Origin: Parcubacteria group bacterium GW2011_GWA2_40_143
GTDB lineage: Bacteria > Patescibacteriota > Minisyncoccia > UBA9983
Reading direction: 5' to 3'
NCBI GenBank assembly: GCA_000996035.1
Contig: LBYH01000002.1
Coordinates: 8,979 to 72,978 of the forward strand
Length of the DNA stretch: 64,000 nucleotides
The position numbers and the translations under genes are program-made. Positions 1 to 64,000 of this stretch are shown here, piece after piece (the first letter of the stretch is position 1; the number at the start of each line of letters is the position of its first letter). The notes under the pieces are model-generated. The model was not told where the DNA came from. It saw nothing but the letters and a program-made list of their open reading frames with translations, and ran no database searches.

Positions 1-73
1 CCACAATTATTTTCCCCCTTTCTTTATCAGAAGACTTATTTTTTTCTTGATTATTTTTTGGAAAATTTTCCAT
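1..73 (-). CDS. N-terminal fragment of a minus-strand gene running off the window start (MENFPKNNQEKNKSSDKERGKIIV...)
   Basis: ATG at 71-73 (minus) with an open frame to position 1; lies just downstream of the coupling-protein stop. Not in the ORF track because it is partial. Confidence 0.2.
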   Translation of the reverse strand, partial: MENFPKNNQEKNKSSDKERGKIIV

Positions 74-133
74 ACCCATAACATTTATATTATAAGCTTG
101 GCACGATTAAACCGCAACATCACTTGTGTGTAT

Positions 134-2851
134 TCAATACTTTTTTCTTATCTCTTCCTCCACTTCTCTTCTGTCTCTGCCGTATTTAAGCGAAGAAATT
201 TCCGCTACGCCAACGCCGTAAGCCAAGTCTCCTTTCTCAAATGGTGTTGTTTTTACGCTAAACGGCTTTGATATCTGGCCATCTATAAGTATTTTGAGGT
301 AAGCGTTGTAATTATCTATATTCATAATATCATGAGCGCTAAAAGTCGGGCTAAACTGCTTCTCCAAAAATTCGGCATCTTCCGCCCCCACCCTGAAAGC
401 GGCCATTGACCCCACATTGCCAAAAACGGATTTAGAAATACTTTCCTTGAGCTGACTTATAAATTGATGGGCGATTATCAAATTAAGTTTGTACTTTCTG
501 GCTTCAGAGAGAATTGAGGAAATGGAATCAGTGGTAATGTTTTGAAATTCGTCTATATAGAGATAAAAGTCTTTGCGATCTTCTTCCGATATATCTGTGC
601 GCGAAAGAGAAGCCATGAGAATCTTGCCTACCAGAATAAGGCCGAGTAGGCTAGCGTTTAATTCGCCCAACCTGCCTTTGGAGAGATTTACCAAAAGAAT
701 CTTGCCTTCATCCATCACATCTCTTATTTTGAAAGCGGATTTTTCCTGTCCGATTATCGGACGCATAATGTCGTTTGAGAGAAAATTATCAAACTTGGAA
801 GTGATGTACGGCACCATATTGGCTAGAGACGCCTCACCGCCGGCCTTATCGGCCACGTCCCGCCAGAAAGATTTTACTATCGGATTGCTTGCTCTGGAAA
901 GCTTAAATTCTCTAAAATCTTTATCGCTAAGCACTCGGCTTACTTCAAAAAGAGTGTTGCCGGAAGCCGGATCGTCCATTACCAGCAATACCGAATTTCT
1001 GAAATATTGTTCAAACATCGGGCCGCCAGATGTTTTCATATCAAAGAGCTTGTCAAAAATCATTAAAAGTTCGTTTACAATAAAGGTTTTCTGTTCCGGA
1101 AAGCGTGTATCGTACTCAAGCATGTTGAGTCCGAGCGGCCTGTTTACGTTGCCCGGGTCAAAATAGATAACATCGTCAATCCTGTGCTGAGGAATGCGGG
1201 AAAATATATCCTGCAAATCTTGTCCATGCGGATCCATAAAGCATACACCTTTACCGGCTTCTATGTCTTGAATTATCATATTTTTGAGCAGTACGGATTT
1301 ACCGGTGCCGGTTTGACCTATTACATAGAAATGCCTTCGTCTATCTTCGTCTTTTATAAAAACCGGTTTTTCTTCGCCGCGATATATATTTTTGCCAAGC
1401 ATTAAGCCGCTATGAGGCAGATTAAGCGGAGCGGAATGCTCTTTAGCCTTGTTTTGCTTGAGCTGATGAGACACCATGCCGTCTTCCTCAAAAGGCAAAT
1501 GCAAAATACCGGCCAGCTCGGACACATTAAGCTCTATCTCTTCGTCTTTGCTTGGTATCCTGTAAGAAAAATTATGGAAAAATTTTCTTAGTTTACCCCC
1601 TTTTGGTCTTGCAAAGGTTAAAGAATTACCCATCGGCTCGGCAAATTGAGCGAAAGATATTTCCAGCTCTTCCAGCATTTTCCTCGCCCTATCCTCACTC
1701 TCTTTGGCAGACACGGCCAGTCTGAAGTTTACTGGTGAAATTTGCTTTGAAGATTTAAATTCAAGGAGTTTAATGGTTTGCTCGTCTGCCGGATTTTTTT
1801 CTTCCGGCGCGTCTTTGCGTTTTTGCTTGCCTGAACCGAGAATAAGGTCGCTTATTACTCCAATAAAACCGCCGCCATTGCCGACAGCGGCGCTGAATGA
1901 TTCTCCCTTGCGCATCTCATGGATAACCGAACTTACTTTATAGCTTAGGCCACTTTTGCTCGGCATTACCACCATCTGTAAAGCCGCTCCCTCCCCGTCT
2001 TTTTGGAATTTGGTAAAAGCGTTTAAAACAACTCTCATGGGGTCTATGCCAAAATCATTATAATTCTTCAGCGGTAAAACTGGATTCTTTTTAAACTTTG
2101 CCACTGAGCCAAGCGAAAAGCCTTCCGGTTTAAAAATATTATAATCGCCGGATTTTCTGGTAATTTTAAGATTAGGGAAAACGCCTTGCGCCTGCTTTTC
2201 AAAAATATGGCCATTTTCTTCCGCCACCGCGCAATAGAAAGACACCTCGTCTCCCATAAATGGCAGTCCTATTTCCAAAACATAATAAATATTCATGGCC
2301 GACATGCCGGCATAAAACTGCTCCATGGCCGATATGGCTTTTTTAAAGTCATCTTCTCCACTCCTCATTTCCTTAGGCGCTCCGCTCGGCATGGAAATCT
2401 CATACAAAACAAACTCAAGAGATCGTTTAACCTTCTTGTTGCCAACTTTGGCGCCGGCCAATACTCCATGCAAGCTCTCCACTAAAGAATCATGGAAATC
2501 ATCCTCCAAATGAGGATCCAATCTGGCGGCAACCGTTATCGCGTTTAGAACGCCTTTTTCTCTGGCAAGAGACACCAGTTGAGCCACATGACCAAGATGC
2601 GTTTCTTCAGAAACGCCACCCGATCCGCCGAATATTCTTTCCGACTCGGCAGCCACTTCATCGGAGTGCATTTTATATTCTTCAGCCAAAAGATAATCCG
2701 GCTCTTCTTCGGCATAACCTTTTACGACTTCTCTTACCGCTTCATGGGAAGATTCATCGCCTCCGGCTTTAGACAGCTCAAGATCTTTTACTCTTTTTCT
2801 CAAGTACTCAAGCTCGTCTTCACGAGACATTATTTTAGGCTCTTGTTCCAT
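134..2851 (-). CDS. Type IV coupling protein-like ATPase (VirD4/TraG/TraD family) with a large N-terminal cytoplasmic domain
   Basis: 905 aa. The C-terminal half carries Walker A 'HFYVIGQTGTGKS', 'FMDPHGQD' (TraD-like DPxG box), Walker B 'YLYIDEFQN', and 'IIAHQFISQLKE...FGNVGSMAAFRVG' resembling the VirD4/TraG QS..QL motif. No N-terminal TM helices are evident. Confidence 0.55.
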   Translation of the reverse strand: MEQEPKIMSREDELEYLRKRVKDLELSKAGGDESSHEAVREVVKGYAEEEPDYLLAEEYKMHSDEVAAESERIFGGSGGVSEETHLGHVAQLVSLAREKGVLNAITVAARLDPHLEDDFHDSLVESLHGVLAGAKVGNKKVKRSLEFVLYEISMPSGAPKEMRSGEDDFKKAISAMEQFYAGMSAMNIYYVLEIGLPFMGDEVSFYCAVAEENGHIFEKQAQGVFPNLKITRKSGDYNIFKPEGFSLGSVAKFKKNPVLPLKNYNDFGIDPMRVVLNAFTKFQKDGEGAALQMVVMPSKSGLSYKVSSVIHEMRKGESFSAAVGNGGGFIGVISDLILGSGKQKRKDAPEEKNPADEQTIKLLEFKSSKQISPVNFRLAVSAKESEDRARKMLEELEISFAQFAEPMGNSLTFARPKGGKLRKFFHNFSYRIPSKDEEIELNVSELAGILHLPFEEDGMVSHQLKQNKAKEHSAPLNLPHSGLMLGKNIYRGEEKPVFIKDEDRRRHFYVIGQTGTGKSVLLKNMIIQDIEAGKGVCFMDPHGQDLQDIFSRIPQHRIDDVIYFDPGNVNRPLGLNMLEYDTRFPEQKTFIVNELLMIFDKLFDMKTSGGPMFEQYFRNSVLLVMDDPASGNTLFEVSRVLSDKDFREFKLSRASNPIVKSFWRDVADKAGGEASLANMVPYITSKFDNFLSNDIMRPIIGQEKSAFKIRDVMDEGKILLVNLSKGRLGELNASLLGLILVGKILMASLSRTDISEEDRKDFYLYIDEFQNITTDSISSILSEARKYKLNLIIAHQFISQLKESISKSVFGNVGSMAAFRVGAEDAEFLEKQFSPTFSAHDIMNIDNYNAYLKILIDGQISKPFSVKTTPFEKGDLAYGVGVAEISSLKYGRDRREVEEEIRKKY

Positions 2852-2924
2852 TGCTTAAATAATAGCAAATACCTTGCCTTTTTAAAAGCAAGGTATTTTG
2901 TCTGCCAATATAACCGCTTACGGA

Positions 2925-3125
2925 TTAAGCGGAGACGAATGGCAAGATTCCGATTACTCTGGCTCTTTTTATCGCCGTGGCAAGCTTTCTCTGATGCATG
3001 GCGCAAACGCCAGTCTCCTTCTTGGGAGAAATGCGCGCGTGATGCGAGAGAAAACGCTTTAAGACTTCCGTCTTTTTGTAATCTATCGTCTTTATATTAT
3101 TTGTACAAAAATAACACTGTTTCAT
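2925..3125 (-). CDS. rpsR: 30S ribosomal protein S18
   Basis: 66 aa; 'CYFC...IDYK..LKRFLS...ISPKKETGVCAMHQRKLATAIKRARVIGILPF' is the S18 signature. Sits directly downstream of ssb. Confidence 0.9.
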   Translation of the reverse strand: MKQCYFCTNNIKTIDYKKTEVLKRFLSHHARISPKKETGVCAMHQRKLATAIKRARVIGILPFVSA

Positions 3126-3127
3126 AA

Positions 3128-3577
3128 TTAAAATGGTATATCGTCAGGATTTATTTCTTCTTCCGGATATTCTATGGTTTCAAGTTCCTCAGCCTTCTGC
3201 GGTGTTCCGCCGGAAGCGGCGCCGCCGCCTTGAACGGAATCGCCACCCTGCTTCCTTGGACCAAACTGCACGCGTTCAGCCACAATCTCGGTACGGCTTT
3301 TCTTGGAGCCGTCTTGAGCGTTCCAGTTTCTGGTTTGTATCCTGCCTTCCACCAATACGGAATTGCCCTTTTTAAGATATTGGACTACTGAGTCGGCCTG
3401 CTTGCCAAACACCACCACGTTATGGAATTGGACTTCCTCTTTTTTCTGGCCTTGCTGGTCCCGCCAAACCCTATTGGTGGCTACGCTAAAAGATGCCACC
3501 GAAGCTCCGGACGGCAGAGATCTTGATTCCGGATCTCTGGTAAGATTGCCTATTATAAATGCTTTGTTTAAGTTCAT
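3128..3577 (-). CDS. ssb: Single-stranded DNA-binding protein
   Basis: 149 aa; OB fold 'FIIGNLTRDPE...VASFSVATN', Gly-rich linker, acidic C-terminal tail ending 'DDIPF'. Confidence 0.9.
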   Translation of the reverse strand: MNLNKAFIIGNLTRDPESRSLPSGASVASFSVATNRVWRDQQGQKKEEVQFHNVVVFGKQADSVVQYLKKGNSVLVEGRIQTRNWNAQDGSKKSRTEIVAERVQFGPRKQGGDSVQGGGAASGGTPQKAEELETIEYPEEEINPDDIPF

Positions 3578-3584
3578 GTTAATT

Positions 3585-4034
3585 TTATTTATTTAACATT
3601 TCTTCTAATTTTTCATCTATTTGCTCAGGTTTGATGTCCTCTTTTTCTTCTTTAACCGTCTGAGTTGAGCGCTTGGAAGATGACTGGGCTGACTGAGGAG
3701 TTTTGTCGTTAGTAACATCAGTAATCATGTGCCTTATGATTTTATCATTCAAATCAATAGCCTTTTTTATGCTTTCCACTGAAGACGGGTTTACGTAAAA
3801 CTTCATCCAACAGAAATAAGCGCTATCAAAATCGCTTGACTTGGAGCCGCTTTTGAGCTTCATGGGATACGAAAGCTTTTGCATTTTTGCCGGCTCTTCG
3901 CCCATGATAAAACCGCCATTTTTCTCAATAATTTCTCTCAAAACAGCAACATCCTCGCCGACTTTGTCTTCGGGAGTGAGAGGGTTGATAAGAAAACTTA
4001 TCTCGTATATTTTCTGATCCGGATTTATTGCCAT
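3585..4034 (-). CDS. rpsF: 30S ribosomal protein S6 (start assumed at internal Met 'MAINPDQKIYEISFLINP')
   Basis: S6-like N-terminus 'YEISFLINP' in the classical rpsF-ssb-rpsR arrangement. The track ORF (3585..4100) extends 22 aa further upstream; the internal start is inferred. Confidence 0.75.
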   Translation of the reverse strand: MAINPDQKIYEISFLINPLTPEDKVGEDVAVLREIIEKNGGFIMGEEPAKMQKLSYPMKLKSGSKSSDFDSAYFCWMKFYVNPSSVESIKKAIDLNDKIIRHMITDVTNDKTPQSAQSSSKRSTQTVKEEKEDIKPEQIDEKLEEMLNK

Positions 4035-4078
4035 TGATGGTATCCTATCATAAAAATCTCTAAATGCAAGCTTTTTGG

Positions 4079-5311
4079 TTATTTTAAAATTAGCGACCAA
4101 AGGATGCCGGTGGCCTTATCCACAAATATCAGATATTCACCGTTTTCGCTCAAAGACAGGTTTATGGCGTCAAACCCCAAATCTTTATACAAAAGCGCGG
4201 TGGATCCATCCGTAAAATCCTTCTTCCAAAGCGAATCATTGAAAGACACTTCTCCGCTGTACCACTCATCCGGATAATCGGCTTTGGGCAGAGATTTTGG
4301 CGCGGCGCAATAAATGGTTTTTGAGCTTGCGCCCCAAACGCATTTCTCCGGCAAGGTGTTAAAATCAAATTCAGGAGAAGAGTTGCTCGCGGTATCAAGT
4401 ATTCTCGTATTAAAATTACCGCTGCGGCTGTCACTCGCGCTGTATATAATCTTTGAAGCGTCGGGAGAAACTCTGGCCGTAAGGCCTTTTATTCCGCCCA
4501 AAATTCTTTCAAATTTTTCCGTTCTCTGGTTTAGAAAATAGAGATACCCGTCAGCCATGGCCGCCGGCTTGGTGATAAGAGTGATAATATCTCTGCTTGG
4601 CCATTCGGCGTTAAATTCGCCAAAGTTTAGACTAAAAATACTATTTTTATTTTCATTTTTAAAATTAGCCACGATTCCCTGATGTTCACCATCGGCAAGG
4701 ATAAGATAAAACACTTTATCCTCCACCGGCGACACGGCAGCCGCCTTGATGCCGGACGGCAAGAAAACTCCGCCAAGCTCTTTCGGCTCCCCAGATAAGC
4801 CGCTCAGATCGGCCAAAAAGTTTTTTACACTCCGTTCCGCCGCGGCGCCGGCTTCCTCAAAATATTTTATAAGAACTTTATTTGCTTTACTTGTCCAAAA
4901 CGTTTCAAAGCTTTTAAGTATAGTAGTATTGGTAAGGCGTTTTCTATTTTTGCCGGAATAGCCTACTTCGTAAACATTACCGGTGCTTCTTTCCATATAT
5001 CTTAAGGTGGTGCTGGAAACAGGCGCCGCCCCGCTTACTAAATCCTCCGTAAGCTGTATGAGCTGGCCTTTTTTAACAGGCGTATCTTGTCCGTCTTGAT
5101 CCACAAATCTGCCGGAACCGGTGCCGCCGCCGGGCTTAACGCTTGTTCTATCTTCTCCGCCGGAAGGAAATGGAGTGATACCGCCTTCGCTGCCACCAAC
5201 ATCAATCGGTGTCTTAAAAGTGTTTTGCCTTAGGAAAACAAAGAAGCCAAACCCCGCGAGAGCGAAGATTATTGCCGTTATTAAGATTATAAAAATTTCT
5301 TTTTTAGACAT
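4079..5311 (-). CDS. Secreted/membrane-anchored hypothetical protein, beta-propeller-like
   Basis: 410 aa; N-terminal TM/signal 'IFIILITAIIFALAGFGFFVFL'; the C-terminal half has a TolB/WD40-like repeat character. Part of the T4SS-like cluster. Confidence 0.4.
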   Translation of the reverse strand: MSKKEIFIILITAIIFALAGFGFFVFLRQNTFKTPIDVGGSEGGITPFPSGGEDRTSVKPGGGTGSGRFVDQDGQDTPVKKGQLIQLTEDLVSGAAPVSSTTLRYMERSTGNVYEVGYSGKNRKRLTNTTILKSFETFWTSKANKVLIKYFEEAGAAAERSVKNFLADLSGLSGEPKELGGVFLPSGIKAAAVSPVEDKVFYLILADGEHQGIVANFKNENKNSIFSLNFGEFNAEWPSRDIITLITKPAAMADGYLYFLNQRTEKFERILGGIKGLTARVSPDASKIIYSASDSRSGNFNTRILDTASNSSPEFDFNTLPEKCVWGASSKTIYCAAPKSLPKADYPDEWYSGEVSFNDSLWKKDFTDGSTALLYKDLGFDAINLSLSENGEYLIFVDKATGILWSLILK

Positions 5312-5339
5312 GGTTTAATCAAAATTAACTTGCCAAAAA

Positions 5340-5966
5340 TTAACTTCCATCCCAACCTTCAAGCTCTCCGGCCGGACTTTCATCATATGTATTATAACTT
5401 CCATCCTCATTTAGAATCTTTCCAGCTGAACCTTCATCGCGATCAATAATAACTTCATTTTTACCATCACCGCTATCGCTTCCACTAGTACTGCTACTAT
5501 CACCAGTACCGCTGCTGCTGGTGCTACTACTGTCGCTGCTATCACTACTACTCGTAACTTCATAATTTTCAAGAGTGTCAATGAATTTAAAGCTTACCAA
5601 TTGAGGGTTTATGGTATAAAGAAGAAGAAACGACGCAAAAGCCAAAAGCAACCCCCAAAGCGCGTTATTGATACGTTCTTTTGCTTTGGTCATTTGACTC
5701 TCGTTGCCACCGCTTGCCATATAGATAATACCGCCAACGGTTATCATCAGCACTGCCAAAAAACCTGCCATAGCCAAAGCAAATTTAAAAATCCAGCCCA
5801 AATATTCTGACAATGTTACATCGTCGCCATCACCGGCGGAAGGGAGTGACTCAAGCAGTGTATATTTCGGTTGAGAAGGCCCAACAAAATCATCATCCGC
5901 GGCCATGGCAAAAAACGGCATTAAACATAAACTTATTAAAATTGTGATAAATATTTTTTTAAACAT
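5340..5966 (-). CDS. Candidate VirB2/TrbC-like pilin with a Ser/Asp-rich C-terminal tail
   Basis: 208 aa; signal peptide 'MFKKIFITILISLCLMPFFAMAAD', then two hydrophobic helices separated by a short polar loop ('WIFKFALAMAGFLAVLMITVGGIIY...NNALWGLLLAFASFLLLY'), then a poly-Ser/Asp tail. Topology matches conjugative pilins. Confidence 0.35.
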   Translation of the reverse strand: MFKKIFITILISLCLMPFFAMAADDDFVGPSQPKYTLLESLPSAGDGDDVTLSEYLGWIFKFALAMAGFLAVLMITVGGIIYMASGGNESQMTKAKERINNALWGLLLAFASFLLLYTINPQLVSFKFIDTLENYEVTSSSDSSDSSSTSSSGTGDSSSTSGSDSGDGKNEVIIDRDEGSAGKILNEDGSYNTYDESPAGELEGWDGS

Positions 5967-6965
5967 TTAAAAATTGATTCTCAGAGAGCTGTTAGCGCTT
6001 TGAGAAATACTCCCGATATCGCCAGATATCAACGCTTTAACATCGGCAAGGCCGGAATCGTCAGCCGCCTTAAAATTAATAATATTACTATTTTCATTCT
6101 GTTGATTTATCTTTTTCCCATTTACCATCCATTTGTAAGTTAAGGCGGGCGGGCTTGATTTAATAAAGTTAAACGCCTCCGCGATCATGGACATATCCCT
6201 TGATGACATATTAAACGTTCTACCCAAAGCTTTTCCAAACAAAATGCCTTTCGTCGGACTATTTTCATAAATAACGGCTTTTGGCTTTACGCCTTGAGAG
6301 GATATTTCTATTGTTTTTTTGTATTTAACGCTTCTGTTTTTATTAGAAACTTCCACGCCAATACTGTATTCTCCATCATCATTCAAACGCACAATAATGC
6401 CTCGCTCGTTAAAGCCGGAAGCTTTTGGAATTTTTTTGTTGTTAACATACCAATCGTAAATAAGCGATGATGGCGACAGTTCAACCCCGCCGGAAAAGAC
6501 ATGAGGAATCGCGTAGAATCTGACGTATGATTTCTTTGCCGGCAAAGCTCTACCTTTATACCAATCCGGCGCGTCCGTGCCGGCTTCCCACAAAAGATCA
6601 ATATCGTCGCCGGAAAAATTCACGGTTTTTGAGACCTCCATTCCCTTGTCTGTAACAATACTCACAACCAAAGAATTGTTTGAGCCGAAATTTGGCGTTA
6701 CAAAATTTATTTTTCTTTTTCCAATGCCATCAGCCACTTTCTTGCCTCCCAGCACCCATGTGATAACGCTTCGGTCCACATCAAACTGATAACTCACAAC
6801 CTCGGCCAAAACTTGAGTCCCCGGCGCCGGATTATTCGGCGTAATTTCAATACTAAAGTCAGAATTAAAAGCATCCGTCTCTATGGCGTAAACTTGAGGA
6901 CTGAAAAGTGACACTAAAATCATCATTGCCAAGAAAATAATCTTATATGAAAAATCTTTCATCAT
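5967..6965 (-). CDS. Secreted hypothetical protein (T4SS-cluster component)
   Basis: 332 aa; cleavable signal peptide 'IIFLAMMILVSLFSPQVYA'; tightly packed between the pilin-like gene and the VirB4 operon. Confidence 0.4.
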   Translation of the reverse strand: MMKDFSYKIIFLAMMILVSLFSPQVYAIETDAFNSDFSIEITPNNPAPGTQVLAEVVSYQFDVDRSVITWVLGGKKVADGIGKRKINFVTPNFGSNNSLVVSIVTDKGMEVSKTVNFSGDDIDLLWEAGTDAPDWYKGRALPAKKSYVRFYAIPHVFSGGVELSPSSLIYDWYVNNKKIPKASGFNERGIIVRLNDDGEYSIGVEVSNKNRSVKYKKTIEISSQGVKPKAVIYENSPTKGILFGKALGRTFNMSSRDMSMIAEAFNFIKSSPPALTYKWMVNGKKINQQNENSNIINFKAADDSGLADVKALISGDIGSISQSANSSLRINF

Positions 6966-6980
6966 TATAAATATATTTTA

Positions 6981-7379
6981 TCATCCAATTTCTTTTATTA
7001 CTATCCTTGCCACGGTGGCGGCAAGATTAATCGGCAAAACCCCCACGAAAAAATCAAAAACGCTGCCAACACCAAGTACCATGAAACTGGCGGTTAATTT
7101 CTTCGGCCCGAAATACAAAAACAACACCAAGCCGAAACACAAGTTAATAACCACGCTTAAATAAGGGATAATGGCAAACAAATCAAAAACAGCCGCCATC
7201 GCGAGCACCGGCCAATACTTGGCAAACCTCGCGCCAAGAGACAATATCGCTTTTGGATTCTTGGCCACAACCGCCGAAGTTACATCTTTAGCCAGCTTGG
7301 CGGCGTTTCTCGCCTGATTGAGCCGACTCGCCTTGCTTTCTTCTTCCGGCGAAATTCCGTTGTTAAAATTATTTTCCAT
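6981..7379 (-). CDS. Small polytopic membrane protein (T4SS-cluster component)
   Basis: 132 aa; at least three hydrophobic segments after a charged N-terminus. Immediately downstream of VirB4. Confidence 0.4.
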   Translation of the reverse strand: MENNFNNGISPEEESKASRLNQARNAAKLAKDVTSAVVAKNPKAILSLGARFAKYWPVLAMAAVFDLFAIIPYLSVVINLCFGLVLFLYFGPKKLTASFMVLGVGSVFDFFVGVLPINLAATVARIVIKEIG

Positions 7380-7389
7380 ATTTTAAAAA

Positions 7390-9210
7390 TCAACCCTGCG
7401 CCATTTTAAATTCCTCCTTGGCCTTTTTTATAGCCAAAAGCTGAGCCGGATCGGAAGTAATAATCTGATCTTCAGTATAAGAAGCCAGTATCTTAATGGC
7501 CACGTGTTTTAAACCGGCAAAGAAGATTCCCTCGCCCACGTCAGACTCAAGCAAGAGGAACTTTTCTTCATCGGTAAGATTAAACGTTTTTTGCACGAGA
7601 TCTATGGTGGCCGGCGATTGCTTGAGAAGAATCTGAATGGAAGAGTTGGTGATAATCGGCACGCCATAAGGAGAATTAAGAAAGTCGCCCACGTCTTGAG
7701 TGATAGTGGCCAAACCAAGATAATATTTTCTGCCTCTTTTGGCCAAACCAAGAAGGAAGGAAGCCGTATCCTCGCTCTTCATCATCCACCACGCCTCATC
7801 TATCACCAACAACCTTTTTTTAATTTCTTTTCTTACTGAATTCCATATAAAATGAGTTACCAAATACATAGCGATTGGTCGCAATTCCGTTTCCATATCT
7901 CTGATGGAAAATACCACCAGTTTTTTATTTATATCCACGTTAGTGGGCTGATTGATAAAACCGGCCCACGTGCCTCTGATATATTTTGCCATTTTTTGCG
8001 TAAGAGACTCGGCGCCTTGCATGCCGGCAAGCACCAGCTCAAGATCAGTAAGCGTGGGCGCGGATATTTTAGAAAAATCGCTGTCCGGCGTAATGTCTTT
8101 AGCGGCGTAAGTTTCCGTAATGGCTCTGTCTATAATGGAATCTTCTTCCGGCGTAAGACCACCAAGCATGAGCCTAAAAAGACCCACCAAAGAAATAATA
8201 TTTGAGCGCAGCACATCGTCCGGCGACTCGTCTTCTCTTACCGGCGGCAGGTCAAATGGATTTATATGATGGTTGGATGTAAGAGAGATATTAAAATATC
8301 TGCCACCCACGGCTTCAGCCAAATACTCGTATTCTCTTTCCGGGTCTATTATCAAAACCTCCGTATCAAACATAAGCGACCGCAGAATCTCCAGCTTCAT
8401 GGCGTAAGATTTGCCGCTGCCGGCTTTGGCAAAAACCACGGAATTGTAATTTTCAAGAGAAAATCTGTCAAAAAGCACGAGACTGTTATTGTGCCTGTTT
8501 ATGCCATAGAGGATGCCTTTATCGGAAGATAGATCAAAAGAAACAAACGGGAAAAGACTTGAGACCGGCGAAGAATTGAGTTGCGTGCCAATATCCAACT
8601 TGTCGGTGCCGAGCGGAAAAACGGTTTCAATGCCCTCCTGTTGTTGGAAGAGGCTTGGTTTAAGGTAAACAAGTTTGGACTCAAGAATAGATTTGATTTC
8701 TCTCTCGGTTTGATTAAGTTCGTCCACATTGTCAGCATATATCGTAATATACAACCCCACGTTAAACAGCTTTTCTTGAGCCTGTTGAAGTTTATCTCTT
8801 AAATCTTCAAGATCCTGATGAGCGGTATCAAGCATAGGATCGCGCACAAAACCTTTTTCTTCTCTTATGCTTATTTGCGATTGCACCTCAGCCACCTTCC
8901 TCTGGAGCTGTCTGAGCACTGTGGCCGTATCTACAGGATGCACGAAAATGGAAATGTCAAAAACCTTATCCAAATTTATAATCGGCGCGAACCAGTTCAT
9001 AGACAAGTATCTGGGATAAGACATCGCGAAAAGAACTCTGGCCACTTTCTCGCCAAGCTTAATATGATTTGAGTTTATTTGAAGCGCTGAAGGAGCGATA
9101 ATATCTTGCAACCGCAAAATACCGGCATTATATATCTCATGCGGAATAACCGGCGTTACTTCGTTTTGCCCACTGATGCTGTCTCTTTTTTTAAATAATC
9201 CTTCTAACAT
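7390..9210 (-). CDS. VirB4/TrbE/CagE-family conjugal transfer ATPase, C-terminal 606-aa portion
   Basis: Walker A 'VVFAKAGSGKSYAMKLE', 'LIIDPEREY', Walker B 'LLVIDEAWWMM', 'ITQDVGD'. In the same frame as the upstream 213-aa ORF, separated from it only by a TAA. Confidence 0.8.
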   Translation of the reverse strand: MLEGLFKKRDSISGQNEVTPVIPHEIYNAGILRLQDIIAPSALQINSNHIKLGEKVARVLFAMSYPRYLSMNWFAPIINLDKVFDISIFVHPVDTATVLRQLQRKVAEVQSQISIREEKGFVRDPMLDTAHQDLEDLRDKLQQAQEKLFNVGLYITIYADNVDELNQTEREIKSILESKLVYLKPSLFQQQEGIETVFPLGTDKLDIGTQLNSSPVSSLFPFVSFDLSSDKGILYGINRHNNSLVLFDRFSLENYNSVVFAKAGSGKSYAMKLEILRSLMFDTEVLIIDPEREYEYLAEAVGGRYFNISLTSNHHINPFDLPPVREDESPDDVLRSNIISLVGLFRLMLGGLTPEEDSIIDRAITETYAAKDITPDSDFSKISAPTLTDLELVLAGMQGAESLTQKMAKYIRGTWAGFINQPTNVDINKKLVVFSIRDMETELRPIAMYLVTHFIWNSVRKEIKKRLLVIDEAWWMMKSEDTASFLLGLAKRGRKYYLGLATITQDVGDFLNSPYGVPIITNSSIQILLKQSPATIDLVQKTFNLTDEEKFLLLESDVGEGIFFAGLKHVAIKILASYTEDQIITSDPAQLLAIKKAKEEFKMAQG

Positions 9211-9225
9211 GGTAACTTGATGAAC

Positions 9226-9867
9226 TTATCTATTCGCCACTCCTTTGCCACTTTCCCCCGGATTATACAGCTCGTAGAAAAGCTCTATAAGCTCTTCCGT
9301 ATTAAGTGGAGCCACTCTTATACCGGCGCGCGCCAGACCTTGTTGCACCACATCCGATCTCTGCTGAAGCTGGATTTTATACTGCTCAAACTTCTCGCCC
9401 ATGGAACCGCTTTTACCGTCACCGGCAATGCCTCCAAACAATTTGCCAAAGCTTCCCTTTTTGACTTCTATGGATACGTTGGTGTATGGCACGGTAATAT
9501 AGAAGGTCTTAGACATCACATTGGTAACTTGCACAAAATTTTTTACGAATTCAGCGTACTCTTTGGTCTGAATCCGCAAAAGCTCATTATCATGACTTTT
9601 TTCCGCTTCGCTTAAAATAGCCAAGTAGGGACCTATATCCAATTTTCTGGATTGAATAAAAAATTGCACCGGAAAATCAAGGGAGTTTAAAAAGTTTTGA
9701 TACTGAAGCACGATGGCGCTCTGTTCTTCTTCAGATTTAAGGGCGAAGTTCAAAGTGGAAGCCATAAGAATCATTCTTAAAGAATTATCTTTAAGAATGA
9801 TTACGCCGTCTCTTATTTCCTTTATCGGCACGAACTCTTGCGTTGATTTTGATGATACCGGTGACAT
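9226..9867 (-). CDS. VirB4 N-terminal domain fragment (Gram-positive TcpF/PrgJ/Orf16-type N-terminus)
   Basis: 213 aa; 'FVPIKEIRDGVIILKDNSLRMILMASTLNFALKSEEEQSAIVLQYQNFLNSLDFPVQFFIQSRKLDI' matches the conserved N-terminal region of Firmicutes-type VirB4. Ends in TAA at 9226-9228, in frame with the next ORF. Confidence 0.65.
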   Translation of the reverse strand: MSPVSSKSTQEFVPIKEIRDGVIILKDNSLRMILMASTLNFALKSEEEQSAIVLQYQNFLNSLDFPVQFFIQSRKLDIGPYLAILSEAEKSHDNELLRIQTKEYAEFVKNFVQVTNVMSKTFYITVPYTNVSIEVKKGSFGKLFGGIAGDGKSGSMGEKFEQYKIQLQQRSDVVQQGLARAGIRVAPLNTEELIELFYELYNPGESGKGVANR

Positions 9868-9891
9868 TTTTTTATTTTACCATACTTTCAA

Positions 9892-10311
9892 TTATTTTAT
9901 CTTACTTTTTATATCCAAACTCCAAGAAAGATCTTTGAGTCGGCTCTTGGTGAGCTTGGGAATAAATTCCTCTTGCATTACTCCTTCTCTTTGCCGTCTC
10001 GCGTCGCTAACGGTAAAACTGGCGGTTTTCATTTTTTCCTTTTTCCAGAGATATATTTTCGGCGAAGCGTAATATTTAAGACCATGCTCCACAATTTTTA
10101 TAAATGGCTGATTGTTTACTTTGTAAAATGCCAACGCTATCACGAAACCGCCTATCGGCAGACCCAAAAAAACCACCACCGGAAATGGCAAAACCACGTA
10201 AAGAAGGAAAATAAGACCCGCGCCGCCGGCAAGGTAAACAAACTGTTTCCATGTAAGCGGCCCAAAAAGCTTACTCTCAATTTCTATAAATTGTGGAACT
10301 TGAAAACGCAT
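9892..10311 (-). CDS. PrgI/TcpE (VirB3-like) small membrane protein
   Basis: 139 aa; two adjacent TM helices 'FVYLAGGAGLIFLLYVVLPFPVVVFLGLPIGGFVIALAF'; sits immediately upstream of VirB4 as in Gram-positive T4SS. Confidence 0.5.
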   Translation of the reverse strand: MRFQVPQFIEIESKLFGPLTWKQFVYLAGGAGLIFLLYVVLPFPVVVFLGLPIGGFVIALAFYKVNNQPFIKIVEHGLKYYASPKIYLWKKEKMKTASFTVSDARRQREGVMQEEFIPKLTKSRLKDLSWSLDIKSKIK

Positions 10312-10315
10312 TTGT

Positions 10316-10960
10316 TTAATTTATCGGTTCACGATAAGGGTCTGCGTCGCCGTAACCCTTGCCATTTTCTAAGGGCGAGGAGGTCTTCGGTTCTACTTCT
10401 TCAGGCTTTTTATATTCCGCCACCTCCTTCGGCGCCCTGTATACGTCATCTTTGAGCTTGGCCTCAAACGGATTGGTAACGCCTTTAAAAATGTCCGGCA
10501 TTTTTTCTTCCTCATTTTTTACAGGCAAAGACGGCGCGGGAACATCTTCTTTTTCTATTTCTTTAAGTATATCACTTTTTGCGTCAGAAACAGCGGCAAC
10601 GATCCCCTCGCCATCGTCAAACGCGTCTTTATCGTCTCTTAAATTATGCACTCGTCGCAAAGAGTCTCTCACCTTCTTAAATATCCGCTCATTCACATCC
10701 GAGGCTATTTCTCCGGCTTTGGTTTTGTCAATTTCCAGCAGCTTGACTAGATTGGAGACAAACTCGCTTGACATGGTAACACCAAGCATTACCATGCCAG
10801 TTTCATTTCCAAGATTGCCGATTTTATCTATATTTAAATTATATTTTTTCCCAATCTTAACAATTTCTTCATCGGTTTCTATACTAAAAATAGCCGATCT
10901 TAAATCCTCCGGCAGATTGGAGTAAATATTTTCTATTTCTTGATCCGAATATTCTTTCAT
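10316..10960 (-). CDS. Acidic cytoplasmic hypothetical protein
   Basis: 214 aa, no TM segments, D/E-rich; adjacent genes are only 5 nt apart (10311/10316). Confidence 0.4.
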   Translation of the reverse strand: MKEYSDQEIENIYSNLPEDLRSAIFSIETDEEIVKIGKKYNLNIDKIGNLGNETGMVMLGVTMSSEFVSNLVKLLEIDKTKAGEIASDVNERIFKKVRDSLRRVHNLRDDKDAFDDGEGIVAAVSDAKSDILKEIEKEDVPAPSLPVKNEEEKMPDIFKGVTNPFEAKLKDDVYRAPKEVAEYKKPEEVEPKTSSPLENGKGYGDADPYREPIN

Positions 10961-10986
10961 GTTTTTTAAAAAATTATTTTTAAATA

Positions 10987-13077
10987 TTATAGCTTCTTGG
11001 AACCTCCGCCGCCACCACTTGAACCTATAGCGCCCTGAAGACCTTCTGTTTCTTTTCTTCTTTCTTCTTTATCTTCCAACTCCTTTTTCCTTGTTTCTTC
11101 TTTTTCAATTTGTTTTATATATCCTTCTCTTATCTTCTTTTCCGCATTTTTCTTTAATCTTGCTTGCTTAGTATCGTCAATGGCCTTTATGGCCGACGCT
11201 TCTCCGTCTGTGTCTCCATCATTTATTGCCTTAGACAGTTTGTAATTTTGAGTAACAAGTTTTGTTTCAAGCCCTTCCAAAACTTCTTCATTTTTTTCTA
11301 TTTCTTCTTTTAATTTATCTTTGGCAATACTTGCGTTAGACTGCACGGCTTTTAGATTCTTCAGCTCTTCTTTTTCTGATTCTATCCTTTTCTTCTTTTC
11401 TGTTTCAGCTGATCTTTTCGTTTCAATTCCTTCAATCGTTTTAGAAGCCGATTTTGTGAACACTTGCCCCTTCATCGCCGTTAAACCGGCATCACTGTAT
11501 GAACCAAATTTTTCCTTTCTTGATTTTTCTTCAGCCTTAAGTTGCTTCTCCCTCCATGTTGAAGCGCGAGCAAAGCCGCTGTTTACAAGAGGGATGGCTC
11601 CTATTATTTTGCCGAATTTGTTTTGTTTGCCGTCTTTATCCAATTGAGATCTGAGTAGACCCTCTCCGGCTAATCCAGCGGTTCTTTTTGCACCATATGT
11701 ACCCCATCTCATCGCCGCTCTGTCGCCAAATTTATTTCTCGCGAAATCGCCGGCTTGCTTGCCATACTTCATCGCCATGTCCGATCCGATCGCTCCCATC
11801 TGCTTGGCGACATATAAAGCCATTATCATAAGAAACGCAACCACCATAAAATGGAAAATCACTATGAGAGTTTCATCCACGTTAAATGGAAGAAATGAGC
11901 TGGCCGCGCTTTTTTCTGCGGCTATGATGGTTCCTTTCAAAAAATTGCTGTTTATAATCTCTGTTACTATTAAAAGCATAAAGAGATACGCGGGAGCGAA
12001 AAAAGATTGCCTTATTAAGGTATCCCACCATTTGCCGGCATGAGCCGCCAGCGCTTTTGGCATAATTGGCAAGATAAAACCAAGCGGCGCGAAAATCATA
12101 AGTATCCAAAGCACAACTACTCTTATAATAAAGAGGGCCGCGCTGGCAAAAAAGATAAAACCGGCAATAAAGTTAAGAGTGGCTGAGAGGATATACAAAA
12201 CTGACATCTGCATAAAAGTAACCGGCAATATTTCTTTTCCTTCCTCTACAGCTTCCATCAATTTCTCTTGATTGCTTTTTTTGGTTTCATCTTCCTCCGG
12301 CGCGCCAAACCACGCATTTTTAAATTCGCCAGCAAACAAAGACTTGCCTGTGTATTTCACAGATTCCAATAAATTTGTCCAACTTGACCATGTCCGATAG
12401 CTACCGGCTGTAACATCTGCCACACCCGTTCCAACAATTACAGCTGAGGAAATAACCTTAGCAACCCCGTCTTTTTTTATATCAACAATCTGAACAGCGC
12501 CGGGAATTTGCGGAAATTTAGCTTGCCCTTGCGTGTCTATTTTGTTGTAAAAACTCCATGCCAATACATGCGAAGCGTCAATAATCATTCTGGCAAACAA
12601 AAGGCTAAAATTTATAAGCACTGCCACCACTATAACTTTTACAAGCAATTCCTTGCCTCCGTAGGTGCCTATCTGCAAAATAGTGGCAATGGCGATATAT
12701 AAAATAATGAAGATAAAAAACAGATTGGCAAAATCTCTCATAAGCTTCCAGCCTTCCTCTATAATTCCTGCTTCAAATATGCTTCCTGAAATGCTAAAAA
12801 GCATCGCTCCGTCAAAAATCTCTCCGCCGGCCCACGTTACGAAAGTTGAAAGATAATGTATAAACTGAGTTATATAGTATATACCTGCTGTTATGCATCC
12901 CCAGACGGCAGTTACTCCACAGACACCTTCAATGTGCATAACAGTTTCATCGCTTGCCGTCTCCTCCGCGTAAGCAACGCCAATAACGCCAATTTGCGAT
13001 ATAGCCGGCGCGGAAGTCTGAAAAATGGTTACCGCCAGTATCAGACACAATATTATTTTTTTTATTTTACTTATCAT
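10987..13077 (-). CDS. VirB6/TrbL-like polytopic membrane protein with a C-terminal charged coiled-coil tail
   Basis: 696 aa; at least seven hydrophobic helices followed by a K/E-rich coiled-coil C-terminus and a poly-Gly end. Position and topology are consistent with VirB6-family channel proteins. Confidence 0.4.
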   Translation of the reverse strand: MISKIKKIILCLILAVTIFQTSAPAISQIGVIGVAYAEETASDETVMHIEGVCGVTAVWGCITAGIYYITQFIHYLSTFVTWAGGEIFDGAMLFSISGSIFEAGIIEEGWKLMRDFANLFFIFIILYIAIATILQIGTYGGKELLVKVIVVAVLINFSLLFARMIIDASHVLAWSFYNKIDTQGQAKFPQIPGAVQIVDIKKDGVAKVISSAVIVGTGVADVTAGSYRTWSSWTNLLESVKYTGKSLFAGEFKNAWFGAPEEDETKKSNQEKLMEAVEEGKEILPVTFMQMSVLYILSATLNFIAGFIFFASAALFIIRVVVLWILMIFAPLGFILPIMPKALAAHAGKWWDTLIRQSFFAPAYLFMLLIVTEIINSNFLKGTIIAAEKSAASSFLPFNVDETLIVIFHFMVVAFLMIMALYVAKQMGAIGSDMAMKYGKQAGDFARNKFGDRAAMRWGTYGAKRTAGLAGEGLLRSQLDKDGKQNKFGKIIGAIPLVNSGFARASTWREKQLKAEEKSRKEKFGSYSDAGLTAMKGQVFTKSASKTIEGIETKRSAETEKKKRIESEKEELKNLKAVQSNASIAKDKLKEEIEKNEEVLEGLETKLVTQNYKLSKAINDGDTDGEASAIKAIDDTKQARLKKNAEKKIREGYIKQIEKEETRKKELEDKEERRKETEGLQGAIGSSGGGGGSKKL

Positions 13078-13097
13078 TAAGAAACAAAATTAAAAAC

Positions 13098-15704
13098 TTA
13101 AGCATCCGCTAAAATATCTTCGCAATCTTTCGCGTCAACATCTTCGTTGTCTGTATATTTATTCAACACGCAAGTGTATTGCTCAACTTGGTCTTTTGTC
13201 TTATTCTCTTGATTACTCGTGTCTTCGTTTACTTCTTTCGCCTTTTTCTCCCCCTTGGTGGTGTATTCTTTTTTACCAAGAGCGCCTGCTGATATTGTAA
13301 CACTGTCGGAGAATTTTTCCCCATCGGCGTCCTGACAAATAAACTTATAAGACACTTCGTATGAGCTATCGCCTTCTTCTCCTTCAAACTCTATTGTTTC
13401 TTTACCTTTGTAATTGCTCGCGTCAACTTCCAAATAATACCCCTCGCCGACATATTGCCAATTATCTGCGATACCATCTCCATCCGCATCCACTACCTCA
13501 TCATCTTCATCAAGCCTTGTCAGACTGCCGCTTAAGCCTTCCATATAATCTTTTTCTTCCGCGTACAAATAACAGCTTCCCGAAACATTTGAAGCGCTCC
13601 ATCTTAGTTTGGAACTTTTACCGAAAGCCACCTCCGAAGGCGAAGTCGTTATATCCACGGCGGTAACGACTTCAGCGTCATCGTAAGAAGAAATCGCCAC
13701 AGACACGGTATCATAATCTCCGTCTTCGCTATAGCAGGTAATGGAATATTCTCTTTCTTCGCTTTCATATTCTCCGTCTTCATCTTTAATGCCAAAATCT
13801 TTTGTTCGGTAAGAACCGGATGTGCTCTCGCTAAAATCCATATCCCAATCGTTATCACCGGAACCTTCTTCTTTTTCGCAATAATCGGCGCCGGTAGCGT
13901 ACCAATACACGTAAGTGTCTTCTCCATTCTCCACCGCCGTTTCTTTTGCCCAGATATTTACGGCAAATTCTTCCGATCCGCTAATTTCTCCGCAAATATC
14001 GCCTTTTTCTTGATTGGCATTGTAATTCTCATTACTGAAGCAATAATTCTTTTTAATCTCGTTTATTTTCTTTTTTGATTTGGCTTTAAGCACATCATTG
14101 TCAAAATTTTCAAGCACTTCCAGCGCCCACTCGGATATGCCTATGTAATCTTGGCCCCAGTCAGAATCAAAATACTCCCCACCAGACTCAAAATCGCCAA
14201 GCTTGCTTTCCGCTTTGCTAATTTTTTCGTCAATATCTTTTATTTCGCAGGTTATTGTATCATCATCACTATTGTCGTCATCATCACACGATGTCACAGT
14301 TTCAACCTCACCCAAATCAATATACTTAAAAACTTCTATATCATTCAAATCGGTTATATCGCCACTGTCTTCGTCAAGCAAGTCGGCGCAATATTCATTA
14401 TCATTCAAAATATCCCCTCTATTATCTTTGCCATATTGGATGCATTTAAGCTTGTTGGCGATTTCTCCAAGTTTTTCCATTCTTTCCTTCAAGGTACTCT
14501 TCATCTCCTCAAGCGAGTTCTTAAACTTCTTTTCCCACTTGCTCATATTGCCTATCTTTTCAGATAAGTTAAGTTTCGTTGCGTTTGCGTCTTGACTGTC
14601 CTCAAGCGCGCCATATTGATCCCTGTTGCCGGCTCTGTCCGGACTGCTCGTGTAGGCACTCAAGCCTTCTCCGCCAGATCCGCCGGTAACAATCCAGCTT
14701 ACTAATTGGGTGGCCAGCGCGCCGATTATTTCGTCTATTTCATCGGCTACTTGTAATCTACCTTCATCACCGCCGAGGGTTTTATCCAATTTCCCTTGCA
14801 CTATGGCGCCGGGAGTGGTGGTTTTGTACTCAGCACATGTGCTGATGGGAGCAGTGGAGGGAGAAGAAACTGGATCAAAAGCATTATAATTGTTGCCAAG
14901 ACTTGTTGGCTCGCTATACTTCACGCACTGCCTTATACCCAAGAAACCTCTGCCGAGCTGCGCGCCAAATTTTTCTTGCTCTCGGCCTTTTTGCGCTTCT
15001 TTAATGGCGTCGTTGTAGGCCATACCAAATGCTCCGGCTTTATTATTTTTCGGGTTTGATGTAAAAAGCCACATCCCCCAGCCGCCATTTCTAAAATCAC
15101 TACCATATTCTCTTACTATGTTTTCCTGATTTATATTTATATCTATGTCAATCCAATCACTAAAACTCCTACCAAGTCCTTCTTCAAATTTATCTACAAC
15201 ATCTTCAAAAGTACATCTATATTTAGTTTTGCTTGTGCCAGGTAAAAATAGATCTAAACTAAAACTAAACTTTCCAAATGGATCGCATAACCACTCAAGA
15301 TTCAGGTCACTTATAACCGCCCCGCTCAATTGATTGCCAAATTCTCCAAAGAACTGCTCCGGGTTCTCAAGAAACATCGGGCTCCCTTCAAAGCCGCTGT
15401 TTATCCAATCCACTATCTGATCGGTAAATGTGTCTATGAGTACGTTGATAGCCGTCCACGCAAAACCATCAAGGACGTACTCTTTGATTTCAAGTGCCCC
15501 TGCGGAAATAGCTGTAGCAGCACCAGTAACAGCGCTCTCAACAGACGCCCATGCCCCTTGGCTCACGTCAGAATTAACATTTACGGAGTAGGCCTCCGCT
15601 TTTGTCGCATTAAAAGAAAAAGTTGCCGCCAAAAAAACAGCAAACACACTCATTATCCATCTTGTTATTTTTTTATTTTTTTTCCAAAAAAACATTTTAT
15701 TCAA
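13098..15704 (-). CDS. Large secreted acidic surface protein (candidate adhesin/tip protein of the T4SS-like cluster)
   Basis: 868 aa; signal anchor 'WIMSVFAVFLAATFSFNA', highly D/E-rich, scattered Cys. Overlaps the upstream gene by 8 nt. Confidence 0.45.
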   Translation of the reverse strand: MNKMFFWKKNKKITRWIMSVFAVFLAATFSFNATKAEAYSVNVNSDVSQGAWASVESAVTGAATAISAGALEIKEYVLDGFAWTAINVLIDTFTDQIVDWINSGFEGSPMFLENPEQFFGEFGNQLSGAVISDLNLEWLCDPFGKFSFSLDLFLPGTSKTKYRCTFEDVVDKFEEGLGRSFSDWIDIDININQENIVREYGSDFRNGGWGMWLFTSNPKNNKAGAFGMAYNDAIKEAQKGREQEKFGAQLGRGFLGIRQCVKYSEPTSLGNNYNAFDPVSSPSTAPISTCAEYKTTTPGAIVQGKLDKTLGGDEGRLQVADEIDEIIGALATQLVSWIVTGGSGGEGLSAYTSSPDRAGNRDQYGALEDSQDANATKLNLSEKIGNMSKWEKKFKNSLEEMKSTLKERMEKLGEIANKLKCIQYGKDNRGDILNDNEYCADLLDEDSGDITDLNDIEVFKYIDLGEVETVTSCDDDDNSDDDTITCEIKDIDEKISKAESKLGDFESGGEYFDSDWGQDYIGISEWALEVLENFDNDVLKAKSKKKINEIKKNYCFSNENYNANQEKGDICGEISGSEEFAVNIWAKETAVENGEDTYVYWYATGADYCEKEEGSGDNDWDMDFSESTSGSYRTKDFGIKDEDGEYESEEREYSITCYSEDGDYDTVSVAISSYDDAEVVTAVDITTSPSEVAFGKSSKLRWSASNVSGSCYLYAEEKDYMEGLSGSLTRLDEDDEVVDADGDGIADNWQYVGEGYYLEVDASNYKGKETIEFEGEEGDSSYEVSYKFICQDADGEKFSDSVTISAGALGKKEYTTKGEKKAKEVNEDTSNQENKTKDQVEQYTCVLNKYTDNEDVDAKDCEDILADA

Positions 15705-16686
15705 AAACTTCTATGTCATAATCGTCAAAAAATTCCTGCATACTTAGACCGGCGTAATAAACTCTCTTTGCCTGATTTTTGTAAATATTGAAACCCGCCA
15801 AAGCCGATATGGGGTCGCTTGCAATCTTAGTCATATCATTTACTGCCGAACCGACATTGTTAATTCCATTCAAAATATCTAAATGTTGAGCCGACAAGCT
15901 TTTTGGAATATTTTTAATTTCCGAAATCTGCGTCGCGATTGTTTCATAAAAATTCGCCGAATCTTTCAAAAGGGAAATTTCTTCATCAATGTTTTCATCA
16001 TTTTTCTTTTTCCCAAGCATGCGTTCAAATATTTGACCTTCGTTTTCTTGAGTATTTTTTTTCTCGTCAAACATTGTTTTTTTTATTTCATCGGCGTAGG
16101 CTTTTATAGCCGCGCTCGTTTCGCTTTTGGTGAAATTTATATCAGAAGAATCGTAAGCATCTTTAATATTTTCTCCGGCCGATTCAATGTCGCCCATAAA
16201 CATATTTACCAACTCATTTTTGTCGTCTTCCGTAAGCGTTCCCTTTGCCGTTTTGAGCGCCAAATAATTAAGCATCATTTTTCTGGCTGATATTTGGGTT
16301 TTAGAATCGCTTATCCATTCATTCACGTCCGCGCCATTTGTTTTGTTTACAGGTAAATTACCGGAAAGCTCATCATCGGGGCCGGCTACGGTGGGATTGC
16401 GGCCGGCGGCAATTTCTTCTCCATCGCTCATGCCATCGCCATCGGTATCAGGATTTTTAGGATCTGTTTTCCAAAGCGCTTCTTCCCAATCAGCCAAACC
16501 GTCTCCGTCCGCGTCTTTGACCAATATTTCTTTGGCGGTCATGTTCACCGCCAAAAGAGAGTCGTCTTTCTCTGCCTCGTATGAAAGACTGGTGTTTTTG
16601 ATTGATTTATAGTAAAACCACCCTCCAAAAAGAAGGATAATAATTATCAAGAAAAGAACTATTTTTTTATTTGGTAAGATAGCCAA
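15697..16686 (-). CDS. Membrane-anchored protein with DxDxDG (thrombospondin type-3-like) calcium-binding repeats
   Basis: 329 aa; N-terminal TM 'IVLFLIIIILLFGGWFYY'; 'DADGDGLADWEE...DPKNPDTDGDGMSDGEE' repeats. First gene of the minus-strand cluster. Confidence 0.45.
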   Translation of the reverse strand: MAILPNKKIVLFLIIIILLFGGWFYYKSIKNTSLSYEAEKDDSLLAVNMTAKEILVKDADGDGLADWEEALWKTDPKNPDTDGDGMSDGEEIAAGRNPTVAGPDDELSGNLPVNKTNGADVNEWISDSKTQISARKMMLNYLALKTAKGTLTEDDKNELVNMFMGDIESAGENIKDAYDSSDINFTKSETSAAIKAYADEIKKTMFDEKKNTQENEGQIFERMLGKKKNDENIDEEISLLKDSANFYETIATQISEIKNIPKSLSAQHLDILNGINNVGSAVNDMTKIASDPISALAGFNIYKNQAKRVYYAGLSMQEFFDDYDIEVFE

Positions 16687-16767
16687 AGATTACGGCATCC
16701 GCCGTAATTAAATTATACCACTTACTTAAAATATTTTATACACGCAATAAGCCTTTTTGTGGATAAC

Positions 16768-17535
16768 TTATTTGCTTATCAAACATTTCCAATTCTCAAT
16801 ACTCAGATCTTCCGCTCTCGCTTTTTCGCTTACGCCGCAACCGGTCAGAAAATCGGCATCAACTCCAAGATTACCTTTCAACATTTTTCTTTTGCTGGCA
16901 AAACCTTTTTTAACTATTTCAAAAAACTTTTCTTCAGAAATGTCTCTAAAAAATTCCTTGGAAATGTTTGAGATTTTTAAAACCGCCGAATCCACCTTGG
17001 GCTTGGGAGAAAAATTGCCGGCCGGCACCCTTCTCGCTATCTCCGGCCGGCCATAAACCTTAACGCTGATTGAAAGAAGACTCTCTTTTGTTCCCACAAT
17101 CCTCTCCGCCACTTCTTTTTGCACCATTAAAACTATCATTGAAGGCTGTTCGCTTTCCGGTTTATCGCTTAAAAAATTTCTTAAAAACTGAGAAGTGATG
17201 TAATACGGAATGTTAGCCACTACCTTATATCCCCCACCCACCATCAAGGCGTCGCCTTGATGGTGTAAAATATCGTCAAAAAGGAGTTCCAGTTTCCCGT
17301 TTTTTATTTCTGACGCAAATTTTTCTTTTAAAAACTCCGCAAATCTCTCATCTTTCTCCATCGCTATCACTTTTTTAGCCTTATTTAGCAAAGCTTCAGT
17401 AAGAATGCCCTTACCCGGTCCCACTTCCAAAATCACGTCGTTTCCATTTATTTCAGCGGCATTTACAATATCCTCCACCACCTTGCGTGAAGTTAAAAAA
17501 TTCTGCCCCAAACTTTTTTTAGCTTTTATCATCAT
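16768..17535 (-). CDS. rsmA: 16S rRNA (adenine1518/1519-N6)-dimethyltransferase RsmA/KsgA (start assumed at internal Met)
   Basis: 'KSLGQNFL' hallmark and SAM motif 'ILEVGPGKGILTEAL'. The track ORF extends to 17592 through the REP palindrome; the internal Met 'MMIKAKKSLGQNFL' is the more plausible start. Confidence 0.85.
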   Translation of the reverse strand: MMIKAKKSLGQNFLTSRKVVEDIVNAAEINGNDVILEVGPGKGILTEALLNKAKKVIAMEKDERFAEFLKEKFASEIKNGKLELLFDDILHHQGDALMVGGGYKVVANIPYYITSQFLRNFLSDKPESEQPSMIVLMVQKEVAERIVGTKESLLSISVKVYGRPEIARRVPAGNFSPKPKVDSAVLKISNISKEFFRDISEEKFFEIVKKGFASKRKMLKGNLGVDADFLTGCGVSEKARAEDLSIENWKCLISK

Positions 17536-17553
17536 CAGCAATTGCACCAAGGT

Positions 17554-17580
17554 TTGCACCAAGGTTAAACCTTGGTGCAA
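17554..17580. repeat. REP-like perfect palindrome TTGCACCAAGGTT-A-AACCTTGGTGCAA (REP copy 1; partial direct copy at 17543-17553)
   Basis: 27-bp self-complementary sequence overlapping the RAYT 3' end; the same sequence recurs at 18235-18290 and 19325-19350. Confidence 0.8.
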
Positions 17581-18230
17581 TAACTTAGCCAAAAATCAAG
17601 ATATTTTCTAAGCTCCAAAGTATCATCAAAATATTCAGGCAGAACGTTTTTATCTATAATCAATCCTTCTTTTCTTTCTAACCCTAAATAATCAATAAAA
17701 CTGGAGTATTTATATTGTTTTAAAAAATCATCGACTTTATCTTTATTAGAAATACCATTTTCTTTCCAGTGAGGATCGACCATTTTTACCGGATTTAGAT
17801 GAATATAAGCTAAAAGATACTTGAGATGATTGTCGTCATTAGCATGAATAGACTTGAAGCTACTTTCAAAAAGCGAGCCTGTTCTCTCATATTTTTTATT
17901 AAAAAACATAGTATAACCAGTCATCATTTTTTGCATAAACTTACTTACTCCACCCTCCCTAATTTCTTGAACTAGTACATGAAAATGATTGGGCATAAGA
18001 CAATAAGCCGATATCTTCACGATATCATCTTCTTTTTTCAAATTTAAAACACCCTCAAGAGTACTATCGCGCAAGTTGCTTATATGGACAGTGTCTTTAT
18101 TGTTGCAGATATACAAAAGAGAAATAAATCTTTCGTAGTCATCCTTTTTCAAAAAAATTTTTCTCTTATCCGTACCTCTTCCGTATAAGTGATAATTTTC
18201 TCCTATTGAAAAATCAATATTTCTAGCCAT
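17565..18230 (-). CDS. IS200/IS605-like Y1 HUH transposase, REP-associated tyrosine transposase (RAYT)-like
   Basis: 221 aa; HUH motif 'YCLMPNHFHVLVQE'; C-terminal 'AYIHLNPVKMVDP' resembling the RAYT catalytic-Tyr region; flanked on both sides by REP-like palindromes. Confidence 0.7.
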   Translation of the reverse strand: MARNIDFSIGENYHLYGRGTDKRKIFLKKDDYERFISLLYICNNKDTVHISNLRDSTLEGVLNLKKEDDIVKISAYCLMPNHFHVLVQEIREGGVSKFMQKMMTGYTMFFNKKYERTGSLFESSFKSIHANDDNHLKYLLAYIHLNPVKMVDPHWKENGISNKDKVDDFLKQYKYSSFIDYLGLERKEGLIIDKNVLPEYFDDTLELRKYLDFWLSYCTKV

Positions 18231-18234
18231 TTTT

Positions 18235-18290
18235 TTGCACCAAGGTTAAACCTTGATATAATTGGTTAAACCTTGCATTTTGGTGCTGAT
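18235..18290. repeat. REP-like palindrome, degenerate copy with an internal 20-bp partial duplication
   Basis: TTGCACCAAGGTTAAACCTT[gatataattggttaaacctt]GCATTTTGGTGC, immediately upstream of the RAYT start codon. Confidence 0.6.
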
Positions 18291-19264
18291 AAGCCTTTGA
18301 AAAACTCAACGACCTCAACAAAATCAGCTTCGTTGTACTTACAAGAGTTATCTAGGAAGCATCTGTCATCTTTTGATATTGGAAATTTATTACTTGATAT
18401 TAAATTAGATATTTTAATATCAGCCCCATTCCAATATCTTTCGCAAGAAAGATCTAGATTTTCCTTATCTACACCTAAAGCTGAGAGCGCTTCATCTGTG
18501 TTTCTAAAGCAAAAGATATTTCCATTATTTATAGTTTCTTTTTGAGCCGGCTCAAAACAAATTTTGCCGAAAGCATATTCCTCAAAACCCCTTGGTAAAG
18601 AGTTTTTGTTCATAAAATATAAATATGATCCAGTGGCTTTTGTACTATTTTCATTTATAAACTTAAAACTAGACAGGATATTGTTATATACCGCCTGCTG
18701 CTCTTTTTCTTTTGGATTATTAACCCCAGGATAAACAGAATAAAATATTTTAAATATTTTTACCCCTCTATTTATATAGATCTCCTGACTAACACTGTCT
18801 CCACCGCGCTGTGTTATATAAAAAGCATCATGATCGTTAAACGATTTTTCTTCTCCATGAGATACATCTCTTAATGTAAATGGTAAATCTTTTTCTCCGC
18901 TTTTATCAAATTCTTTTTTATAAAATTCCGAGTACCAATCTTTCGGACTTAATTTATTCAAATTATCATAAATGTATACACTTAAACGGTACGGGATACC
19001 TTCGTAGGGAATGCCATCTTCTTGATCCGTTATGCGTACATGATTGTTATCCCCAACAACAAGCTTTAAAAAATCTGGATATCTAATTTCAAATAAAAGT
19101 CTGTTGTCTTTATATGTTTGCCATCCTATATTTTCAATAACATGAATGTCACGCCCAGCTGATGTGGTGCTTTTTTCACTATTAATTTTGTCTCTCTCCT
19201 CTAAAAAATAAATAAAAAGAACACCAACAATAATCGCCACTAAAAATAAAATTATTTTTTTCAT
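18266..19264 (-). CDS. Secreted hypothetical protein with a Cys-rich C-terminus, located between REP copies (possible REPtron cargo)
   Basis: Start assumed at 'MKKIILFLVAIIVGVLFIYFL' (signal anchor); the track ORF extends to 19294. No recognisable domain. Confidence 0.45.
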   Translation of the reverse strand: MKKIILFLVAIIVGVLFIYFLEERDKINSEKSTTSAGRDIHVIENIGWQTYKDNRLLFEIRYPDFLKLVVGDNNHVRITDQEDGIPYEGIPYRLSVYIYDNLNKLSPKDWYSEFYKKEFDKSGEKDLPFTLRDVSHGEEKSFNDHDAFYITQRGGDSVSQEIYINRGVKIFKIFYSVYPGVNNPKEKEQQAVYNNILSSFKFINENSTKATGSYLYFMNKNSLPRGFEEYAFGKICFEPAQKETINNGNIFCFRNTDEALSALGVDKENLDLSCERYWNGADIKISNLISSNKFPISKDDRCFLDNSCKYNEADFVEVVEFFKGLSAPKCKV

Positions 19265-19324
19265 ATTTTTACATTTTTTACAATAAAAAATCACCTAATC
19301 GTATTTTATCATATTTTTGATTTC

Positions 19325-19350
19325 TGCACCAAGGTTAAACCTTGGTGCAA
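19325..19350. repeat. REP-like palindrome TGCACCAAGGTT-A-AACCTTGGTGCA (REP copy 3)
   Basis: Perfect 25-26-bp palindrome identical to REP copy 1, in the 7-nt-wide gap before pcrA. Confidence 0.8.
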
Positions 19351-19356
19351 ATTTTC

Positions 19357-21288
19357 TCAATCGTATCTTATCACGTCTTCCACTTCACGGTTAAATTCTT
19401 CCATCTTGAATAAATATTCAGGAATATCGGATAAAAATCTGGAAGGCATATTGGCTTGCCTGCTGCCAAAGATCATTCTCATCACACTGAAAGTAAGAAA
19501 CAACTTTTTCCTGGCTCTTGTTAAAGCCACATAGAAAAGTCTTCTCTCCTCCTCGTCTTTATCCACAGAATTCCCCATGCCAGAATGCGGAAACAATCCA
19601 TCTTCCAAACCGGTGATGAAAACGTAAGCAAATTCAAGACCTTTGGCGGCGTGCGCCGTCATGAGTCTGGCGCTATTTTCCTTTTTCTCCAAAGAATCCT
19701 GCGCCGCCATTAAAGCGAAGTCTTCCACCATTTTCTCCACTCCTTCAGATAAAGGCAGCCCGTCATAACGAGCGGCGATGCTGGCCAACTCTTTAACGTT
19801 TTCCAATCTCTCCGCGTCAGCAGGGTCGCCGCTCTCCAGAAACTTCTGCATGCCGCTTTCTCTTAAAACAAATTTTATAAAAGACGACGGTCTCTCTTTC
19901 TCAGATGATTCTTTGATTTTATCAAGCAATGCGTTAAATTCGGCAAATTTGGCTTCCGTCGCCACAGGAAGCTTCTTGCCGGCAAACTTATTCAACACCG
20001 ACACTTTACCCAAACCTCTTGGCGGCACATTTATAATTCTTTTTATACTCACCGCGTCTTCTCTGTTTAGAGCCGCTTTGATATAAGAGAAGATATCTTT
20101 AATCTCTTTGCGGTCATAAAACTGAGTGCCGAGCATCTGATATGGCACGTCATGCTTAAGACAAGCTTCTTCCAGAACCCGTGACTGGAAGTTGGCTCTA
20201 AAAAGCACCGCTATTTCCGAAGGCTCCACGCCTTCGCGGATAAGCTCTTTGATTTTATGAGCCACGAATTCCGCCTCCTCTTGTTCTCCCATGGCCTCAA
20301 ACAAGGATATTTCCGCGCCTTTGATATTTTTAGTAAATAAACCTTTCGGCTTTCTTACTTTGTTTTTTTCTATTATTTTGGCAGCAGCCTCAAGAATATT
20401 CTGCGTACTGCGATAATTCTCTTCAAGCGACACCGACACAAGATCGGGATAATCATTTTCAAAATTTATAATATTTCTGAAGTCGGCTCCGCGAAAAGCG
20501 TAAATGCATTGATCCATATCGCCCACGGCGCAAATATTTTTGCTTTTAGCGGCGAGAATTTTGGAAAACTCGTACTGGCTTTTATTAGTATCCTGATACT
20601 CGTCTATGATGATATACTTCCAGAGATTTTGATAATACTCTCTCACGGCGGCATCTTGCTTTAACAAAAAAACAGTTTTAGACACCAAGTCGTCAAAGTC
20701 TAAAGCTTTATGAGCAACTAAATACTCTTCATACTTTCTCCAAATCTTAGCAAGCATGGTGGGGAAAAAGTCGCCGGCAAAATCCGTTTCGTAAGTATCC
20801 ACGCTCATAAGCTCGCCTTTGTTTTTGGAAATTATTGATTGCATTTTGGACGGCTGGAACTGTTTGGGATCAATGTTTAGCTCTTTTATGGCTTCTTTGA
20901 TAAGCCCAAGGCTCTCTTCTTTATCAAGAATGGAAAATCCTTTGGTCACCCCGACTGCCTTGCCGCTATTCTTTAACATATACACTCCGAGTGAGTGGAA
21001 AGTGCTTATGAAGGGAGTTTTGTTTTTTTGTTCTGTCGGATTGTCAGCAATTTGTTTTAATAAGGATAACGTTCTTTCTTTCATCTCTCCCGCCGCTTTG
21101 TTTGTAAAAGTTATCGCTAAAATATTTTCCGGAGCAACACCGGAGCTCACAAGATAGGCTACGCGATGGGTGATACTCTTTGTCTTACCGCTGCCGGCGC
21201 CGGCAAGCACCAAGAGCGGCCCATCTTTGTGCAAAACCACTTTCTTCTGAGCTTCATTAAGCCCGTCAAGTAAAAAATTCTCAATCAT
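19357..21288 (-). CDS. pcrA: ATP-dependent DNA helicase PcrA/UvrD (SF1)
   Basis: 'LLDGLNEAQKKVV...GPLLVLAGAGSGKTKSITHRVAYLV', 'ILAITFTNKAAGEMKER', 'IIIDEYQDTN'. Start assumed at 'MIENFLLDGLN' (track ORF starts 18 nt upstream). Confidence 0.85.
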   Translation of the reverse strand: MIENFLLDGLNEAQKKVVLHKDGPLLVLAGAGSGKTKSITHRVAYLVSSGVAPENILAITFTNKAAGEMKERTLSLLKQIADNPTEQKNKTPFISTFHSLGVYMLKNSGKAVGVTKGFSILDKEESLGLIKEAIKELNIDPKQFQPSKMQSIISKNKGELMSVDTYETDFAGDFFPTMLAKIWRKYEEYLVAHKALDFDDLVSKTVFLLKQDAAVREYYQNLWKYIIIDEYQDTNKSQYEFSKILAAKSKNICAVGDMDQCIYAFRGADFRNIINFENDYPDLVSVSLEENYRSTQNILEAAAKIIEKNKVRKPKGLFTKNIKGAEISLFEAMGEQEEAEFVAHKIKELIREGVEPSEIAVLFRANFQSRVLEEACLKHDVPYQMLGTQFYDRKEIKDIFSYIKAALNREDAVSIKRIINVPPRGLGKVSVLNKFAGKKLPVATEAKFAEFNALLDKIKESSEKERPSSFIKFVLRESGMQKFLESGDPADAERLENVKELASIAARYDGLPLSEGVEKMVEDFALMAAQDSLEKKENSARLMTAHAAKGLEFAYVFITGLEDGLFPHSGMGNSVDKDEEERRLFYVALTRARKKLFLTFSVMRMIFGSRQANMPSRFLSDIPEYLFKMEEFNREVEDVIRYD

Positions 21289-21542
21289 AAAAAAATAATA
21301 GCACACAAAACCGCCTGTGGATAAAAAATTTTACAAACATTGACATTTTATCAAAAATACATATCATTAGTATAAAGGTTGTGGTACTGATTTTTCTAGA
21401 AAATCCTTATTTATAGCCACAGAATCACAGAGACATCTGAAAAACCCTTTAATTTAGGCTTATTACTACTCACAAACAAAGTTCCACTGAGCCAAGCAGT
21501 AAAAGATTAGGCCGGTGGACCCAAATATTCGCTTTTAATGTT

Positions 21543-22544
21543 TTGGCTTTATTCATAGCCATTTTTGCAGTTTATAACACCGCAAATGCCAGCTTTTTCT
21601 CTTTTTTTGAGAAACTGATGTCTTCAGACAATTATATCGGTGCGAGTGAAAATACCGCCAATATTCAAACAGCCCAACTTTTGGAAGGCGCGGCAAATTA
21701 TGACGCAAACGCGGCAAAAGGCGGCGGTGATGTTACCATAGTAAACAACAGTTCTCTACTCTCAGAATCAGGTCCGCTCGGCACAATTTTGGATATAGAG
21801 GAAGGAATTGCTCACAGTGACCAGATAAGCGTTTATGTGGTCAGAAGCGGCGACACTCTTTCTCAGATAGCCGCCATGTTCAACGTATCGGTAAATACCA
21901 TTATGTGGGCCAATGACATAAGTAAAGGTAATAGTATCAAGATAGGCCAAACTCTTGTGATCTTGCCGGTGTCAGGCATTAGATACACAATTAAAAAAGG
22001 AGATACTCTCGCCAGCATAGCCAAGTCTTTGCACGGCGAAGTGGAAGAGATAAAGAACTTCAATGGCATCACGAGCGATAAGCAGCTTGTCATCGGAGAG
22101 ATACTTATTGTGCCGAATGGAGAAGTGCCGGCGCCAAAAGTTTCAGCTCCTTCTAAAAAAACAACGAGTCCGTTGCGCGGCGCGAATGGTCCGGATTATT
22201 CCGGATACTATATAAGGCCGATTGTGGGCGGCGTAAAATCTCAAGACCTGCACGGTTACAATGGTGTGGATTTGGCCGATTCCTGCGGTACGCCCATTCT
22301 GGCGGCCGCTTCAGGAAACGTGATAATAAGCAGATCGGAAGGTTACAATGGCGGCTATGGAAATTATATAGTAATAGATCACTCAAACGGCACTCAAACT
22401 CTATATTCTCATTTAAATAAGAACATTGTCTTTCAAGGTTGGAGCGTAGTGCAAGGTCAGGTTATAGGTTATATGGGTTCCACCGGCCGTTCCACCGGCT
22501 GCCATTTGCACTTTGAAGTGCGCGGCGCCAAAAATCCTTTTTAA
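21543..22544 (+). CDS. LysM-LysM-M23 family peptidoglycan endopeptidase
   Basis: Two LysM repeats ('YVVRSGDTLSQIAAMFNVSVNTIMWAN', 'YTIKKGDTLASIAKSL') and an M23 domain ('HGYNGVDLA...GNYIVIDHSNGTQTLYSHL...GSTGRSTGCHLHFEV'). The N-terminus may begin upstream at a non-ATG start. Confidence 0.85.
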   Translation: MALFIAIFAVYNTANASFFSFFEKLMSSDNYIGASENTANIQTAQLLEGAANYDANAAKGGGDVTIVNNSSLLSESGPLGTILDIEEGIAHSDQISVYVVRSGDTLSQIAAMFNVSVNTIMWANDISKGNSIKIGQTLVILPVSGIRYTIKKGDTLASIAKSLHGEVEEIKNFNGITSDKQLVIGEILIVPNGEVPAPKVSAPSKKTTSPLRGANGPDYSGYYIRPIVGGVKSQDLHGYNGVDLADSCGTPILAAASGNVIISRSEGYNGGYGNYIVIDHSNGTQTLYSHLNKNIVFQGWSVVQGQVIGYMGSTGRSTGCHLHFEVRGAKNPF

Positions 22545-22644
22545 CGCGTCTTCTCAAAATCCTTGACAAAATAATACTTTCGTGTATTATAATAAATAGT
22601 TTCTTGTTCTTATAAATTCTTAAAATTTTTTAGGAGAAAGAAAA

Positions 22645-22854
22645 ATGGTTAGGATTGAAAAATGGTTGAAGTTTTTTATTATTGTCGGCAGCGTGTCGGC
22701 GGTAGTAGTAAGCGTTCTCTCCTTGATTGACATCAAGCGAGAGGTAAGAGAAAAAATTGCCGCTGCTGAGATTACAATTCTTGAAGCAGAGGATACCATC
22801 CGCAACGGAAAGGAGGGGAGGGAGTATAGAATCATACGTCGTATGGGAGAATAA
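22645..22854 (+). CDS. Small membrane protein (69 aa; N-terminal TM plus a charged helix)
   Basis: Has its own promoter (TTGACA-17/19-TATAAT at 22563-22593), a strong RBS 'AGGAGAAAGAAAAATG' and an intrinsic terminator at 22874-22908. Confidence 0.5.
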   Translation: MVRIEKWLKFFIIVGSVSAVVVSVLSLIDIKREVREKIAAAEITILEAEDTIRNGKEGREYRIIRRMGE

Positions 22855-22873
22855 ATACAACATACGGCGTTTA

Positions 22874-22908
22874 GAGGGCAGAGTAATATACTTTGCCCTC
22901 TTTTTTAT
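22874..22908 (+). terminator. Intrinsic terminator (AGAGGGCA...TGCCCTCT + T-run)
   Basis: 8-bp GC-containing stem followed by TTTTTT, directly after the small ORF stop. Confidence 0.5.
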
Positions 22909-22925
22909 TGTTATAATACATAACT

Positions 22926-24458
22926 CTACTTAGGCCTGTACTGCAACGCTTCCAGCAGATGTTCTTGTTTGATGTTTTCTTCGCCGGCCAGATCGGCAAT
23001 GGTGCGAGCCAGTTTTATAACCCGATGATACGCCCTGCCGGAAAGATTAAGCCGTGTGGCCGCTTGGTTTAAAACTTCTTTAAGCTTGTCTCCAAGCGGA
23101 GCAAACTTCTTAAGCTCTTTAACGCCCATCTCGCTATTTGAAATAATTTTACCCCCTCTTTCTTTAGAAAATCTTTCCCTTTGTTTTTCCCGCGCTTTAA
23201 TAACCCTTTCTCTTATAATCTCGGATGATTCACCAGAGATGGAATCATCCGATAATTTGTTGTAATCAACCTGCGGCACTTCAAGCCAGAGATCTATTCT
23301 GTCCACAATGGGTCCGGAAATTTTCCTTTGATAACGCATGAGCGCGCCCTGTGAGCAAATGCATTCCTTAATTTTTGAACTGGCGTTACCGCAAGGACAC
23401 GGGTTCATGGCGCAAATCATTATAAATCTGGCGGGGAAAGATACTGTGCCTCTGGCTCTTGATACGTTTACCAAGCCATCTTCAAGGGGTTGTCGCATAG
23501 CCTCTATCACTCGTCTGTCAAATTCCGGAAACTCATCCAGAAAAAGCACGCCCCTGTGGCTCAAGGTAATCTCGCCGGGACGCGGATACGCGCCGCCGCC
23601 CACAAGGGCCACATAAGACGAAGTATGATGCGGACTCCTAAACGGCCGGTTAATAAGAAAGTCGCCGGCAAGCGCGCCGGCAACACTGTGGATAGCGGTG
23701 GTTTCAAGCATCTCATCAAAAGAAAGCGGCGGTAAAATATGCGGAAAAGCCTTGGCCAGCATAGTTTTACCGGTGCCAGCCGGGCCAACCATTAAGATAT
23801 TATGCCCGCCGGCGGCGGCAATCTCCAAACCGCGCTTGGCTGTCTCCTGCCCTTTAATGTCGGCAAAATCAAATAAAATATCTTCTCTTAATTTATCTAA
23901 ATTTATTTTCGTAACATTTTGCGCGTTTAAATTAAAATTATTTTGGATGCTAAAGTGGTCGGTAATCTCTTTAAGGCTGCCGCAGCCGTATATTTTAATA
24001 CCTTCTATCAAAGCCGCTTCTTTGGCATTCTCTCTAGGCAAGAATATCTCTTTAAAACCGGCTTTCATAGCCTTTTGAGTAAGCGGCAAAATACCTTTTA
24101 TGGGTCTTAGATCTCCGCCGAGAGCCAATTCACCCAAAAAGATTTTATTCTCCGCGATGAAATTTATCTGCTTTGCCGCCAATAAATACGCCAAAGCCAT
24201 GGCCAAATCAAAAGCCGGTCCTTCTTTTTTAAGATCTGCCGGCGCGAGAGAAATGGTAATTTTTTGATTTTTCTTTTTCGGAGAAGTGAAGCCGGAATTT
24301 TTTATTGCCGCGGAGATTCTGTCTCTTGACTCTTCTACCGCCTTATCCGGCAAACCAACCACGGAAAAAGAATGAAGCCCTTGGATAATGTCCGCTTCCA
24401 CGTCAACTATATGCGCGTTAAGACCGGTTACTTGCGCCGAATAAACTTTAACAGCCAT
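22926..24458 (-). CDS. comM: Mg-chelatase-like AAA+ ATPase ComM/YifB
   Basis: 510 aa; N-terminal Lon-like domain, 'NILMVGPAGTGKTMLAKA', C-terminal 'LSGRAYHRVIKLARTIADLAG'. Confidence 0.85.
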   Translation of the reverse strand: MAVKVYSAQVTGLNAHIVDVEADIIQGLHSFSVVGLPDKAVEESRDRISAAIKNSGFTSPKKKNQKITISLAPADLKKEGPAFDLAMALAYLLAAKQINFIAENKIFLGELALGGDLRPIKGILPLTQKAMKAGFKEIFLPRENAKEAALIEGIKIYGCGSLKEITDHFSIQNNFNLNAQNVTKINLDKLREDILFDFADIKGQETAKRGLEIAAAGGHNILMVGPAGTGKTMLAKAFPHILPPLSFDEMLETTAIHSVAGALAGDFLINRPFRSPHHTSSYVALVGGGAYPRPGEITLSHRGVLFLDEFPEFDRRVIEAMRQPLEDGLVNVSRARGTVSFPARFIMICAMNPCPCGNASSKIKECICSQGALMRYQRKISGPIVDRIDLWLEVPQVDYNKLSDDSISGESSEIIRERVIKAREKQRERFSKERGGKIISNSEMGVKELKKFAPLGDKLKEVLNQAATRLNLSGRAYHRVIKLARTIADLAGEENIKQEHLLEALQYRPK

Positions 24459-24482
24459 AGTGCAAGTATTATATCACGCAAT

Positions 24483-24517
24483 AAAAAATTCCGCTTGCGA
24501 GCGAGCGGAATTTTTTA
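24483..24517 (-). terminator. Bidirectional intrinsic terminator (A6-ATTCCGCT-loop-AGCGGAAT-T6)
   Basis: 8-bp stem with an 8-nt loop flanked by A- and T-runs, immediately downstream of the dksA-like gene. Confidence 0.55.
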
Positions 24518-24518
24518 T

Positions 24519-24890
24519 TTAAACTTGTTCGGCGTGTTCTACGCAAGTGGCCGCGGCCGGATTGGCTTCAAGTCTTTTTTCGTCTATCGGCTTGCCATCA
24601 ACTTTGCAAACTCCATAGTTGTCGCTCTCTATTCTTTCTAAGGCGGCACTCACCTGCATTAAACGTTCTTCCAAAGAATCTTGTATGGCCACCTTATTGT
24701 CCAGCTCTTCAAAGTTTTTGGCCAAGTCGGCAACATCGGGCACTTCACCCAGAGCTTCGCCTGCTACTTCCCAGTCACCCGGAATACTTGGGTTTTTCCT
24801 GCCCACACCGGAAAGTTCGTCCTCCAAAATCTTCTTTTCCTCTTCAAGCTTATCTTTAAAATGTTTTAATTTTTCTTTAGTTAATTTCAT
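24519..24890 (-). CDS. DksA/TraR-family protein
   Basis: 123 aa; coiled-coil N-terminus, C-terminal 'YGVCKVDGKPIDEKRLEANPAAATCVEH' (degenerate C4 finger). Confidence 0.55.
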   Translation of the reverse strand: MKLTKEKLKHFKDKLEEEKKILEDELSGVGRKNPSIPGDWEVAGEALGEVPDVADLAKNFEELDNKVAIQDSLEERLMQVSAALERIESDNYGVCKVDGKPIDEKRLEANPAAATCVEHAEQV

Positions 24891-24946
24891 AGTGGCTTTA
24901 TGCTAGCAGAAAAAAATAAAAAAGGCAATATTTACTTTTAGATTAT

Positions 24947-25945
24947 TTACTCATTAAAATATCTTGGCGAAGCAAATCTCTTAAACATCTCCAACATAGG
25001 GGCTTCGCTGTTTGTAATGACAAGATACTTTCTGTTTATAAAAGAGTAGATAAGAGCGATATCTTCGCCTTCGTCGTAGAGAACCCTTGTGTCCCTATTT
25101 TGGACAACATGATCTTTAAAATTACCTCTGCCCATTTCGGCATCTTCAAAAATTTTTACCAAATCCTGCGACATACTTTTCTCCCACTTCAAAGCGCCAG
25201 TATAGGCGTAATCATAAGCATCTGTTTTAAACAACAGAATCGGCCATTCGCCATCAAAAGTGGATAAGATAAAAAACTCAAATTGTCCATCAAGATAATC
25301 GGTAATAATTTGCGGCGTCTTCGCGCCAATCAAACTAAAAAAATCATTGGTCTTTATATATTGCTTTGCCTCACCGCTTTCTTTTATCACTGCCAATTTA
25401 GTAAGACCGACATCAACTTCTCCAATAGAGTCTTCCAGATCATTCAAAAAATTTTTCTGTAATTTTACCAAACTTAAATCCCCCGTATAAACAATAACGT
25501 CTTTTGTTTCATCCGCGGCGATGATGGAAGAACGAACAATTTCTCCAATCCGGCTTTGATTGCCAATATTCTTCTTGCCAAATTGTTCATTGTAGAGATA
25601 ATAACCGACAATACCAACGGCAAAAATAATAAGCGCCACGGCACCAAAAGCGCCAAGCTTAAGCCAGCCGGCTTTAGTCTCTTCCGCCTCAAATCTTTTT
25701 GCCTTAGTCTCTTCCGCCGCCACATCTATAAGGGAAACATTCTTATTTTTAACATAACCTGCGATGTCGGCCTTATACGTGCGGATTGGACTTATGCCAT
25801 TTGACGAGTCGCTCGTTGGCCTATCTTCCACCTCCAAACCTTTTATGATTTGATCTTTCTCCTCCATTGTTGCGATGATTATTGCCTCTTCCGAATCCAT
25901 TTGGACTATTTCTTTGTTCGTCTTCCGGTTTATAGTTCGGATCAA
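24947..25945 (-). CDS. Single-pass membrane hypothetical protein (start uncertain; track ORF overlaps the pnp 3' end)
   Basis: 332 aa; TM 'WLKLGAFGAVALIIFAVGIVGYYLY' followed by an extracytoplasmic domain. Confidence 0.4.
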   Translation of the reverse strand: MIRTINRKTNKEIVQMDSEEAIIIATMEEKDQIIKGLEVEDRPTSDSSNGISPIRTYKADIAGYVKNKNVSLIDVAAEETKAKRFEAEETKAGWLKLGAFGAVALIIFAVGIVGYYLYNEQFGKKNIGNQSRIGEIVRSSIIAADETKDVIVYTGDLSLVKLQKNFLNDLEDSIGEVDVGLTKLAVIKESGEAKQYIKTNDFFSLIGAKTPQIITDYLDGQFEFFILSTFDGEWPILLFKTDAYDYAYTGALKWEKSMSQDLVKIFEDAEMGRGNFKDHVVQNRDTRVLYDEGEDIALIYSFINRKYLVITNSEAPMLEMFKRFASPRYFNE

Positions 25946-28022
25946 GCTGCTTTATGGATAAATTAATCCTGCCTTTTTCATCTATAATTATAACCTTTGC
26001 TTTCACAATGTCGCCTTCTTTTACCACATCGGTAACTTTATTTACTCTAAACGGAGCAAGTTCGGAAATATGCACGAGTCCTTCCTGCCCATAACCCACC
26101 TCCATCATGGCGCCAAAATCAAAGAGTCTGGTAACAGGTCCTTCTACAATCTCGCCGGGCTGATAATCATGAGTCAAATCTTCTATTATATTTTTAGCCG
26201 CGTCGGCTTCACTTAAATTTTTGCCGGTTATGAATATTGATCCGTCCTGCTCTATGTCTATATTGGCGCCGGTTTTTTCTATGATACTGTTTATCATTTT
26301 GCCGCCCGGACCTATCACTTCTCTTATCTTGTCCGGATTTATTTTCATGGTAATTATTCTCGGCGCGGTTGGCGAAAGCTCTTTGCGCGGTTCGGGTATG
26401 GCCGCCAGCATCACCTCCATTATTTTGTCTCTGGCTTCTTTGGCCTGACCTAAAGCTTCTTTCAAAACTTTAACCGGTATACCCCCCAGTTTTATATCAA
26501 GCTGAATGGCCGTAAGTCCTTCTTTACTGCCGGCGCATTTAAAATCCATATCGCCGAAATGATCTTCAAAACCCTGAATATCCGTGATTATCTTATATTC
26601 ATTGTCATTTCTCATCATAAGACCCACTGAAACTCCGGCAATCGGATTCTTGATCGGCACGCCGGCATCCATAAGAGCCAAAGTGGAAGCGCAAACTGAA
26701 CCCTGTGAAGTGGATCCGTTTGAAGCCATTGATTCTGATACTATTCTGATGGTGTAAGGAAAATCTTCTTTAGATGGAATCACGGCTAACAGAGCTCTTT
26801 CCACAAGAGCGCCATGACCTATTTCTCTTCTGCCCGGACTACCCATTCTACCTGTCTCGCCCACCGAAAAGGGCGGAAAATTATAGTGATGCATGAAATG
26901 CTTCGTAGTTTCCACTTCCATGCCATCTATAAGTTGAGCATCACCCGGGCCACCAAGCGTAATAGTGGAAAGTATATGCGTTTCTCCTCTATAGAAAACG
27001 CTTGAACCATGAATCGCCGGCAAATAATTCACTCCGGCATAAACTTTTCTAAGCTCATCAATGGCTCTTCCATCCGGCCTCTTGCCTTCGTCTATGGCCT
27101 TATCATGCACCAATTTATCCACACTTTCTTCAAAAACATTGGCAGCCAAAGAAGGCTGAGTCTCCGGAAATTTATCTTTGGCCAAAATTATCCATTCATC
27201 TTTGAGTGAACCTGTATTTGATTTCTTGCCGATATTATCTTGAGAATAAATGGCTTCTTCCAGTTTTGCCTTAAAATTATTGGCAAAAAAATCTTTCATC
27301 TCTTGCGGCGCGTCTTTGGTTTCAATTTTTATTTTTTCTTTGCCAATTTCCGATATGATTTTTTTCTGAAAGTCTTCAATAACCGCGATCTCTTTCATCG
27401 CCGCGTCAAAAGATTCGGCGACAACTTCTTCAGGCACTTCTTTGGCGCCGGCCTCAACCATGTTTATATAACCGTCTTTGCCGCAAACCACGCTGTCCAG
27501 ATCAGAATTTTCTCTTTCTGTGTAAGTTGGGTTTATTACAAACTTACCATCTATTCTACCCACGCGCGCGGCTCCAATCGGCCCATCCCAAGGTATATCG
27601 GAGATACCAAGCGCGAGTGAAGCGCCTATAATAGCCGGAACATCCGTATCGTTTTCGCCATCCACGGAAAGAGTCGTTACCACCACCTGCACTTCGTTTC
27701 TTATTTTATTATCAAAAAGCGGTCTTATGGTGCGATCAATTATACGGCCCGTCAATACCGCCTCCTCTGAGGGGCGGCCTTCACGCTTTATAAATCGGCT
27801 GCCTGATATTTTACCGGCGGCGTAAAGTCTTTCTTCGTAATCCACCACTAAAGGGAAAAAATCTATGTCTTCTCTCTTTCTGCCCGATATAACGGCCGTG
27901 GCAAACACTGCCGTTTCGCCGTATCTTACCAATACTGAGCCATTGGCTTGATTGGCCAAATCGGAAATCTCCACCTTTAATTTTTTACCACCATACTCCG
28001 TTTCGTATTTTTTTATCTGCAT
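25821..28022 (-). CDS. pnp: Polynucleotide phosphorylase
   Basis: 733 aa; two RNase PH domains, KH ('IGPGGKMINSIIEKTGANIDIE') and S1, Gly/Arg-rich tail. Confidence 0.9.
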   Translation of the reverse strand: MQIKKYETEYGGKKLKVEISDLANQANGSVLVRYGETAVFATAVISGRKREDIDFFPLVVDYEERLYAAGKISGSRFIKREGRPSEEAVLTGRIIDRTIRPLFDNKIRNEVQVVVTTLSVDGENDTDVPAIIGASLALGISDIPWDGPIGAARVGRIDGKFVINPTYTERENSDLDSVVCGKDGYINMVEAGAKEVPEEVVAESFDAAMKEIAVIEDFQKKIISEIGKEKIKIETKDAPQEMKDFFANNFKAKLEEAIYSQDNIGKKSNTGSLKDEWIILAKDKFPETQPSLAANVFEESVDKLVHDKAIDEGKRPDGRAIDELRKVYAGVNYLPAIHGSSVFYRGETHILSTITLGGPGDAQLIDGMEVETTKHFMHHYNFPPFSVGETGRMGSPGRREIGHGALVERALLAVIPSKEDFPYTIRIVSESMASNGSTSQGSVCASTLALMDAGVPIKNPIAGVSVGLMMRNDNEYKIITDIQGFEDHFGDMDFKCAGSKEGLTAIQLDIKLGGIPVKVLKEALGQAKEARDKIMEVMLAAIPEPRKELSPTAPRIITMKINPDKIREVIGPGGKMINSIIEKTGANIDIEQDGSIFITGKNLSEADAAKNIIEDLTHDYQPGEIVEGPVTRLFDFGAMMEVGYGQEGLVHISELAPFRVNKVTDVVKEGDIVKAKVIIIDEKGRINLSIKQLDPNYKPEDEQRNSPNGFGRGNNHRNNGGERSNHKRFGGGR

Positions 28023-28036
28023 AATTATTATTATTT

Positions 28037-28561
28037 TTATTTCAAACCTCTTATCAAAAATCTTTTTTGATTTTCGCTTAAATCCATAAATTCATCGGCC
28101 TCCTCCTTAAGCTTGCTTGAAGCCGATTTGCCAAAGGCCATCACCTCCACTCTTCTGCCTTGATTTTTAAGATATTCCACTAAAGGAATATAGTCGCCAT
28201 CGCCGCTGGCAAGCACTATCACATCCACAATACTGAGTGTTTTAATAGCATCTACCGCTATGCCCACGTCCCAATCCGCTTTCTTCATGCCGCCATAATA
28301 CTCTTGTAGATCTTTAACCCTCATCTCTATGCCTAGCTTGTCTAAAGCTTCAAAAAACGGTCTTTCTTCACCTGTTTTAGTGCGTACCACATAAGCAAAA
28401 GCTCTTATCAGTTTTCTCTCGCCAAGCGCGGCTGTTAAAAGTTCTTTAAAATTTACTCTTCTTTGAAAGAGCGCTTTGGCTGAATGATATAAATTCTGCA
28501 CATCAATAAGCACAGCCACCCGCTGATTTTTATATTGAGAAGAATTGAACTTTGAAGACAT
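28037..28561 (-). CDS. NYN-domain (LabA/DUF88-like) putative RNase
   Basis: 174 aa; 'VAVLIDVQNLYHSA', 'VDVIVLASGDGDYIPLVEYLKNQGRRVEV'. Confidence 0.65.
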   Translation of the reverse strand: MSSKFNSSQYKNQRVAVLIDVQNLYHSAKALFQRRVNFKELLTAALGERKLIRAFAYVVRTKTGEERPFFEALDKLGIEMRVKDLQEYYGGMKKADWDVGIAVDAIKTLSIVDVIVLASGDGDYIPLVEYLKNQGRRVEVMAFGKSASSKLKEEADEFMDLSENQKRFLIRGLK

Positions 28562-28618
28562 GAGGAGTTTATAAAGTTGAAAAGTTGTAAAATTTGAAAA
28601 TAACTGAGGTGAAAAAAA

Positions 28619-28912
28619 TTACTTGGCTTTTAGGTCAAGCTTCTTGGCAAGGGCATTGTATCTTTTGAGATCTTTTTTGGCAAGGTAGCCGGACAAAGAC
28701 CTTCTATCAGCCACCATTTTGAGCAAACCTCGCCTTGAATGATTATCTTTCGGATGAGCCTTAAGATGTTCCACAAGCTCACTTATTCTCTCGGTAATAA
28801 TGCCAATCTGAACATCAGTAGAGCCGGTGTCCGTTTTATGAACCCTAATATCCTCTATTATTTTCTGCTTTTTCTTTGTGTCTAACATTTTTTGTAATAT
28901 ATCATACTTCAT
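28619..28912 (-). CDS. rpsO: 30S ribosomal protein S15 (start at internal Met 'MKYDIL')
   Basis: 'TGSTDVQIGIITERISELVEHLKAHPKDNHSRRGLLKMVADRRSLSGYL'. Upstream of pnp in the classical rpsO-pnp arrangement. Confidence 0.85.
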   Translation of the reverse strand: MKYDILQKMLDTKKKQKIIEDIRVHKTDTGSTDVQIGIITERISELVEHLKAHPKDNHSRRGLLKMVADRRSLSGYLAKKDLKRYNALAKKLDLKAK

Positions 28913-28929
28913 CTTATTCTGCAAGCAGT

Positions 28930-30159
28930 TTATACACTTAACTCTTCTCTCGCCACCGTGGCATCGTCCCACGGTTCTTTGGCGCCGTTTGACCCCATTA
29001 TGTATGGGTCGGTGCCTTTGCCGGTAATTATAACGGCTGGATTTTGGCTGTTGTTTTTAGCCAATTTAGTTATTTTTATAGCCTCTCTTATAGCTTCCCG
29101 CCTATCCATAATTATTTTGGCGCACTTACTGGTAATGCCTTCTTTCATCTCATTTACTATTTTAACAGGATCTTCATCATAAGGATCTTCGTTTGTAAGG
29201 ATGATCTCCGCGCAATACTTACCGGCAATCTCTCCCATTACCTTGCGCTTCCAAGTGTCTCGACCGCCACCCGTATTGCCTAAAACGCAAACAAGTTCAT
29301 GCCGACTCGCTAAGGATTTATATGCCGCTTCCAATGAATCCGGCGTGTGAGCATAATCTATATAAACAGGAAATGCCCCCTCTTCATTTACATTTTCCAT
29401 TCTGCCACGCACGCCTTTAAACTTATCCAAAGCTTTTTGGATTACTTCCTTGTTCAATCCCAAGCCTTCAGCCACGGTGGCGGCGGCAAGCGCGTTGTAA
29501 ATATTAAACTCCCCGATAAGATATGGGACTTTATAGCCCTTGGTGTCGCTCAAAGAATATGCCAACTTCTTATCGGCCGAGACGCTCAAAAAACTTTCCG
29601 CCTCTTTATCATCTTTATTTACCACTAAGACACGCGGTCTTTTGCTTGAACGAGCAAGGGTTCTGGCAATGCTCAGTTTGGCTTGTTTGTATTTCTCATA
29701 AGAACCGTGGCTTTCAATATGCTCCGGTGCCAAATTGGTAAAGATGAGAGCATCCATAGAAATAAATCTCTGGCGAAATTGCTTGGCGCCTTCCGAGGTC
29801 ATTTCCACAATCGTATAATCACATTTATCTCTTACCGCTTTTCTTAAAAACTTTTGGACAAATAGCCGCCCGGGCATAGTCATTTTGAAAAGATTACGTT
29901 CATCCTTATCCCCTATTTTAAAACGCAAAGTGCCTAAAATGGCTGTTTTATAGCCGGCTTCTTCCAAAATGGCATTTACCAGTTCCGCCACCGTAGTTTT
30001 ACCTTTAGTGCCGGTTACACCTATTATTTTAATTTTACGAGAAGGAAAGCCGTAAATCAGCGCGGCTAAAAAGGCCAGAGCGAGATGATAAACCGGCTGA
30101 AAAAATTCAAAAACCGTCTTGGGGATTATTTTGCGGCCAATATTTAGAAGGCTTTCCAT
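28930..30159 (-). CDS. Mur ligase family protein (MurE/MurT-like) with a short N-terminal region
   Basis: 409 aa; 'IIGVTGTKGKTT', 'MTSEGAKQFR', 'FTNLAPEHIESHGSYEKYKQAK', 'YIDYAHTPDSLEAAYKSL'. Confidence 0.65.
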   Translation of the reverse strand: MESLLNIGRKIIPKTVFEFFQPVYHLALAFLAALIYGFPSRKIKIIGVTGTKGKTTVAELVNAILEEAGYKTAILGTLRFKIGDKDERNLFKMTMPGRLFVQKFLRKAVRDKCDYTIVEMTSEGAKQFRQRFISMDALIFTNLAPEHIESHGSYEKYKQAKLSIARTLARSSKRPRVLVVNKDDKEAESFLSVSADKKLAYSLSDTKGYKVPYLIGEFNIYNALAAATVAEGLGLNKEVIQKALDKFKGVRGRMENVNEEGAFPVYIDYAHTPDSLEAAYKSLASRHELVCVLGNTGGGRDTWKRKVMGEIAGKYCAEIILTNEDPYDEDPVKIVNEMKEGITSKCAKIIMDRREAIREAIKITKLAKNNSQNPAVIITGKGTDPYIMGSNGAKEPWDDATVAREELSV

Positions 30160-30271
30160 TTTTTTCTACCATATACTTAAACTCTCTTTAAACTTATTAG
30201 AAATTTTGATTTCGTGGGTATGTTTTAAAGCAATTTAATAAATTCCTCGGTTGTTAAACCTGATTGCAAAT

Positions 30272-30520
30272 TTAGCAAGAAACTTCGGCTGGAATTTTGG
30301 TGATAATGACTTTATTGGATTCAAAAGGAATTTCTTGTTTCAATTCTTTAAGAACTTCCAAACACCCTTCAATGGCGTCCTTGGCCATTATCTCAGCTTC
30401 TTCAAATGTTTCTCCTTGTGTCACACAACATGGAATAGCCGGGATATAAACAATATACCCACCTTCTTCAGCTGGTTCAAATATAGCCGTAAAATTGTAG
30501 ATTTTTTTAACTTTTTTCAT
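30272..30520 (-). CDS. hicB: HicB-like antitoxin (UPF0150/YcfA partner family), orphan
   Basis: 82 aa; 'IYNFTAIFEPAEEGGYIVYIPAIPCCVTQGETFEEAEIMAKDAIEGCLE'. No hicA ORF in any frame within 300 nt on either side. Confidence 0.65.
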   Translation of the reverse strand: MKKVKKIYNFTAIFEPAEEGGYIVYIPAIPCCVTQGETFEEAEIMAKDAIEGCLEVLKELKQEIPFESNKVIITKIPAEVSC

Positions 30521-30608
30521 ATTGCTATTTTAGCACGAAATGATTTTTTTTCATTATTTTCATGCCTATCACTATCAGCGATTTCTGCTTCGCAGAATCG
30601 GGCACATT

Positions 30609-30660
30609 GCAAAGCAGTTTGCCTGCTCATCCCTTGCTACGCTGCGGGATGGGAGAATCG
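30609..30660. repeat. 52-bp direct repeat of the tRNA-Gly 3' end plus downstream flank (att-like scar); the second copy is at 30726-30777
   Basis: GCAAAGCAGTTTGCCTGCTCATCCCTTGCTACGCTGCGGGATGGGAGAATCG occurs twice 117 bp apart. Copy B continues into the intact tRNA; copy A diverges exactly after ...GAGAATCG (the T-arm). Confidence 0.6.
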
Positions 30661-30759
30661 CCTATTGCATAGGCAGGCTGTTTTTGGCCTTACGGCAACA
30701 AAAACACTTTCGATTCTCCACGCAGGCAAAGCAGTTTGCCTGCTCATCCCTTGCTACGC

Positions 30760-30830
30760 TGCGGGATGGGAGAATCGAACTCCCGACCTCGGTTTGGAAA
30801 ACCGATATTATACCATTTAACTAATCCCGC
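30760..30830 (-). tRNA. tRNA-Gly (anticodon UCC), no encoded CCA
   Basis: Cloverleaf read by hand: acceptor GCGGGAT/ATCCCGC, anticodon stem TCGGT/ACCGA, loop TTTCCAA, T-arm GGGAG-TTCGATT-CTCCC. Confidence 0.8.
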
Positions 30831-30900
30831 TTATTTTACAATCCAAATATTATATCTTGAATTTTAAAGCAAAAATTAAATAAAAACAACCACGCAAAAG

Positions 30901-30936
30901 AAAAACCCCTTAATAATTTATATAAGGGGGTTTTCT
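30901..30936 (-). terminator. Bidirectional intrinsic terminator (AAAAACCCC...GGGGGTTTT)
   Basis: G/C stem flanked by A5 and T4-5, immediately downstream of the small Cys-rich ORF on the minus strand. Confidence 0.5.
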
Positions 30937-30949
30937 TAATTAGTCTTGT

Positions 30950-31096
30950 TTAGTTGCAACCGCCGCAAACTCCACAAGCGTCATCTTGGCTACTACTAGC
31001 AGGCTCTTCGCCTGTGGCAGCTCCTTCAGAAGAAGCTTCTCCTCCTTCTGTTGTTTCTGCTCCGGTAGCTTCTGTGTTTATGTTTTGATCTTCCAT
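30950..31096 (-). CDS. Small acidic peptide with a C-terminal Cys motif (MEDQNINTEATGAETTEGGEASSEGAATGEEPASSSQDDACGVCGGCN)
   Basis: 48 codons, has its own terminator, absent from the ORF track (<60 aa). No strong Shine-Dalgarno sequence. Confidence 0.3.
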   Translation of the reverse strand: MEDQNINTEATGAETTEGGEASSEGAATGEEPASSSQDDACGVCGGCN

Positions 31097-31237
31097 TTTA
31101 TTGTTTTTAGCCTTATAAATCCGAATCCTGCCAAAGCAGGATGAGATAATTTAAAGCCGTTTAAATTAAAGCTTTCAATGACGACCTTTTCTACCTTAGT
31201 ATTTATATTATATTCATAAAGACAAAAATGTCAAGGT

Positions 31238-31308
31238 TCGGGCTGCTGGGAATTGAACCCAGTCTACCTGCTCCCAAAGCAGGCGTACTACCGGTATACG
31301 ACAGCCCG
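31238..31308 (-). tRNA. tRNA-Pro (anticodon UGG), no encoded CCA
   Basis: Acceptor CGGGCTG/CAGCCCG (C1-G72, typical of bacterial tRNA-Pro), anticodon stem CCTGC/GCAGG, loop TTTGGGA, T-arm CTGGG-TTCAATT-CCCAG. Confidence 0.75.
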
Positions 31309-31390
31309 CTACAATTTGGCATAATGCCAATAACACAATATCTACTCTACTATATTTAAGACATAATAACCAGCGCATCGTGTTTACTCA

Positions 31391-31765
31391 TCAAAAAACA
31401 TTCTCTGTTATTCTAAATTTAACCTTTCTTTCTTTAAGATTGGCAAAAACAGCGATTACATCTATTTGCCACTCTGTTTCATGTGCAACATTATTTTCCA
31501 TCAGATATGTCTCTATCGCTCGATGTAATCTTTTAATTTTCCAAGGATGAACGTTTTCTTCCGGCATGTAACCATTCTCTTGAGTTTCATATGAAACAGT
31601 TTTAACTTCCACAAAATGAATTGTTTTGTCTTTTTTAGCCACAATATCTATTTCGCCCCATTTTTTACGATAATTAAGGCTTAAAATATTAAACTTTTGT
31701 TTCATAAGAAACTTTTTAGCCATTTTTTCTCCCATGGCTCCGAGCTTTTGTTTTTCGGTTTGCAT
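31391..31765 (-). CDS. yraN: YraN/UPF0102-family endonuclease
   Basis: 124 aa; 'GAMGEKMAKKFL...GEIDIVAKKDKTIHFVEVKTVS'. Confidence 0.8.
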   Translation of the reverse strand: MQTEKQKLGAMGEKMAKKFLMKQKFNILSLNYRKKWGEIDIVAKKDKTIHFVEVKTVSYETQENGYMPEENVHPWKIKRLHRAIETYLMENNVAHETEWQIDVIAVFANLKERKVKFRITENVF

Positions 31766-32121
31766 AGTAATTTTAAACTATTTCTTAAGTAAAAAGTTGC
31801 ACGTGCAACTTTTTATGCTCTTATTTTACCTTTTATCCGATTGTTTCACTGCGTGTGAAACAATCGGATAAAAGGTTGTCATATGAAGAATATCTTTAAT
31901 TAAAAATTTAAATAAAGGCTCTAAATAAGGTTGTTTTTTCTTTTTTTATATTATAAAAGACGAACTATTAGATATTTTATGGTCACTTATTGGACACTCT
32001 ACAAACATCTAATGTACATAACCTGTGGATAGTGTGGATAACTTCTTTATTTTAAGCCTTTTCTAAAAGACGTTATTTCTAACAGACATACATATTTAAA
32101 GGACAAACTCGCTTCATTCGT

Positions 32122-32195
32122 GTGTCCTCGGAGGGACTCGAACCCCCAACAACAGGTTCGAAGCCTGTCATGATATCCATTTCACCACGAGGACA
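32122..32195 (-). tRNA. tRNA-Arg (anticodon UCG), no encoded CCA
   Basis: Acceptor GTCCTCG/CGAGGAC, anticodon stem ACAGG/CCTGT, loop CTTCGAA, T-arm GGGGG-TTCGAGT-CCCTC. End positions are +/-1 nt. Confidence 0.65.
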
Positions 32196-32250
32196 AAATA
32201 TTTTAATCTCCTACCATTTTAACATAAAAGTGCTAAAATAACAGGGAAGT

Positions 32251-33765
32251 ATGAAAGATAAAATAAAAGAGATCCCGGTAATAGTTACAGAGACACTCAC
32301 CGCGCTTACAAGCGCTGGCTTTGAAGCGTATCTGGTGGGTGGGTGCGTAAGAGATCTTCTTTTGGACATAAAGCCTAAAGACTGGGACGTTACCACTAAC
32401 GCCAATCCGGAAGAAATCCAAAAGCTTTATAAAAAAACAGTTTATGAAAATAAATATGGGACAGTTGGGGTTATAAATGAATCAGTAAAGGACATCACAC
32501 TAAGAGAGATCCAAATAACTCCGTATCGGACAGAAACAACATACTCAGACAAAAGAAGGCCGGATAATGTAGTTTTTACTACGGACATTAAAGATGACTT
32601 AAAAAGACGTGACTTCACTATAAATGCCATGGCTTTAAGTCTGCCTAATGTGTCCATTAACGAAAAATCTAAAGGACAAATTGGATATATTCTATTGGAC
32701 ATATTTAATGGACAAGAGGATTTAGCTCAAAAAATCATACGTACCGTAGGCAACCCGAAAGATAGGTTTAATGAAGATGCCCTTAGAATGCTCAGGGCGG
32801 TAAGGCTGGCCTCCGAGCTTGGCTTTAAAGTTTCTCATGAAACAGAAAATGGGATTAAAGAGAACGCTAAGCATATTAAAGAAATCGCCCCTGAAAGAAT
32901 TAAGGACGAGCTGGCAAAAATCATAATGAGTTTTAGAGCCGGCGAGGGGATAAGGATGATGCAATATTACGGCTTGCTTGAATATATAATGCCTGAGCTG
33001 GAAGAGGGTATTGGCATAGAACAAAATAAGGCTCATAAGTTTACCGTATGGGATCACAACATAAAAGCTCTGGAGCACGCAGCCTCTAAAGAAAATTGGC
33101 CTCTTGAAATACGCATGGCGGCGCTTCTGCACGACGTGGGTAAACCAAAATCCAGACGCTGGAGCGAAGAAAAAGGGGATTGGACTTTCTACGGTCATGA
33201 TGTATTAGGCGCCAAGATGGCGACTAAGATGCTTGCTCGTTTGAAGTTTTCCAAAGATACCATTGATTTGGTGGCTAAATTCGTAAGACATCATCTTTTT
33301 TTCTCCGACACGGAAAAAATCACCCTCTCGGCCGTGAGACGCACAGTTAGAAACGTGGGCAAAGATCATGTATGGGATTTAATGAAAGTGCGTTTTGCGG
33401 ATAGAATAGGCATGGGTAGACCAAAGGAAACACCCTACCGGCTAAGGAAGTATGAAGCCATGATAGAAGAAGCAATGCGATCGCCGCTTTCCGTAACCGC
33501 TCTTAAAATAGGCGGCCAAGAGATAATGAAACTTATTAAAATCAATCCCGGGCCGAAAATAGGCTATATTCTGCATATTTTACTGGATGAAGTTCTAGAT
33601 GATCCTAAAAAAAATACTACGGAATATCTACAAAAAAGAACCATTGAACTCGGCGCTCTTGCGGATAAGGATCTGGAAAAACTCGCCAAACAAGCTAAGG
33701 ACAAGAAAAACGAGCTGGAACAAGCCGAAATCAAACAAATCCGCCAAAAATGGTGGGTGAAATGA
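32251..33765 (+). CDS. cca: CCA-adding tRNA nucleotidyltransferase with an HD domain
   Basis: 504 aa; 'GGCVRDLLLDIKPKDWDVTTNA', 'RRDFTINAMAL', HD motif 'LLHDVGKP'. Confidence 0.85.
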   Translation: MKDKIKEIPVIVTETLTALTSAGFEAYLVGGCVRDLLLDIKPKDWDVTTNANPEEIQKLYKKTVYENKYGTVGVINESVKDITLREIQITPYRTETTYSDKRRPDNVVFTTDIKDDLKRRDFTINAMALSLPNVSINEKSKGQIGYILLDIFNGQEDLAQKIIRTVGNPKDRFNEDALRMLRAVRLASELGFKVSHETENGIKENAKHIKEIAPERIKDELAKIIMSFRAGEGIRMMQYYGLLEYIMPELEEGIGIEQNKAHKFTVWDHNIKALEHAASKENWPLEIRMAALLHDVGKPKSRRWSEEKGDWTFYGHDVLGAKMATKMLARLKFSKDTIDLVAKFVRHHLFFSDTEKITLSAVRRTVRNVGKDHVWDLMKVRFADRIGMGRPKETPYRLRKYEAMIEEAMRSPLSVTALKIGGQEIMKLIKINPGPKIGYILHILLDEVLDDPKKNTTEYLQKRTIELGALADKDLEKLAKQAKDKKNELEQAEIKQIRQKWWVK

Positions 33766-33818
33766 GAAATTAAATAAGCCCGTTTGCCTCTAGAATATGC
33801 CTCAAATATACACCATCT

Positions 33819-34127
33819 TTATTTTCCTCCATAAATAAGTTCCGCTTCTTTAACAACTTTTTCTCTGAAAAATTTACTAATCGCTTCCGGCGTTAAAAGA
33901 TCAACTTTTTTGCCGACAAAATCGCTTAATCGCCTCTGGAGACGCACAAACTCAAAAAAACCTATTTTTGCCATTGGTTTAAACTCAACAAGTATGTCCA
34001 CATCGCTGTTGTTTCCCGCCTCGTCGCGCAAATAAGAGCCGAACAAAGAGACTTTTTCAATATTATTTTTTGCCGGGTCGTTTGATATGGCTTCCGATAT
34101 TTTCTTTTTTATTTCCTCTTTTTGCAT
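33819..34127 (-). CDS. Nucleotidyltransferase (MNT/Pol-beta superfamily), stand-alone
   Basis: 'LFGSYLRDEAGNNSDVDILVEF' GS..D.D motif. Start assumed at 'MQKEEIKK' (track ORF extends to 34187 into ung). No HEPN partner adjacent. Confidence 0.65.
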   Translation of the reverse strand: MQKEEIKKKISEAISNDPAKNNIEKVSLFGSYLRDEAGNNSDVDILVEFKPMAKIGFFEFVRLQRRLSDFVGKKVDLLTPEAISKFFREKVVKEAELIYGGK

Positions 34128-34173
34128 TGCTTGAATGATAACAAAAAAAACAGCTAAAACAAGGTGACTACAC

Positions 34174-34881
34174 TCACACCCACTCAATCGGCTTTTGGCC
34201 GGTTTTGAGAAGGTATTCGTTGGTTTTGGAGAAATGCTTGCAGCCGAAGAAGCCGGAATTGGCGGAGAAGGGAGAAGGGTGAGGGGCTTTAAGGATAAGG
34301 TGTTTGCTTCCGTCTATCAAACTTTCTTTTTCTTGAGCGAATTTACCCCAAAGAAGGAAAACGATATTTTCTCTTTTGTCGGAAAGTGCTTTAATGGCGG
34401 CATTGGTCAATTTTTCCCAGCCGAGATTGCGATGAGAAGCGGGAGAATTGGCGCGAACGGTAAGGATTACATTAAGAAGCAAAACACCCTGCGTTGCCCA
34501 GCCTTCCAGATTGCCATTTTGCCTTATCCAAGGACTGTCCTTGGATTTTTTTATACCCAAGTCGCTTTCTATTTCTTTAAATATATTTATAAGTGATGGT
34601 GGAGGGTTAACACCACTTGGCACTGAAAAAGACAATCCATGCGCTTGCCCTTGACCATGATATGGGTCCTGTCCAAGAATAACGACCTTAACTTTATCAA
34701 AAGGCGTGAGATTGAAAACGTTGAAAATCTGTTGGGGCGGGGGATAAACAATAATGCCGGACTCCAATTCCTCCGCCAGTTTCTTCTTCAACTCTTTCAT
34801 ATATTCCGCCCCAAATTCATCGGACAAGACCTTTTTCCAGCTTTCTTCAATTTGAGGGTTAAGTGAATTATCTGCTTGCAT
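34174..34881 (-). CDS. ung: Uracil-DNA glycosylase (family 1)
   Basis: 'KVVILGQDPYHGQGQAHGLSFSV', 'GVLLLNVILTV', 'HPSPFSA'. Confidence 0.9.
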   Translation of the reverse strand: MQADNSLNPQIEESWKKVLSDEFGAEYMKELKKKLAEELESGIIVYPPPQQIFNVFNLTPFDKVKVVILGQDPYHGQGQAHGLSFSVPSGVNPPPSLINIFKEIESDLGIKKSKDSPWIRQNGNLEGWATQGVLLLNVILTVRANSPASHRNLGWEKLTNAAIKALSDKRENIVFLLWGKFAQEKESLIDGSKHLILKAPHPSPFSANSGFFGCKHFSKTNEYLLKTGQKPIEWV

Positions 34882-34938
34882 ATCAGTAGTTTATCAGCAT
34901 AAATACGTATGGGCAAAGATATTTTTAACTCAAAATGC

Positions 34939-34967
34939 TTGACATTATTATAATAATGGTATATACT
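34939..34967 (+). promoter_or_regulatory. Sigma-70-like promoter TTGACA-17-TATACT, followed by a 6-bp inverted repeat ATGTAC-gttg-GTACAT (34980-34995)
   Basis: Consensus -35 with exact 17-nt spacing upstream of the pentapeptide-repeat gene; the small palindrome sits between the promoter and the RBS. Confidence 0.45.
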
Positions 34968-35036
34968 ATAATAATAAAAATGTACGTTGGTACATTAAAA
35001 ATTAAATAAAAAACTTTTAAAAAGGAGGTCAGCAAA

Positions 35037-35723
35037 ATGGAAAAAGTTAGCCAATCGGAATTTTTAGAAAGACTAGATGGCGGCCAAGAGAATTTTAAGA
35101 ATTTTGTATTTGAAGATTTAGTTTTGAAAGACATTACCATAAGAAACAACATTGACTTTAGTGGGTCAAAGTTTATTACCGTTAAATTAGAAAGAATGAA
35201 ATTTGAAAAACCTGTTAATTTTACAAATTGTGAATTTGAATACGGTTTTGACATTGATAGCGCTGAATTTTTTGATAAAGTGATTTTTCGTAAGACTGTA
35301 TTCCCAGATTCTTGTTTCTTGGATATTACTGAGGTTAGATTTCACGATGATGTTTTTTTTAATCAAGCTATCCTAGCAGGCGGTGTTTCATTTTTTGAGA
35401 CTTCTTTTGAAGGTTCGTTGTCGTTTAAAGATGCATTAATATCTCCTCTTTTCCACATTCGAAATTCTTCTGTGAGACATCTAAGTTTTGATTTGACTGC
35501 ATATGAAGATGGCGATGATTCTGACTTAGAAATTAGTTTTGAGGGTACAAAATTTGAAGGATTCTTAGAGATGAGTTTTAAAAATAATCCCAGAAAAATA
35601 GTGTGCTCCATTGAAAACGCAAGGATTATCCATTGTGCCGCGCCAACAATTCCGCTTGTGGTAAATTACGGCGCTGAAGACGAAAAAAGAAGTATTTATG
35701 ATAGCATGTTTTTTACTTTTTAA
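35037..35723 (+). CDS. Pentapeptide-repeat-like protein
   Basis: 228 aa; F/L recurring with 5-residue periodicity ('NFKNFVFEDLVLKDITIRNNIDFSGSKFITVKLERMKFEKPVNFTNCEFEYGFDIDSAEFF'). Strong RBS 'AAAGGAGGT'. Confidence 0.5.
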   Translation: MEKVSQSEFLERLDGGQENFKNFVFEDLVLKDITIRNNIDFSGSKFITVKLERMKFEKPVNFTNCEFEYGFDIDSAEFFDKVIFRKTVFPDSCFLDITEVRFHDDVFFNQAILAGGVSFFETSFEGSLSFKDALISPLFHIRNSSVRHLSFDLTAYEDGDDSDLEISFEGTKFEGFLEMSFKNNPRKIVCSIENARIIHCAAPTIPLVVNYGAEDEKRSIYDSMFFTF

Positions 35724-35772
35724 TTTAATCACTCATGCTAAAGCCAAGCAGCGCAAACTGTTTGGCTTTTTT

Positions 35773-36864
35773 TTATTTCCTACCTTTTCCATGGAAATTT
35801 TTATGCACATCGCGGAGTTGTTTGTCGGTGATGTGGGTGTAAATCTGGGTGGTGGAGATGCTGGAGTGGCCAAGCATGGTTTGCACCGCACGGATGTCGG
35901 CGCCATTGCCCAGCAGATCCGTGGCAAAGCAATGACGGATAACGTGCGGGGTAACCTTCTTGGAAATACCGGCTTTAATGGCATAACCTTTGATAATCCT
36001 TTCCACCGATCGGGGGGTAAGACGGGAAGAAGGAGTAAGAAAGTTAGTCCCCGTAGGATTTCCCTTATTGTCCGTCCTTAAGGGGAAAACTTTCTTACTC
36101 CTGAATACCTCGCCGGATTTGGAAAGCTGGTTTCCTTGAGAACGGTCATGACGGGAAATTCTCCGGAAACCAGCTTTCCCGAATCTGGCTGACACAAACA
36201 GCGCGTCTTCCGTATCTGTTCTTTTATCTAAATAATTTTTAACCGCTTCCTTAGCACTATCCGACAAGAAAACAACCCTTATCTTGCCACCCTTACCTCT
36301 TATGGAAAATTCACCGGTTTTGGTTTCTTCCAATGTTTCTCTATTTAGAGAGCAAAGTTCGGACACGCGCAAGCCGGTAGAGAAAAGCAGCTCAAGGATG
36401 GCCTTATCGCGCAAACTTCTTAAGTGATTATCGCTTCGGATGGAGGGAGAAAAAGATGCCTCCGTAGAATTTCCCGTCTTAAGCGGCGCGTCCAACAAGC
36501 GCGCCAGTTCTTCCGGCGTTATCAGATCCAAATCGCGCTCCGGCACCTTGGCCAACTCAATCCGCTCAGGCGCGAGCGATTCAATGCCACGTCTGGCCAT
36601 ATATTTAAGAAAGACTCGCAAGGCGATAAGATGATAATTTTGTGTCTTTCTGCTTATCTGTTCGCCGCCCGCTGTTTGAGAACGGTTTAAACGCATTCTG
36701 AATTTACGCACAATGTCGTCTGTAATTTGAGAAGGGGAATTTATCTTTGAGAATTCTAAAAACTTTTTAAGATACCTGTCATAATTTTCAATAGTCTTAA
36801 CGCTTCGCCCTTTTTCCACTTCCAGATATTCTAAAAATTCTCTATGTAGATTATTGATGTTCAT
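35773..36864 (-). CDS. xerD: Tyrosine recombinase XerC/XerD-like with an ~50-aa insertion before the catalytic C-terminus
   Basis: N-terminal 'LEYLEVEKGRSVKTIENYDRYLKKFLEF'; C-terminal 'HVIRHCFATDLLGNGADIRAVQTMLGHSSISTTQIYTH' (R...H..R...Y). Confidence 0.8.
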   Translation of the reverse strand: MNINNLHREFLEYLEVEKGRSVKTIENYDRYLKKFLEFSKINSPSQITDDIVRKFRMRLNRSQTAGGEQISRKTQNYHLIALRVFLKYMARRGIESLAPERIELAKVPERDLDLITPEELARLLDAPLKTGNSTEASFSPSIRSDNHLRSLRDKAILELLFSTGLRVSELCSLNRETLEETKTGEFSIRGKGGKIRVVFLSDSAKEAVKNYLDKRTDTEDALFVSARFGKAGFRRISRHDRSQGNQLSKSGEVFRSKKVFPLRTDNKGNPTGTNFLTPSSRLTPRSVERIIKGYAIKAGISKKVTPHVIRHCFATDLLGNGADIRAVQTMLGHSSISTTQIYTHITDKQLRDVHKNFHGKGRK

Positions 36865-37090
36865 AAATACAATTATTATATCACCTTGAATTACGAAATA
36901 GTATTAAAAGAAGAATATTATATCATATCCAACATAAGGAAAAGGAAAATTCATTTCTCCCTCCCAGCCATAACTGGAAAGTCGTCCGAAATAAACTTCC
37001 CTTTTCCTTATGTAATTATTTCAACACGTCAGAAAATTATGAGTGCTGAGCAAATGATATTATTTCGTAATTCAAAGAACATCACAAAAG

Positions 37091-37124
37091 AAAACCTCAT
37101 CGCGCTTGGCAACGAGGTTTTCCA
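37091..37124 (-). terminator. Intrinsic terminator of hup (AAACCTC...GAGGTTT + T-run)
   Basis: Hairpin 30 nt after the hup stop, followed on the minus strand by TTTTCTTTTGT. Confidence 0.5.
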
Positions 37125-37149
37125 ACCTAGGTTTTTAAAATATAAAAGA

Positions 37150-37422
37150 CTATCTTACCGCGTCTTTGAGGTGCTTGCTCGGTTTAAACTTTGGCACCTT
37201 CATGGCCGGCACATTTACCATTTCTCCGGTTCTCGGATTTCTGGCTTGCCTGGCGGCTCTCTGCTTGGCTGTAAAAATGCCAAGTCCGGCGATTGATACA
37301 TCGTCTCCTTTTTTGAGAGTGTTTGTTATTGTCTCTATAACCTTTTCCATGGCTTGTTCGCAAGCCGCTTTTGTGCCTCCAACTGATTCGTGGATTATTT
37401 CCACTAGTCCAGCTTTGTTCAT
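37150..37422 (-). CDS. hup: DNA-binding protein HU
   Basis: 90 aa; 'GLGIFTAKQRAARQARNPRTGEMVNVPAMKVPKFKPSK'. Confidence 0.9.
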   Translation of the reverse strand: MNKAGLVEIIHESVGGTKAACEQAMEKVIETITNTLKKGDDVSIAGLGIFTAKQRAARQARNPRTGEMVNVPAMKVPKFKPSKHLKDAVR

Positions 37423-37569
37423 GTTTTTAATTATTTAGCGGTCAGATTTGAATAAAAATCATATATTCCAACCCAACTGCTTAATTATTTTATAATCCTT
37501 CGACCCTTGTATAATACACCATTATTATATATTAAGCCATTTAAATTAGCCACCATCATGCAAACTGAC

Positions 37570-39099
37570 CTATCTGGCGTATTCTATAATCCTTGTTTCT
37601 CTTATTATGTGCACTTTAATTTCGCCTGGGTATTTAAGATCTTTTTCTATTCTATCGGCTACATCTCTGGCCATTTTCTTGGCTTCTATCTCAGAAACAT
37701 CCATCGGGGTTACGAAAATCCTTATTTCTCTTCCGGCCTGTATGGCGTAACTCTTCTCTACGCCTTTGAAAGAATTAGCGATATTTTCAAGATCCTCAAG
37801 TCTCTTGAGATAATTCTCCAAAGAATCGCGTCTGGCACCCGGTCTTGAAGCTGAGATGGCATCAGCCGCCTGTACAATCATTGACTCCGTAGTCTCAAAC
37901 GGGTATTCCTCATGGTGAGATTGCATAGCTTTGATTATGTCTTCTTTTATATTGAATTTCTGCAAAATTCTTCTGCCGATATCCACGTGGGTGCCTTGCA
38001 CGTCGTGATCCATAGCCTTACCTATATCATGCAAAAGCGCGCCTTTCTTGGCTACGTTTACATCCGCGCCAAGCTCAGCGGCAAGCATGCCGGCAATGTG
38101 AGTAGCCTCTATGGAATGCTGGAGCACATTCTGACCATAGCTTGTTCTAAAATACAATCTGCCGAGCACCACCAATAATCTCGGATCAAGATCTATAATA
38201 CCTGTTTCATACGCGGCTGCTTCACCTTTCTGCTTAGCCGTCTTGTCCACTTCAATTCTGGCTTTCTCCACTACCTCTTCTATCCTGGCCGGCTGGATTC
38301 TGCCATCAAAAATAAGGTTCTCAAGAGCCACTTTCGCCACCTGCCTTCTTATGGGATCAAAACCGGAAATAACTATGGAGCCCGGGGTGTCATCCACGAT
38401 TACCTCCACACCGGCAGCTCTCTCAAGTGCCCTGATATTTCTACCCTCCTTGCCTATAATTTTGCCTTTTATATCATCGGAAGGTATGGAAACAGACGTA
38501 GTGGTAACCTCAGATGCCGTGGAAGACGCCAGTCTTTGGATTGATGTAATGAGTATATCTCTGGCTTTTTTCTCAAACTCATCTCGTCCGAGTGTCTCCA
38601 ATTTGTTCATCCTGGCAAGAAGGTCTTGTTCGTACTTCTTTTCAATAGAGCTGAGAAGTTCCTGTTTGGCTTCTTCTTCCGAAAGGGAAGCCACTTTTTG
38701 CAGCTCTGTTCTCTTTTTCTCTTCCATAGCCAAAATCTCCTCCTTTTTTTCTTTGAGTTTTTCTATCTTTTCTCTTATATCAGAGCTTTCTTTATCTAGA
38801 GATACCCTTTGTTTCTCAAGATTTTCTTCCTTCTGAATTACCCTTTCTTCAAGCTTGCGCACTTGAGCAATGGTGGTTTTTTCTTCATTCTTGGCGTTGT
38901 CTAATATAGACTGCGCCTTATGATTGGCTTCTTCTATTGTTTCATGAGCCTTATCTTTAGCTTCAAGAAGAAGCTGTTTAATTTTAAGGTCTATTGAGCT
39001 TTTCTTCTGCAGTGTGATAAGCACATGGAAGAAATACCCTATTGCCAAGCCCCCGACCCCCGAGAAGCCAGCCAAAAGAAATACTTTGGTTAAGTCCAT
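37570..39099 (-). CDS. rny: Ribonuclease Y
   Basis: 509 aa; N-terminal TM, coiled coil, KH 'IIGKEGRNIRALERAAGVEVIVDDTPGSIVISGFDPIRR', HD 'ATHIAGMLAAELGADVNVAKKGALLHDIGKA'. Confidence 0.9.
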   Translation of the reverse strand: MDLTKVFLLAGFSGVGGLAIGYFFHVLITLQKKSSIDLKIKQLLLEAKDKAHETIEEANHKAQSILDNAKNEEKTTIAQVRKLEERVIQKEENLEKQRVSLDKESSDIREKIEKLKEKKEEILAMEEKKRTELQKVASLSEEEAKQELLSSIEKKYEQDLLARMNKLETLGRDEFEKKARDILITSIQRLASSTASEVTTTSVSIPSDDIKGKIIGKEGRNIRALERAAGVEVIVDDTPGSIVISGFDPIRRQVAKVALENLIFDGRIQPARIEEVVEKARIEVDKTAKQKGEAAAYETGIIDLDPRLLVVLGRLYFRTSYGQNVLQHSIEATHIAGMLAAELGADVNVAKKGALLHDIGKAMDHDVQGTHVDIGRRILQKFNIKEDIIKAMQSHHEEYPFETTESMIVQAADAISASRPGARRDSLENYLKRLEDLENIANSFKGVEKSYAIQAGREIRIFVTPMDVSEIEAKKMARDVADRIEKDLKYPGEIKVHIIRETRIIEYAR

Positions 39100-39285
39100 A
39101 GTTTTTAAGAGATATAGTGTTCGATTCCAAAAAGTCCTTTGTTTTAAGCATTTTTATGATAAATTGAACAAAATAACATAAAGTTAAATAAATAAAATAC
39201 AAAATCTACATTATTATCTTACTAGATTTTAACAATTTTGTCCACTTTTTGTGTGTGCCTTTCATTTCTGTGTTAAAATAATAAA

Positions 39286-40932
39286 ATGTCATGGCTTTCA
39301 AAAGTTTTCAAGAAAAAAGAAGTACCATTGTCAAGGTTGAACCTTGACAATGGAGTCAATATTGAGCAGTCCAAGCCACTGGTGCTGGTTATTATAGACG
39401 GCTATGGCGTGCCTCAAGACGGATCGGAATCACCATGGCGAAACGCCGCCAAGCCTAATTTTGAAGAAATAGAGAAGCATTATCCATTTACCACACTGCA
39501 AGCCTCGGGCATAGCGGTAGGCTTGCCATGGGGAGAGGCCGGCAATAGCGAAGTGGGGCATCTCACTATTGGTGCCGGCAAGGTTATTTATAATTATCTG
39601 CCAAAAATATCAACGACTATCAAAGACGGTTCTTTCTATGAAAATAAGGCTTTCATGAAAGCGGTTTCTCAAACAAAGGCCGGCGACGGCGCTTTGCATT
39701 TTCTCGGTCTTTTTTCCAGCGGCACTGTTCATGCTTATTTTGAACACCTCTACGCGCTTCTTGAGCTGGCCAAGCGAAATGGTGTAGATAATAAAACATA
39801 TCTTCATCTTTTCACTGACGGCAAAGACGCCTATGAACGCGAAGGAGCAGACTTCTACGACAAGCTGGAAGATGATCTTAAAAAAGATTTTCCAAATATT
39901 AAAATCGCCTCCATAATGGGCCGCAGCTTTGCCATGAATAGAAATGAAGAATGGGGGAAAACAGAAAAAGCCTATAATCTTCTTATTAAAGGCGAAGGAG
40001 AAAATTTTTCTTCGGTAAAAAGTTATATTGAAAACAATTATGCCGAAGGAATCACCGACAGCGCCATAGCTCCAGCCGCCGTTATAGACAGAGAAGGAAG
40101 AATTAAAAGCGGCGATAGCGCGATCTTCTTTAACTTCAGAGAAGACAGCGCTCGCCAACTCACGGAAGCTTTTATTAAGCCGGATTTTGATAAGTTTAAT
40201 AGAGAAAAGCTGAATGATCTCACCTTTGTTACTATGACGGAATATGATAAAAACCTTCCAACACTTGCCGCTTTTAAATCCGCCGAAGTGGCTAACCCGC
40301 TGGCAAAACTGGTATCTGAAAGCGGTTTATCCCAACTTCACATCGCTGAAACCGAGAAATACGCGCATATAACCTTTTTCTTAAACGGTGGCAGGGAAAC
40401 GCCTTTTAAGGGCGAAGACAGGCTTCTTGTGCCATCACCTAATATACACCCGTACAGTCAAGCGCCAGCCATGTCTTCTTCTGAAATAGCAAAAAGGATA
40501 ATAAGCAATCTTGGTAATTATGATTTTATTGCCGCAAACTTCGCCAACGCGGATATGGTGGGACACACCGGCGACTTTGATGCCACCACTAAAGCCATAG
40601 AAACCATAGATTCTCGGATAGGTGAGCTTAAAAAAGCGGTTTTGGACATTGGCGGAACACTTATTGTAACGGCCGATCATGGCAACGCGGAAGAAAAATT
40701 ATACAAATCCACGGGTAACAAAAAATCTGAGCACTCTTTAAATCCGGTGCCTTTTTACGTAATTGGCAATGATTTTAAAAAAGAAACAGCTAAAACTCCG
40801 GAAGAAATATCGGCAAATTATAGAAAAACAAAAGGCGCTCTCATTGATGTGGCTCCAACAGTATTAAGCTTGCTTAAAATACAAACTCCCGCCGAGATGA
40901 CTGGCAGGAGTTTGTTGGAGAAATTGTTTTAA
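39286..40932 (+). CDS. gpmI: 2,3-bisphosphoglycerate-independent phosphoglycerate mutase (the N-terminal ~25 aa contain a REP-like palindrome; the true start may be at a downstream GTG)
   Basis: 'LVLVIIDGYGV', 'GNSEVGHLTIGAG', 'ADMVGHTGDFDATTKAIETID', 'TADHGNAE'. Confidence 0.9.
   Translation: MSWLSKVFKKKEVPLSRLNLDNGVNIEQSKPLVLVIIDGYGVPQDGSESPWRNAAKPNFEEIEKHYPFTTLQASGIAVGLPWGEAGNSEVGHLTIGAGKVIYNYLPKISTTIKDGSFYENKAFMKAVSQTKAGDGALHFLGLFSSGTVHAYFEHLYALLELAKRNGVDNKTYLHLFTDGKDAYEREGADFYDKLEDDLKKDFPNIKIASIMGRSFAMNRNEEWGKTEKAYNLLIKGEGENFSSVKSYIENNYAEGITDSAIAPAAVIDREGRIKSGDSAIFFNFREDSARQLTEAFIKPDFDKFNREKLNDLTFVTMTEYDKNLPTLAAFKSAEVANPLAKLVSESGLSQLHIAETEKYAHITFFLNGGRETPFKGEDRLLVPSPNIHPYSQAPAMSSSEIAKRIISNLGNYDFIAANFANADMVGHTGDFDATTKAIETIDSRIGELKKAVLDIGGTLIVTADHGNAEEKLYKSTGNKKSEHSLNPVPFYVIGNDFKKETAKTPEEISANYRKTKGALIDVAPTVLSLLKIQTPAEMTGRSLLEKLF
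39325..39353. repeat. REP-like 29-bp perfect palindrome CCATTGTCAAGGTT-G-AACCTTGACAATGG inside the gpmI 5' region
   Basis: 14-bp arms around a single centre base; the same sequence occurs in tsaE at 57084-57110. The core CAAGGTT-N-AACCTTG is shared with the RAYT-flanking REPs. Confidence 0.75.
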
Positions 40933-40935
40933 GCC

Positions 40936-41526
40936 TTATTTTTTAGAATTTTTTGCCTTAAGAACAGAGTCTATCATGCCGTATTTCTTAGCTTCATCAG
41001 CATCCATATAGAAATCCCTATCGGAATCTTTCTCTATTTTATCCAAAGGCTGGCCGGTGCGCTCAGCGAGAATATTATTAAGTCTATCTTTAATTTTGAG
41101 CATATGCTTAGCCGTTATTTCAATCTCTGAAGCTTGTCCTTCCGCTCCGCCCATCACTTGATGAATCATCACTTCAGCATTTGGTAAAGAGAATCTTTTG
41201 CCTTTCTCACCGGCGGCCAAAATAATAGCAGCGCCAGAAGCGGCTATGCCAACGCACACGGTAGCCACATTCGGCTTAATGTGATTCATTGTATCGTACA
41301 TAGCCAGAGTGGATGTTACCGAACCGCCAGGAGAATTGATATATAAATAAATATCATCTTTTGGGTTTTGGGACTCCAAAAAAAGAAGCTGAGCGATTAC
41401 GGAATTAGCCACCGCATCGTTAATAGGGCCAGAGAGGAAAATTATTCTGTCTTTTAAAAGGCGGGAATAAATATCATAAGCTCTCTCTCCGAATTGTGAT
41501 TTTTCTATGACTGTTGGTATTAACAT
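40936..41526 (-). CDS. clpP: ATP-dependent Clp protease proteolytic subunit
   Basis: 196 aa; '[25 protein letters not shown]', '[18 protein letters not shown]', catalytic Ser/His/Asp context. Confidence 0.9.
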
Positions 41527-41574
41527 AATTGATTAAAATATAAAGGAATATTCAAATACAGTCAAATTTTGCCA

Positions 41575-42630
41575 CTATTTCTCCTCCTCCAAAATTTTCC
41601 AGACTTTGTTGTTGCGGAGGATACCATAGAGATAATTTTTCAGCTGGTTTTTATCTACTTTATGGCCATGATTTTCATAATGAATGACGGTTTTTTCCAC
41701 TTCATCGCTTAATTCTTCTTCTTTTACTTCAATCTTTTCCTCATCCGCTATTTTATTGAGCGCTAAGCCATATTTTACTCTTTTCAGAGCGTCTGCTTCC
41801 CAATCTTTTTTAAGATCATCTTCCGTTTTATTTATATGTTTAATATAATCTTCCCACTTCATCCCCATATTCACAATCTGAGATCGCATATCAGCCAACA
41901 TTTTATCTTGCTCGCTTTGCGTCATAATACAAGGAATCTCTGTTTCCATTTTCTCCGCTATTTTATCAAGAATCTCCACGCGGATGCGTTCTTTTTCTTT
42001 GTTCTTTTTATCAAAAACAATATTTTCTTTAATAGCAGATTTAAGCTCTTCAAGATTATTAAATTTACCGACAGACTTGGCAAAATCATCATTTATTTCC
42101 GGCAAAGCGTTTTGATTGTCATCTTTAATTTTATCTTCAGGCTCGTCACTCCCTTTTTCCTTCTGGCCGGCGCGCGCTTTGCGCAAGTTTTCCAAAACTT
42201 CATTAACCTCCTTCTCATCAACTTCAAATTTATCTTTTTTTAATGAATTTATTTTTCCGGCAATACTTTTATAATCCGGCAGTACCACTTCCGGCATTAC
42301 AGCTGTTTTTAACTTAAAACCCAGCGGATTATTTTCCGCCATTTTAGTAATGGTCAATTCCGGTCGGCCGATTGGATCAAGATTGTGCTCTTTGATAATT
42401 TCTTGATATGTATTTTCTAAAGCCATTATAGCCATTCTTTCAAGTAGAACGTGTTGGCCTATTTTACTTATTAAAATACTTTCCGGAGCTCGTCCTTCTC
42501 TAAAACCATCTATTTTAAGCCCTTTTGACAATTCTTTGAACGCATCTTCTTTGAAAGACATAAAAATCTCCGGAGCTATTTCTCCGGTTATTTCTACTTC
42601 AGAATCTGGAAGTTTTTTAATTTCAGTCAT
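41575..42630 (-). CDS. tig: Trigger factor (short form, no obvious PPIase domain)
   Basis: 351 aa; ribosome-binding N-domain 'IDGFREGRAPESI'; sits upstream of clpP. Confidence 0.65.
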   Translation of the reverse strand: MTEIKKLPDSEVEITGEIAPEIFMSFKEDAFKELSKGLKIDGFREGRAPESILISKIGQHVLLERMAIMALENTYQEIIKEHNLDPIGRPELTITKMAENNPLGFKLKTAVMPEVVLPDYKSIAGKINSLKKDKFEVDEKEVNEVLENLRKARAGQKEKGSDEPEDKIKDDNQNALPEINDDFAKSVGKFNNLEELKSAIKENIVFDKKNKEKERIRVEILDKIAEKMETEIPCIMTQSEQDKMLADMRSQIVNMGMKWEDYIKHINKTEDDLKKDWEADALKRVKYGLALNKIADEEKIEVKEEELSDEVEKTVIHYENHGHKVDKNQLKNYLYGILRNNKVWKILEEEK

Positions 42631-43110
42631 TTAAATTATTACGTTTTCATTAAGCTTAATAATTATTCTCCTGTGAGGTTCTTCGCCCACGCTCTCGGTT
42701 TTAATATTGGGATACTCGCTCAAAATGGAATGTACTATTCTCCTGTCATAAGAACACATCGGCTCCATTTCTACTTCTCTTTTAAAATAAATGGCTCTTT
42801 GAGCGTTTACCCTAGCTTCATTTTTGACATCTTCTATTTTTTTAGCTTGATAGTCGTTAACATCAAGAATATATACGAATCTTTCTTCAATACCATCTCT
42901 TCTCAGTAAATTGTCGGCCATTTTCTTTATTAAAGAATTAAGCGCCATAAGATTTTTACCCTCCTCGCCAATGAGCAGACCGGCTTCTTTAGTTCTTATC
43001 ACAAACCTCGGACAGTCAACTTCTTCCATTATTTCCACGCTTCCTTCAACGGACATTTTATCAATTACTTCCGCAATTAATGTTTTTATAAGATTTTTTT
43101 GCCTTTCCAT
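42631..43110 (-). CDS. jag: Jag/KhpB RNA-binding protein (KH + R3H)
   Basis: KH 'AGLLIGEEGKNLMALNSLI', R3H 'MCSYDRRIVHSILSEYPNIKTESVGEEPHRRIIIK'. Downstream of yidC. Confidence 0.8.
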   Translation of the reverse strand: MERQKNLIKTLIAEVIDKMSVEGSVEIMEEVDCPRFVIRTKEAGLLIGEEGKNLMALNSLIKKMADNLLRRDGIEERFVYILDVNDYQAKKIEDVKNEARVNAQRAIYFKREVEMEPMCSYDRRIVHSILSEYPNIKTESVGEEPHRRIIIKLNENVII

Positions 43111-43150
43111 GTCGCATAAACATATCGCGAAAAGGTATTTTTGGTTTTTC

Positions 43151-43900
43151 TTAAGCGTTTTCCTTAAGAAGTTTGTCAGCTTTTCTCTTCACGACTATTT
43201 CATGTACTATAGCAAAAACATTCATAGTAGTCCAATAAATAGCTATGGCTGATGATAATTTAAGAGCGATAAAAAAGATGAAAAATGGCATTACATAACG
43301 CATTTGGATACTCATGCTTTTAGCTAAATTATCTTTAAAACTCTCTTGTCCGGCTGGTTTCTTGGTATTGCTTAACGGTGGGATAGCCAGCCTCATTTGG
43401 AAAAATTGAGAAAAAGCGGCTAAAAATGCCATCACATAACTACTCTTAGTTACATCTATTAAGCCGAGAAACATGGTGCTTATCTGTTCAGGAACGGCTA
43501 TAAATGAATAAAGTTTAGAAGTATCAAAGTCCATACCTCCCAGAAAAACCTTATACAAAGCTAAAATTATAGGTATTTGAATAAGCAGAGTAAGAAAGCC
43601 GGACATCGGATTGATGCCGTGCTTTTTATAAAGCTCCATGGTTTTTTTGGCTTTTTCACGCGGATCATTCTTGTGTTTGCTTTTTATATCTTCAATCTCC
43701 GGCGCCAAGTGCTTAATTTTCCTTTGCGCTATTACGGATTTGTGATTGAAAGGGAAGATAATAAGCCTTACCACTAAAGTAAGGATTATTATAGCCAGCC
43801 CCATGTCATGAAGGGGAACATGGCCAACAAGAAAGACTAGGCCGTTTAAAAGCGGCTCTAAAAATGCAGTGTTATATATATAAGATATAAAAGAAAACAT
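43151..43900 (-). CDS. yidC: YidC/Oxa1-family membrane protein insertase (short Gram-positive-type form)
   Basis: 249 aa; five TM segments, 'AIIILTLVVRLIIFPF', 'QRKIKHLAPEIEDIKSKHKNDPREKAKKTMELYKKHGINPMSG'. Confidence 0.85.
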   Translation of the reverse strand: MFSFISYIYNTAFLEPLLNGLVFLVGHVPLHDMGLAIIILTLVVRLIIFPFNHKSVIAQRKIKHLAPEIEDIKSKHKNDPREKAKKTMELYKKHGINPMSGFLTLLIQIPIILALYKVFLGGMDFDTSKLYSFIAVPEQISTMFLGLIDVTKSSYVMAFLAAFSQFFQMRLAIPPLSNTKKPAGQESFKDNLAKSMSIQMRYVMPFFIFFIALKLSSAIAIYWTTMNVFAIVHEIVVKRKADKLLKENA

Positions 43901-43914
43901 AAATTGGTTTAAAA

Positions 43915-44256
43915 TTAAAAAGTTATAATGCCGGCTTTTTTAAAAAGTTTTGTCATTTCTTCTTTAATTTCAGAAAAACCTTTATTTATTGCCGTTTTTT
44001 GGAAAAAGACCACAACCGCCAGACCACCTTTAATATTTCCCATAAGACACTTGGCTGCATATCTTGCCCTTCTTTTAAGCTTATTTCTTGTTGTTGCTTT
44101 TTTTGTAGCGCCGGAAAGCACCACAAAGGTAAAAAGACTATCCTTTTGGCCAATCTTAGATACCTTGAGAAAGATATTATCAGTAGAAAAACGTTTTCCT
44201 GTCTTAATAACTCCTTCTATTAAGTCTTTAGTGAGTCTGTTTTTTTTAGACAACAT
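43915..44256 (-). CDS. rnpA: RNase P protein component
   Basis: 113 aa; 'ATTRNKLKRRARYAAK'. No rpmH found upstream. Confidence 0.85.
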   Translation of the reverse strand: MLSKKNRLTKDLIEGVIKTGKRFSTDNIFLKVSKIGQKDSLFTFVVLSGATKKATTRNKLKRRARYAAKCLMGNIKGGLAVVVFFQKTAINKGFSEIKEEMTKLFKKAGIITF

Positions 44257-44381
44257 TCAATTACTACTTAACTACAGTTAATTCTAAAATATTTAAACAA
44301 TAAGGTCAATGTTATGTTTTTTGTTTTTAGTGTAAAATAAAAAGTAAGTATCTATAAAATCTTATTTGCATTATTCACCAG

Positions 44382-44401
44382 TTATCCACACCTTATCCAC
44401 T
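44382..44401. promoter_or_regulatory. oriC upstream DnaA-box pair (TTATCCACA, TTATCCACT)
   Basis: One perfect consensus box and one 8/9 box in tandem, 70 nt upstream of the dnaA start. Confidence 0.75.
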
Positions 44402-44469
44402 TTATTCCTAAAAAACTCTTATTTCTCTGATTTTCGTTTTATTCTTATAACTTGTTATAATAAACACAA

Positions 44470-45852
44470 ATGCAAACCAACGAAGAAACAAACTACGATC
44501 AACTTTGGAAAGATGTTCTTTCTGAGATAGAGATGACTACATCAAAAACAAGTTTTTCCATGTGGTTTAAGGATACCGGCATTTCAAATTTCAATGATGG
44601 AGTTGTATATATCGGCGTGCCTAATAATTTTGTCAAAGACTGGCTTCTTAATAAATATCATAAATTTATAATTGGCGCTCTTAGAAACAATAATCCGGCT
44701 ATAAGAGGCGTGGATTATATTATTGTTTCTAAAGATCATCAGGACATAATAACTAAAAACACGGCTCCTCATAAGTTTACTTATACCCCAAGTAGCGGCG
44801 AACAGCTTGGTTTTAATGAATTTAACACAGACAAAGAAGCTAATTTAAACCCTAGATACACTTTTGATTCTTATGTGGTGGCGCCTTTTAATGAGATTGC
44901 TCATGCCGCGGCCATAAGTGTGGCAAAAAACCCTGGCAATTTATATAATCCGCTCTTTATTTATGGCGGTGTTGGTCTTGGCAAAACCCATTTACTCCAA
45001 TCCATAGGCAATGAAATGAAGAAAAACAACCCCAGCGCCAAGGTTTATTATCTTACTTCCGAGAAATTCGCCAATGAATATGTTTCTTCCATTCAAAACA
45101 AAACAACCAATTCTTTTAAGGAAAAATATAGAAAATACAATCTTTTAATAGTTGATGATATTCAATTTTTTTCCGATAAATTAAAAATTCAGGAAGAGTT
45201 TTTCCATGTTTTTAACTCTCTTTATGAGTCCGGCAATCAAATTGTGTTTTCTTCCGATAAGTCGCCTCAACATATAGTCGGCCTTGAAGAAAGGTTGAGA
45301 TCAAGATTTGAAGGCGGAATGATGATAGATGTTTCACCTCCTGAATATGAGGAAAGATTGGCTATATTGAAGGTTAAAGTAAGTCAAAAAAACTTTACTT
45401 TAGATGAAGATGTAATTAATTATATCGCTGAAGTTATAAAAGAAAACATAAGAGAGCTTGAGGGAGCGCTTAATTCCATAATAGGCCAATCAAAAATAAG
45501 AGGTAGAATTCTTACCTTAAGTGAAGTTGAAGAAATTTTAAGAAAAAAAATCAAACCTATAAAAGTGGTTGATGCGGAACATGTTATAAAAACAATACTT
45601 AATTACTACAAAATAAACGAAAAAAACCTTACAGAAAGAACGAGAAGAAAGGAAATTGTAAAACCTCGTCAAATAGCCATGTATATTTTAAGAAACGATT
45701 TAAACACTTCTTATCCGCATATAGGTAGAAGATTCGGACAAAAAGATCACACTACCGTAATTCACGCGTACAAAAAAATAAGTGAAGACATAAGAAGAGA
45801 CAAGAAACTTGAGCAAGAGATAAATAACATTAGAGATATTATTTATAAATAA
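44470..45852 (+). CDS. dnaA: Chromosomal replication initiator DnaA
   Basis: 460 aa; 'NPLFIYGGVGLGKTHLLQSIGN', box VII, C-terminal HTH 'IGRRFGQKDHTTVIHAYKKI'. Confidence 0.95.
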   Translation: MQTNEETNYDQLWKDVLSEIEMTTSKTSFSMWFKDTGISNFNDGVVYIGVPNNFVKDWLLNKYHKFIIGALRNNNPAIRGVDYIIVSKDHQDIITKNTAPHKFTYTPSSGEQLGFNEFNTDKEANLNPRYTFDSYVVAPFNEIAHAAAISVAKNPGNLYNPLFIYGGVGLGKTHLLQSIGNEMKKNNPSAKVYYLTSEKFANEYVSSIQNKTTNSFKEKYRKYNLLIVDDIQFFSDKLKIQEEFFHVFNSLYESGNQIVFSSDKSPQHIVGLEERLRSRFEGGMMIDVSPPEYEERLAILKVKVSQKNFTLDEDVINYIAEVIKENIRELEGALNSIIGQSKIRGRILTLSEVEEILRKKIKPIKVVDAEHVIKTILNYYKINEKNLTERTRRKEIVKPRQIAMYILRNDLNTSYPHIGRRFGQKDHTTVIHAYKKISEDIRRDKKLEQEINNIRDIIYK

Positions 45853-46080
45853 AGTGGATAAATATGTGGATAATTTGTTGATAAAAAACATGATTCTAAT
45901 GGACACTAAAAATAATATTTTTTATCCACTTTTAATATTAGTTTTTTACACAAGTTACGCACAATAGAAAAGTTAAAAAAATATTATTTAAAGCCATTTT
46001 TTTAACTTTTCCACTTATCCACATAGTATAATAATAATGAAAAATTTAAATATATTAAAAAATAAAACTATTATAATTAA
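45853..46080. promoter_or_regulatory. oriC downstream region: four DnaA boxes (45853, 45866, 45922, 46015) plus an AT-rich putative unwinding element
   Basis: AGTGGATAA, TGTGGATAA, TTATCCACT, TTATCCACA; >85% AT stretch at 46025-46080 just before dnaN. Confidence 0.7.
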
Positions 46081-47187
46081 ATGAAATTCATCTGCAATAG
46101 ACAAAATTTAAAGGAAGCAATAGGACTTTGTGAAAAAAATACAGGCAAACATGTGAATATGCCTATCTTGAGTGATGTGCTTATTGAGACGGATGGTAAG
46201 TTCGTGAAGTTGTCATCCACCAATCTTGAGGTTGGTTTGGAAATTAAAATAGCCGCCATCGTGGAAGAGGGTGGAAAAGTAGCGGTGCCGGCCAGTGTAA
46301 TTGGCGGTTTTTTATCAAACTTAACCGGAGAGGAAAAAATAACAATAGAATCTCAAAATAGCAATATTGTTATTTCTTCTTTAAACAGCTCTACGATGAT
46401 TAAGAGCCACTCTCCTGAGGAGTTCCCCATAATTCCAAAAATAGATGAGAAAACAGCCGTAGAGGCTCAAATAACCGCATCTGATCTGACACTTGGTCTT
46501 AAGTCTGTGATGTACGCCTGCTCCTTCTCAACTATTAAGCCTGAAATATCTTCTGTCTATATATTTTCCAATAATGGAGAGAATGTTACTTTTGTGGCCA
46601 CTGATTCTTTTCGTTTGGCCGAGAAAAAACTTAATTACCCCATAAATAACTTCGGTCCGATTTTAATTCCAATTAAAACGGTTTTGGAGATAATAAGAAT
46701 TTTTGACGATAAAACCGAAAATTTAAAAATAAGTTTTGATAAAAATCAAATTAATTTTGAGCTTGATAATATAAGATTTATTTCCAGAATAGTGGACGGA
46801 GTTTTTCCTGATTATAAGCAAGTTTTGCCAAAAAGCTTTAAAACAGATGTAATTGTAAATAAAACAGTTTTCACAAATTCTCTTAAAACAACAGGTATTT
46901 TTTCCGGAAAACTTAATGATCTTAATATTTCAATAGATAGTGATAATAATTCAATGATAATTAAGACTCATAATAATGATGTGGGGGAGAGCACCACTAA
47001 AGTGCCTTCTAAAATAAACGGCGAAAGCATGAAAGCGACTTTTAACCATAAATATATTTTTGATTGTTTATCAAGTATAAGTTCAGATGAGATTATTTTA
47101 AGATTTTCCGGTGAAGGTAAGCCGCTCGTTATAAGTGGCGCTAATGATGGCAGTTTCCAATATTTGGTAATGCCGATGAATGTTTAA
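46081..47187 (+). CDS. dnaN: DNA polymerase III beta sliding clamp
   Basis: 368 aa; three-domain clamp; begins 'MKFICNRQNLKEAIGLCEKNTGKHVNMPILSDVLIE'. Confidence 0.9.
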   Translation: MKFICNRQNLKEAIGLCEKNTGKHVNMPILSDVLIETDGKFVKLSSTNLEVGLEIKIAAIVEEGGKVAVPASVIGGFLSNLTGEEKITIESQNSNIVISSLNSSTMIKSHSPEEFPIIPKIDEKTAVEAQITASDLTLGLKSVMYACSFSTIKPEISSVYIFSNNGENVTFVATDSFRLAEKKLNYPINNFGPILIPIKTVLEIIRIFDDKTENLKISFDKNQINFELDNIRFISRIVDGVFPDYKQVLPKSFKTDVIVNKTVFTNSLKTTGIFSGKLNDLNISIDSDNNSMIIKTHNNDVGESTTKVPSKINGESMKATFNHKYIFDCLSSISSDEIILRFSGEGKPLVISGANDGSFQYLVMPMNV

Positions 47188-47190
47188 AAG

Positions 47191-47469
47191 ATGGCGTGGA
47201 ACACAATATCTAATTATTTAGCCAAATTTTCAAATTTAAAACTCTCAAGAGATTTTTACAAAGAAGAGGTTGTGAAAACCGTGGAAGAAGTTATTGGTGT
47301 AACTTTAAAAAATGAAGATACTGAATACCGAAATGGAATAATATACATAAAAACAAGCAATCAAATGCTAAAAAACGAAGTTTTTATAAAAAAACGCCAA
47401 ATTATTGAAACCTTCGCAAAAAAACTAAACTTTCATAAAAACAAACCACAGGATGTAAGATTTGGGTGA
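47191..47469 (+). CDS. DUF721/DciA-like small protein downstream of dnaN
   Basis: 92 aa; synteny (dnaA-dnaN-DUF721) and size; 'GIIYIKTSNQMLKNEVFIKKRQIIETF' resembles the DUF721 C-terminal strand pattern. Confidence 0.3.
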   Translation: MAWNTISNYLAKFSNLKLSRDFYKEEVVKTVEEVIGVTLKNEDTEYRNGIIYIKTSNQMLKNEVFIKKRQIIETFAKKLNFHKNKPQDVRFG

Positions 47470-47611
47470 TGGATTATGTAAAAGTAAATATTTCACATAT
47501 AAGTAAATTTTTTTTGACAAAATAATCTGAGTATGTTACACTAACAGGTAGATTAAAAAGGGAAAGAGTTTCCCTAAATTGTTCTTTAATTTATTTTTTA
47601 AGGGGTGTAGA

Positions 47612-48028
47612 ATGAATATTTTAGTAGAAGTTAAACATAGAAGAATAAGGTATTTTCTTGAAATGAGGGTGTATGAATCATTAATTGAAGAAGTTAATGA
47701 AAAGTATTGTTTAAAATTAAAGAAAAATAAACGGTGCACAGAATGTGGGAGACCTTATTTATCAGATTTAGCGCCAATATTAGAGAGTAAAGACGGAATA
47801 GAAATAAATGACGAATTTTTTCCATTTTATAATATTTACGTTAAAAATAAAAAAACCTTAGACTTTTGCCATAATGAGATTATAGCAAAAGAAATTGAAG
47901 TCAGATTTTTTCAAGGAGATTTTTGTAAAAATATTTCTAAAGCTTTAAAGGAGTATTTCCTCATAGAATATTCACTCTGTGAGGAATGTTCAAAAGAAAA
48001 ACATAATCCAAATTCTTGGAATTATTAA
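47612..48028 (+). CDS. Hypothetical protein with two CxxC pairs (zinc-ribbon-like)
   Basis: Start assumed at 'MNILVEVKH' (RBS 'AAGGGGTG'); 'CTECGRP...CEECSKEKH'. Promoter TTGACA-17-TACACT at 47512-47540; terminator at 48034-48090. Confidence 0.4.
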   Translation: MNILVEVKHRRIRYFLEMRVYESLIEEVNEKYCLKLKKNKRCTECGRPYLSDLAPILESKDGIEINDEFFPFYNIYVKNKKTLDFCHNEIIAKEIEVRFFQGDFCKNISKALKEYFLIEYSLCEECSKEKHNPNSWNY

Positions 48029-48033
48029 TAAAT

Positions 48034-48090
48034 AAGGCAGAGATGATATTTTAGCGACAAAAGGCTAGTTATCATCTCTGCCTTTTGTTG
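48034..48090 (+). terminator. Intrinsic terminator (15-bp stem AAGGCAGAGATGATA / TATCATCTCTGCCTT + TTTTGTTG)
   Basis: Long perfect hairpin 6 nt after the stop of the zinc-ribbon ORF. Confidence 0.55.
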
Positions 48091-48155
48091 TATCTAATCT
48101 GAATAAAAACCCTATTAATCAAGCAGTATTTATGCTATTATATTAATAATAGTAA

Positions 48156-48386
48156 ATGAAAATTAAATTCAGACCAACGCTATTTTGGGATGTAAACCCC
48201 AAGAAAATAGATCCAAAAAAGAACGCTCAATATGTCATTGAGCGTATTGCCGATTTCGGTAACGATAAAGAGGCGCGCTGGGCATTAAATCATTATGACA
48301 AAAATTTATTGAGAAAGGCCATTGCTAAATCAAGATGCCTGCGACCTGAAACAAAAAAATTATGGACGCTTCTGATCAAAAAATAA
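48156..48386 (+). CDS. Small protein, putative partner (antitoxin-like) of the downstream nucleotidyltransferase-fold protein
   Basis: 76 aa; overlaps the next ORF by 25 nt (operon coupling). No family recognised. Confidence 0.3.
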   Translation: MKIKFRPTLFWDVNPKKIDPKKNAQYVIERIADFGNDKEARWALNHYDKNLLRKAIAKSRCLRPETKKLWTLLIKK

Positions 48387-48838
48387 ATCTGAAGAAAAAG
48401 CTTGCTTCTTATGGTTTAAACTGGCATTATGAAATTTTACCTCGCCAAACCAAGAAAGCCTTGATGTTTTTATCCGAGGAAAAATGGCTTAAAGAATCAA
48501 ACTGGTATCTTGCTGGCGGGACGGCGTTAGTGCTTCAAGCCAGAGACATCGCTGTTATGAAAATAACCGCCATCTCTCAAAGAGGAAGAAAGAGGGACTT
48601 TTTTGATCTCTACTGGTGCGCTAAAAACATAGAGCCATTAGAAGAAATTATCAAACGGCTTAAAGTCCAGTATCCGTCAGTGGCGCATGATTATCACCAT
48701 ATTTTAAAAAGTCTGGTCTATTTTGAAGACGCGGAAAGCGACCCTGAGCCGGAAATAAATTTTGACACAGGCTGGAAAAAGGTGAAAAATTTTTTCATTA
48801 AAGAAATACCGGAAATTGCGGATAAGATAATGAAGTAA
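48362..48838 (+). CDS. Nucleotidyltransferase-fold protein, AbiEii/DUF1814-like (short)
   Basis: 158 aa; 'WYLAGGTALVLQARD' resembles the AbiEii 'KGGTAL' motif; 'RKRDFFDLYW'. Confidence 0.35.
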   Translation: MDASDQKINLKKKLASYGLNWHYEILPRQTKKALMFLSEEKWLKESNWYLAGGTALVLQARDIAVMKITAISQRGRKRDFFDLYWCAKNIEPLEEIIKRLKVQYPSVAHDYHHILKSLVYFEDAESDPEPEINFDTGWKKVKNFFIKEIPEIADKIMK

Positions 48839-48842
48839 TTTT

Positions 48843-51368
48843 TTATTGAACGATATTGAGCCTTATGGACGCGGTCGCTTCTGATTTGTTTTTGTATTTA
48901 TCGTAAGCGACTATTTTTACTTGAGAGTCGTTTATGGCACGGCCGGTTTCGTTTGGGATAAAAGAAAAATTGAAGGGAGCCTTTATGGATGAGCCCACAT
49001 AAATATTATTGAAGAAGTAATCAACCTGACCGATTTCAAACTTAGATGTTATGTTGGCGGAAATATCCATAACCATATTTGAATTATAAATAATTTCATT
49101 TTTAGGACTTAATATCTGAATTTTAGGCGCGTATTCAGGTTTATGAATATCATCTTTTTCTTTAGGTAAATCTTCCGGCGATTGGTCTTTTAAATTACGT
49201 TCTTCAGCCCATTTTTTTACCGCCGCTTCCCAGTTTTCGTATTGGGAATCGTTTTCCGGATGTTCAGGAAACGGACCGTCCGGATTTTCTTTATCCACCC
49301 AGCTTAAAATAGACCTTACTTCTATGATAGGTTTCTCTATTATCAATTCCGGCGGGGTGTATTCCGTGGCTAATTTGCCGGAGGCGCTATCCACTTGATA
49401 AGTTCTGCTGCCAAGCCATTCTCCTTTAAGCACCGGTTTTTTTGTTTCTTTTTTCTTTGGTCTTTCAAAGTCTTCTTTCGGTAAATTTTTTAACATGTCG
49501 TTCATAAACTCGTTCCACATAGGAGCCACTATGAAGCCGGCGGTTTCCTTTACCATTGGCGTATTATCATTATTACCAACCCATGATCCCACCACTATAT
49601 TGGGCGTGTAACCTACAATCCACGCGTCTCTTGAATTATTGGTTGTACCGGTTTTGGCGGCCACTTGGAAGCCGTCAAAATAGAGAGGAGATCTTGATCC
49701 GAATGCCGGCGCGCGCAAGTCGTTGTCTGAGAGTATGTCCGTAACTGTTAAGGCTATGTTTTTATCCAAAACTTGCTTAGCTTCACTTTTATACTCTTCC
49801 AATATGTTGCCGTTTTTATCTTCTATCTTAAGAATCATGGTGGTCGGATTCCTTAAGCCGTTATTTGCAAGCGTGGCGTAAGCTCCAGTAAGTTCCAAGA
49901 GACTCACTTCGCCGCCGCCAAGCACGAGAGTAAGGCCGTAGCGATTAGGGTCGTTTAAAGTGGTGATGCCTACATTTTTTATTGTTTTGAGAGAATCCAT
50001 GATACCTGCCAGATATAGTGTTTTTACTGAAGGCACGTTAAGAGATTCCGCCAAAGAACTTTTGAGGCTTATCGGCCCTCTGAATTTATCGTCATAATTG
50101 CCGGGCATGTAGCACTTGTCCGCTTCCATTTTTATTCCTTCTTTCGGCACTCCTTCCGGCGCGCAGCTTGGATTAAACTCCGTTTGCAAATCAAAAACGA
50201 CGGTTTCCGGCGTGTAACCTTTTTCAAAAGCGGTGGCATAGATGAAAGGCTTGATGGCGGATCCCGGTTGGCGCTGAGCTATTGCCACGTTGTAATTACC
50301 ATCTTCTTCTTTGTCAAAATAATCTTTAGAGCCGACCATTACCAAGAGCTGTCCGGTCTTGGGATCTATGGCCACCATGGCGCCATTTGTAGCGCTAAAC
50401 TTTTCTTTGTTTTCCTTTGTGTATCTGGCCACAAGATCCTCGGCTTTTTCTTGTAATGGATAATCAAGTGTCGTGATTACTTTAAGGCCGCCTTGTTCCA
50501 CCACGTCTTGGCCGTATTTTTCTTCCAAGTATGATCTTATTAAAATGGAAAAATGAGGAGCCTTTATGGAATTATTGCCCTTTTGAAGAAAATTCACTTC
50601 TTCTTTTTTGGCTTCATCGGCTTCTTTTTGGGCAATGAAGTTTAAACTAACCATTCTGTCTAAAACAATATTTTTCCTCGCCTCCAATTTATCCAAGTGA
50701 TTGCCGTAAGGGGAGTAGTAGGTGGGAGCCTTTGGTAAGCTGGCAAGATAAGCAGCTTCTGCCAAAGAAATATCTTCGGCGGTTTTACCGAAGAAATTTT
50801 TGCTGGCCGCTTCTATGCCATAATTGCTGCCACCGTAAGGTATTTCATTTAGATACAATTCAAGAATCCGATCTTTACTTAAAGATTTTTCCAGTTTTAA
50901 GGTTAAAATTATTTCTTTTATTTTTCTGGCGAAAGTCTTGTCCGTGGTGAGGAAGGTGTTTTTTACAAGCTGCTGACTTATGGTGGATCCGCCTTGGGTA
51001 AGGTCGCCGGATTTGATATTTACCAAAAGCGCCCTAAACATGCCAGTCGGGTCTATGCCTTTATGTTGGTAGAAAGCGGAGTCTTCTATGGCCACGGTGG
51101 CGTTTTTGATGTGCCTTGAGATGTCTTCTTTTGATACCACTGTCCTTTGCACGTCTTCGTGCACGTCCCATAAAACTATCTCGCCCGAGCGGTCATATAT
51201 TTTGGTTGATTGGATAATTTTTCTGTCTCCCAATGAGCCGGTGTCCGGAAGCTTTAGCGTGCTCATCCAAAAAATGATAATTCCGGCGCCTATGAAGATG
51301 CCAGCTACAAAAAGGGATATGAAGATGGAGATAATCCTTAGAATTTTGTGCTTTGTCTTTGTGGCCAT
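48843..51368 (-). CDS. Class A penicillin-binding protein (glycosyltransferase GT51 + transpeptidase) with a C-terminal extension
   Basis: 841 aa; 'ATVAIEDSAFYQHKGIDPTG', 'GGSTISQQLVKN', transpeptidase 'SAIKPF', 'KTGTT'. Confidence 0.9.
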   Translation of the reverse strand: MATKTKHKILRIISIFISLFVAGIFIGAGIIIFWMSTLKLPDTGSLGDRKIIQSTKIYDRSGEIVLWDVHEDVQRTVVSKEDISRHIKNATVAIEDSAFYQHKGIDPTGMFRALLVNIKSGDLTQGGSTISQQLVKNTFLTTDKTFARKIKEIILTLKLEKSLSKDRILELYLNEIPYGGSNYGIEAASKNFFGKTAEDISLAEAAYLASLPKAPTYYSPYGNHLDKLEARKNIVLDRMVSLNFIAQKEADEAKKEEVNFLQKGNNSIKAPHFSILIRSYLEEKYGQDVVEQGGLKVITTLDYPLQEKAEDLVARYTKENKEKFSATNGAMVAIDPKTGQLLVMVGSKDYFDKEEDGNYNVAIAQRQPGSAIKPFIYATAFEKGYTPETVVFDLQTEFNPSCAPEGVPKEGIKMEADKCYMPGNYDDKFRGPISLKSSLAESLNVPSVKTLYLAGIMDSLKTIKNVGITTLNDPNRYGLTLVLGGGEVSLLELTGAYATLANNGLRNPTTMILKIEDKNGNILEEYKSEAKQVLDKNIALTVTDILSDNDLRAPAFGSRSPLYFDGFQVAAKTGTTNNSRDAWIVGYTPNIVVGSWVGNNDNTPMVKETAGFIVAPMWNEFMNDMLKNLPKEDFERPKKKETKKPVLKGEWLGSRTYQVDSASGKLATEYTPPELIIEKPIIEVRSILSWVDKENPDGPFPEHPENDSQYENWEAAVKKWAEERNLKDQSPEDLPKEKDDIHKPEYAPKIQILSPKNEIIYNSNMVMDISANITSKFEIGQVDYFFNNIYVGSSIKAPFNFSFIPNETGRAINDSQVKIVAYDKYKNKSEATASIRLNIVQ

Positions 51369-51411
51369 TTGATAAGAACATATTAACCGCCAAAGGGAGT
51401 TTTGTCTATAG

Positions 51412-51454
51412 AAAAAGCCGTGATGGCCAAATGGGCGCCACGGCTTTTTCTTTT
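51412..51454 (-). terminator. Bidirectional intrinsic terminator (AAAAAGCCGTG...CACGGCTTTTT)
   Basis: 7-bp GC stem with A5/T5 flanks, about 30 nt downstream of the acidic mini-ORF. Confidence 0.5.
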
Positions 51455-51483
51455 AAAAATTTTTATCGTAAATGCGTCTAAAA

Positions 51484-51588
51484 TTATTCACTGTCGCTGT
51501 CTGTATCCAAATCCATGTCATCATCCTCATCCATTACATCTTCGTCATCGCTCAATGTGAGCAAATCATCATGAAGTAAATCTTCCAT
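51484..51588 (-). CDS. 34-aa hyper-acidic peptide (MEDLLHDDLLTLSDDEDVMDEDDDMDLDTDSDSE)
   Basis: 35 codons between the pbp1A promoter region and ruvC; followed by its own terminator; a DnaA-box-like motif lies about 155 nt upstream. Confidence 0.25.
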   Translation of the reverse strand: MEDLLHDDLLTLSDDEDVMDEDDDMDLDTDSDSE

Positions 51589-51755
51589 TTTTTTGTTTTA
51601 TCGCTTCGCCTTTTCCGCTACGCGGCAGTGGCAAATAGCGAATGCTTATAAAAAATAACCGACCTGATAATTTCCCGTTTTCGGCGGGACTTTTATATAT
51701 TTAGCAGAAAGAAAAAAATTTGTCCAGAGGTTATTATTAGGGTGTGGATAAACTC

Positions 51756-52229
51756 CTAATTCAAGCTTCTGGTGGGGCAGGCGATAGCCGCCGCGATGGC
51801 GTCTATTTCATCATCTATTTTTTGGGAAATATCTATTTTTAAAATAGCGGCAACCATTTTTTGCACCTGGAATTTTTCCGCTTTGCCGTATCCGGTCAAG
51901 GCCATTTTAATTTCCAAGGGAGTAAGTTCCACGACTCTTAGGCCGTATTTTGCCGCCACATACAAAGCTGTTCCGCGAGCCTCGGAAACTTTTATGGCTG
52001 TTTTTTGGTTTGTGGTAAAAAATAATTTTTCAATAGCCATTACATCCGGTTTGTGCTTTAGTGCGGCGTTCTCTATACTTTTGCCTATTTGAAGCAATCT
52101 TTTTTCATGAGAGTCTTTTCTGTTTGTTTTAACGCACTCGGAACAAAGGAGAGTTTCTTTGCCGTTGTTTTTTTCTAAAACAGCCAAGCCCATTCTATCG
52201 TAACCGGGGTCTATGCCGAGAATTATCAT
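51756..52229 (-). CDS. ruvC: Holliday junction resolvase RuvC
   Basis: 157 aa; 'IILGIDPGYDRMGLAVL', 'AIEKLFF', 'EIDAIAAAIA'. Confidence 0.9.
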   Translation of the reverse strand: MIILGIDPGYDRMGLAVLEKNNGKETLLCSECVKTNRKDSHEKRLLQIGKSIENAALKHKPDVMAIEKLFFTTNQKTAIKVSEARGTALYVAAKYGLRVVELTPLEIKMALTGYGKAEKFQVQKMVAAILKIDISQKIDDEIDAIAAAIACPTRSLN

Positions 52230-52232
52230 TAT

Positions 52233-52766
52233 TTATTTTGCGTTGGTAAAAACTTCCTGCGTATCATCATGCTCTTCCAGCGCCTCTGTGAGCGCGGATA
52301 AGAGTTCTTTGTCTTGTTCGCTTATCTCCACTTCCGTTACCGGTTTTGGTTTGCCGTCTGTAAAATTGAACGCCCAAAGCACGGATCCTTGCTGTGCGAA
52401 TTTGCCGCCATTTTGAGAGAGTAGGTGTTTGATTTCTGAAACCGTTCTGTTTGTATTGTCTGTAATAGAGTCTATTATAATCGCCGCGCCACCATGACCA
52501 TAAGCTTCATAGCGAACACTTTCCAACGCCGCGCCGCCAAGCTTACCGCTGCCTTTATCTATTGCTCTTTGGATGTTGTCCATGGGCATGTTCTCAGCCT
52601 TGGCTTTATCCACTACAGTTCTCAGGTCTGGATTCATACTTAAATCAGCCCCTTTTCTCGCCGCCAAAGATATTAGCTTTGAATATTTTGAGAAAACTTT
52701 GCTTTTTTTAATGTCGTTTACTCCTTTTTGACGCTTAATCTGCGCCCATTTGCTATGTCCTGCCAT
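52233..52766 (-). CDS. yebC: YebC/PmpR-family transcriptional regulator (short form; start at 'MAGHSKWAQIKRQK')
   Basis: 'AGHSKWAQIKRQKG' hallmark. The track ORF has a 15-aa hydrophobic N-terminal extension, probably untranslated. Confidence 0.85.
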   Translation of the reverse strand: MAGHSKWAQIKRQKGVNDIKKSKVFSKYSKLISLAARKGADLSMNPDLRTVVDKAKAENMPMDNIQRAIDKGSGKLGGAALESVRYEAYGHGGAAIIIDSITDNTNRTVSEIKHLLSQNGGKFAQQGSVLWAFNFTDGKPKPVTEVEISEQDKELLSALTEALEEHDDTQEVFTNAK

Positions 52767-52830
52767 AGAGATAGAATATATAATTAAAAGAACAGAATCA
52801 AGGATACTCACGAAGACTTGTTTTTTGTAA

Positions 52831-53850
52831 CTACAACAAACCCTCTTGTTTCGGCTTTTTGCCTAAGTGTTCGTATGCGCGAGGAGTGGCCACACGGCCG
52901 CGAGGCGTGCGGTCTATGAAGCCGAGTTGAAGAAGGTAAGGCTCATATACTTCTTCTATGGTAGCCTCTTCTTCCGAGGACGCGGCCGCGAGAGTCTGAA
53001 CGCCTACCGGCCCGCCGCCGAATTTTTCTATAAGTATCTCAAGCATGCGTCTGTCGTGAGGGTTAAGGCCCACGCTGTCTATTTCCATCATGCTTAAGGC
53101 TTGCTCAACTGAGTTAAGATCAAGTTCTTTTTGACCGTGCACTTGAGCGAAGTCTCTACATCTTTTCAAAAAATGATTGGCTATTCTGGGGGTGAAGCGG
53201 CTTCTTTTGGCAATCTCAGTGGCGGCATCGCTCGCGATATTCATACCCAGAATATTGGCCGAACGTATAATAATGTTTTTTGTTTCCTCGGGAGTGTAGA
53301 ATTCAAGGCGAAAGGTACCGCCGGAAAAGCGAGATCGGAGAGGGGAAGAGAGTAAAGCTATTCTTGTCGTGGCGGATATGAGTGTAAAAGGAGGCAACTC
53401 AAGTTGGATGCTGCGCGCCGACGGACCTTTGCCGATTATAATATCCAAAACGCGCGACTCCATGGCCGGGTATAAAACTTCTTCAATATTTTTGTTTAAG
53501 CGATGAATCTCGTCTATAAAAAGAATATCACCCGGAGAAAGATTGGTGAGAATGGAAGCTAAGTCACCCACTTTGTCTATCGCTGGGCCGGAAGTGATTT
53601 TTATTTGCGCGCCAAGCTCCTTGGCGATAAGATGAGCGAGTGTTGTTTTGCCCAAACCGGGTGGTCCATAGAAAAGAAGATGTTCTATCGGCTCTTTTCT
53701 CTCAGAAGCGGCTTGGATAAGTATCCGAAGATTCTTTTTTATGTGCTCTTGGCCGATATATTCCGCCCATTTTTGCGGGCGTAGAGCTTGGTCAAGCGAT
53801 TTGTCGGCGAATTGGCCGCTTTTAGGCGCGGCTTTATCAGGGCTTGACAT
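52831..53850 (-). CDS. ruvB: Holliday junction branch-migration helicase RuvB
   Basis: 339 aa; 'HLLFYGPPGLGKTTLAHLIAKELG', 'ILFIDEIHRL', sensor and winged-helix C-terminus. Confidence 0.9.
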   Translation of the reverse strand: MSSPDKAAPKSGQFADKSLDQALRPQKWAEYIGQEHIKKNLRILIQAASERKEPIEHLLFYGPPGLGKTTLAHLIAKELGAQIKITSGPAIDKVGDLASILTNLSPGDILFIDEIHRLNKNIEEVLYPAMESRVLDIIIGKGPSARSIQLELPPFTLISATTRIALLSSPLRSRFSGGTFRLEFYTPEETKNIIIRSANILGMNIASDAATEIAKRSRFTPRIANHFLKRCRDFAQVHGQKELDLNSVEQALSMMEIDSVGLNPHDRRMLEILIEKFGGGPVGVQTLAAASSEEEATIEEVYEPYLLQLGFIDRTPRGRVATPRAYEHLGKKPKQEGLL

Positions 53851-53920
53851 TTTGATATTTATTTGCTATATTATTAACGAAATATAATTTTTTAATAATT
53901 TTCCCGATTAGTTTGATTTT

Positions 53921-54093
53921 AATCGGTCGCGTAATTCTCTAAGCAACATCCCGCTTTTGCGGGATATCGGAGTTCTTTCTAAGGACGTTCTGGTGTCTCG
54001 CTTTTGTGATATTCCTGGGGCTATCCTCGGAATGTTCTCTAAACTTTTGGTACCCATATTAAAAGAGTTGCTTAGAGAATTACGCGGCCGATT
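53921..54093. repeat. 173-bp element bounded by 27-bp inverted repeats (26/27 match), candidate MITE or structured ncRNA
   Basis: AATCGGTCGCGTAATTCTCTAAGCAAC at 53921-47 and its reverse complement at 54067-93; 119-bp core containing the ATCCCGC-TTTT-GCGGGAT hairpin. Confidence 0.4.
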
Positions 54094-54108
54094 TTATTTT
54101 TAAAGTTT

Positions 54109-55782
54109 TCAAATACTTACCACTCTTTCCAATTCTTCAAGCGACGTGATTCCCGAAAGCACTTTCATTATACCATCTTGACTCATATTGAGAATATCTT
54201 GCTCCTTGGCTCCTTCCAATATGGCGGTTTCGCTCGGACTGCTTAAAATTAATTTTTCTATTTTGTCGTCTATTAGTATGGCTTCATAAATACCGATTCT
54301 TCCTTTATAACCTATGCCATTGCATTTGTTGCAGCCGGTTGGTTTCCATATCATAATTTTTTCTTTGGCCGGCTTTTCTCTGTTTGATGGAAGGGAGTTT
54401 AAAACTTTCTCTATCTTCGTAATTTCTTCTTCATTTGGCGCGTGTTTCGTTTTGCAGTCATTGCACAATTTTCTTACGAGTCTTTGAGCCATGGCTATAT
54501 TTATAGCCGGCGCTATGATATTGGGATTTACTCCAAGATCTATAAGGCGGGGGATGGTGCCGGCGGCGTGATTGGTGTGGAGGGTGGAAAGCACCATGTG
54601 GCCAGTGAGAGCGGCATTTAGAGCGGTATCGGCCGTTTCAAAGTCTCTGATCTCACCCACCATTATTATGTCTGGGTCTTGTCTTAAAATAGATCTGAGT
54701 CCATCCGCGAAATCATAACCTGCCGATTTTTTAATCTGAGTCTGCACGATGCCTTTAAGGTGATATTCAATCGGATCTTCCAGTGTAACAATCTTTGAGC
54801 TGGAATTTTTTACTTTGCTCAAGAAAGCGTAGAGCGTGGTGGTTTTTCCGCTGCCGGTCGGGCCGGTAGTGAGAATCATGCCGTTTGGCTTTCCCAATTC
54901 TTTCGTCACTATTTGCTGGAGTTTTTCTTCCATGCCAAGCTGGCTGAAGTCCACGGCGATTGATTCCGGATTCAAAATTCTTAGCACGATAGATTCGCCG
55001 TAAGCTTCGGGGATGACAGAGGCGCGCACCTCCACATCGGTATTGCGAGTTTTGATACTGAATCTTCCGTCTTGCGGACTATCTTTGATGTTGAGCTTGA
55101 GGCCGGAGATAAGTTTGACGCGAGATAAAAGAAGGTTGTAAATTTTATATTCAATCTCATAAATATCATGCAATACGCCATCCAACCTGAAACGCAATCT
55201 TACCTTTTCTTCTTGTGGCTCAAGATGTATGTCGGACGCGTCAAAACTAATTGCTCCAGCCAATATTATTTCCAATATTTCAGAGATTTTTCTGTTATTT
55301 GATGAAGCGTCCGCGATGGAAGCAAAAAGCCCCTGAAGCTCTTCTATAGCATTTGTTTCTTGGATGAATTTTTCCAGTTTGTCTTGAGAAACTTCTATTA
55401 TGCCAGCGGTAGTCTCCATATACTCCGGCACTTCTTTGTATAATTTCCACGCCCGCTTTAAACTTTCTTCCGACACGATGTACAGACTTAACGCGTAACC
55501 TTGTTTTCCTAAATTTTCTATGATGAACTTTGTTTTTTCCGGATTAGGGCTTTCTATGGCTACTTGCAGCTTTTTGCCAGTCTTTTGGAAAACGACGAGC
55601 TTGCCTTCAAGAGCATCTTTTTCAGGCACTATTTTAATGGCATCTATTTCCACGGTCATTCTGGAAAGATCAAGATAGGGAAGAGAGTATCTTTGAGAAA
55701 GAATCATTGCGAGATCTTCCGCTTCTTTTTTTCTGATCCCGTCCACTTGCTCTTCTCTTTCTTTGTCTTTAAAAAATACCAT
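54109..55782 (-). CDS. pilB: Type II/IV secretion ATPase GspE/PilB family (type IV pilus assembly ATPase)
   Basis: 557 aa; 'ILTTGPTGSGKTTTLYAFL', 'IMVGEIRD', tetracysteine 'CNDCK...GCNKCNGIGYKGRIGIYE'. Confidence 0.85.
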   Translation of the reverse strand: MVFFKDKEREEQVDGIRKKEAEDLAMILSQRYSLPYLDLSRMTVEIDAIKIVPEKDALEGKLVVFQKTGKKLQVAIESPNPEKTKFIIENLGKQGYALSLYIVSEESLKRAWKLYKEVPEYMETTAGIIEVSQDKLEKFIQETNAIEELQGLFASIADASSNNRKISEILEIILAGAISFDASDIHLEPQEEKVRLRFRLDGVLHDIYEIEYKIYNLLLSRVKLISGLKLNIKDSPQDGRFSIKTRNTDVEVRASVIPEAYGESIVLRILNPESIAVDFSQLGMEEKLQQIVTKELGKPNGMILTTGPTGSGKTTTLYAFLSKVKNSSSKIVTLEDPIEYHLKGIVQTQIKKSAGYDFADGLRSILRQDPDIIMVGEIRDFETADTALNAALTGHMVLSTLHTNHAAGTIPRLIDLGVNPNIIAPAINIAMAQRLVRKLCNDCKTKHAPNEEEITKIEKVLNSLPSNREKPAKEKIMIWKPTGCNKCNGIGYKGRIGIYEAILIDDKIEKLILSSPSETAILEGAKEQDILNMSQDGIMKVLSGITSLEELERVVSI

Positions 55783-55807
55783 TGTTGTTTATTGTTATTT
55801 TATCTTT

Positions 55808-56914
55808 TTAGAGGATTTCTTTCAACATGTCTTTTATTTTTATCTCCGCTTCGGAGAAATTTTTGTACGGACCGGAGATTAGCAATCCGTTTTTTTCTTC
55901 CATTACCATCTTCGCGTTTAGTTTCGTTGTCGTCTCGCTGCTTCCTTTGGCGTTCATGCCCGCCCGAATGTTTCCTTGTTGATCTTGCCAAATTAAGAAG
56001 ATGGTTTTTTGACTGTTTATGATATTGCCTATGCGAGTGATTATTTTATAAATTGTTTCATAATCATCTCCCATTGTCCCCGATTTCTCAAAATCGGCAT
56101 ATTGGAGAAACGACCAGACGCTTTTTAGAGGTTCGTTTATGGTCATTCTTGCCAGCGCTCGGCCGAAGAGGCGATTAAGAGACTGATTGTTCTCTTTGGC
56201 TAAAGCGTTTCTTACCGTTCGCTTATCCGCCCCGATTTTTATAAGCGTGCTGGCCAAATCAAGATTTTCCGCCGTAAGGTCTCCGGAGAGATTATCTGTT
56301 TCCACCAGCAACGAAGCGAGCAAGATGCTCGGAATTTTTGTTTCTTCATAAGAGCCGGCATTGTCGGCTGCCCGTATCAGCTCAAAGGTTTTATCAGCTA
56401 TTGATCGCCCTCCTTTTTCCATAAAAATTATATTTTCTCTGTTTGGCAGAGATATTTTTTCTGAAAGTTCTTCAAAAATGGTTTCGTCTGACGATGATTG
56501 GTCGTTGCGCAAGAAACAAAAAGCAATGTCCGCTTGGATAGGATTATGTCTGAAGATTATGTCTTCTTTTTTAATTCTCTCGGTTGAAGAATTTATGTCT
56601 ATACTCACGTAGCCGTTTTCTTCGGTGTAGGAAATTTCTTTTAAGTTTATTTTATTTTTCGGTATAAGTATGGATGTTGAATAAAAGAATGGCGCTTCCT
56701 CAAATGGCGGTAATATGTCGGTCCATTTTTTCAAAATTGACGATCTGGAGTTTTCCGGAAGTTTATATGTTTTGGCGTTTATGTTTTTAAGAGCGGTTAG
56801 AAGCGCTTCTTTGGCAAGCAAACTTTCTTCCGGAGTTTTTTCATCGGAAATCAAAACAAACGATCCTCCAGCAGCGACTGTTTTTTGGATGTTTGTTTCT
56901 TGTTCCCGAGTCAT
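55808..56914 (-). CDS. Hypothetical cytoplasmic protein upstream of pilB
   Basis: 368 aa, no TM segments; only 26 nt upstream of pilB, so possibly co-transcribed. Confidence 0.4.
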   Translation of the reverse strand: MTREQETNIQKTVAAGGSFVLISDEKTPEESLLAKEALLTALKNINAKTYKLPENSRSSILKKWTDILPPFEEAPFFYSTSILIPKNKINLKEISYTEENGYVSIDINSSTERIKKEDIIFRHNPIQADIAFCFLRNDQSSSDETIFEELSEKISLPNRENIIFMEKGGRSIADKTFELIRAADNAGSYEETKIPSILLASLLVETDNLSGDLTAENLDLASTLIKIGADKRTVRNALAKENNQSLNRLFGRALARMTINEPLKSVWSFLQYADFEKSGTMGDDYETIYKIITRIGNIINSQKTIFLIWQDQQGNIRAGMNAKGSSETTTKLNAKMVMEEKNGLLISGPYKNFSEAEIKIKDMLKEIL

Positions 56915-57013
56915 ACTAGCATTCCTAGCATTTTGACTCTACGGTTGCAAGATTGACTCTCTCCTGATTGTGTTTGGTTTGTTTGATTTTTAAAAAATGC
57001 TAGAATTTGCCTA

Positions 57014-57496
57014 ATGAAAAAAAGGATAATCACAAAGAATCTTGAGGAGTTTATCAGCCTCGTTCAAATTATCGCCAAGAACTCATTGTCAAGGTTGAAC
57101 CTTGACAATGGAGGTGGCGCGACCGTGCTGGCGCTTTATGGCGAATTGGGCGCGGGTAAAACCACTTTCGCGCGCGCGTTTGCCGAAACATTGGGAGTAA
57201 AAGAAAAAATTAAAAGTCCGACTTTTATAATTTTCAGAAAATCAAAAATAGAAAATAAGGAATGGAGCGAGAAAGTTTTTGAAAATTTTTATCATTTTGA
57301 TGTTTACAGAATTCATAATGAAAAAGAAATTTTAAATCTCGGCTGGGAAGAAATAATTTCTAATCCACGCAATATTGTTTTGGTGGAGTGGGCGGATAAA
57401 ATAGAAAGTATCTTGCCTAAAAACCATATTGAGGTAGTCCTCAAACATAAAGAAGAGGGAAAAAGAGAAGTGGAGGTGATGATGGCAAAGGTGTGA
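57014..57496 (+). CDS. tsaE: tRNA threonylcarbamoyladenosine biosynthesis protein TsaE, carrying an in-frame 9-codon palindrome insertion
   Basis: 'VLALYGELGAGKTTFARAFAETLGV', 'SPTFIIF', 'HFDVYR', 'VLVEWADK'. The palindrome-encoded SLSRLNLDN precedes the P-loop. Confidence 0.8.
   Translation: MKKRIITKNLEEFISLVQIIAKNSLSRLNLDNGGGATVLALYGELGAGKTTFARAFAETLGVKEKIKSPTFIIFRKSKIENKEWSEKVFENFYHFDVYRIHNEKEILNLGWEEIISNPRNIVLVEWADKIESILPKNHIEVVLKHKEEGKREVEVMMAKV
57084..57110. repeat. REP-like 27-bp perfect palindrome CATTGTCAAGGTT-G-AACCTTGACAATG inside tsaE
   Basis: Identical to the gpmI copy (39325-39353); in the coding frame it reads LSRLNLDNG. Confidence 0.75.
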
Positions 57497-57506
57497 TAGA
57501 ATTATA

Positions 57507-59783
57507 GTGATGACTAATAAAGATCGCAAAATCCTCGTTCTCTTGGATGCTCATGCCATTTTGCACAGGGCGTTTCATGCGCTTCCTGATTTTACTTCGC
57601 CAAATGGCGAGCCGACGGGAGCGCTTTACGGTTTCACCGCCTTTTTAATAAAAGTTATTCGCGAACTAAAACCGGATTACATTGCCGCTTGTTATGATTT
57701 GCCGGAGCCGACTTTTCGCCATGTCGCGTACAAAAATTACAAGGCCGGTCGAGCGAAAATGGATGACGCTTTGGCTAAGCAGATCAATCGTTCGCGCGAC
57801 ATTCTGAAGAACTTCAATATTCCCGTTTATGACGCGCCCGGGTTTGAAGCGGACGATGTGCTTGGCACGATTGTAGAAAAAGTCAAAAGTCAAAAGTCAA
57901 AAATCAAAACGATCGTGGCTTCCGGAGATATGGATACGCTCCAGCTTGTAAGCGGCAATGATGTGGTGGTGTACACTCTTAGAAAAGGCATTCAAGATAC
58001 TATCGTGTATAACGACAAGACGGTGAAAGAGCGATACGGCTTTGGGCCGAAGCTGGTGCCGGATTTTAAGGCGCTCAAAGGCGATCCATCGGACAACATT
58101 TTAGGCGTGCCGGGCATAGGCGATAAAACAGCCACGGAGCTTATCGTAAAATACGGCAATATAGAAAATTTATACAAGAAACTTAAAAAAGGAGAAGTGG
58201 AAGCGAAGCCGCGAATTTTAAAACTGCTTGAGGAAAATGAAGAAGAAGCCGAGTTTAGTAAAACTTTGGCGGAGATTAGAAAAGACGCGCCGATAAAGTT
58301 TAATCTTGAAGACACTGAATGGAAAAATGGCTTCAGCGAAAGTGAGGTAAGAAATATTTTCGACGAACTTGGTTTCAGGAGTTTGGCCGCAAGATTGTTT
58401 AATCAAAAAACAGAAGAGAAGGCTGGTGACGCGACGAGAGGCGACACCACACCAGTTGGCAATGGAGATGTCGTGGACGATCTTAAAGAAAGATTTAAAA
58501 AAGTAAATTCCGAATTGCCGGAAAAGTTATATAAGGAAGTGGAAATTCCGCTTATAAAAATTCTGGAAGAGATGCAGGAAACCGGCATATTACTTGACGT
58601 GAAATATTTAGAAAAGCTTTCCGCTGAGAGTCACAAGGAATTAACCGCTTTGGAGAAAAAGATTTGGAAAATGGCCGACGAAGAATTTAATATTTCTTCA
58701 CCTAAACAAATGGGACAGATTCTTTTTGAAAAGCTCAATTTGGCGGCAGGAAATAAAATTAAAAAAACAGCCACCGGCGCGTATTCCACAAATATTTCCG
58801 AGCTCACCAAGCTTAAAGGCAAACATCCCATTATAGATGAAATTATTTTTTACAGAGAACTTTCCAAGCTCGTGTCCACATATATAGACGCGTTGCCGAA
58901 GCTCGCGGATAAAAATAATCGGTTACACACTACCTTTGATCAAGCCGGCACGGCCACCGGCAGAATTTCTTCTCAAGAGCCGAACTTGCAGAATATCCCG
59001 AAGAGATCAGATAAAGGCAAAGAAGTCAGAAGAGCTTTTGTGTCCGACAAAGGATTTAAGCTCGTGGCCTTTGACTACTCGCAAGTAGAGCTTAGGGTGG
59101 CCGCCATTTTAAGCGGTGATGAAAAACTCATTGAAGTTTTTAAAAAAGATGAAGACGTACACGCGGCGGTGGCCAGCGAAGTTTTTGGCGTAACTTTGGC
59201 GCAAGTAACGCCGGAGATGAGGCGAGTGGCCAAGGTGATAGATTTCGGTATTATCTACGGCATGGGTATAAACGCGCTTAGACAAAACATAGGTTGTTCT
59301 AAAGAAGAGGCGCAGAAATTTTATAATGAGTATTTTAAAAAATTTGCCGGCGTGGCGAAATACATGGAAAAAATTAAGAAAGAAGTTTACGTCAAAGGCT
59401 GCACTGAAACACTCTTCGGCAGAAAAAGATTTTTTCCGGAAATAAAATCACATATGGAATATGTGAGAAAGGAGGCGGAGCGCATGGCGATAAACGCGCC
59501 TATCCAAGGCACGGCGGCGGATATGGTGAAGATGGCTATGGTGGCGGTGAACAGAGCTTTGGAAAAAGAAGGGTTCAAAGGCGATGTGAAGATGCTTCTT
59601 CAAATTCATGATGAACTGCTCTTTGAAATAAAAGAGGAGAAAATCAAAGTTGCCACGCCTATTATAATAGAAGCGATGGAAGGTGTGTATAAAGGGGAAG
59701 TACCTATAAAAGTGAACGCGGAGATAGGGGATAATTGGGACGAGATGGTTCTTACCCAAAAAAGACAGACTTTGACAAAGTGA
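57507..59783 (+). CDS. polA: DNA polymerase I (5'-3' exonuclease + polymerase; no 3'-5' proofreading domain apparent)
   Basis: 758 aa; N-terminal FEN-like 'ILVLLDAHAILHRAFHAL', polymerase motifs 'DYSQVELRVAAILSGD', 'RRVAKVIDFGIIYGMG', 'LLQIHDELLFE'. Confidence 0.9.
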   Translation: MMTNKDRKILVLLDAHAILHRAFHALPDFTSPNGEPTGALYGFTAFLIKVIRELKPDYIAACYDLPEPTFRHVAYKNYKAGRAKMDDALAKQINRSRDILKNFNIPVYDAPGFEADDVLGTIVEKVKSQKSKIKTIVASGDMDTLQLVSGNDVVVYTLRKGIQDTIVYNDKTVKERYGFGPKLVPDFKALKGDPSDNILGVPGIGDKTATELIVKYGNIENLYKKLKKGEVEAKPRILKLLEENEEEAEFSKTLAEIRKDAPIKFNLEDTEWKNGFSESEVRNIFDELGFRSLAARLFNQKTEEKAGDATRGDTTPVGNGDVVDDLKERFKKVNSELPEKLYKEVEIPLIKILEEMQETGILLDVKYLEKLSAESHKELTALEKKIWKMADEEFNISSPKQMGQILFEKLNLAAGNKIKKTATGAYSTNISELTKLKGKHPIIDEIIFYRELSKLVSTYIDALPKLADKNNRLHTTFDQAGTATGRISSQEPNLQNIPKRSDKGKEVRRAFVSDKGFKLVAFDYSQVELRVAAILSGDEKLIEVFKKDEDVHAAVASEVFGVTLAQVTPEMRRVAKVIDFGIIYGMGINALRQNIGCSKEEAQKFYNEYFKKFAGVAKYMEKIKKEVYVKGCTETLFGRKRFFPEIKSHMEYVRKEAERMAINAPIQGTAADMVKMAMVAVNRALEKEGFKGDVKMLLQIHDELLFEIKEEKIKVATPIIIEAMEGVYKGEVPIKVNAEIGDNWDEMVLTQKRQTLTK

Positions 59784-60026
59784 TTGATGAAGAAATCAAA
59801 AGAGTCGAATATCTTTTGAACATTTGTCCCAGAAAAAGCTGGCGGAAAAACTCCACTTGAAGTATTCTATGATAGAATAGGTAATATATGATGTATTGAA
59901 TGTACCATCATAAAAAAAGTGATTACTTAAAAAAGAAGTTTAATAGATCTATACAACCTACCGCCTGCTAACAAGTAAAGAACCACATAAATTTGCTTTT
60001 CTTTTAACTTCTGGTAATATATTTTT

Positions 60027-60173
60027 ATGAAAAAACAAATTAAAAATAAAGTTTTATCGTTTTCTGTGATTTATGAAGCTGATCCAAACGGCGGCTATGT
60101 TGCTTATAATATTCAATTCCTCAAGAGCAAAGAATTTTACAAGGAAGAGTTGAGATTTCGGTTTAAATTATGA
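60027..60173 (+). pseudogene. Truncated HicB-like fragment (48 aa)
   Basis: 'MKKQIKNKVLSFSVIYEADPNGGYVAYNIQFLKSKEFYKEELRFRFKL' parallels the intact HicB N-terminus 'KKIYNFTAIFEPAEEGGYIVYIPAIP' (30272..30520); stops after about 48 of the expected ~80 aa. Confidence 0.4.
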
Positions 60174-60334
60174 AAAAACTGCCTAGTCTAAAAGCAAAAG
60201 ATGTTGTTAGGATTTTAAAGAAATTGGGTTTTGAAGAAGATCGTCAAAAAGGCAGTCATTTGATTTTAATTTTTACATTATTCACCATAGTAATGTTTAA
60301 AGAATCGCAAAAATTTGACAAAACTTATTTTTAA
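60170..60334 (+). pseudogene. HicA-like toxin remnant (54 aa, diverges after the conserved GSH)
   Basis: 'MKKLPSLKAKDVVRILKKLGFEEDRQKGSHLIL...' matches the HicA/YcfA N-terminal pattern (L.K.L...GW...R..GSH), then loses similarity. ATGA start/stop overlap with the upstream fragment. Confidence 0.4.
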
Positions 60335-60442
60335 AGTATAATTTTAAGCAGAAATTGAAACTTATTTTTGTTTTCAAACTTGGTTCTGGTCAATCGGGTT
60401 TGATACTTTTAAAAAGCGGACCAGCGCGAGAAGGAGGAATAA

Positions 60443-60844
60443 ATGTTTAAAGGAAGAAACAGATTTTTAATTTTATTTTTGATTATTTGTTTAGCCGGTG
60501 TTGGTTGCGCCAGTAACACCGGGAAATACGGTGGCGGTGGTGCGGCTGGAGGAGCGGCTATTGGAGCTCTTGCAGGACAAGCACTTGGTGGAAATACGGC
60601 TGCCACACTGATGGGCGCTGGCGCTGGCGCTGTAGCTGGAGCTATCGGAGGCATGATCTACGGAACCGGCAAAGACAAAAAAGAAACTCAGGCGCAGATT
60701 AACCAACAACAACAATACCAATCTGTACAGACTCAAGGCACCACGATGCAAGCACCACCCGGCCAATGGGTAAAAATATCAGGCCAATGGATCAATGGAG
60801 TCTGGGTGCCCGAGCACTTGGAATGGCGCGCGGTCCAACCGTAA
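60443..60844 (+). CDS. Glycine-zipper (17-kDa-antigen/SlyB-like) putative lipoprotein
   Basis: 133 aa; signal peptide with Cys22, 'GAAIGALAGQALGGNTAATLMGAGAGAVAGAIGG' glycine-zipper 2TM pattern, Gln-rich tail. Strong RBS 'AAGGAGGAATAAATG'. Confidence 0.55.
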   Translation: MFKGRNRFLILFLIICLAGVGCASNTGKYGGGGAAGGAAIGALAGQALGGNTAATLMGAGAGAVAGAIGGMIYGTGKDKKETQAQINQQQQYQSVQTQGTTMQAPPGQWVKISGQWINGVWVPEHLEWRAVQP

Positions 60845-60925
60845 GGCCATAAAATTAAAAAAAACAAAAGCAGGCCGTTTAATATAACGCAACCTGCTTT
60901 TTCTTTTTTATGCTAAAATTGAATC

Positions 60926-61813
60926 ATGTTTTATCTCCTCCACGGCCAAGACACATATAGAAGCAGAAATAAGCTCAATGAGCTTATTTCGCATTTTAAA
61001 ACCAAAGTTTCCGGCTTGGGTTTCTTTGATATGGACAAAGAGAGTTTTAGCGAAGCCGACTTTGAGGAGTTGCTTAAAACCAAAAATCTTTTTGAGAGAA
61101 AATACGTGACGGTGTGTCGCCGGCTTTTAGAAGATAAAATTTCGTCCGGATTTATAATTAAAAATTTGGAACTTTGCGCCGGCTCGGAAAATATCTTTCT
61201 GTTTTGGGAAGGGGATCTTGAGCAAGAACTGGTGGAAGCGGCGGAAAAGCGCGCTGTCAAAACGCAAAAGTTTGACTTACTAGACGGAACGCGTTTGGCT
61301 AAGTGGTACGCGGATAAAAAATTACCGGTCAAAGTTGCCGAAGCCATTAAGAAAGAGTGTGGAGCCGATTTGAGCCGCGCGGAAAAGGAGATAGAAAAAT
61401 ACGAACTTGGAGACCCCTGTTTTGGAGACTTAGTCTCCAAAACAGGGGGAGTGCCGGCTTACAATCCTTTTGCCATTTGCGACGCTTTCGCGGAGAAAAA
61501 TAAAATGAAGGCGTGGATTATTTATCATCAAGCGTTAAGACAGGGTGTTTCGGCTGAAGAAGTGTTTTTTAAAATCGCATGGCAGATAAAAAATTTACTT
61601 TTGGTAAAGGGGCTACAAAAGTTTGGCTCGCCAAATATGGAAAAAAGTTCAGGCTTGCATCCATTTGTATTTAAAAAAACTTTGCGGGCGGCGCAAAATT
61701 TTACCGAAGGAGAATTGGAAAAATATTCTTATGAGATGCTGAAAATTTATCACGAAGAAAGAAGAGGGAGAGCGGAGTTGTCGGTAGAATTTGAAAAAAT
61801 GCTCATTAGTTGA
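60926..61813 (+). CDS. holA: DNA polymerase III delta subunit
   Basis: 295 aa; 'FYLLHGQDTYRSRNKLNELI' is HolA-like; clamp-loader fold length. Confidence 0.55.
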   Translation: MFYLLHGQDTYRSRNKLNELISHFKTKVSGLGFFDMDKESFSEADFEELLKTKNLFERKYVTVCRRLLEDKISSGFIIKNLELCAGSENIFLFWEGDLEQELVEAAEKRAVKTQKFDLLDGTRLAKWYADKKLPVKVAEAIKKECGADLSRAEKEIEKYELGDPCFGDLVSKTGGVPAYNPFAICDAFAEKNKMKAWIIYHQALRQGVSAEEVFFKIAWQIKNLLLVKGLQKFGSPNMEKSSGLHPFVFKKTLRAAQNFTEGELEKYSYEMLKIYHEERRGRAELSVEFEKMLIS

Positions 61814-61817
61814 AATT

Positions 61818-62249
61818 TTACTCTATTTTATCTATCCTTCTTTTGTATTTTTCTCCGTTGGAAAATGGCGTTTGGAGCCAAGCAGAAATTATTTTTTTGG
61901 CCAGCTCAAAATCCACTTCATCGGCGGGAAGAGACAGGACGTTGGTGTCGTCATGCTCGCGAGATTGTCTGGCGGTTTCTATGTCGTCCGCCAAAGCGGA
62001 GCGGATACCGCGAAATTTGTTGGCCGTAATATCCACTCCCACTCCTGATCCGCAGATAAGGATGCCTTTGTTGTTTTGCGGATTTTGAGAAACTTTTTCC
62101 GCCACCGCTTTGGCGAAGTCGGTGTAATCATCGTTTGGGTCAAAGATATTATTCCCCAAATCGGCAAAGTCATAACCGCTCTCTTTTAAGAAAGCCCTTA
62201 AATCTTCTTTTAATTTATAGCCACGGTGATCCGCGCCGATATATAGCAT
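61818..62249 (-). CDS. rpiB: Ribose-5-phosphate isomerase B
   Basis: 143 aa; 'MLYIGADHRGYKLKEDL', 'GILICGSGVGVDITANKFRGIRSAL'. Confidence 0.9.
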   Translation of the reverse strand: MLYIGADHRGYKLKEDLRAFLKESGYDFADLGNNIFDPNDDYTDFAKAVAEKVSQNPQNNKGILICGSGVGVDITANKFRGIRSALADDIETARQSREHDDTNVLSLPADEVDFELAKKIISAWLQTPFSNGEKYKRRIDKIE

Positions 62250-62418
62250 AAGTTTATTTTAATTGTTTTAAAATAAAACACCACTATCGCTCGTTTACAA
62301 TGAAATCCCCCCCCCATATCCTTTTTCTTGTTTGCGTGGTATATTTAGAATTACAAACAAAGACACCAAGTTACAAGCAAGATTAATTTAATAAAGTTAT
62401 TTCTAAAAAATTAAACCA

Positions 62419-62871
62419 ATGACACGACATCTAAAAATCGCCGCCATTATTTTTCTCATCATAAGCGCGCTTGGCTTTCTTGATGCCGCTTATCTCGCGA
62501 TTGATCACTATCGCGGAAATATACCCCCTTGCACGATACAGGGATGTGAAATCGTGCTTACCAGTGCGCAGAGCAAGATTGCCGGCGTTCCCGTGGCTCT
62601 TTTGGGGGCGTTGTATTATTTTACGCTTCTTATTTTATCCATCGCGTATTTGGATAAAAAGAATGAGATGCTCATTAAGATTGCTTCAAAGCTTACTCCA
62701 CTGGGATTTGTCGCTTCTTTGTATTTTGTTTATCTTCAATTTTTTACAATTAAAGCAATTTGCCAATATTGCATGGCATCCGCCACTACTTCAACACTCC
62801 TTTTTATTACAGGCATGTACATTATCGTCAAAATGCGTCATAGGTCTGGTGGTGTAGAAATTAAAAAATAA
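62419..62871 (+). CDS. Vitamin K epoxide reductase (VKOR) family membrane protein
   Basis: 150 aa; four TM segments, loop Cys pair 'CTIQGCE', active-site 'CQYC' at the start of the last TM. Confidence 0.7.
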   Translation: MTRHLKIAAIIFLIISALGFLDAAYLAIDHYRGNIPPCTIQGCEIVLTSAQSKIAGVPVALLGALYYFTLLILSIAYLDKKNEMLIKIASKLTPLGFVASLYFVYLQFFTIKAICQYCMASATTSTLLFITGMYIIVKMRHRSGGVEIKK

Positions 62872-62880
62872 TTTACCAAT

Positions 62881-63504
62881 ATGAATAAAATAAAAACTTT
62901 TGTTATCACTGTTACTGTTTCTGCCTTGGTCGGCAGTTTGGCAACCTTTGGCATGATGAATTTGTTCGTCGGCTCAAAAGAGAAAACAAGCAATGAGCTT
63001 ATTAAAGAATTTTATGCGGTTGAGACTGCTGCGCATGTGAGCCCTCACGGCCTGCGTGGCAAACTTGATAAGGGCGGCACCACGGTTCTTTTGATTGACC
63101 TGCGAAGTGCGCAAGAATATGAGCGTGAACACATTATTGGCGCTATCAACATTCCCGCTTATTCAGATCCTAATACGCCGGCGTACGAGGATGTTGATCG
63201 AATTGTGAGACAATTTAAAGAGGCTATTGCCGCAAATCCTAATAAAGAAGTTGTTACTTATTGTTACAGCCTTCCTTGTATGACTGGAAGAAAAATCGGG
63301 AAAATGTTGTCTGAGCACGATATTTATGTGAGAACACTTGGTATTGGCTGGAATGAATGGCGGTATTTTTGGACATTATGGAATCATGAGCATGAATGGG
63401 AAGTTACAAAACCGGAAGATTATGTTTGGAAAGGAAAGGAGCCTGGCGTTCCTGTTCAGCGAGAATTACCTTCTCCGTGCGGTGAAGGAGAGTTTAGCTG
63501 CTAG
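62881..63504 (+). CDS. Secreted rhodanese-domain protein
   Basis: 207 aa; signal anchor, 'VLLIDLRSAQEYEREHIIGAINIP', catalytic-loop Cys 'TYCYSLPCMTGRK', C-terminal 'CGEGEFSC'. Confidence 0.7.
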   Translation: MNKIKTFVITVTVSALVGSLATFGMMNLFVGSKEKTSNELIKEFYAVETAAHVSPHGLRGKLDKGGTTVLLIDLRSAQEYEREHIIGAINIPAYSDPNTPAYEDVDRIVRQFKEAIAANPNKEVVTYCYSLPCMTGRKIGKMLSEHDIYVRTLGIGWNEWRYFWTLWNHEHEWEVTKPEDYVWKGKEPGVPVQRELPSPCGEGEFSC

Positions 63505-63647
63505 TCGTTCTTAGTATGACATCAAGGCGTTTAACTGCTTGTCGTCACACTTCGTGTGGAATTATACAACTCTGCTCGAACATTTTTTGAACGGAACTGA
63601 CCGCCTCGCCGCGCCCTCGCGGAAGGCCAGAATTTTTTCGCCGCCAA

Positions 63648-63944
63648 TCATCTTATCCCTGTATCAAATAAAATCGTGTATTCAGATATTTCGCCCGCTA
63701 TCACATTTACCAACTGACCCTGAATTCCCGGACCCAATGGTTCTGCCCATGTGATGTAGTATTCTCCTGCCGGAAGTGATACCGAGAAACTGCCGTCTCT
63801 CTGGGTTGAAAATCTTGTGAACTCAACATTTCCCATGGCGTTTTGGACAATGAATTCCCTGAATATGGGTTTGTCGGCGCATTTCGGATCGGGCGGGTTT
63901 TTTACAACTGGGCATGTCGGACCGAGCAATATCGTGCCGCTCAC
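63648..63944 (-). CDS. Hypothetical protein (possibly N-terminally incomplete near the window end)
   Basis: 98-aa track ORF; no recognisable motifs. Confidence 0.25.
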   Translation of the reverse strand: MSGTILLGPTCPVVKNPPDPKCADKPIFREFIVQNAMGNVEFTRFSTQRDGSFSVSLPAGEYYITWAEPLGPGIQGQLVNVIAGEISEYTILFDTGIR

Positions 63945-64000
63945 GCGGCCGATTCCTTCTGCAGTGATCCCCCTTACTATTTCGTCTACGGAAAGATTGT

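What the first reader, a model, noticed from the sequence alone, without database searches (positions are those of the whole stretch)
53921..54093. 173-bp element with 27-bp terminal inverted repeats between ruvB and pilB (MITE or structured RNA)
Near-perfect 27-bp inverted repeats (26/27) bracket a 119-bp core that contains further hairpins (ATCCCGC-TTTT-GCGGGAT). The left end is preceded by another small hairpin (CCGATTA...TAATCGG). The architecture fits a miniature inverted-repeat transposable element, or a long-stem ncRNA in the ruvB-pilB intergenic space.
Basis: seen in the sequence. Interest (0 to 1): 0.5.

Follow-up and report, generated by a model that had tools for sequence, protein, structure and literature searches.

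The report
Conserved structured RNA gene beside ruvB
The inverted-repeat element is not a transposon. It is the gene for a small, intricately folded RNA, absent from Rfam 15 and the searched literature, that sits head-to-head with the DNA-repair gene ruvB in every related Parcubacteria/Paceibacteria genome examined.

Summary
Arms 53921-53947 and 54067-54093 are 26/27 complementary, and the one mismatch is a U-G wobble on the + strand.

The MITE reading is refuted. The element is single-copy in the window. It has no copies in the genome, viral, plasmid or phage collections, and the only metagenome hit is the orthologous site of a near-identical strain.

A homologue lies at the same place in 79 of 82 sequences searched first, including the window. 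It is always on the strand opposite ruvB, 30-380 nt from the ruvB start. Five further loci fetched through RuvB homologues also carry it.

The sequences fold into a four-way junction, P1 to P4. Across them, 91% of cells are paired and 46 of 58 pairs show compensatory changes. There are 690 G-U cells against 80 A-C cells, which places the RNA on the window + strand.

A near-consensus promoter (TTGACA-17-TGnTATAcT) precedes the RNA. Its -35 hexamer is the reverse complement of ruvB's first codons. P1 followed by a U-run ends the RNA.

No Rfam 15 family matches, and the literature searches found nothing. The function is unknown. My best guess is a stable protein-binding RNA whose promoter is interleaved with that of ruvB.

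The parts
53844..53849 (+). -35 hexamer TTGACA of the RNA's promoter. It is the reverse complement of the start of ruvB (ATG TCA A; the ATG is at 53848-53850 on the - strand).
   Evidence: Consensus scan gives TTGACA-17-TATATT, 11/12 with a TG extension. An in-frame ATGTCAA at the ruvB start is found in 56/79 loci. An RNA-strand promoter scoring >=12/13 is found in 47% of loci against 0.1% of control windows.
53864..53872 (+). Extended -10 element (TGcTATATT) of the RNA's promoter. The inferred transcription start is near 53879-53880.
   Evidence: The start site is inferred from spacing and was not measured.
53880..53920 (+). Inferred 5' leader of about 40 nt. It contains the small hairpin CCGATTA/TAATCGG (53905-53911 with 53920-53926), which competes with the base of P1.
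   Evidence: Sequence. Leader length varies from about 6 to 100 nt among relatives and its sequence is not conserved across clades.
53921..53947 (+). The inner half, AAUUCUCUAAGCAAC, corresponds to the near-invariant family motif AAUCUCUAAGCAAUC.
   Evidence: (20 of 26 P1 pairs show compensatory changes; 97% of cells paired).
53948..53965 (+). P2 hairpin (AUCCCGC-UUUU-GCGGGAU, plus A53948-U65).
   Evidence: All three modelled P2 pairs co-vary. The stem sequence differs between clades: AGCC/GGUU, GGC/GCU, AGGC/GCCU, and AUCCGC/GCGGAU in L087.
53969..54037 (+). P3, a long irregular arm. Its parts are: P3a (about 53969-53975 with 54030-54037); invariant AGGA 53982-53985 paired with UCCU 54024-54027; conserved C53986 opposite A54023 with U54022 bulged; G53987-C54021; invariant UGG 53991-53993 paired with CUG 54015-54017 as U-G, G-U and G-C; and a variable tip 53995-54013.
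   Evidence: (P3a 7/7 pairs and P3b-c 8/14 pairs with compensatory changes; pair 76-114 is GC:68, AU:9). The register of P3a in the window itself is my manual reading.
54038..54043 (+). J3/4 linker (UCUAAA in the window, UUAC in most relatives). It holds one of only three conserved unpaired positions (U54040).
54044..54065 (+). P4 hairpin (CUUUUGGU-ACCCAU-AUUAAAAG).
   Evidence: All 8 modelled pairs show compensatory changes. The top mutual-information pair lies in P4.
54067..54093 (+).
54094..54101 (+). U-run (UUAUUUUU) directly after P1. P1 plus this run looks like an intrinsic terminator on the + strand only.
   Evidence: A U-run follows P1 in nearly all 79 homologues and partly pairs with a purine-rich 5' strand. 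On the - strand the stem is followed by AAAAUCAAAC, not by U.
52831..53850 (-). ruvB, the invariably adjacent, divergently oriented gene. It is followed by yebC (52233-52811) and ruvC (51756-52229).
   Evidence: Pfam RuvB_N, AAA_lid_4 and RuvB_C; TACO1/YebC; RuvC.
54109..55782 (-). PilB-type T2SSE ATPase gene, convergent with the RNA. It is the usual but not obligatory neighbour on the 3' side.
   Evidence: Pfam T2SSE. In roughly 15 of the loci other genes lie here while the RNA stays with ruvB.

Best explanation
SHOWN: The element is the gene for a structured small RNA, 145-169 nt from the start of P1 to its end (173 nt in the window). The RNA is read from the window + strand, antisense to both ruvB and pilB. 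It folds into a four-way junction. P1 is a 25-27-bp closing helix formed by the two repeat arms. P2 is a short hairpin. P3 is a long arm with an invariant AGGA/UCCU segment, a C.A mismatch plus bulged U, and a tandem U-G/G-U wobble. P4 is a hairpin. The family is present once, at the same place and in the same orientation, in every Parcubacteria/Paceibacteria relative for which enough sequence upstream of ruvB was available.

INFERRED FROM SEQUENCE SIGNALS: The RNA is an independent transcription unit. It is started by a near-consensus sigma-70-type promoter whose -35 hexamer is the reverse complement of ruvB's first codons, and it is ended by P1 plus a U-run acting as an intrinsic terminator. 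In about half of the loci a perfect extended -10 element (TGnTATAAT) points the other way, toward ruvB, from a position a few nucleotides from P1. The two promoters therefore face each other, and RNA polymerase cannot occupy both at once.

INFERRED FUNCTION (my commitment, about 45% likely): a stable, abundant, trans-acting RNA that serves as a protein-binding scaffold. Nearly all conserved nucleotides lie inside helices (the inner half of P1, P3b and P3c), not in loops or junctions. That is the pattern of protein-recognised RNAs rather than of riboswitches or ribozymes. A secondary effect (about 30% likely to matter) is that its strong promoter and the ruvB promoter are mechanically coupled by promoter competition and short 5' overlap. 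This coupling would explain why the two genes were never separated.
For: Homology and synteny: nhmmer with the window sequence finds the element upstream of ruvB in 41 loci. Covariance models find it in 79 of 82 sources at 80-175 bits, one copy each, always opposite ruvB. The three exceptions lack upstream sequence: L013 has a truncated hit, L015 ends where P1 begins, and L032 has only 22 nt upstream. It is present again in five further loci fetched through RuvB homologues.

Structure: 91.4% of cells are paired, against 41-51% when partners are slid. 46 of 58 pairs have compensatory changes, and 0 of 500 shuffles reach any measure. The 17 highest mutual-information column pairs are all pairs of the model.

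Strand: 690 G-U cells against 80 A-C cells. For example, pair 29-169 is GU:64, GC:11, AU:4. Both substitutions in P1 between the window and strain L002 are wobble-compatible only on the + strand. The + strand also folds 23 kcal/mol better.

Transcription signals: an RNA-strand promoter scoring >=12/13 occurs in 47% of loci against 0.1% of control windows. A perfect ruvB-strand TGnTATAAT occurs in 51% against 0.1%. ATGTCAA at the ruvB start is found in 56/79 loci. A U-run follows P1 in nearly all members.

Conservation pattern: of the positions conserved at >=90%, only three are unpaired.
Against: No expression data were available, so the transcript, its ends and its abundance are inferred. No protein partner is known or predicted. 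The helix-centred conservation could partly reflect other constraints, such as alternative pairing or processing. In the window's own clade the ruvB-facing extended -10 element is absent, so the promoter-competition idea is not universal. In a few loci (L087, L006, L081 and others) the leader carries a terminator-like hairpin between the promoter and P1, which complicates the simple promoter-to-P1 model. Distribution outside this RuvB similarity range (69-99% identity) could not be tested.
Confidence: 0.6

Rival explanations
1. The main job is cis-regulation of ruvB. The RNA gene's strong promoter, and possibly the transcript itself, controls ruvB by promoter competition, transcriptional interference or antisense pairing with the ruvB 5' UTR. 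On this reading the folded body mainly stabilises the RNA and terminates it.
For: Linkage to ruvB is complete, while the other neighbour varies. The -35 hexamer is embedded in ruvB's start codon. Face-to-face promoters are strongly enriched. In the window a - strand promoter-like site inside the end of pilB (54194-54167) could produce a ruvB mRNA antisense to the whole RNA.
Against: With the inferred start sites the transcripts overlap by only about 10 nt in the majority clade (my calculation). No conserved ruvB-strand promoter lies beyond the RNA gene. A four-way junction with invariant helical motifs and co-varying P2, P3 and P4 is far more structure than an interference device or a terminator needs.
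Confidence: 0.2
2. It is a divergent 6S-type RNA that binds RNA polymerase holoenzyme. P1 would be the closing stem, P3 the internal stem, and the P2 and P4 regions the two strands of the central bubble.
For: The size (145-169 nt), single copy, consensus promoter, and long closing helix formed by the 5' and 3' ends resemble 6S RNA. From general knowledge, 6S RNAs of some lineages carry small hairpins in the bubble strands. No 6S RNA was found in the window, although the window is only 64 kb.
Against: There is no large single-stranded bubble. The junction linkers are only a few nucleotides long (0-6), and P2 and P4 are supported by covariation. The Rfam 6S models give no match even at E <= 10 on 401 nt, nor in six homologous loci. 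The sequence-invariant perfect helix is unlike the bulged 6S closing stems.
Confidence: 0.08
3. It is a miniature inverted-repeat transposable element.
For: 27-bp near-perfect terminal inverted repeats, a small size and an intergenic position.
Against: One copy in the window. No exact arm matches in 185,579 species genomes. The single metagenome match is the orthologous site of a near-identical strain. Nothing was found in viral contigs, plasmids or phages. The element is fixed at the orthologous site in all relatives down to about 70% RuvB identity. The outer arm halves differ between lineages but stay complementary, with G-U pairs on one strand only. There is no convincing target-site duplication (flanks TTTT / TTAT).
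Confidence: 0.01
4. It is only a complex transcription terminator (for pilB, or bidirectional), or a cis-acting leader or riboswitch of ruvB read on the - strand.
For: It lies between the pilB stop and the ruvB start, both on the - strand. P1 is a strong hairpin.
Against: On the - strand P1 is not followed by a U-run. Most wobble pairs would become A-C mismatches there: 690 G-U cells against 80 A-C cells. The RNA stays with ruvB when pilB is replaced by other genes. A terminator does not need three further co-varying helices with invariant motifs.
Confidence: 0.04
5. It is a DNA-level element: paired inverted operator sites or a cruciform-forming repeat upstream of ruvB, recognised as DNA.
For: The inner halves of both arms are nearly invariant in sequence, and the element sits next to the promoter region of ruvB.
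Against: The two arms differ systematically at one position (AAGCAAU against AAACAAU when read as the same site), giving G-U in 64/79 sequences, G-C in 11 and A-U in 4. This is an RNA signature and is not expected for two copies of one operator. Covariation extends to P2-P4 between the arms, and a cruciform would need both strands to pair.
Confidence: 0.02

Closest known systems
6S RNA (ssrS; Rfam RF00013 and relatives)
   Same: Single-copy, about 150-200 nt, strongly promoted. The 5' and 3' ends pair into a long closing helix and a second long stem lies opposite it. It is not tied to a downstream gene in cis.
   Different: There is no open central bubble. Instead there is a tight four-way junction with two co-varying hairpins. 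No score against the Rfam 6S models. The closing helix is perfect and sequence-conserved rather than bulged.
Y RNA / bacterial YrlA (Ro60-binding RNAs)
   Same: The terminal helix formed by the 5' and 3' ends carries the most conserved sequence, and a multi-helix module sits at the other end. Conservation is concentrated in helices, as for a protein-binding platform. This resemblance is recalled from general knowledge.
   Different: No match to any Rfam family, Y RNA families included. No T-loop- or D-loop-like motifs. No rsr (Ro) gene in the neighbourhoods examined. Here the linkage is to ruvB.
Orphan structured ncRNA classes found by comparative genomics (e.g. raiA motif, OLE, HEARO-type motifs)
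   Same: A lineage-restricted, covariation-supported, multi-stem RNA of unknown function.
   Different: Conserved nucleotides are almost all base-paired, with only three conserved unpaired positions. No pseudoknot was detected. The RNA is strictly syntenic with one housekeeping gene, through overlapping promoters.
Divergent sRNA-gene pairs such as OxyS/oxyR, GcvB/gcvA, SgrS/sgrR (general knowledge)
   Same: The sRNA gene is head-to-head with a protein gene, the two share a compact control region, and the linkage is conserved.
   Different: Here the partner is a DNA-repair motor, not a transcription factor. The promoters face each other and the -35 lies inside the partner's start codon. The RNA is much more structured than typical base-pairing sRNAs.
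MITEs
   Same: Short element bounded by long inverted repeats.
   Different: It is not repeated, not mobile, orthologously fixed, and under RNA-structure selection.

Membership tests
MITE | Terminal inverted repeats | tested here: met
   27-nt arms, 26/27 complementary.
MITE | Multiple dispersed copies in the genome or in related genomes | tested here: not met
   One copy in the 64-kb window. No exact arm matches in genome contigs. One metagenome match, which is the orthologous site. One copy per 20-kb locus in 79 relatives. None in viral, plasmid or phage collections. A complete genome of the source organism could not be scanned.
MITE | Presence/absence polymorphism at orthologous sites, and a target-site duplication | tested here: not met
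   Present at the ruvB-upstream site in every locus with enough sequence. The flanks TTTT/TTAT give no meaningful duplication.
Any Rfam 15 family | Score at or above the family's gathering threshold | tested here: not met
   Only three tRNAs in the window. Nothing at the element at E <= 10. Nothing at the homologous sites in 12 loci at gathering threshold, nor in 6 of them at E <= 10.
6S RNA | Long closing stem and internal stem flanking a large single-stranded central bubble | tested here: not met
   Closing and internal stems exist, but the junction is closed by hairpins P2 and P4, both with compensatory changes. Linkers are only a few nucleotides long (0-6).
6S RNA | Binding to RNA polymerase holoenzyme and templating of product RNA | not testable with these tools
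   Needs biochemistry.
Intrinsic terminator (as the whole explanation) | Hairpin followed by a U-run on the strand of the upstream gene | tested here: not met
   The U-run is on the + strand only, while pilB and ruvB are on the - strand. On the + strand P1 plus the U-run does fit a terminator, but as the end of the RNA itself.
Riboswitch / cis-acting 5' leader | Lies upstream of, and on the same strand as, the regulated gene; many conserved unpaired nucleotides forming a pocket | tested here: not met
   The strand is opposite to ruvB (690 G-U against 80 A-C cells). No gene follows on the + strand. Only three conserved unpaired positions.
Retron ncRNA | Adjacent reverse-transcriptase gene | tested here: not met
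   The neighbours are pilB, ruvB, yebC and ruvC.
Y RNA / YrlA | Ro-binding helix motif, tRNA-like module, rsr gene nearby | tested here: not met
   No match to any Rfam family, the Y RNA families included, at the element, even at E <= 10 on 401 nt. No rsr gene in the neighbourhoods examined. Ro binding itself is not testable here.
Structured non-coding RNA gene (generic) | Conserved secondary structure supported by compensatory changes; strand asymmetry of G-U pairs; own promoter and terminator | tested here: met
   Transcription itself was not observed.

The most novel reading that the evidence does not exclude
The four-way-junction RNA is functionally tied to Holliday-junction processing. 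For example, it could be an abundant RNA decoy or scaffold that binds a junction-recognising protein (RuvA, RuvC or a Xer-type recombinase), or that gates RuvB production in these reduced genomes. That would be why the RNA has never been separated from ruvB-yebC-ruvC. A weaker form of the idea is that it is the functional stand-in, in Paceibacteria, for a housekeeping RNA not yet recognised in this class.
Probability: 0.07. Interest if true: 0.85.

Novelty: new member of a known kind. Interest (0 to 1): 0.6.

Why it matters
Patescibacteria/CPR are a very large, mostly uncultivated part of bacterial diversity with tiny genomes, and very few of their non-coding RNAs have been described.

This element is a single-copy RNA with a consensus promoter, an elaborate co-varying fold and invariant helical motifs. 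It is retained at one locus across many families, which marks it as a good candidate for an important ribonucleoprotein or regulator.

Its physical interleaving with the ruvB start codon and promoter is an unusual, testable gene arrangement. The alignment of 79 sequences and the covariance model made here could be used directly to annotate the family and to look for its transcript in metatranscriptomes.

Tried and rejected
1. MITE: rejected.

2. Known RNA family: Rfam at gathering threshold and at E <= 10 gave only chance hits such as miRNA, CRISPR-DR13 and NCRUPAR.

3. The RNA replaces RuvA, whose gene normally precedes ruvB: rejected. A bona fide ruvA exists about 8 kb away in L045 (phmmer E = 8e-31; Pfam RuvA_N, HHH_5 and RuvA_C).

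4. Small protein gene: a 23-codon ORF (54032-54103) exists in the window and another exists in L043, but neither is conserved. Loop-length differences are not multiples of three (my reading).

5. Pseudoknot or tertiary pairs: mutual information with APC correction found only the nested helices, plus one extra P1 pair and pairs at the P3 tip.

6. A conserved ruvB promoter beyond the RNA gene, which would give a full-length antisense mRNA: no enrichment over background.

7. A terminator-like hairpin in the leader as a general feature: only 7/79 loci by a strict scan.

8. Resemblance of the P1 3' strand (GUUUAGAGAUUUAUG) to the Cas9 repeat GUUUUAGAGCUAUG: judged coincidental, because there are no cas genes, the pairing pattern differs, and the position beside ruvB is fixed.

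9. Literature searches on CPR ncRNAs, 6S RNA in Patescibacteria and ruvB-associated RNA motifs found nothing relevant.

10. Reaching other Patescibacteria classes: the protein labelled Kuenenbacteria (P0107) turned out to sit among the same relatives, and its contig is too short to judge.

Full report
**Observation.** The window carries a 27-nt inverted repeat at 53921-53947 and 54067-54093. It is 26/27 complementary, with 119 nt between the arms. The arm sequence occurs nowhere else in the 64 kb, and shuffles never give two matches. The single mismatch is T53927 opposite G54087, a U-G wobble if the + strand is the RNA. The inner hairpin ATCCCGC-TTTT-GCGGGAT and the small upstream hairpin CCGATTA/TAATCGG are both present. 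The + strand folds to -90.6 kcal/mol (z = -10.8) and the - strand to -67.4 kcal/mol (z = -7.8). The flanking genes are ruvB (52831-53850) and a PilB-type ATPase (54109-55782). Both are on the - strand, and ruvB is followed by yebC and ruvC.

**Source.** The window's RuvB protein is encoded on NCBI assembly GCA_000994445.1, contig LBZQ01000009, and that stretch is identical to the window. The closest RuvB loci in the species-representative genome collection are all MAGs labelled Paceibacterota, Nomurabacteria, Zambryskibacteria, Wolfebacteria or Patescibacteria, at 69-76% identity.

**Not a mobile element.** A 20-nt core of the arm has no exact match in 185,579 species genomes. It has one match in the metagenome collection. 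That match (L002) is the same pilB-element-ruvB locus of a near-identical strain.
- L002 differs in P1 at two positions. One turns the window's U-G into C-G, and the other turns a G-C into G-U. Both are tolerated only on the + strand.
- A gapped consensus pattern finds nothing in 2.9 million viral contigs.
- blastn finds nothing in the plasmid or phage collections.

**A conserved, syntenic RNA.** nhmmer with the window sequence against 80 RuvB loci already found the element just upstream of ruvB, on the opposite strand, in 41 of them. A covariance model built from 39 sequences (A1, R1), and a second model with the full structure (R2), then found exactly one copy in 79 of 82 sources. Scores were 80-175 bits, with E-values of 1e-17 to 1e-39. 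The much weaker reverse-strand hits at the same coordinates simply reflect the palindromic P1.
- The three sources without a full hit lack sequence. L013 has a truncated hit at the contig end. L015 ends where P1 would begin. L032 has 22 nt upstream.
- Five further loci fetched through RuvB homologues (91%, 83%, 76% and 75% identical, including one labelled Terrybacteria) also carry it.
- The 5' edge of the model match lies 7-382 nt from the ruvB start called by my ORF scan, in most loci 55-160 nt; in L052 (7 nt) the outer part of P1 is replaced by promoter-like sequence. The gene on the other side is usually pilB, but about 15 loci have other genes there. The linkage is therefore to ruvB.

**Structure.** RNAalifold, manual inspection and the second model agree on a four-way junction.
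- P1 has 25-27 bp. The outer half varies freely but stays complementary. The inner half is nearly invariant: AAUCUCUAAGCAAUC paired with GAUUGUUUAGAGAUU.
- P2 is a short hairpin whose stem differs among clades.
- P3 is a long arm. It is made of P3a, an invariant AGGA/UCCU segment, a conserved C.A mismatch plus a bulged pyrimidine, a G-C/A-U co-varying pair, an invariant UGG pairing with CUG through two wobbles, and a variable tip.
- A short linker (UUAC in most relatives, six nucleotides in the window) leads to hairpin P4.

On the 79-sequence alignment A4, 91.4% of cells form standard pairs, against 41-51% when partners are slid by 1-3 columns. 46 of 58 pairs show compensatory changes, and no shuffle out of 500 reaches any of the five measures. 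Every helix co-varies: P1 20/26, P2 3/3, P3a 7/7, P3b-c 8/14 and P4 8/8. An independent mutual-information scan ranks 17 model pairs as its top 17 and reveals no pseudoknot. The RNA measures 145-169 nt from P1 to P1, with a median of 156.

**Strand.** Across all modelled pairs there are 3493 Watson-Crick, 690 G-U and only 80 A-C cells. On the ruvB strand the 690 wobbles would be mismatches. The RNA is therefore read from the window + strand, antisense to both neighbours. This rules out a ruvB leader, a riboswitch or a pilB terminator as the primary explanation. It also argues against a purely DNA-level repeat. The arms differ systematically at one position (G-U in 64, G-C in 11 and A-U in 4 sequences), which is not what two copies of one operator would do.

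**Transcription signals.** In the window, TTGACA (53844-53849), a 17-nt spacer and TGcTATATT (53864-53872) form an 11/12 promoter on the + strand. The same arrangement recurs across the family. A score of >=12/13 occurs in 47% of loci, against 0.1% of 1457 control windows.
- The -35 hexamer is the reverse complement of the start of ruvB (ATG TCA A). An in-frame ATGTCAA is found in 56/79 loci.
- The -10 box ends 13-57 nt before P1 in most loci, and 70-100 nt before it in some. This predicts a variable 5' leader.
- P1 is followed by a U-run in nearly all members. The run partly pairs with a purine-rich 5' strand through A-U and G-U pairs, so P1 doubles as an intrinsic terminator on the + strand.
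- On the ruvB strand a perfect extended -10 element, TGnTATAAT, occurs in the spacer in 51% of loci, against 0.1% of controls. In 24 loci it lies only 8-11 nt from P1.
- With standard spacing, the two start sites face each other and overlap by about 10 nt. The two promoters then cannot be occupied at once. This is inferred, not measured.
- There is no enrichment of ruvB-strand promoters beyond the RNA gene. The window's own clade lacks the extended -10 element. The window does have one promoter-like site inside the end of pilB.

**What it is not.**
- No Rfam 15 family matches the element in the window or its homologues in the 12 loci scanned, at gathering threshold or at E <= 10. This includes 6S, SRP, Y RNA, 5S and the ribozyme and riboswitch families.
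- Full-text searches for CPR or Patescibacteria ncRNAs, 6S RNA in these phyla, or ruvB-linked RNA motifs found nothing relevant.
- The idea that the RNA stands in for ruvA, whose gene usually precedes ruvB, is not supported. A canonical RuvA is encoded about 8 kb away in L045.
- Small ORFs inside the RNA are not conserved.

**Likely function.** Of the positions conserved at >=90%, all but three (C75, A116 and U136 in alignment columns) are base-paired. Riboswitches and ribozymes concentrate conservation in junctions and loops. Helix-centred conservation, a conserved mid-helix G-U, a tandem wobble and a small asymmetric internal loop are features typical of protein-recognised RNAs. Together with the single copy, the consensus promoter and the duplexed ends, these features lead me to favour a stable trans-acting scaffold RNA (about 45%). 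Coupling to ruvB expression through the interleaved promoters would be a real but probably secondary feature. That coupling could be the main role in about 20% of my belief. A divergent 6S-like RNA remains possible (about 8%), but the RNA lacks the defining open bubble and shows no similarity to the 6S models. All functional statements are inference. What is shown is the gene, its strand, its fold, its signals and its synteny.

**Verdict.** The finding is real. The MITE interpretation is wrong and the ncRNA alternative is right. The element defines an RNA family that is absent from Rfam 15 and from the literature I could search. The family is widespread in Parcubacteria/Paceibacteria and locked to ruvB. 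I rate it a new member of a known kind (conserved structured bacterial sRNAs of unknown function), with interest 0.6.

Noticed in passing
window 36873-37087 (- strand): A second long-stem, multi-branched structure: a closing stem of about 20 bp plus three hairpins. It folds to -81.4 kcal/mol (z = -10.4) on the - strand against -52.8 kcal/mol on the + strand. It lies between an HU gene (37150-37422) and a Xer-type tyrosine recombinase gene (35773-36864), with TGATATAAT just downstream. There is no meaningful Rfam hit and no match to model R2. It could be another uncharacterised structured RNA next to a recombination gene. Conservation was not tested.
   Followed up: partly
window 31828-31876: A perfect 22-bp hairpin with a 5-nt loop (ACCTTTTATCCGATTGTTTCAC / GTGAAACAATCGGATAAAAGGT), inside the cluster of three tRNA genes (30760-32194).
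   Followed up: no
window 36031-36102 and 36143-36485: Two further long imperfect inverted repeats (28 nt at 79% and 25 nt at 84%) lying inside the recombinase ORF 35773-36864.
   Followed up: no
L087:780-850 (- strand); also L006, L081, L050, L045, L011/L017: In some relatives the leader between the consensus promoter and P1 carries a GC-rich hairpin followed by a U-run, so it looks like a terminator. An example in L087 is GGCGCGCC-GAAG-GCGCG + UUUUGUUUUU, where the leader is about 125 nt against about 48 nt in the window. A strict scan finds this in 7/79 loci. It could be an attenuator, a 5' protective hairpin or an insertion.
   Followed up: partly
L045:1677-2243: ruvA (Pfam RuvA_N, HHH_5, RuvA_C) lies about 8 kb from ruvB rather than directly upstream of it. 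In these genomes the classical ruvAB operon is split, and the RNA gene occupies the position upstream of ruvB.
   Followed up: yes
window 54194-54167 (- strand): A promoter-like site, TTCTCA-16-TG-TATAAT (10/12 plus TG), inside the 3' end of pilB. A transcript from it would run antisense through the whole RNA gene into ruvB. It is not conserved in other loci.
   Followed up: partly
L083:1-178 compared with L089:2775-2961: Two RuvB proteins that are 97% identical have different upstream regions. L089 has the RNA. The short contig L083 (labelled Kuenenbacteria) has the consensus promoter at the ruvB start, followed by a sequence that only loosely resembles the P1 5' strand before the contig ends.
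   Followed up: partly
L088:1100-2647 and 5932-6437: In this ENA contig both the pilB-type gene (398 + 98 aa) and ruvC (78 + 88 aa) are called as two fragments, and a TrmB-like gene replaces yebC after ruvB. These may be frameshifts, pseudogenes or assembly errors.
   Followed up: no
window 54032-54103 (+ strand): A 23-codon ORF (MFSKLLVPILKELLRELRGRFYF) lies inside the RNA. It is absent from most family members and is judged to be chance.
   Followed up: yes

Follow-up and report, generated by a model that had tools for sequence, protein, structure and literature searches.

Most work on REP elements and their associated tyrosine transposases (RAYTs) concerns Proteobacteria, in which the repeats lie outside genes and bear a GTAG tag. 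Their REPtron architecture has been described (PMC8266576, PMC5581495). In the REP-BIME system of E. coli with TnpA(REP) and the REPINs of Pseudomonas, the hairpin palindromes are 20–40 nt long and dispersed in the genome, with copies of them on either side of a Y1 HuH tyrosine transposase gene, and group 3 REPs of Stenotrophomonas are perfect palindromes with loops of 3–5 nt (PMC8266576). GTAG/CGTC REPs were also reported in frame inside known proteins, e.g., in Opitutus terrae, where tRNA synthetases, DNA ligase, Uvr proteins and PolI are affected; copies located at the N-terminus of an ORF are possibly non-coding (Di Nocera et al. 2013, PMC3733652). In IS200/IS605, folded single-stranded hairpins serve as recognition elements of TnpA(Y1), and the left and right ends are distinct. 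Rickettsia RPEs are about 100–150 bp long (30–50 aa), some are CGTC-tagged, and no transposase is known for them. According to the summary in PMC3733652, RPEs are selfish palindromic repeats that sit in frame within conserved protein genes, and the proteins stay functional.

Here we describe a hairpin family of CPR bacteria, detected through a palindrome in the tsaE gene of Parcubacteria group bacterium GW2011_GWA2_40_143; the whole 64-kb stretch of DNA that was analysed is referred to as the window. Similar to REP/RAYT systems, the family consists of dispersed hairpin palindromes, and the same hairpins bracket a Y1 HuH transposase gene; similar to the group 3 REPs of Stenotrophomonas, its members are perfect palindromes with 3–5 nt loops. 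In contrast to REP/RAYT systems, it has no GTAG/CGTC guide tetranucleotide beside the hairpin, its transposases form a distant clade below the NCBIfam RAYT cutoff, one core is common to many CPR lineages whereas REPs are species-specific, and approximately 37% of sampled copies are intragenic whereas REPs are normally overwhelmingly extragenic. The REPs of Di Nocera et al. share the in-frame location inside known proteins; however, they belong to another sequence family with a tag, are intragenic in a minority of cases and often form dimers encoding 20–30 aa, whereas the CPR copies are tagless single units encoding 7–10 aa. As with RPEs, which occupy conserved genes of a reduced, host-dependent bacterium, the CPR copies are found in tsaE and housekeeping genes, but they are much shorter (21–29 bp), unrelated in sequence and RAYT-associated. 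The transposase has the same fold and superfamily (Pfam Y1_Tnp) as IS200/IS605 TnpA(Y1), with weak similarity to ISDra2 TnpA in the HuH region, and folded single-stranded hairpins are proposed as recognition elements here too; unlike IS200/IS605, the hairpins would spread without the transposase gene and the flanking pair is the same palindrome. The reading we favor, with a probability of about 0.8, is a family of REP-like hairpins that a RAYT-like Y1 transposase has dispersed or that has at least been inherited together with it, and whose genic copies have been filtered for an open frame and tolerant connectors.

The host gene and its palindrome are as follows.

57014–57496, + strand: tsaE (t6A ATPase subunit), host gene (Pfam PF02367, E = 3.8e-32)
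57084–57110, no strand assigned: tsaE palindrome, 27 bp, perfect, encoding part of S24, LSRLNLDN and part of G33

The exact 27-mer, CATTGTCAAGGTTGAACCTTGACAATG, was found where the earlier note had reported a perfect 27-bp palindrome inside tsaE. It is built as 13+1+13; its first base is codon position 2 of Ser24, its last base is position 1 of Gly33, and it translates as S-LSRLNLDN-G. Given the composition of the window, chance would produce about 0.0015 palindromes with arms of 13 bp in 64 kb, and the 27-bp palindrome pattern was absent from all 100 shuffles of the window. The predicted RNA fold has an energy of −17.8 kcal/mol (z = −4.9). The N-terminal helix encoded upstream is conserved TsaE sequence, and thus the palindrome is truly intragenic. 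An identical tsaE sequence was present in two independent metagenome assemblies (L118 and L119) and the protein occurred on 24 contigs, which indicates that the palindrome is not an assembly artefact. For the family as a whole, an assembly artefact or adaptor was ruled out on the grounds that each copy has different flanks, that the element occurs in many independent assemblies and that it is limited to certain taxa.

Other family members in the window, together with the genes that they occupy or flank, are listed below.

39286–40932, + strand: gpmI (2,3-bisphosphoglycerate-independent phosphoglycerate mutase) ORF, second host (Pfam Metalloenzyme and iPGM_N)
39325–39353, no strand assigned: perfect 29-bp palindrome holding the identical 27-mer (39326–39352), in gpmI, same frame, PLSRLNLDNG
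16768–17592, − strand: ksgA/rsmA ORF (Pfam RrnaAD match)
17239–17265, no strand assigned: perfect 27-bp palindrome CACCATCAAGGCG-T-CGCCTTGATGGTG, in frame (HHQGDALMV) in the ksgA/rsmA ORF
17565–18230, − strand: RAYT-like Y1 (HuH) transposase gene (Pfam Y1_Tnp, 3.9e-10)
17554–17580, no strand assigned: 27-bp palindrome TTGCACCAAGGTTAAACCTTGGTGCAA, sister variant, overlapping the stop codon of the RAYT gene (3' end)
18235–18255, no strand assigned: partial copy TGCACCAAGGTTAAACCTTG of the sister variant, directly upstream of the RAYT start codon
19325–19349, no strand assigned: 25-bp palindrome TGCACCAAGGTTAAACCTTGGTGCA, intergenic, past an unannotated ORF adjoining the RAYT gene

Altogether, six family members were present in the window, all with the CAAGG...CCTTG stem top, and two of them were the exact 27-mer. 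The identical 27-mer in gpmI and the related palindrome in ksgA had been overlooked by the earlier note. The gpmI palindrome begins 40 nt into the ORF, at its 5' end, and folds at −19.9 kcal/mol as RNA. It was absent from all 120 GpmI homologues (at most 68% identical), and the number of residues ahead of the LIILDG motif was 5–13 in the homologues versus 34 in the window protein. These differences place this copy in an N-terminal extension specific to the lineage or in the 5' leader. The ksgA palindrome has the CAAGG/CCTTG stem top of the tsaE element and a fold of −21.2 kcal/mol. Since all 27 bases are the same in the tsaE and gpmI copies, we infer recent copying or homogenisation within the genome.

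Three TGCACCAAGGTTAAACCTTGGTGCA copies (17554–17580, 18235–18255, which is shortened, and 19325–19349) surround the Y1 transposase gene. The top NCBIfam match of its product was REP_Tyr_transpos (REP-associated tyrosine transposase), with 45 bits, which is below the 80-bit cutoff. Both the HuH motif (MPNHFH) and the catalytic Tyr (YIHLNP) were kept in nine CPR transposase homologues. PDB sequence searches with the window RAYT alone and with a nine-sequence profile gave nothing significant (best E = 0.36, ISDra2 TnpA, HuH region only), and the RAYT assignment thus rests on Pfam. The gene is bracketed by the copies at 17554–17580 and 18235–18255, a sister variant whose core CAAGGTT-N-AACCTTG is shared with the tsaE palindrome, as had been pointed out before. 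The accompanying description of RAYT-flanking REPs applied in part: the RAYT of the window has the sister variant (TGCACCAAGGTTAAACCTTGGTGCA) rather than the 27-mer, and no RAYT flanked by the exact 27-mer occurred in the 64 kb, but TGTCAAGG directly flanks RAYTs elsewhere. In eight loci (L055, L040, L084, L018, L066, L091, L096 and L023), the TGTCAAGG core was found on both sides of a Y1_Tnp gene, 20–50 nt from each gene end. The window RAYT is 45–55% identical to RAYTs flanked by the TGTCAAGG palindrome. The view that the tsaE palindrome belongs to a dispersed family of hairpins associated with RAYTs was borne out.

The hairpin family is tied to this clade of Y1 HuH tyrosine transposases, with a hairpin at either end of the gene. 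By analogy with TnpA(REP) and IS200/IS605, the transposase would recognize the folded single-stranded hairpin and cut and rejoin adjacent DNA, so that copies spread; mobilization by the transposase is suggested by this analogy and by the architecture of the loci. As CPR genomes are gene-dense, many copies would land in coding sequence, and genic copies would persist only in a stop-free frame and only in tolerant surface connectors. The tsaE copy supplies residues 24–33, which cover the final turn of helix 1 and the loop leading to the strand before the P-loop.

A scan with TGTCAAGGTTNAACCTTGACA, using one genome per species, detected at least 113 loci, of which 80 were listed from at least 42 assemblies; the matches listed do not serve as copy counts per lineage. 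Among these listed matches, nearly all of the 21-bp cores were in Patescibacteria, including Zambryski-, Lloyd-, Taylor-, Nomura-, Vogel- and Gottesmanbacteria and MAGs labelled Saccharibacteria, and the core was also found in a Bathymodiolus thiotrophic symbiont. One Lloydbacteria MAG had at least 10 loci with the 21-bp core, and the 20-kb flanks of most related TsaE loci contained no further copy. Members of the family have an invariant CAAGG/CCTTG stem top, a variable loop of 3–5 nt and a lower stem that varies yet stays paired; the commonest form is TGTCAAGGTT-N-AACCTTGACA with 1–3 more complementary bases. No match to the 21-mer was found in viral contigs, i.e., there was no sign of a phage vehicle. 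The GTAG and CGTC tags were within 20 nt of only 7 and 8 of 129 exact copies (taken from at least 42 assemblies), respectively, and there was no positional information outside the stem. The first base pair outside the 21-mer was complementary in 70% of these 129 copies versus 33% expected, and 18 of the 129 had stems extended by 4 bp or more, compared to about one expected. Complementarity of the outer stem beyond the core was common, but its sequence was variable. DNA uptake signal sequences are characterized by a very high genomic density of one short motif, about one per kb. With two exact copies and six family members in 64 kb, the element does not have this density and was rejected as an uptake signal.

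Many copies were located inside genes. Among the 129 exact copies, 48 (~37%) were in ORFs of at least 200 aa and 10 more in ORFs of 100–199 aa. The 48 intragenic copies lay downstream of the first start codon and were scattered along the ORF. Hosts confirmed by Pfam included LeuRS, Ile/ValRS, ArgRS, NAD-ligase LigA, RNase R, RecJ and UvrC, as well as asparagine synthase AsnB, Dus, PurL and an aminotransferase. The core has one frame in which TGA is always present, one that stays open only with C or T as the central base, and one that is always open; the latter, TG TCA AGG TTN AAC CTT GAC A, encodes SR[L/F]NLD. It was used by 43 of the 48 intragenic copies, which agrees with the suggestion that stop-free, frame-preserving copies are selected. 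This proportion is above the 2:1 ratio expected from stop codons only (binomial p = 2e-4), suggesting that, besides stop avoidance, tolerance of the peptide or a preference for certain targets plays a part. In contrast, in-frame insertion of a mobile hairpin is less unusual than the earlier note assumed, because intragenic in-frame REPs and Rickettsia RPEs are already documented (PMC3733652), and thus the phenomenon itself is not new. What is new is the family (tagless perfect palindromes), its host range across many CPR lineages, the distant transposase clade and the high intragenic share in the sample; no description of RAYTs or of such palindromes in CPR/Patescibacteria was found in the searchable literature. 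About a third of sampled copies are translated within essential enzymes, such as aminoacyl-tRNA synthetases, ligase and TsaE. The family therefore offers a test case for the survival of selfish hairpins in compact genomes, for the remodelling of protein loops and for possible host functions of RAYTs and hairpins, and short "SRLNLD"-type inserts in CPR proteins should be annotated as repeat-derived. The tsaE finding itself is mostly clarifying.

The tsaE host protein has the TsaE domain, the P-loop and the TsaE fold. Its Walker A P-loop, GELGAGKT, begins at residue 43. The AF2 model (pLDDT 85.4) has a helix at residues 10–28, a loop at 29–36 and a strand at 37–43, and in a Foldseek search it matched the solved TsaE structures 1HTW, 5NP9 and 6N9A_E with TM scores of 0.74–0.81. 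According to this model, the element corresponds to residues 24–33 and would make up the end of helix 1 as well as most of the loop that precedes the P-loop strand. A check on a structure model for a location in a surface loop had been proposed; in the model, the insert takes up most of loop 29–36, and its remainder would belong to helix 1. In alignments with solved TsaEs of B. subtilis and others, the match starts only at residue 34–35, and the N-terminal part of the window protein is ~7–8 residues longer. However, T. maritima TsaE, whose connector is equally long, aligns through the insert region without a gap, which shows that the segment between helix 1 and the strand is naturally variable in length. 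The tsaE gene is intact, and the insert is in a length-variable connector.

We retrieved 120 TsaE homologues (53–69% identity) by protein, so that the set was unbiased toward intact palindromes. Several states of the connector between helix 1 and the strand were observed, from hairpin-free to decayed.

Hairpin-free connector: EILTERRTENDA and similar
Perfect palindrome of 25–27 bp: L115, AMSRLNLDIG
Type B, stem retained with another loop: ATGTCAAGG-TCTCG-CCTTGACAT, NLMSRSRLDI
Stem retained with further loops: TTTCG, CGAAA, TTTTG
Stem lengthened to 16–20 bp: L198, L124
Hairpin nested within a hairpin: L199
Decayed: L201

Compared with hairpin-free relatives, the net length difference was +2 aa for the window protein and type B, +7 for P0041 and +8 for P0078. 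These varied values argue for several events or much remodelling and not for a single clean 27-bp insertion. The nine extra codons reported earlier are indeed seen against short-loop TsaEs such as B. subtilis YdiB, but against the nearest relatives (60–69% identical) the gain is 2 aa. A clean pair of filled and empty tsaE sites was not found among these nearest relatives, in which the loop is remodelled. The window TsaE and type B both have the flanking Asn and GGGA, suggesting an orthologous, old site, and the presence of other hairpin variants at the same loop in relatives shows that the site is old or was recurrently hit.

These relatives also bear on the possibility that SRLNLD is an ancestral or functional protein sequence and the symmetry of its DNA is incidental. 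Many relatives do have related peptides (MSRSRLDI, MSRRNLDI) at this TsaE loop. However, the relatives with those peptides also encode them by hairpin DNA, and many TsaEs have unrelated sequence at the loop. The earlier note had named, as the outcome that would speak for ancestral protein sequence, that all close orthologues encode these residues by non-palindromic DNA; instead, close orthologues are either element-free or have hairpin DNA there. The probability that the peptide came first is negligible, and a protein motif was ruled out by the occurrence of the same DNA in unrelated genes and intergenic DNA.

A purely local event could also be envisaged, in which the tsaE palindrome arose by inverted duplication or quasi-palindrome correction (replicative template switching) of host sequence and was never mobile. 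Such events appear to take place in the window, which has 18 perfect short-loop hairpins compared with 2.15 in shuffles. A unique 35-bp palindrome in holA (61414–61448) adds a net 4 aa relative to 103 homologues; its right arm encodes the host-like VSKTGG, and the left arm is an inverted copy. A 25-bp palindrome in the same gene (60966–60990) differs from relatives by exactly two substitutions that perfect the palindrome. Because one arm is pre-existing host sequence, the holA palindromes look like products of a local template switch. Similarly, the stem of the TsaE hairpin in L124 and L198 has extended into conserved codons of the host gene, where T-A-P mirrors G-A-V/L, and the common but variable complementarity of the outer stem fits the same process. 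Template switching thus explains stems that reach into host codons and symmetric changes, but it does not account for identical cores at unlinked loci or for the association with transposases. In particular, the identical 27-mer is present in an unrelated gene 18 kb away, and the exact 21-bp core occurs at 113 or more loci and flanks transposase genes. A local origin of the tsaE palindrome is therefore very improbable; local duplication gives no account of the shared core, whose purely local origin is excluded by the identical unlinked copy and the distribution of the family, and possibly contributed the outer 2–6 bp of the stem only.

The REP-like origin is compatible with a further explanation, namely, that the hairpin is a selected cis-acting element, either a DNA or mRNA structure or a protein-binding site, e.g., for a domesticated RAYT. 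Several observations are in line with it. The same 21-bp core is found across many CPR lineages, the frame bias exceeds the stop-codon effect, and predicted RNA hairpins are stable (−14 to −36 kcal/mol, z −4.7 to −10.6). In an alignment of 14 hairpins, the five top pairs were invariant and 7 of 15 stem pairs changed on both sides, including compensatory changes at the orthologous TsaE site; 15 cells were doubly changed compared with 6.9±2.1 in shuffles (none of 500 reached 15), and the covariation score was 0.238 versus at most 0.107 for slid controls. In eight distinct type-B TsaE genes (77–92% nucleotide identity), hairpin nucleotides were less variable than the rest of the gene (2 of 24 sites versus 146 of 426, p = 0.007), with synonymous variation in 0 of 5 hairpin codons versus 43 of 87 elsewhere (p = 0.058). 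This conservation hints at more than passive tolerance, although the sample is small and the significance borderline. The conservation and covariation signals fit a structure-dependent element but do not prove selection, since palindromes can gain symmetric changes by template switching and keep them without selection, as the holA palindromes seem to show. Besides, many close TsaE relatives and all 120 GpmI relatives are element-free, the host genes and positions are heterogeneous, and density is low, as illustrated by the absence of another copy from the 20-kb flanks of most related TsaE loci. Overall, we consider it possible but unlikely that the hairpin is a selected element. A more speculative extension would be a CPR-wide CAAGG/CCTTG hairpin under nucleotide-level constraint in essential genes. 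Either a domesticated Y1 transposase that serves its host in replication, repair or defence would recognize this hairpin, or the hairpin would act as an mRNA structure; together with growth by template switching, it would also repeatedly supply CPR proteins with new loop residues. This combination we regard as quite doubtful.

With regard to other signals, an Rfam scan of the whole window detected three tRNAs only, with no match at the hairpins. For the tsaE palindrome, no −10-like hexamer was seen 17 bp downstream (by eye only); the −35-like hexamer TTGACA is present in each palindrome arm.

The genome is broadly rich in perfect palindromes, several of them within ORFs. A count of perfect hairpins whose arms span 9 bp or more and whose loop does not exceed 7 nt gave 18 for the whole window, compared with 2.15 in shuffled sequences. 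Three of the palindromes within ORFs are listed first as examples, and further hairpins were found elsewhere in the window:

16531-16555, example palindrome
18540-18557, example palindrome
34526-34546, example palindrome, ATCCAAGG...CCTTGGAT
9769-9802, hairpin with perfect 15-bp arms, AATCATTCTTAAAGA-ATTA-TCTTTAAGAATGATT
31790-31815, 26-bp perfect palindrome TAAAAAGTTGCACGTGCAACTTTTTA, intergenic, inside a tRNA gene cluster
31828-31876, hairpin with perfect 22-bp arms, ACCTTTTATCCGATTGTTTCAC / GTGAAACAATCGGATAAAAGGT, intergenic, same cluster
30760-30830, 31238-31308 and 32123-32194, the three tRNA genes around these two hairpins

The two elements in the tRNA cluster are separated by 12 nt, and the hairpin with 15-bp arms sits at the overlap of two ORFs (9226-9867, minus strand, and 9713-10072, plus strand). 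Two perfect palindromes, both in frame, were also found inside holA, the gene for the DNA polymerase III delta subunit:

60926-61813, plus strand, holA ORF
60966-60990, 25-mer perfect palindrome, encoding RNKLNELIS
61414-61448, 35-mer perfect palindrome with 17-bp arms, encoding DPCFGDLVSKTGG

The 35-mer is unique and lies at the position of a variable linker, where it adds a net 4 aa relative to 103 homologues. At the 25-mer, relatives have REKLNELVS, and the two changes are exactly those that perfect the palindrome. Both holA palindromes look like products of local inverted duplication or template switching rather than copies of a dispersed repeat.

A hairpin within a hairpin was observed at the TsaE loop, the connector from helix 1 to the strand preceding the P-loop, in a related MAG (locus L199, tsaE at 301-786). 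This nested structure, CCATCAAGGTT-C-CGCCTTG-CCG-CAAGGCG-A-AACCTTGATGG (-30 kcal/mol), encodes PSRFRLAARRNLD. Its inner hairpin has the look of either another element within the first or growth of the first one's arms.

Copies of the tsaE hairpin family also occurred in two further host genes from fetched loci:

L100, 4612-7512, minus strand, 967-aa LeuRS ORF, copy in frame
L082, 1515-4979, plus strand, single 1155-aa ORF, copy within the dihydrouridine synthase (Dus) part

In the LeuRS, an inserted DUF559/restriction-endonuclease-like domain (residues 278-381) separates the catalytic and editing domains. The 1155-aa ORF joins ClpB-type AAA_2/D2-small domains with a C-terminal Dus domain, either as an unusual fusion or through an artefact of the gene boundaries.

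Next to the RAYT-like transposase gene of the window lies one further ORF:

18266-19294, minus strand, 342 aa, hydrophobic N-terminus

A Pfam search with this ORF gave no match. It has a repeat copy on either side, at 18235-18255 (the palindrome proximal to the RAYT) and at 19325-19349 (the next copy along), and may be carried as a passenger by the REPtron (RAYT gene plus flanking hairpins).

The exact CPR 21-bp core was also detected at several loci of the gammaproteobacterial thiotrophic gill symbiont of Bathymodiolus heckerae:

L024, core at 5011, 5507 and 5739
L027, L033 and L080, further loci with the core

Between the core copies of L024 lies a broken RAYT homologue (38% identical, in two pieces). 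The presence of both core and RAYT pieces in this symbiont suggests horizontal transfer of a REPtron or a contaminating contig.
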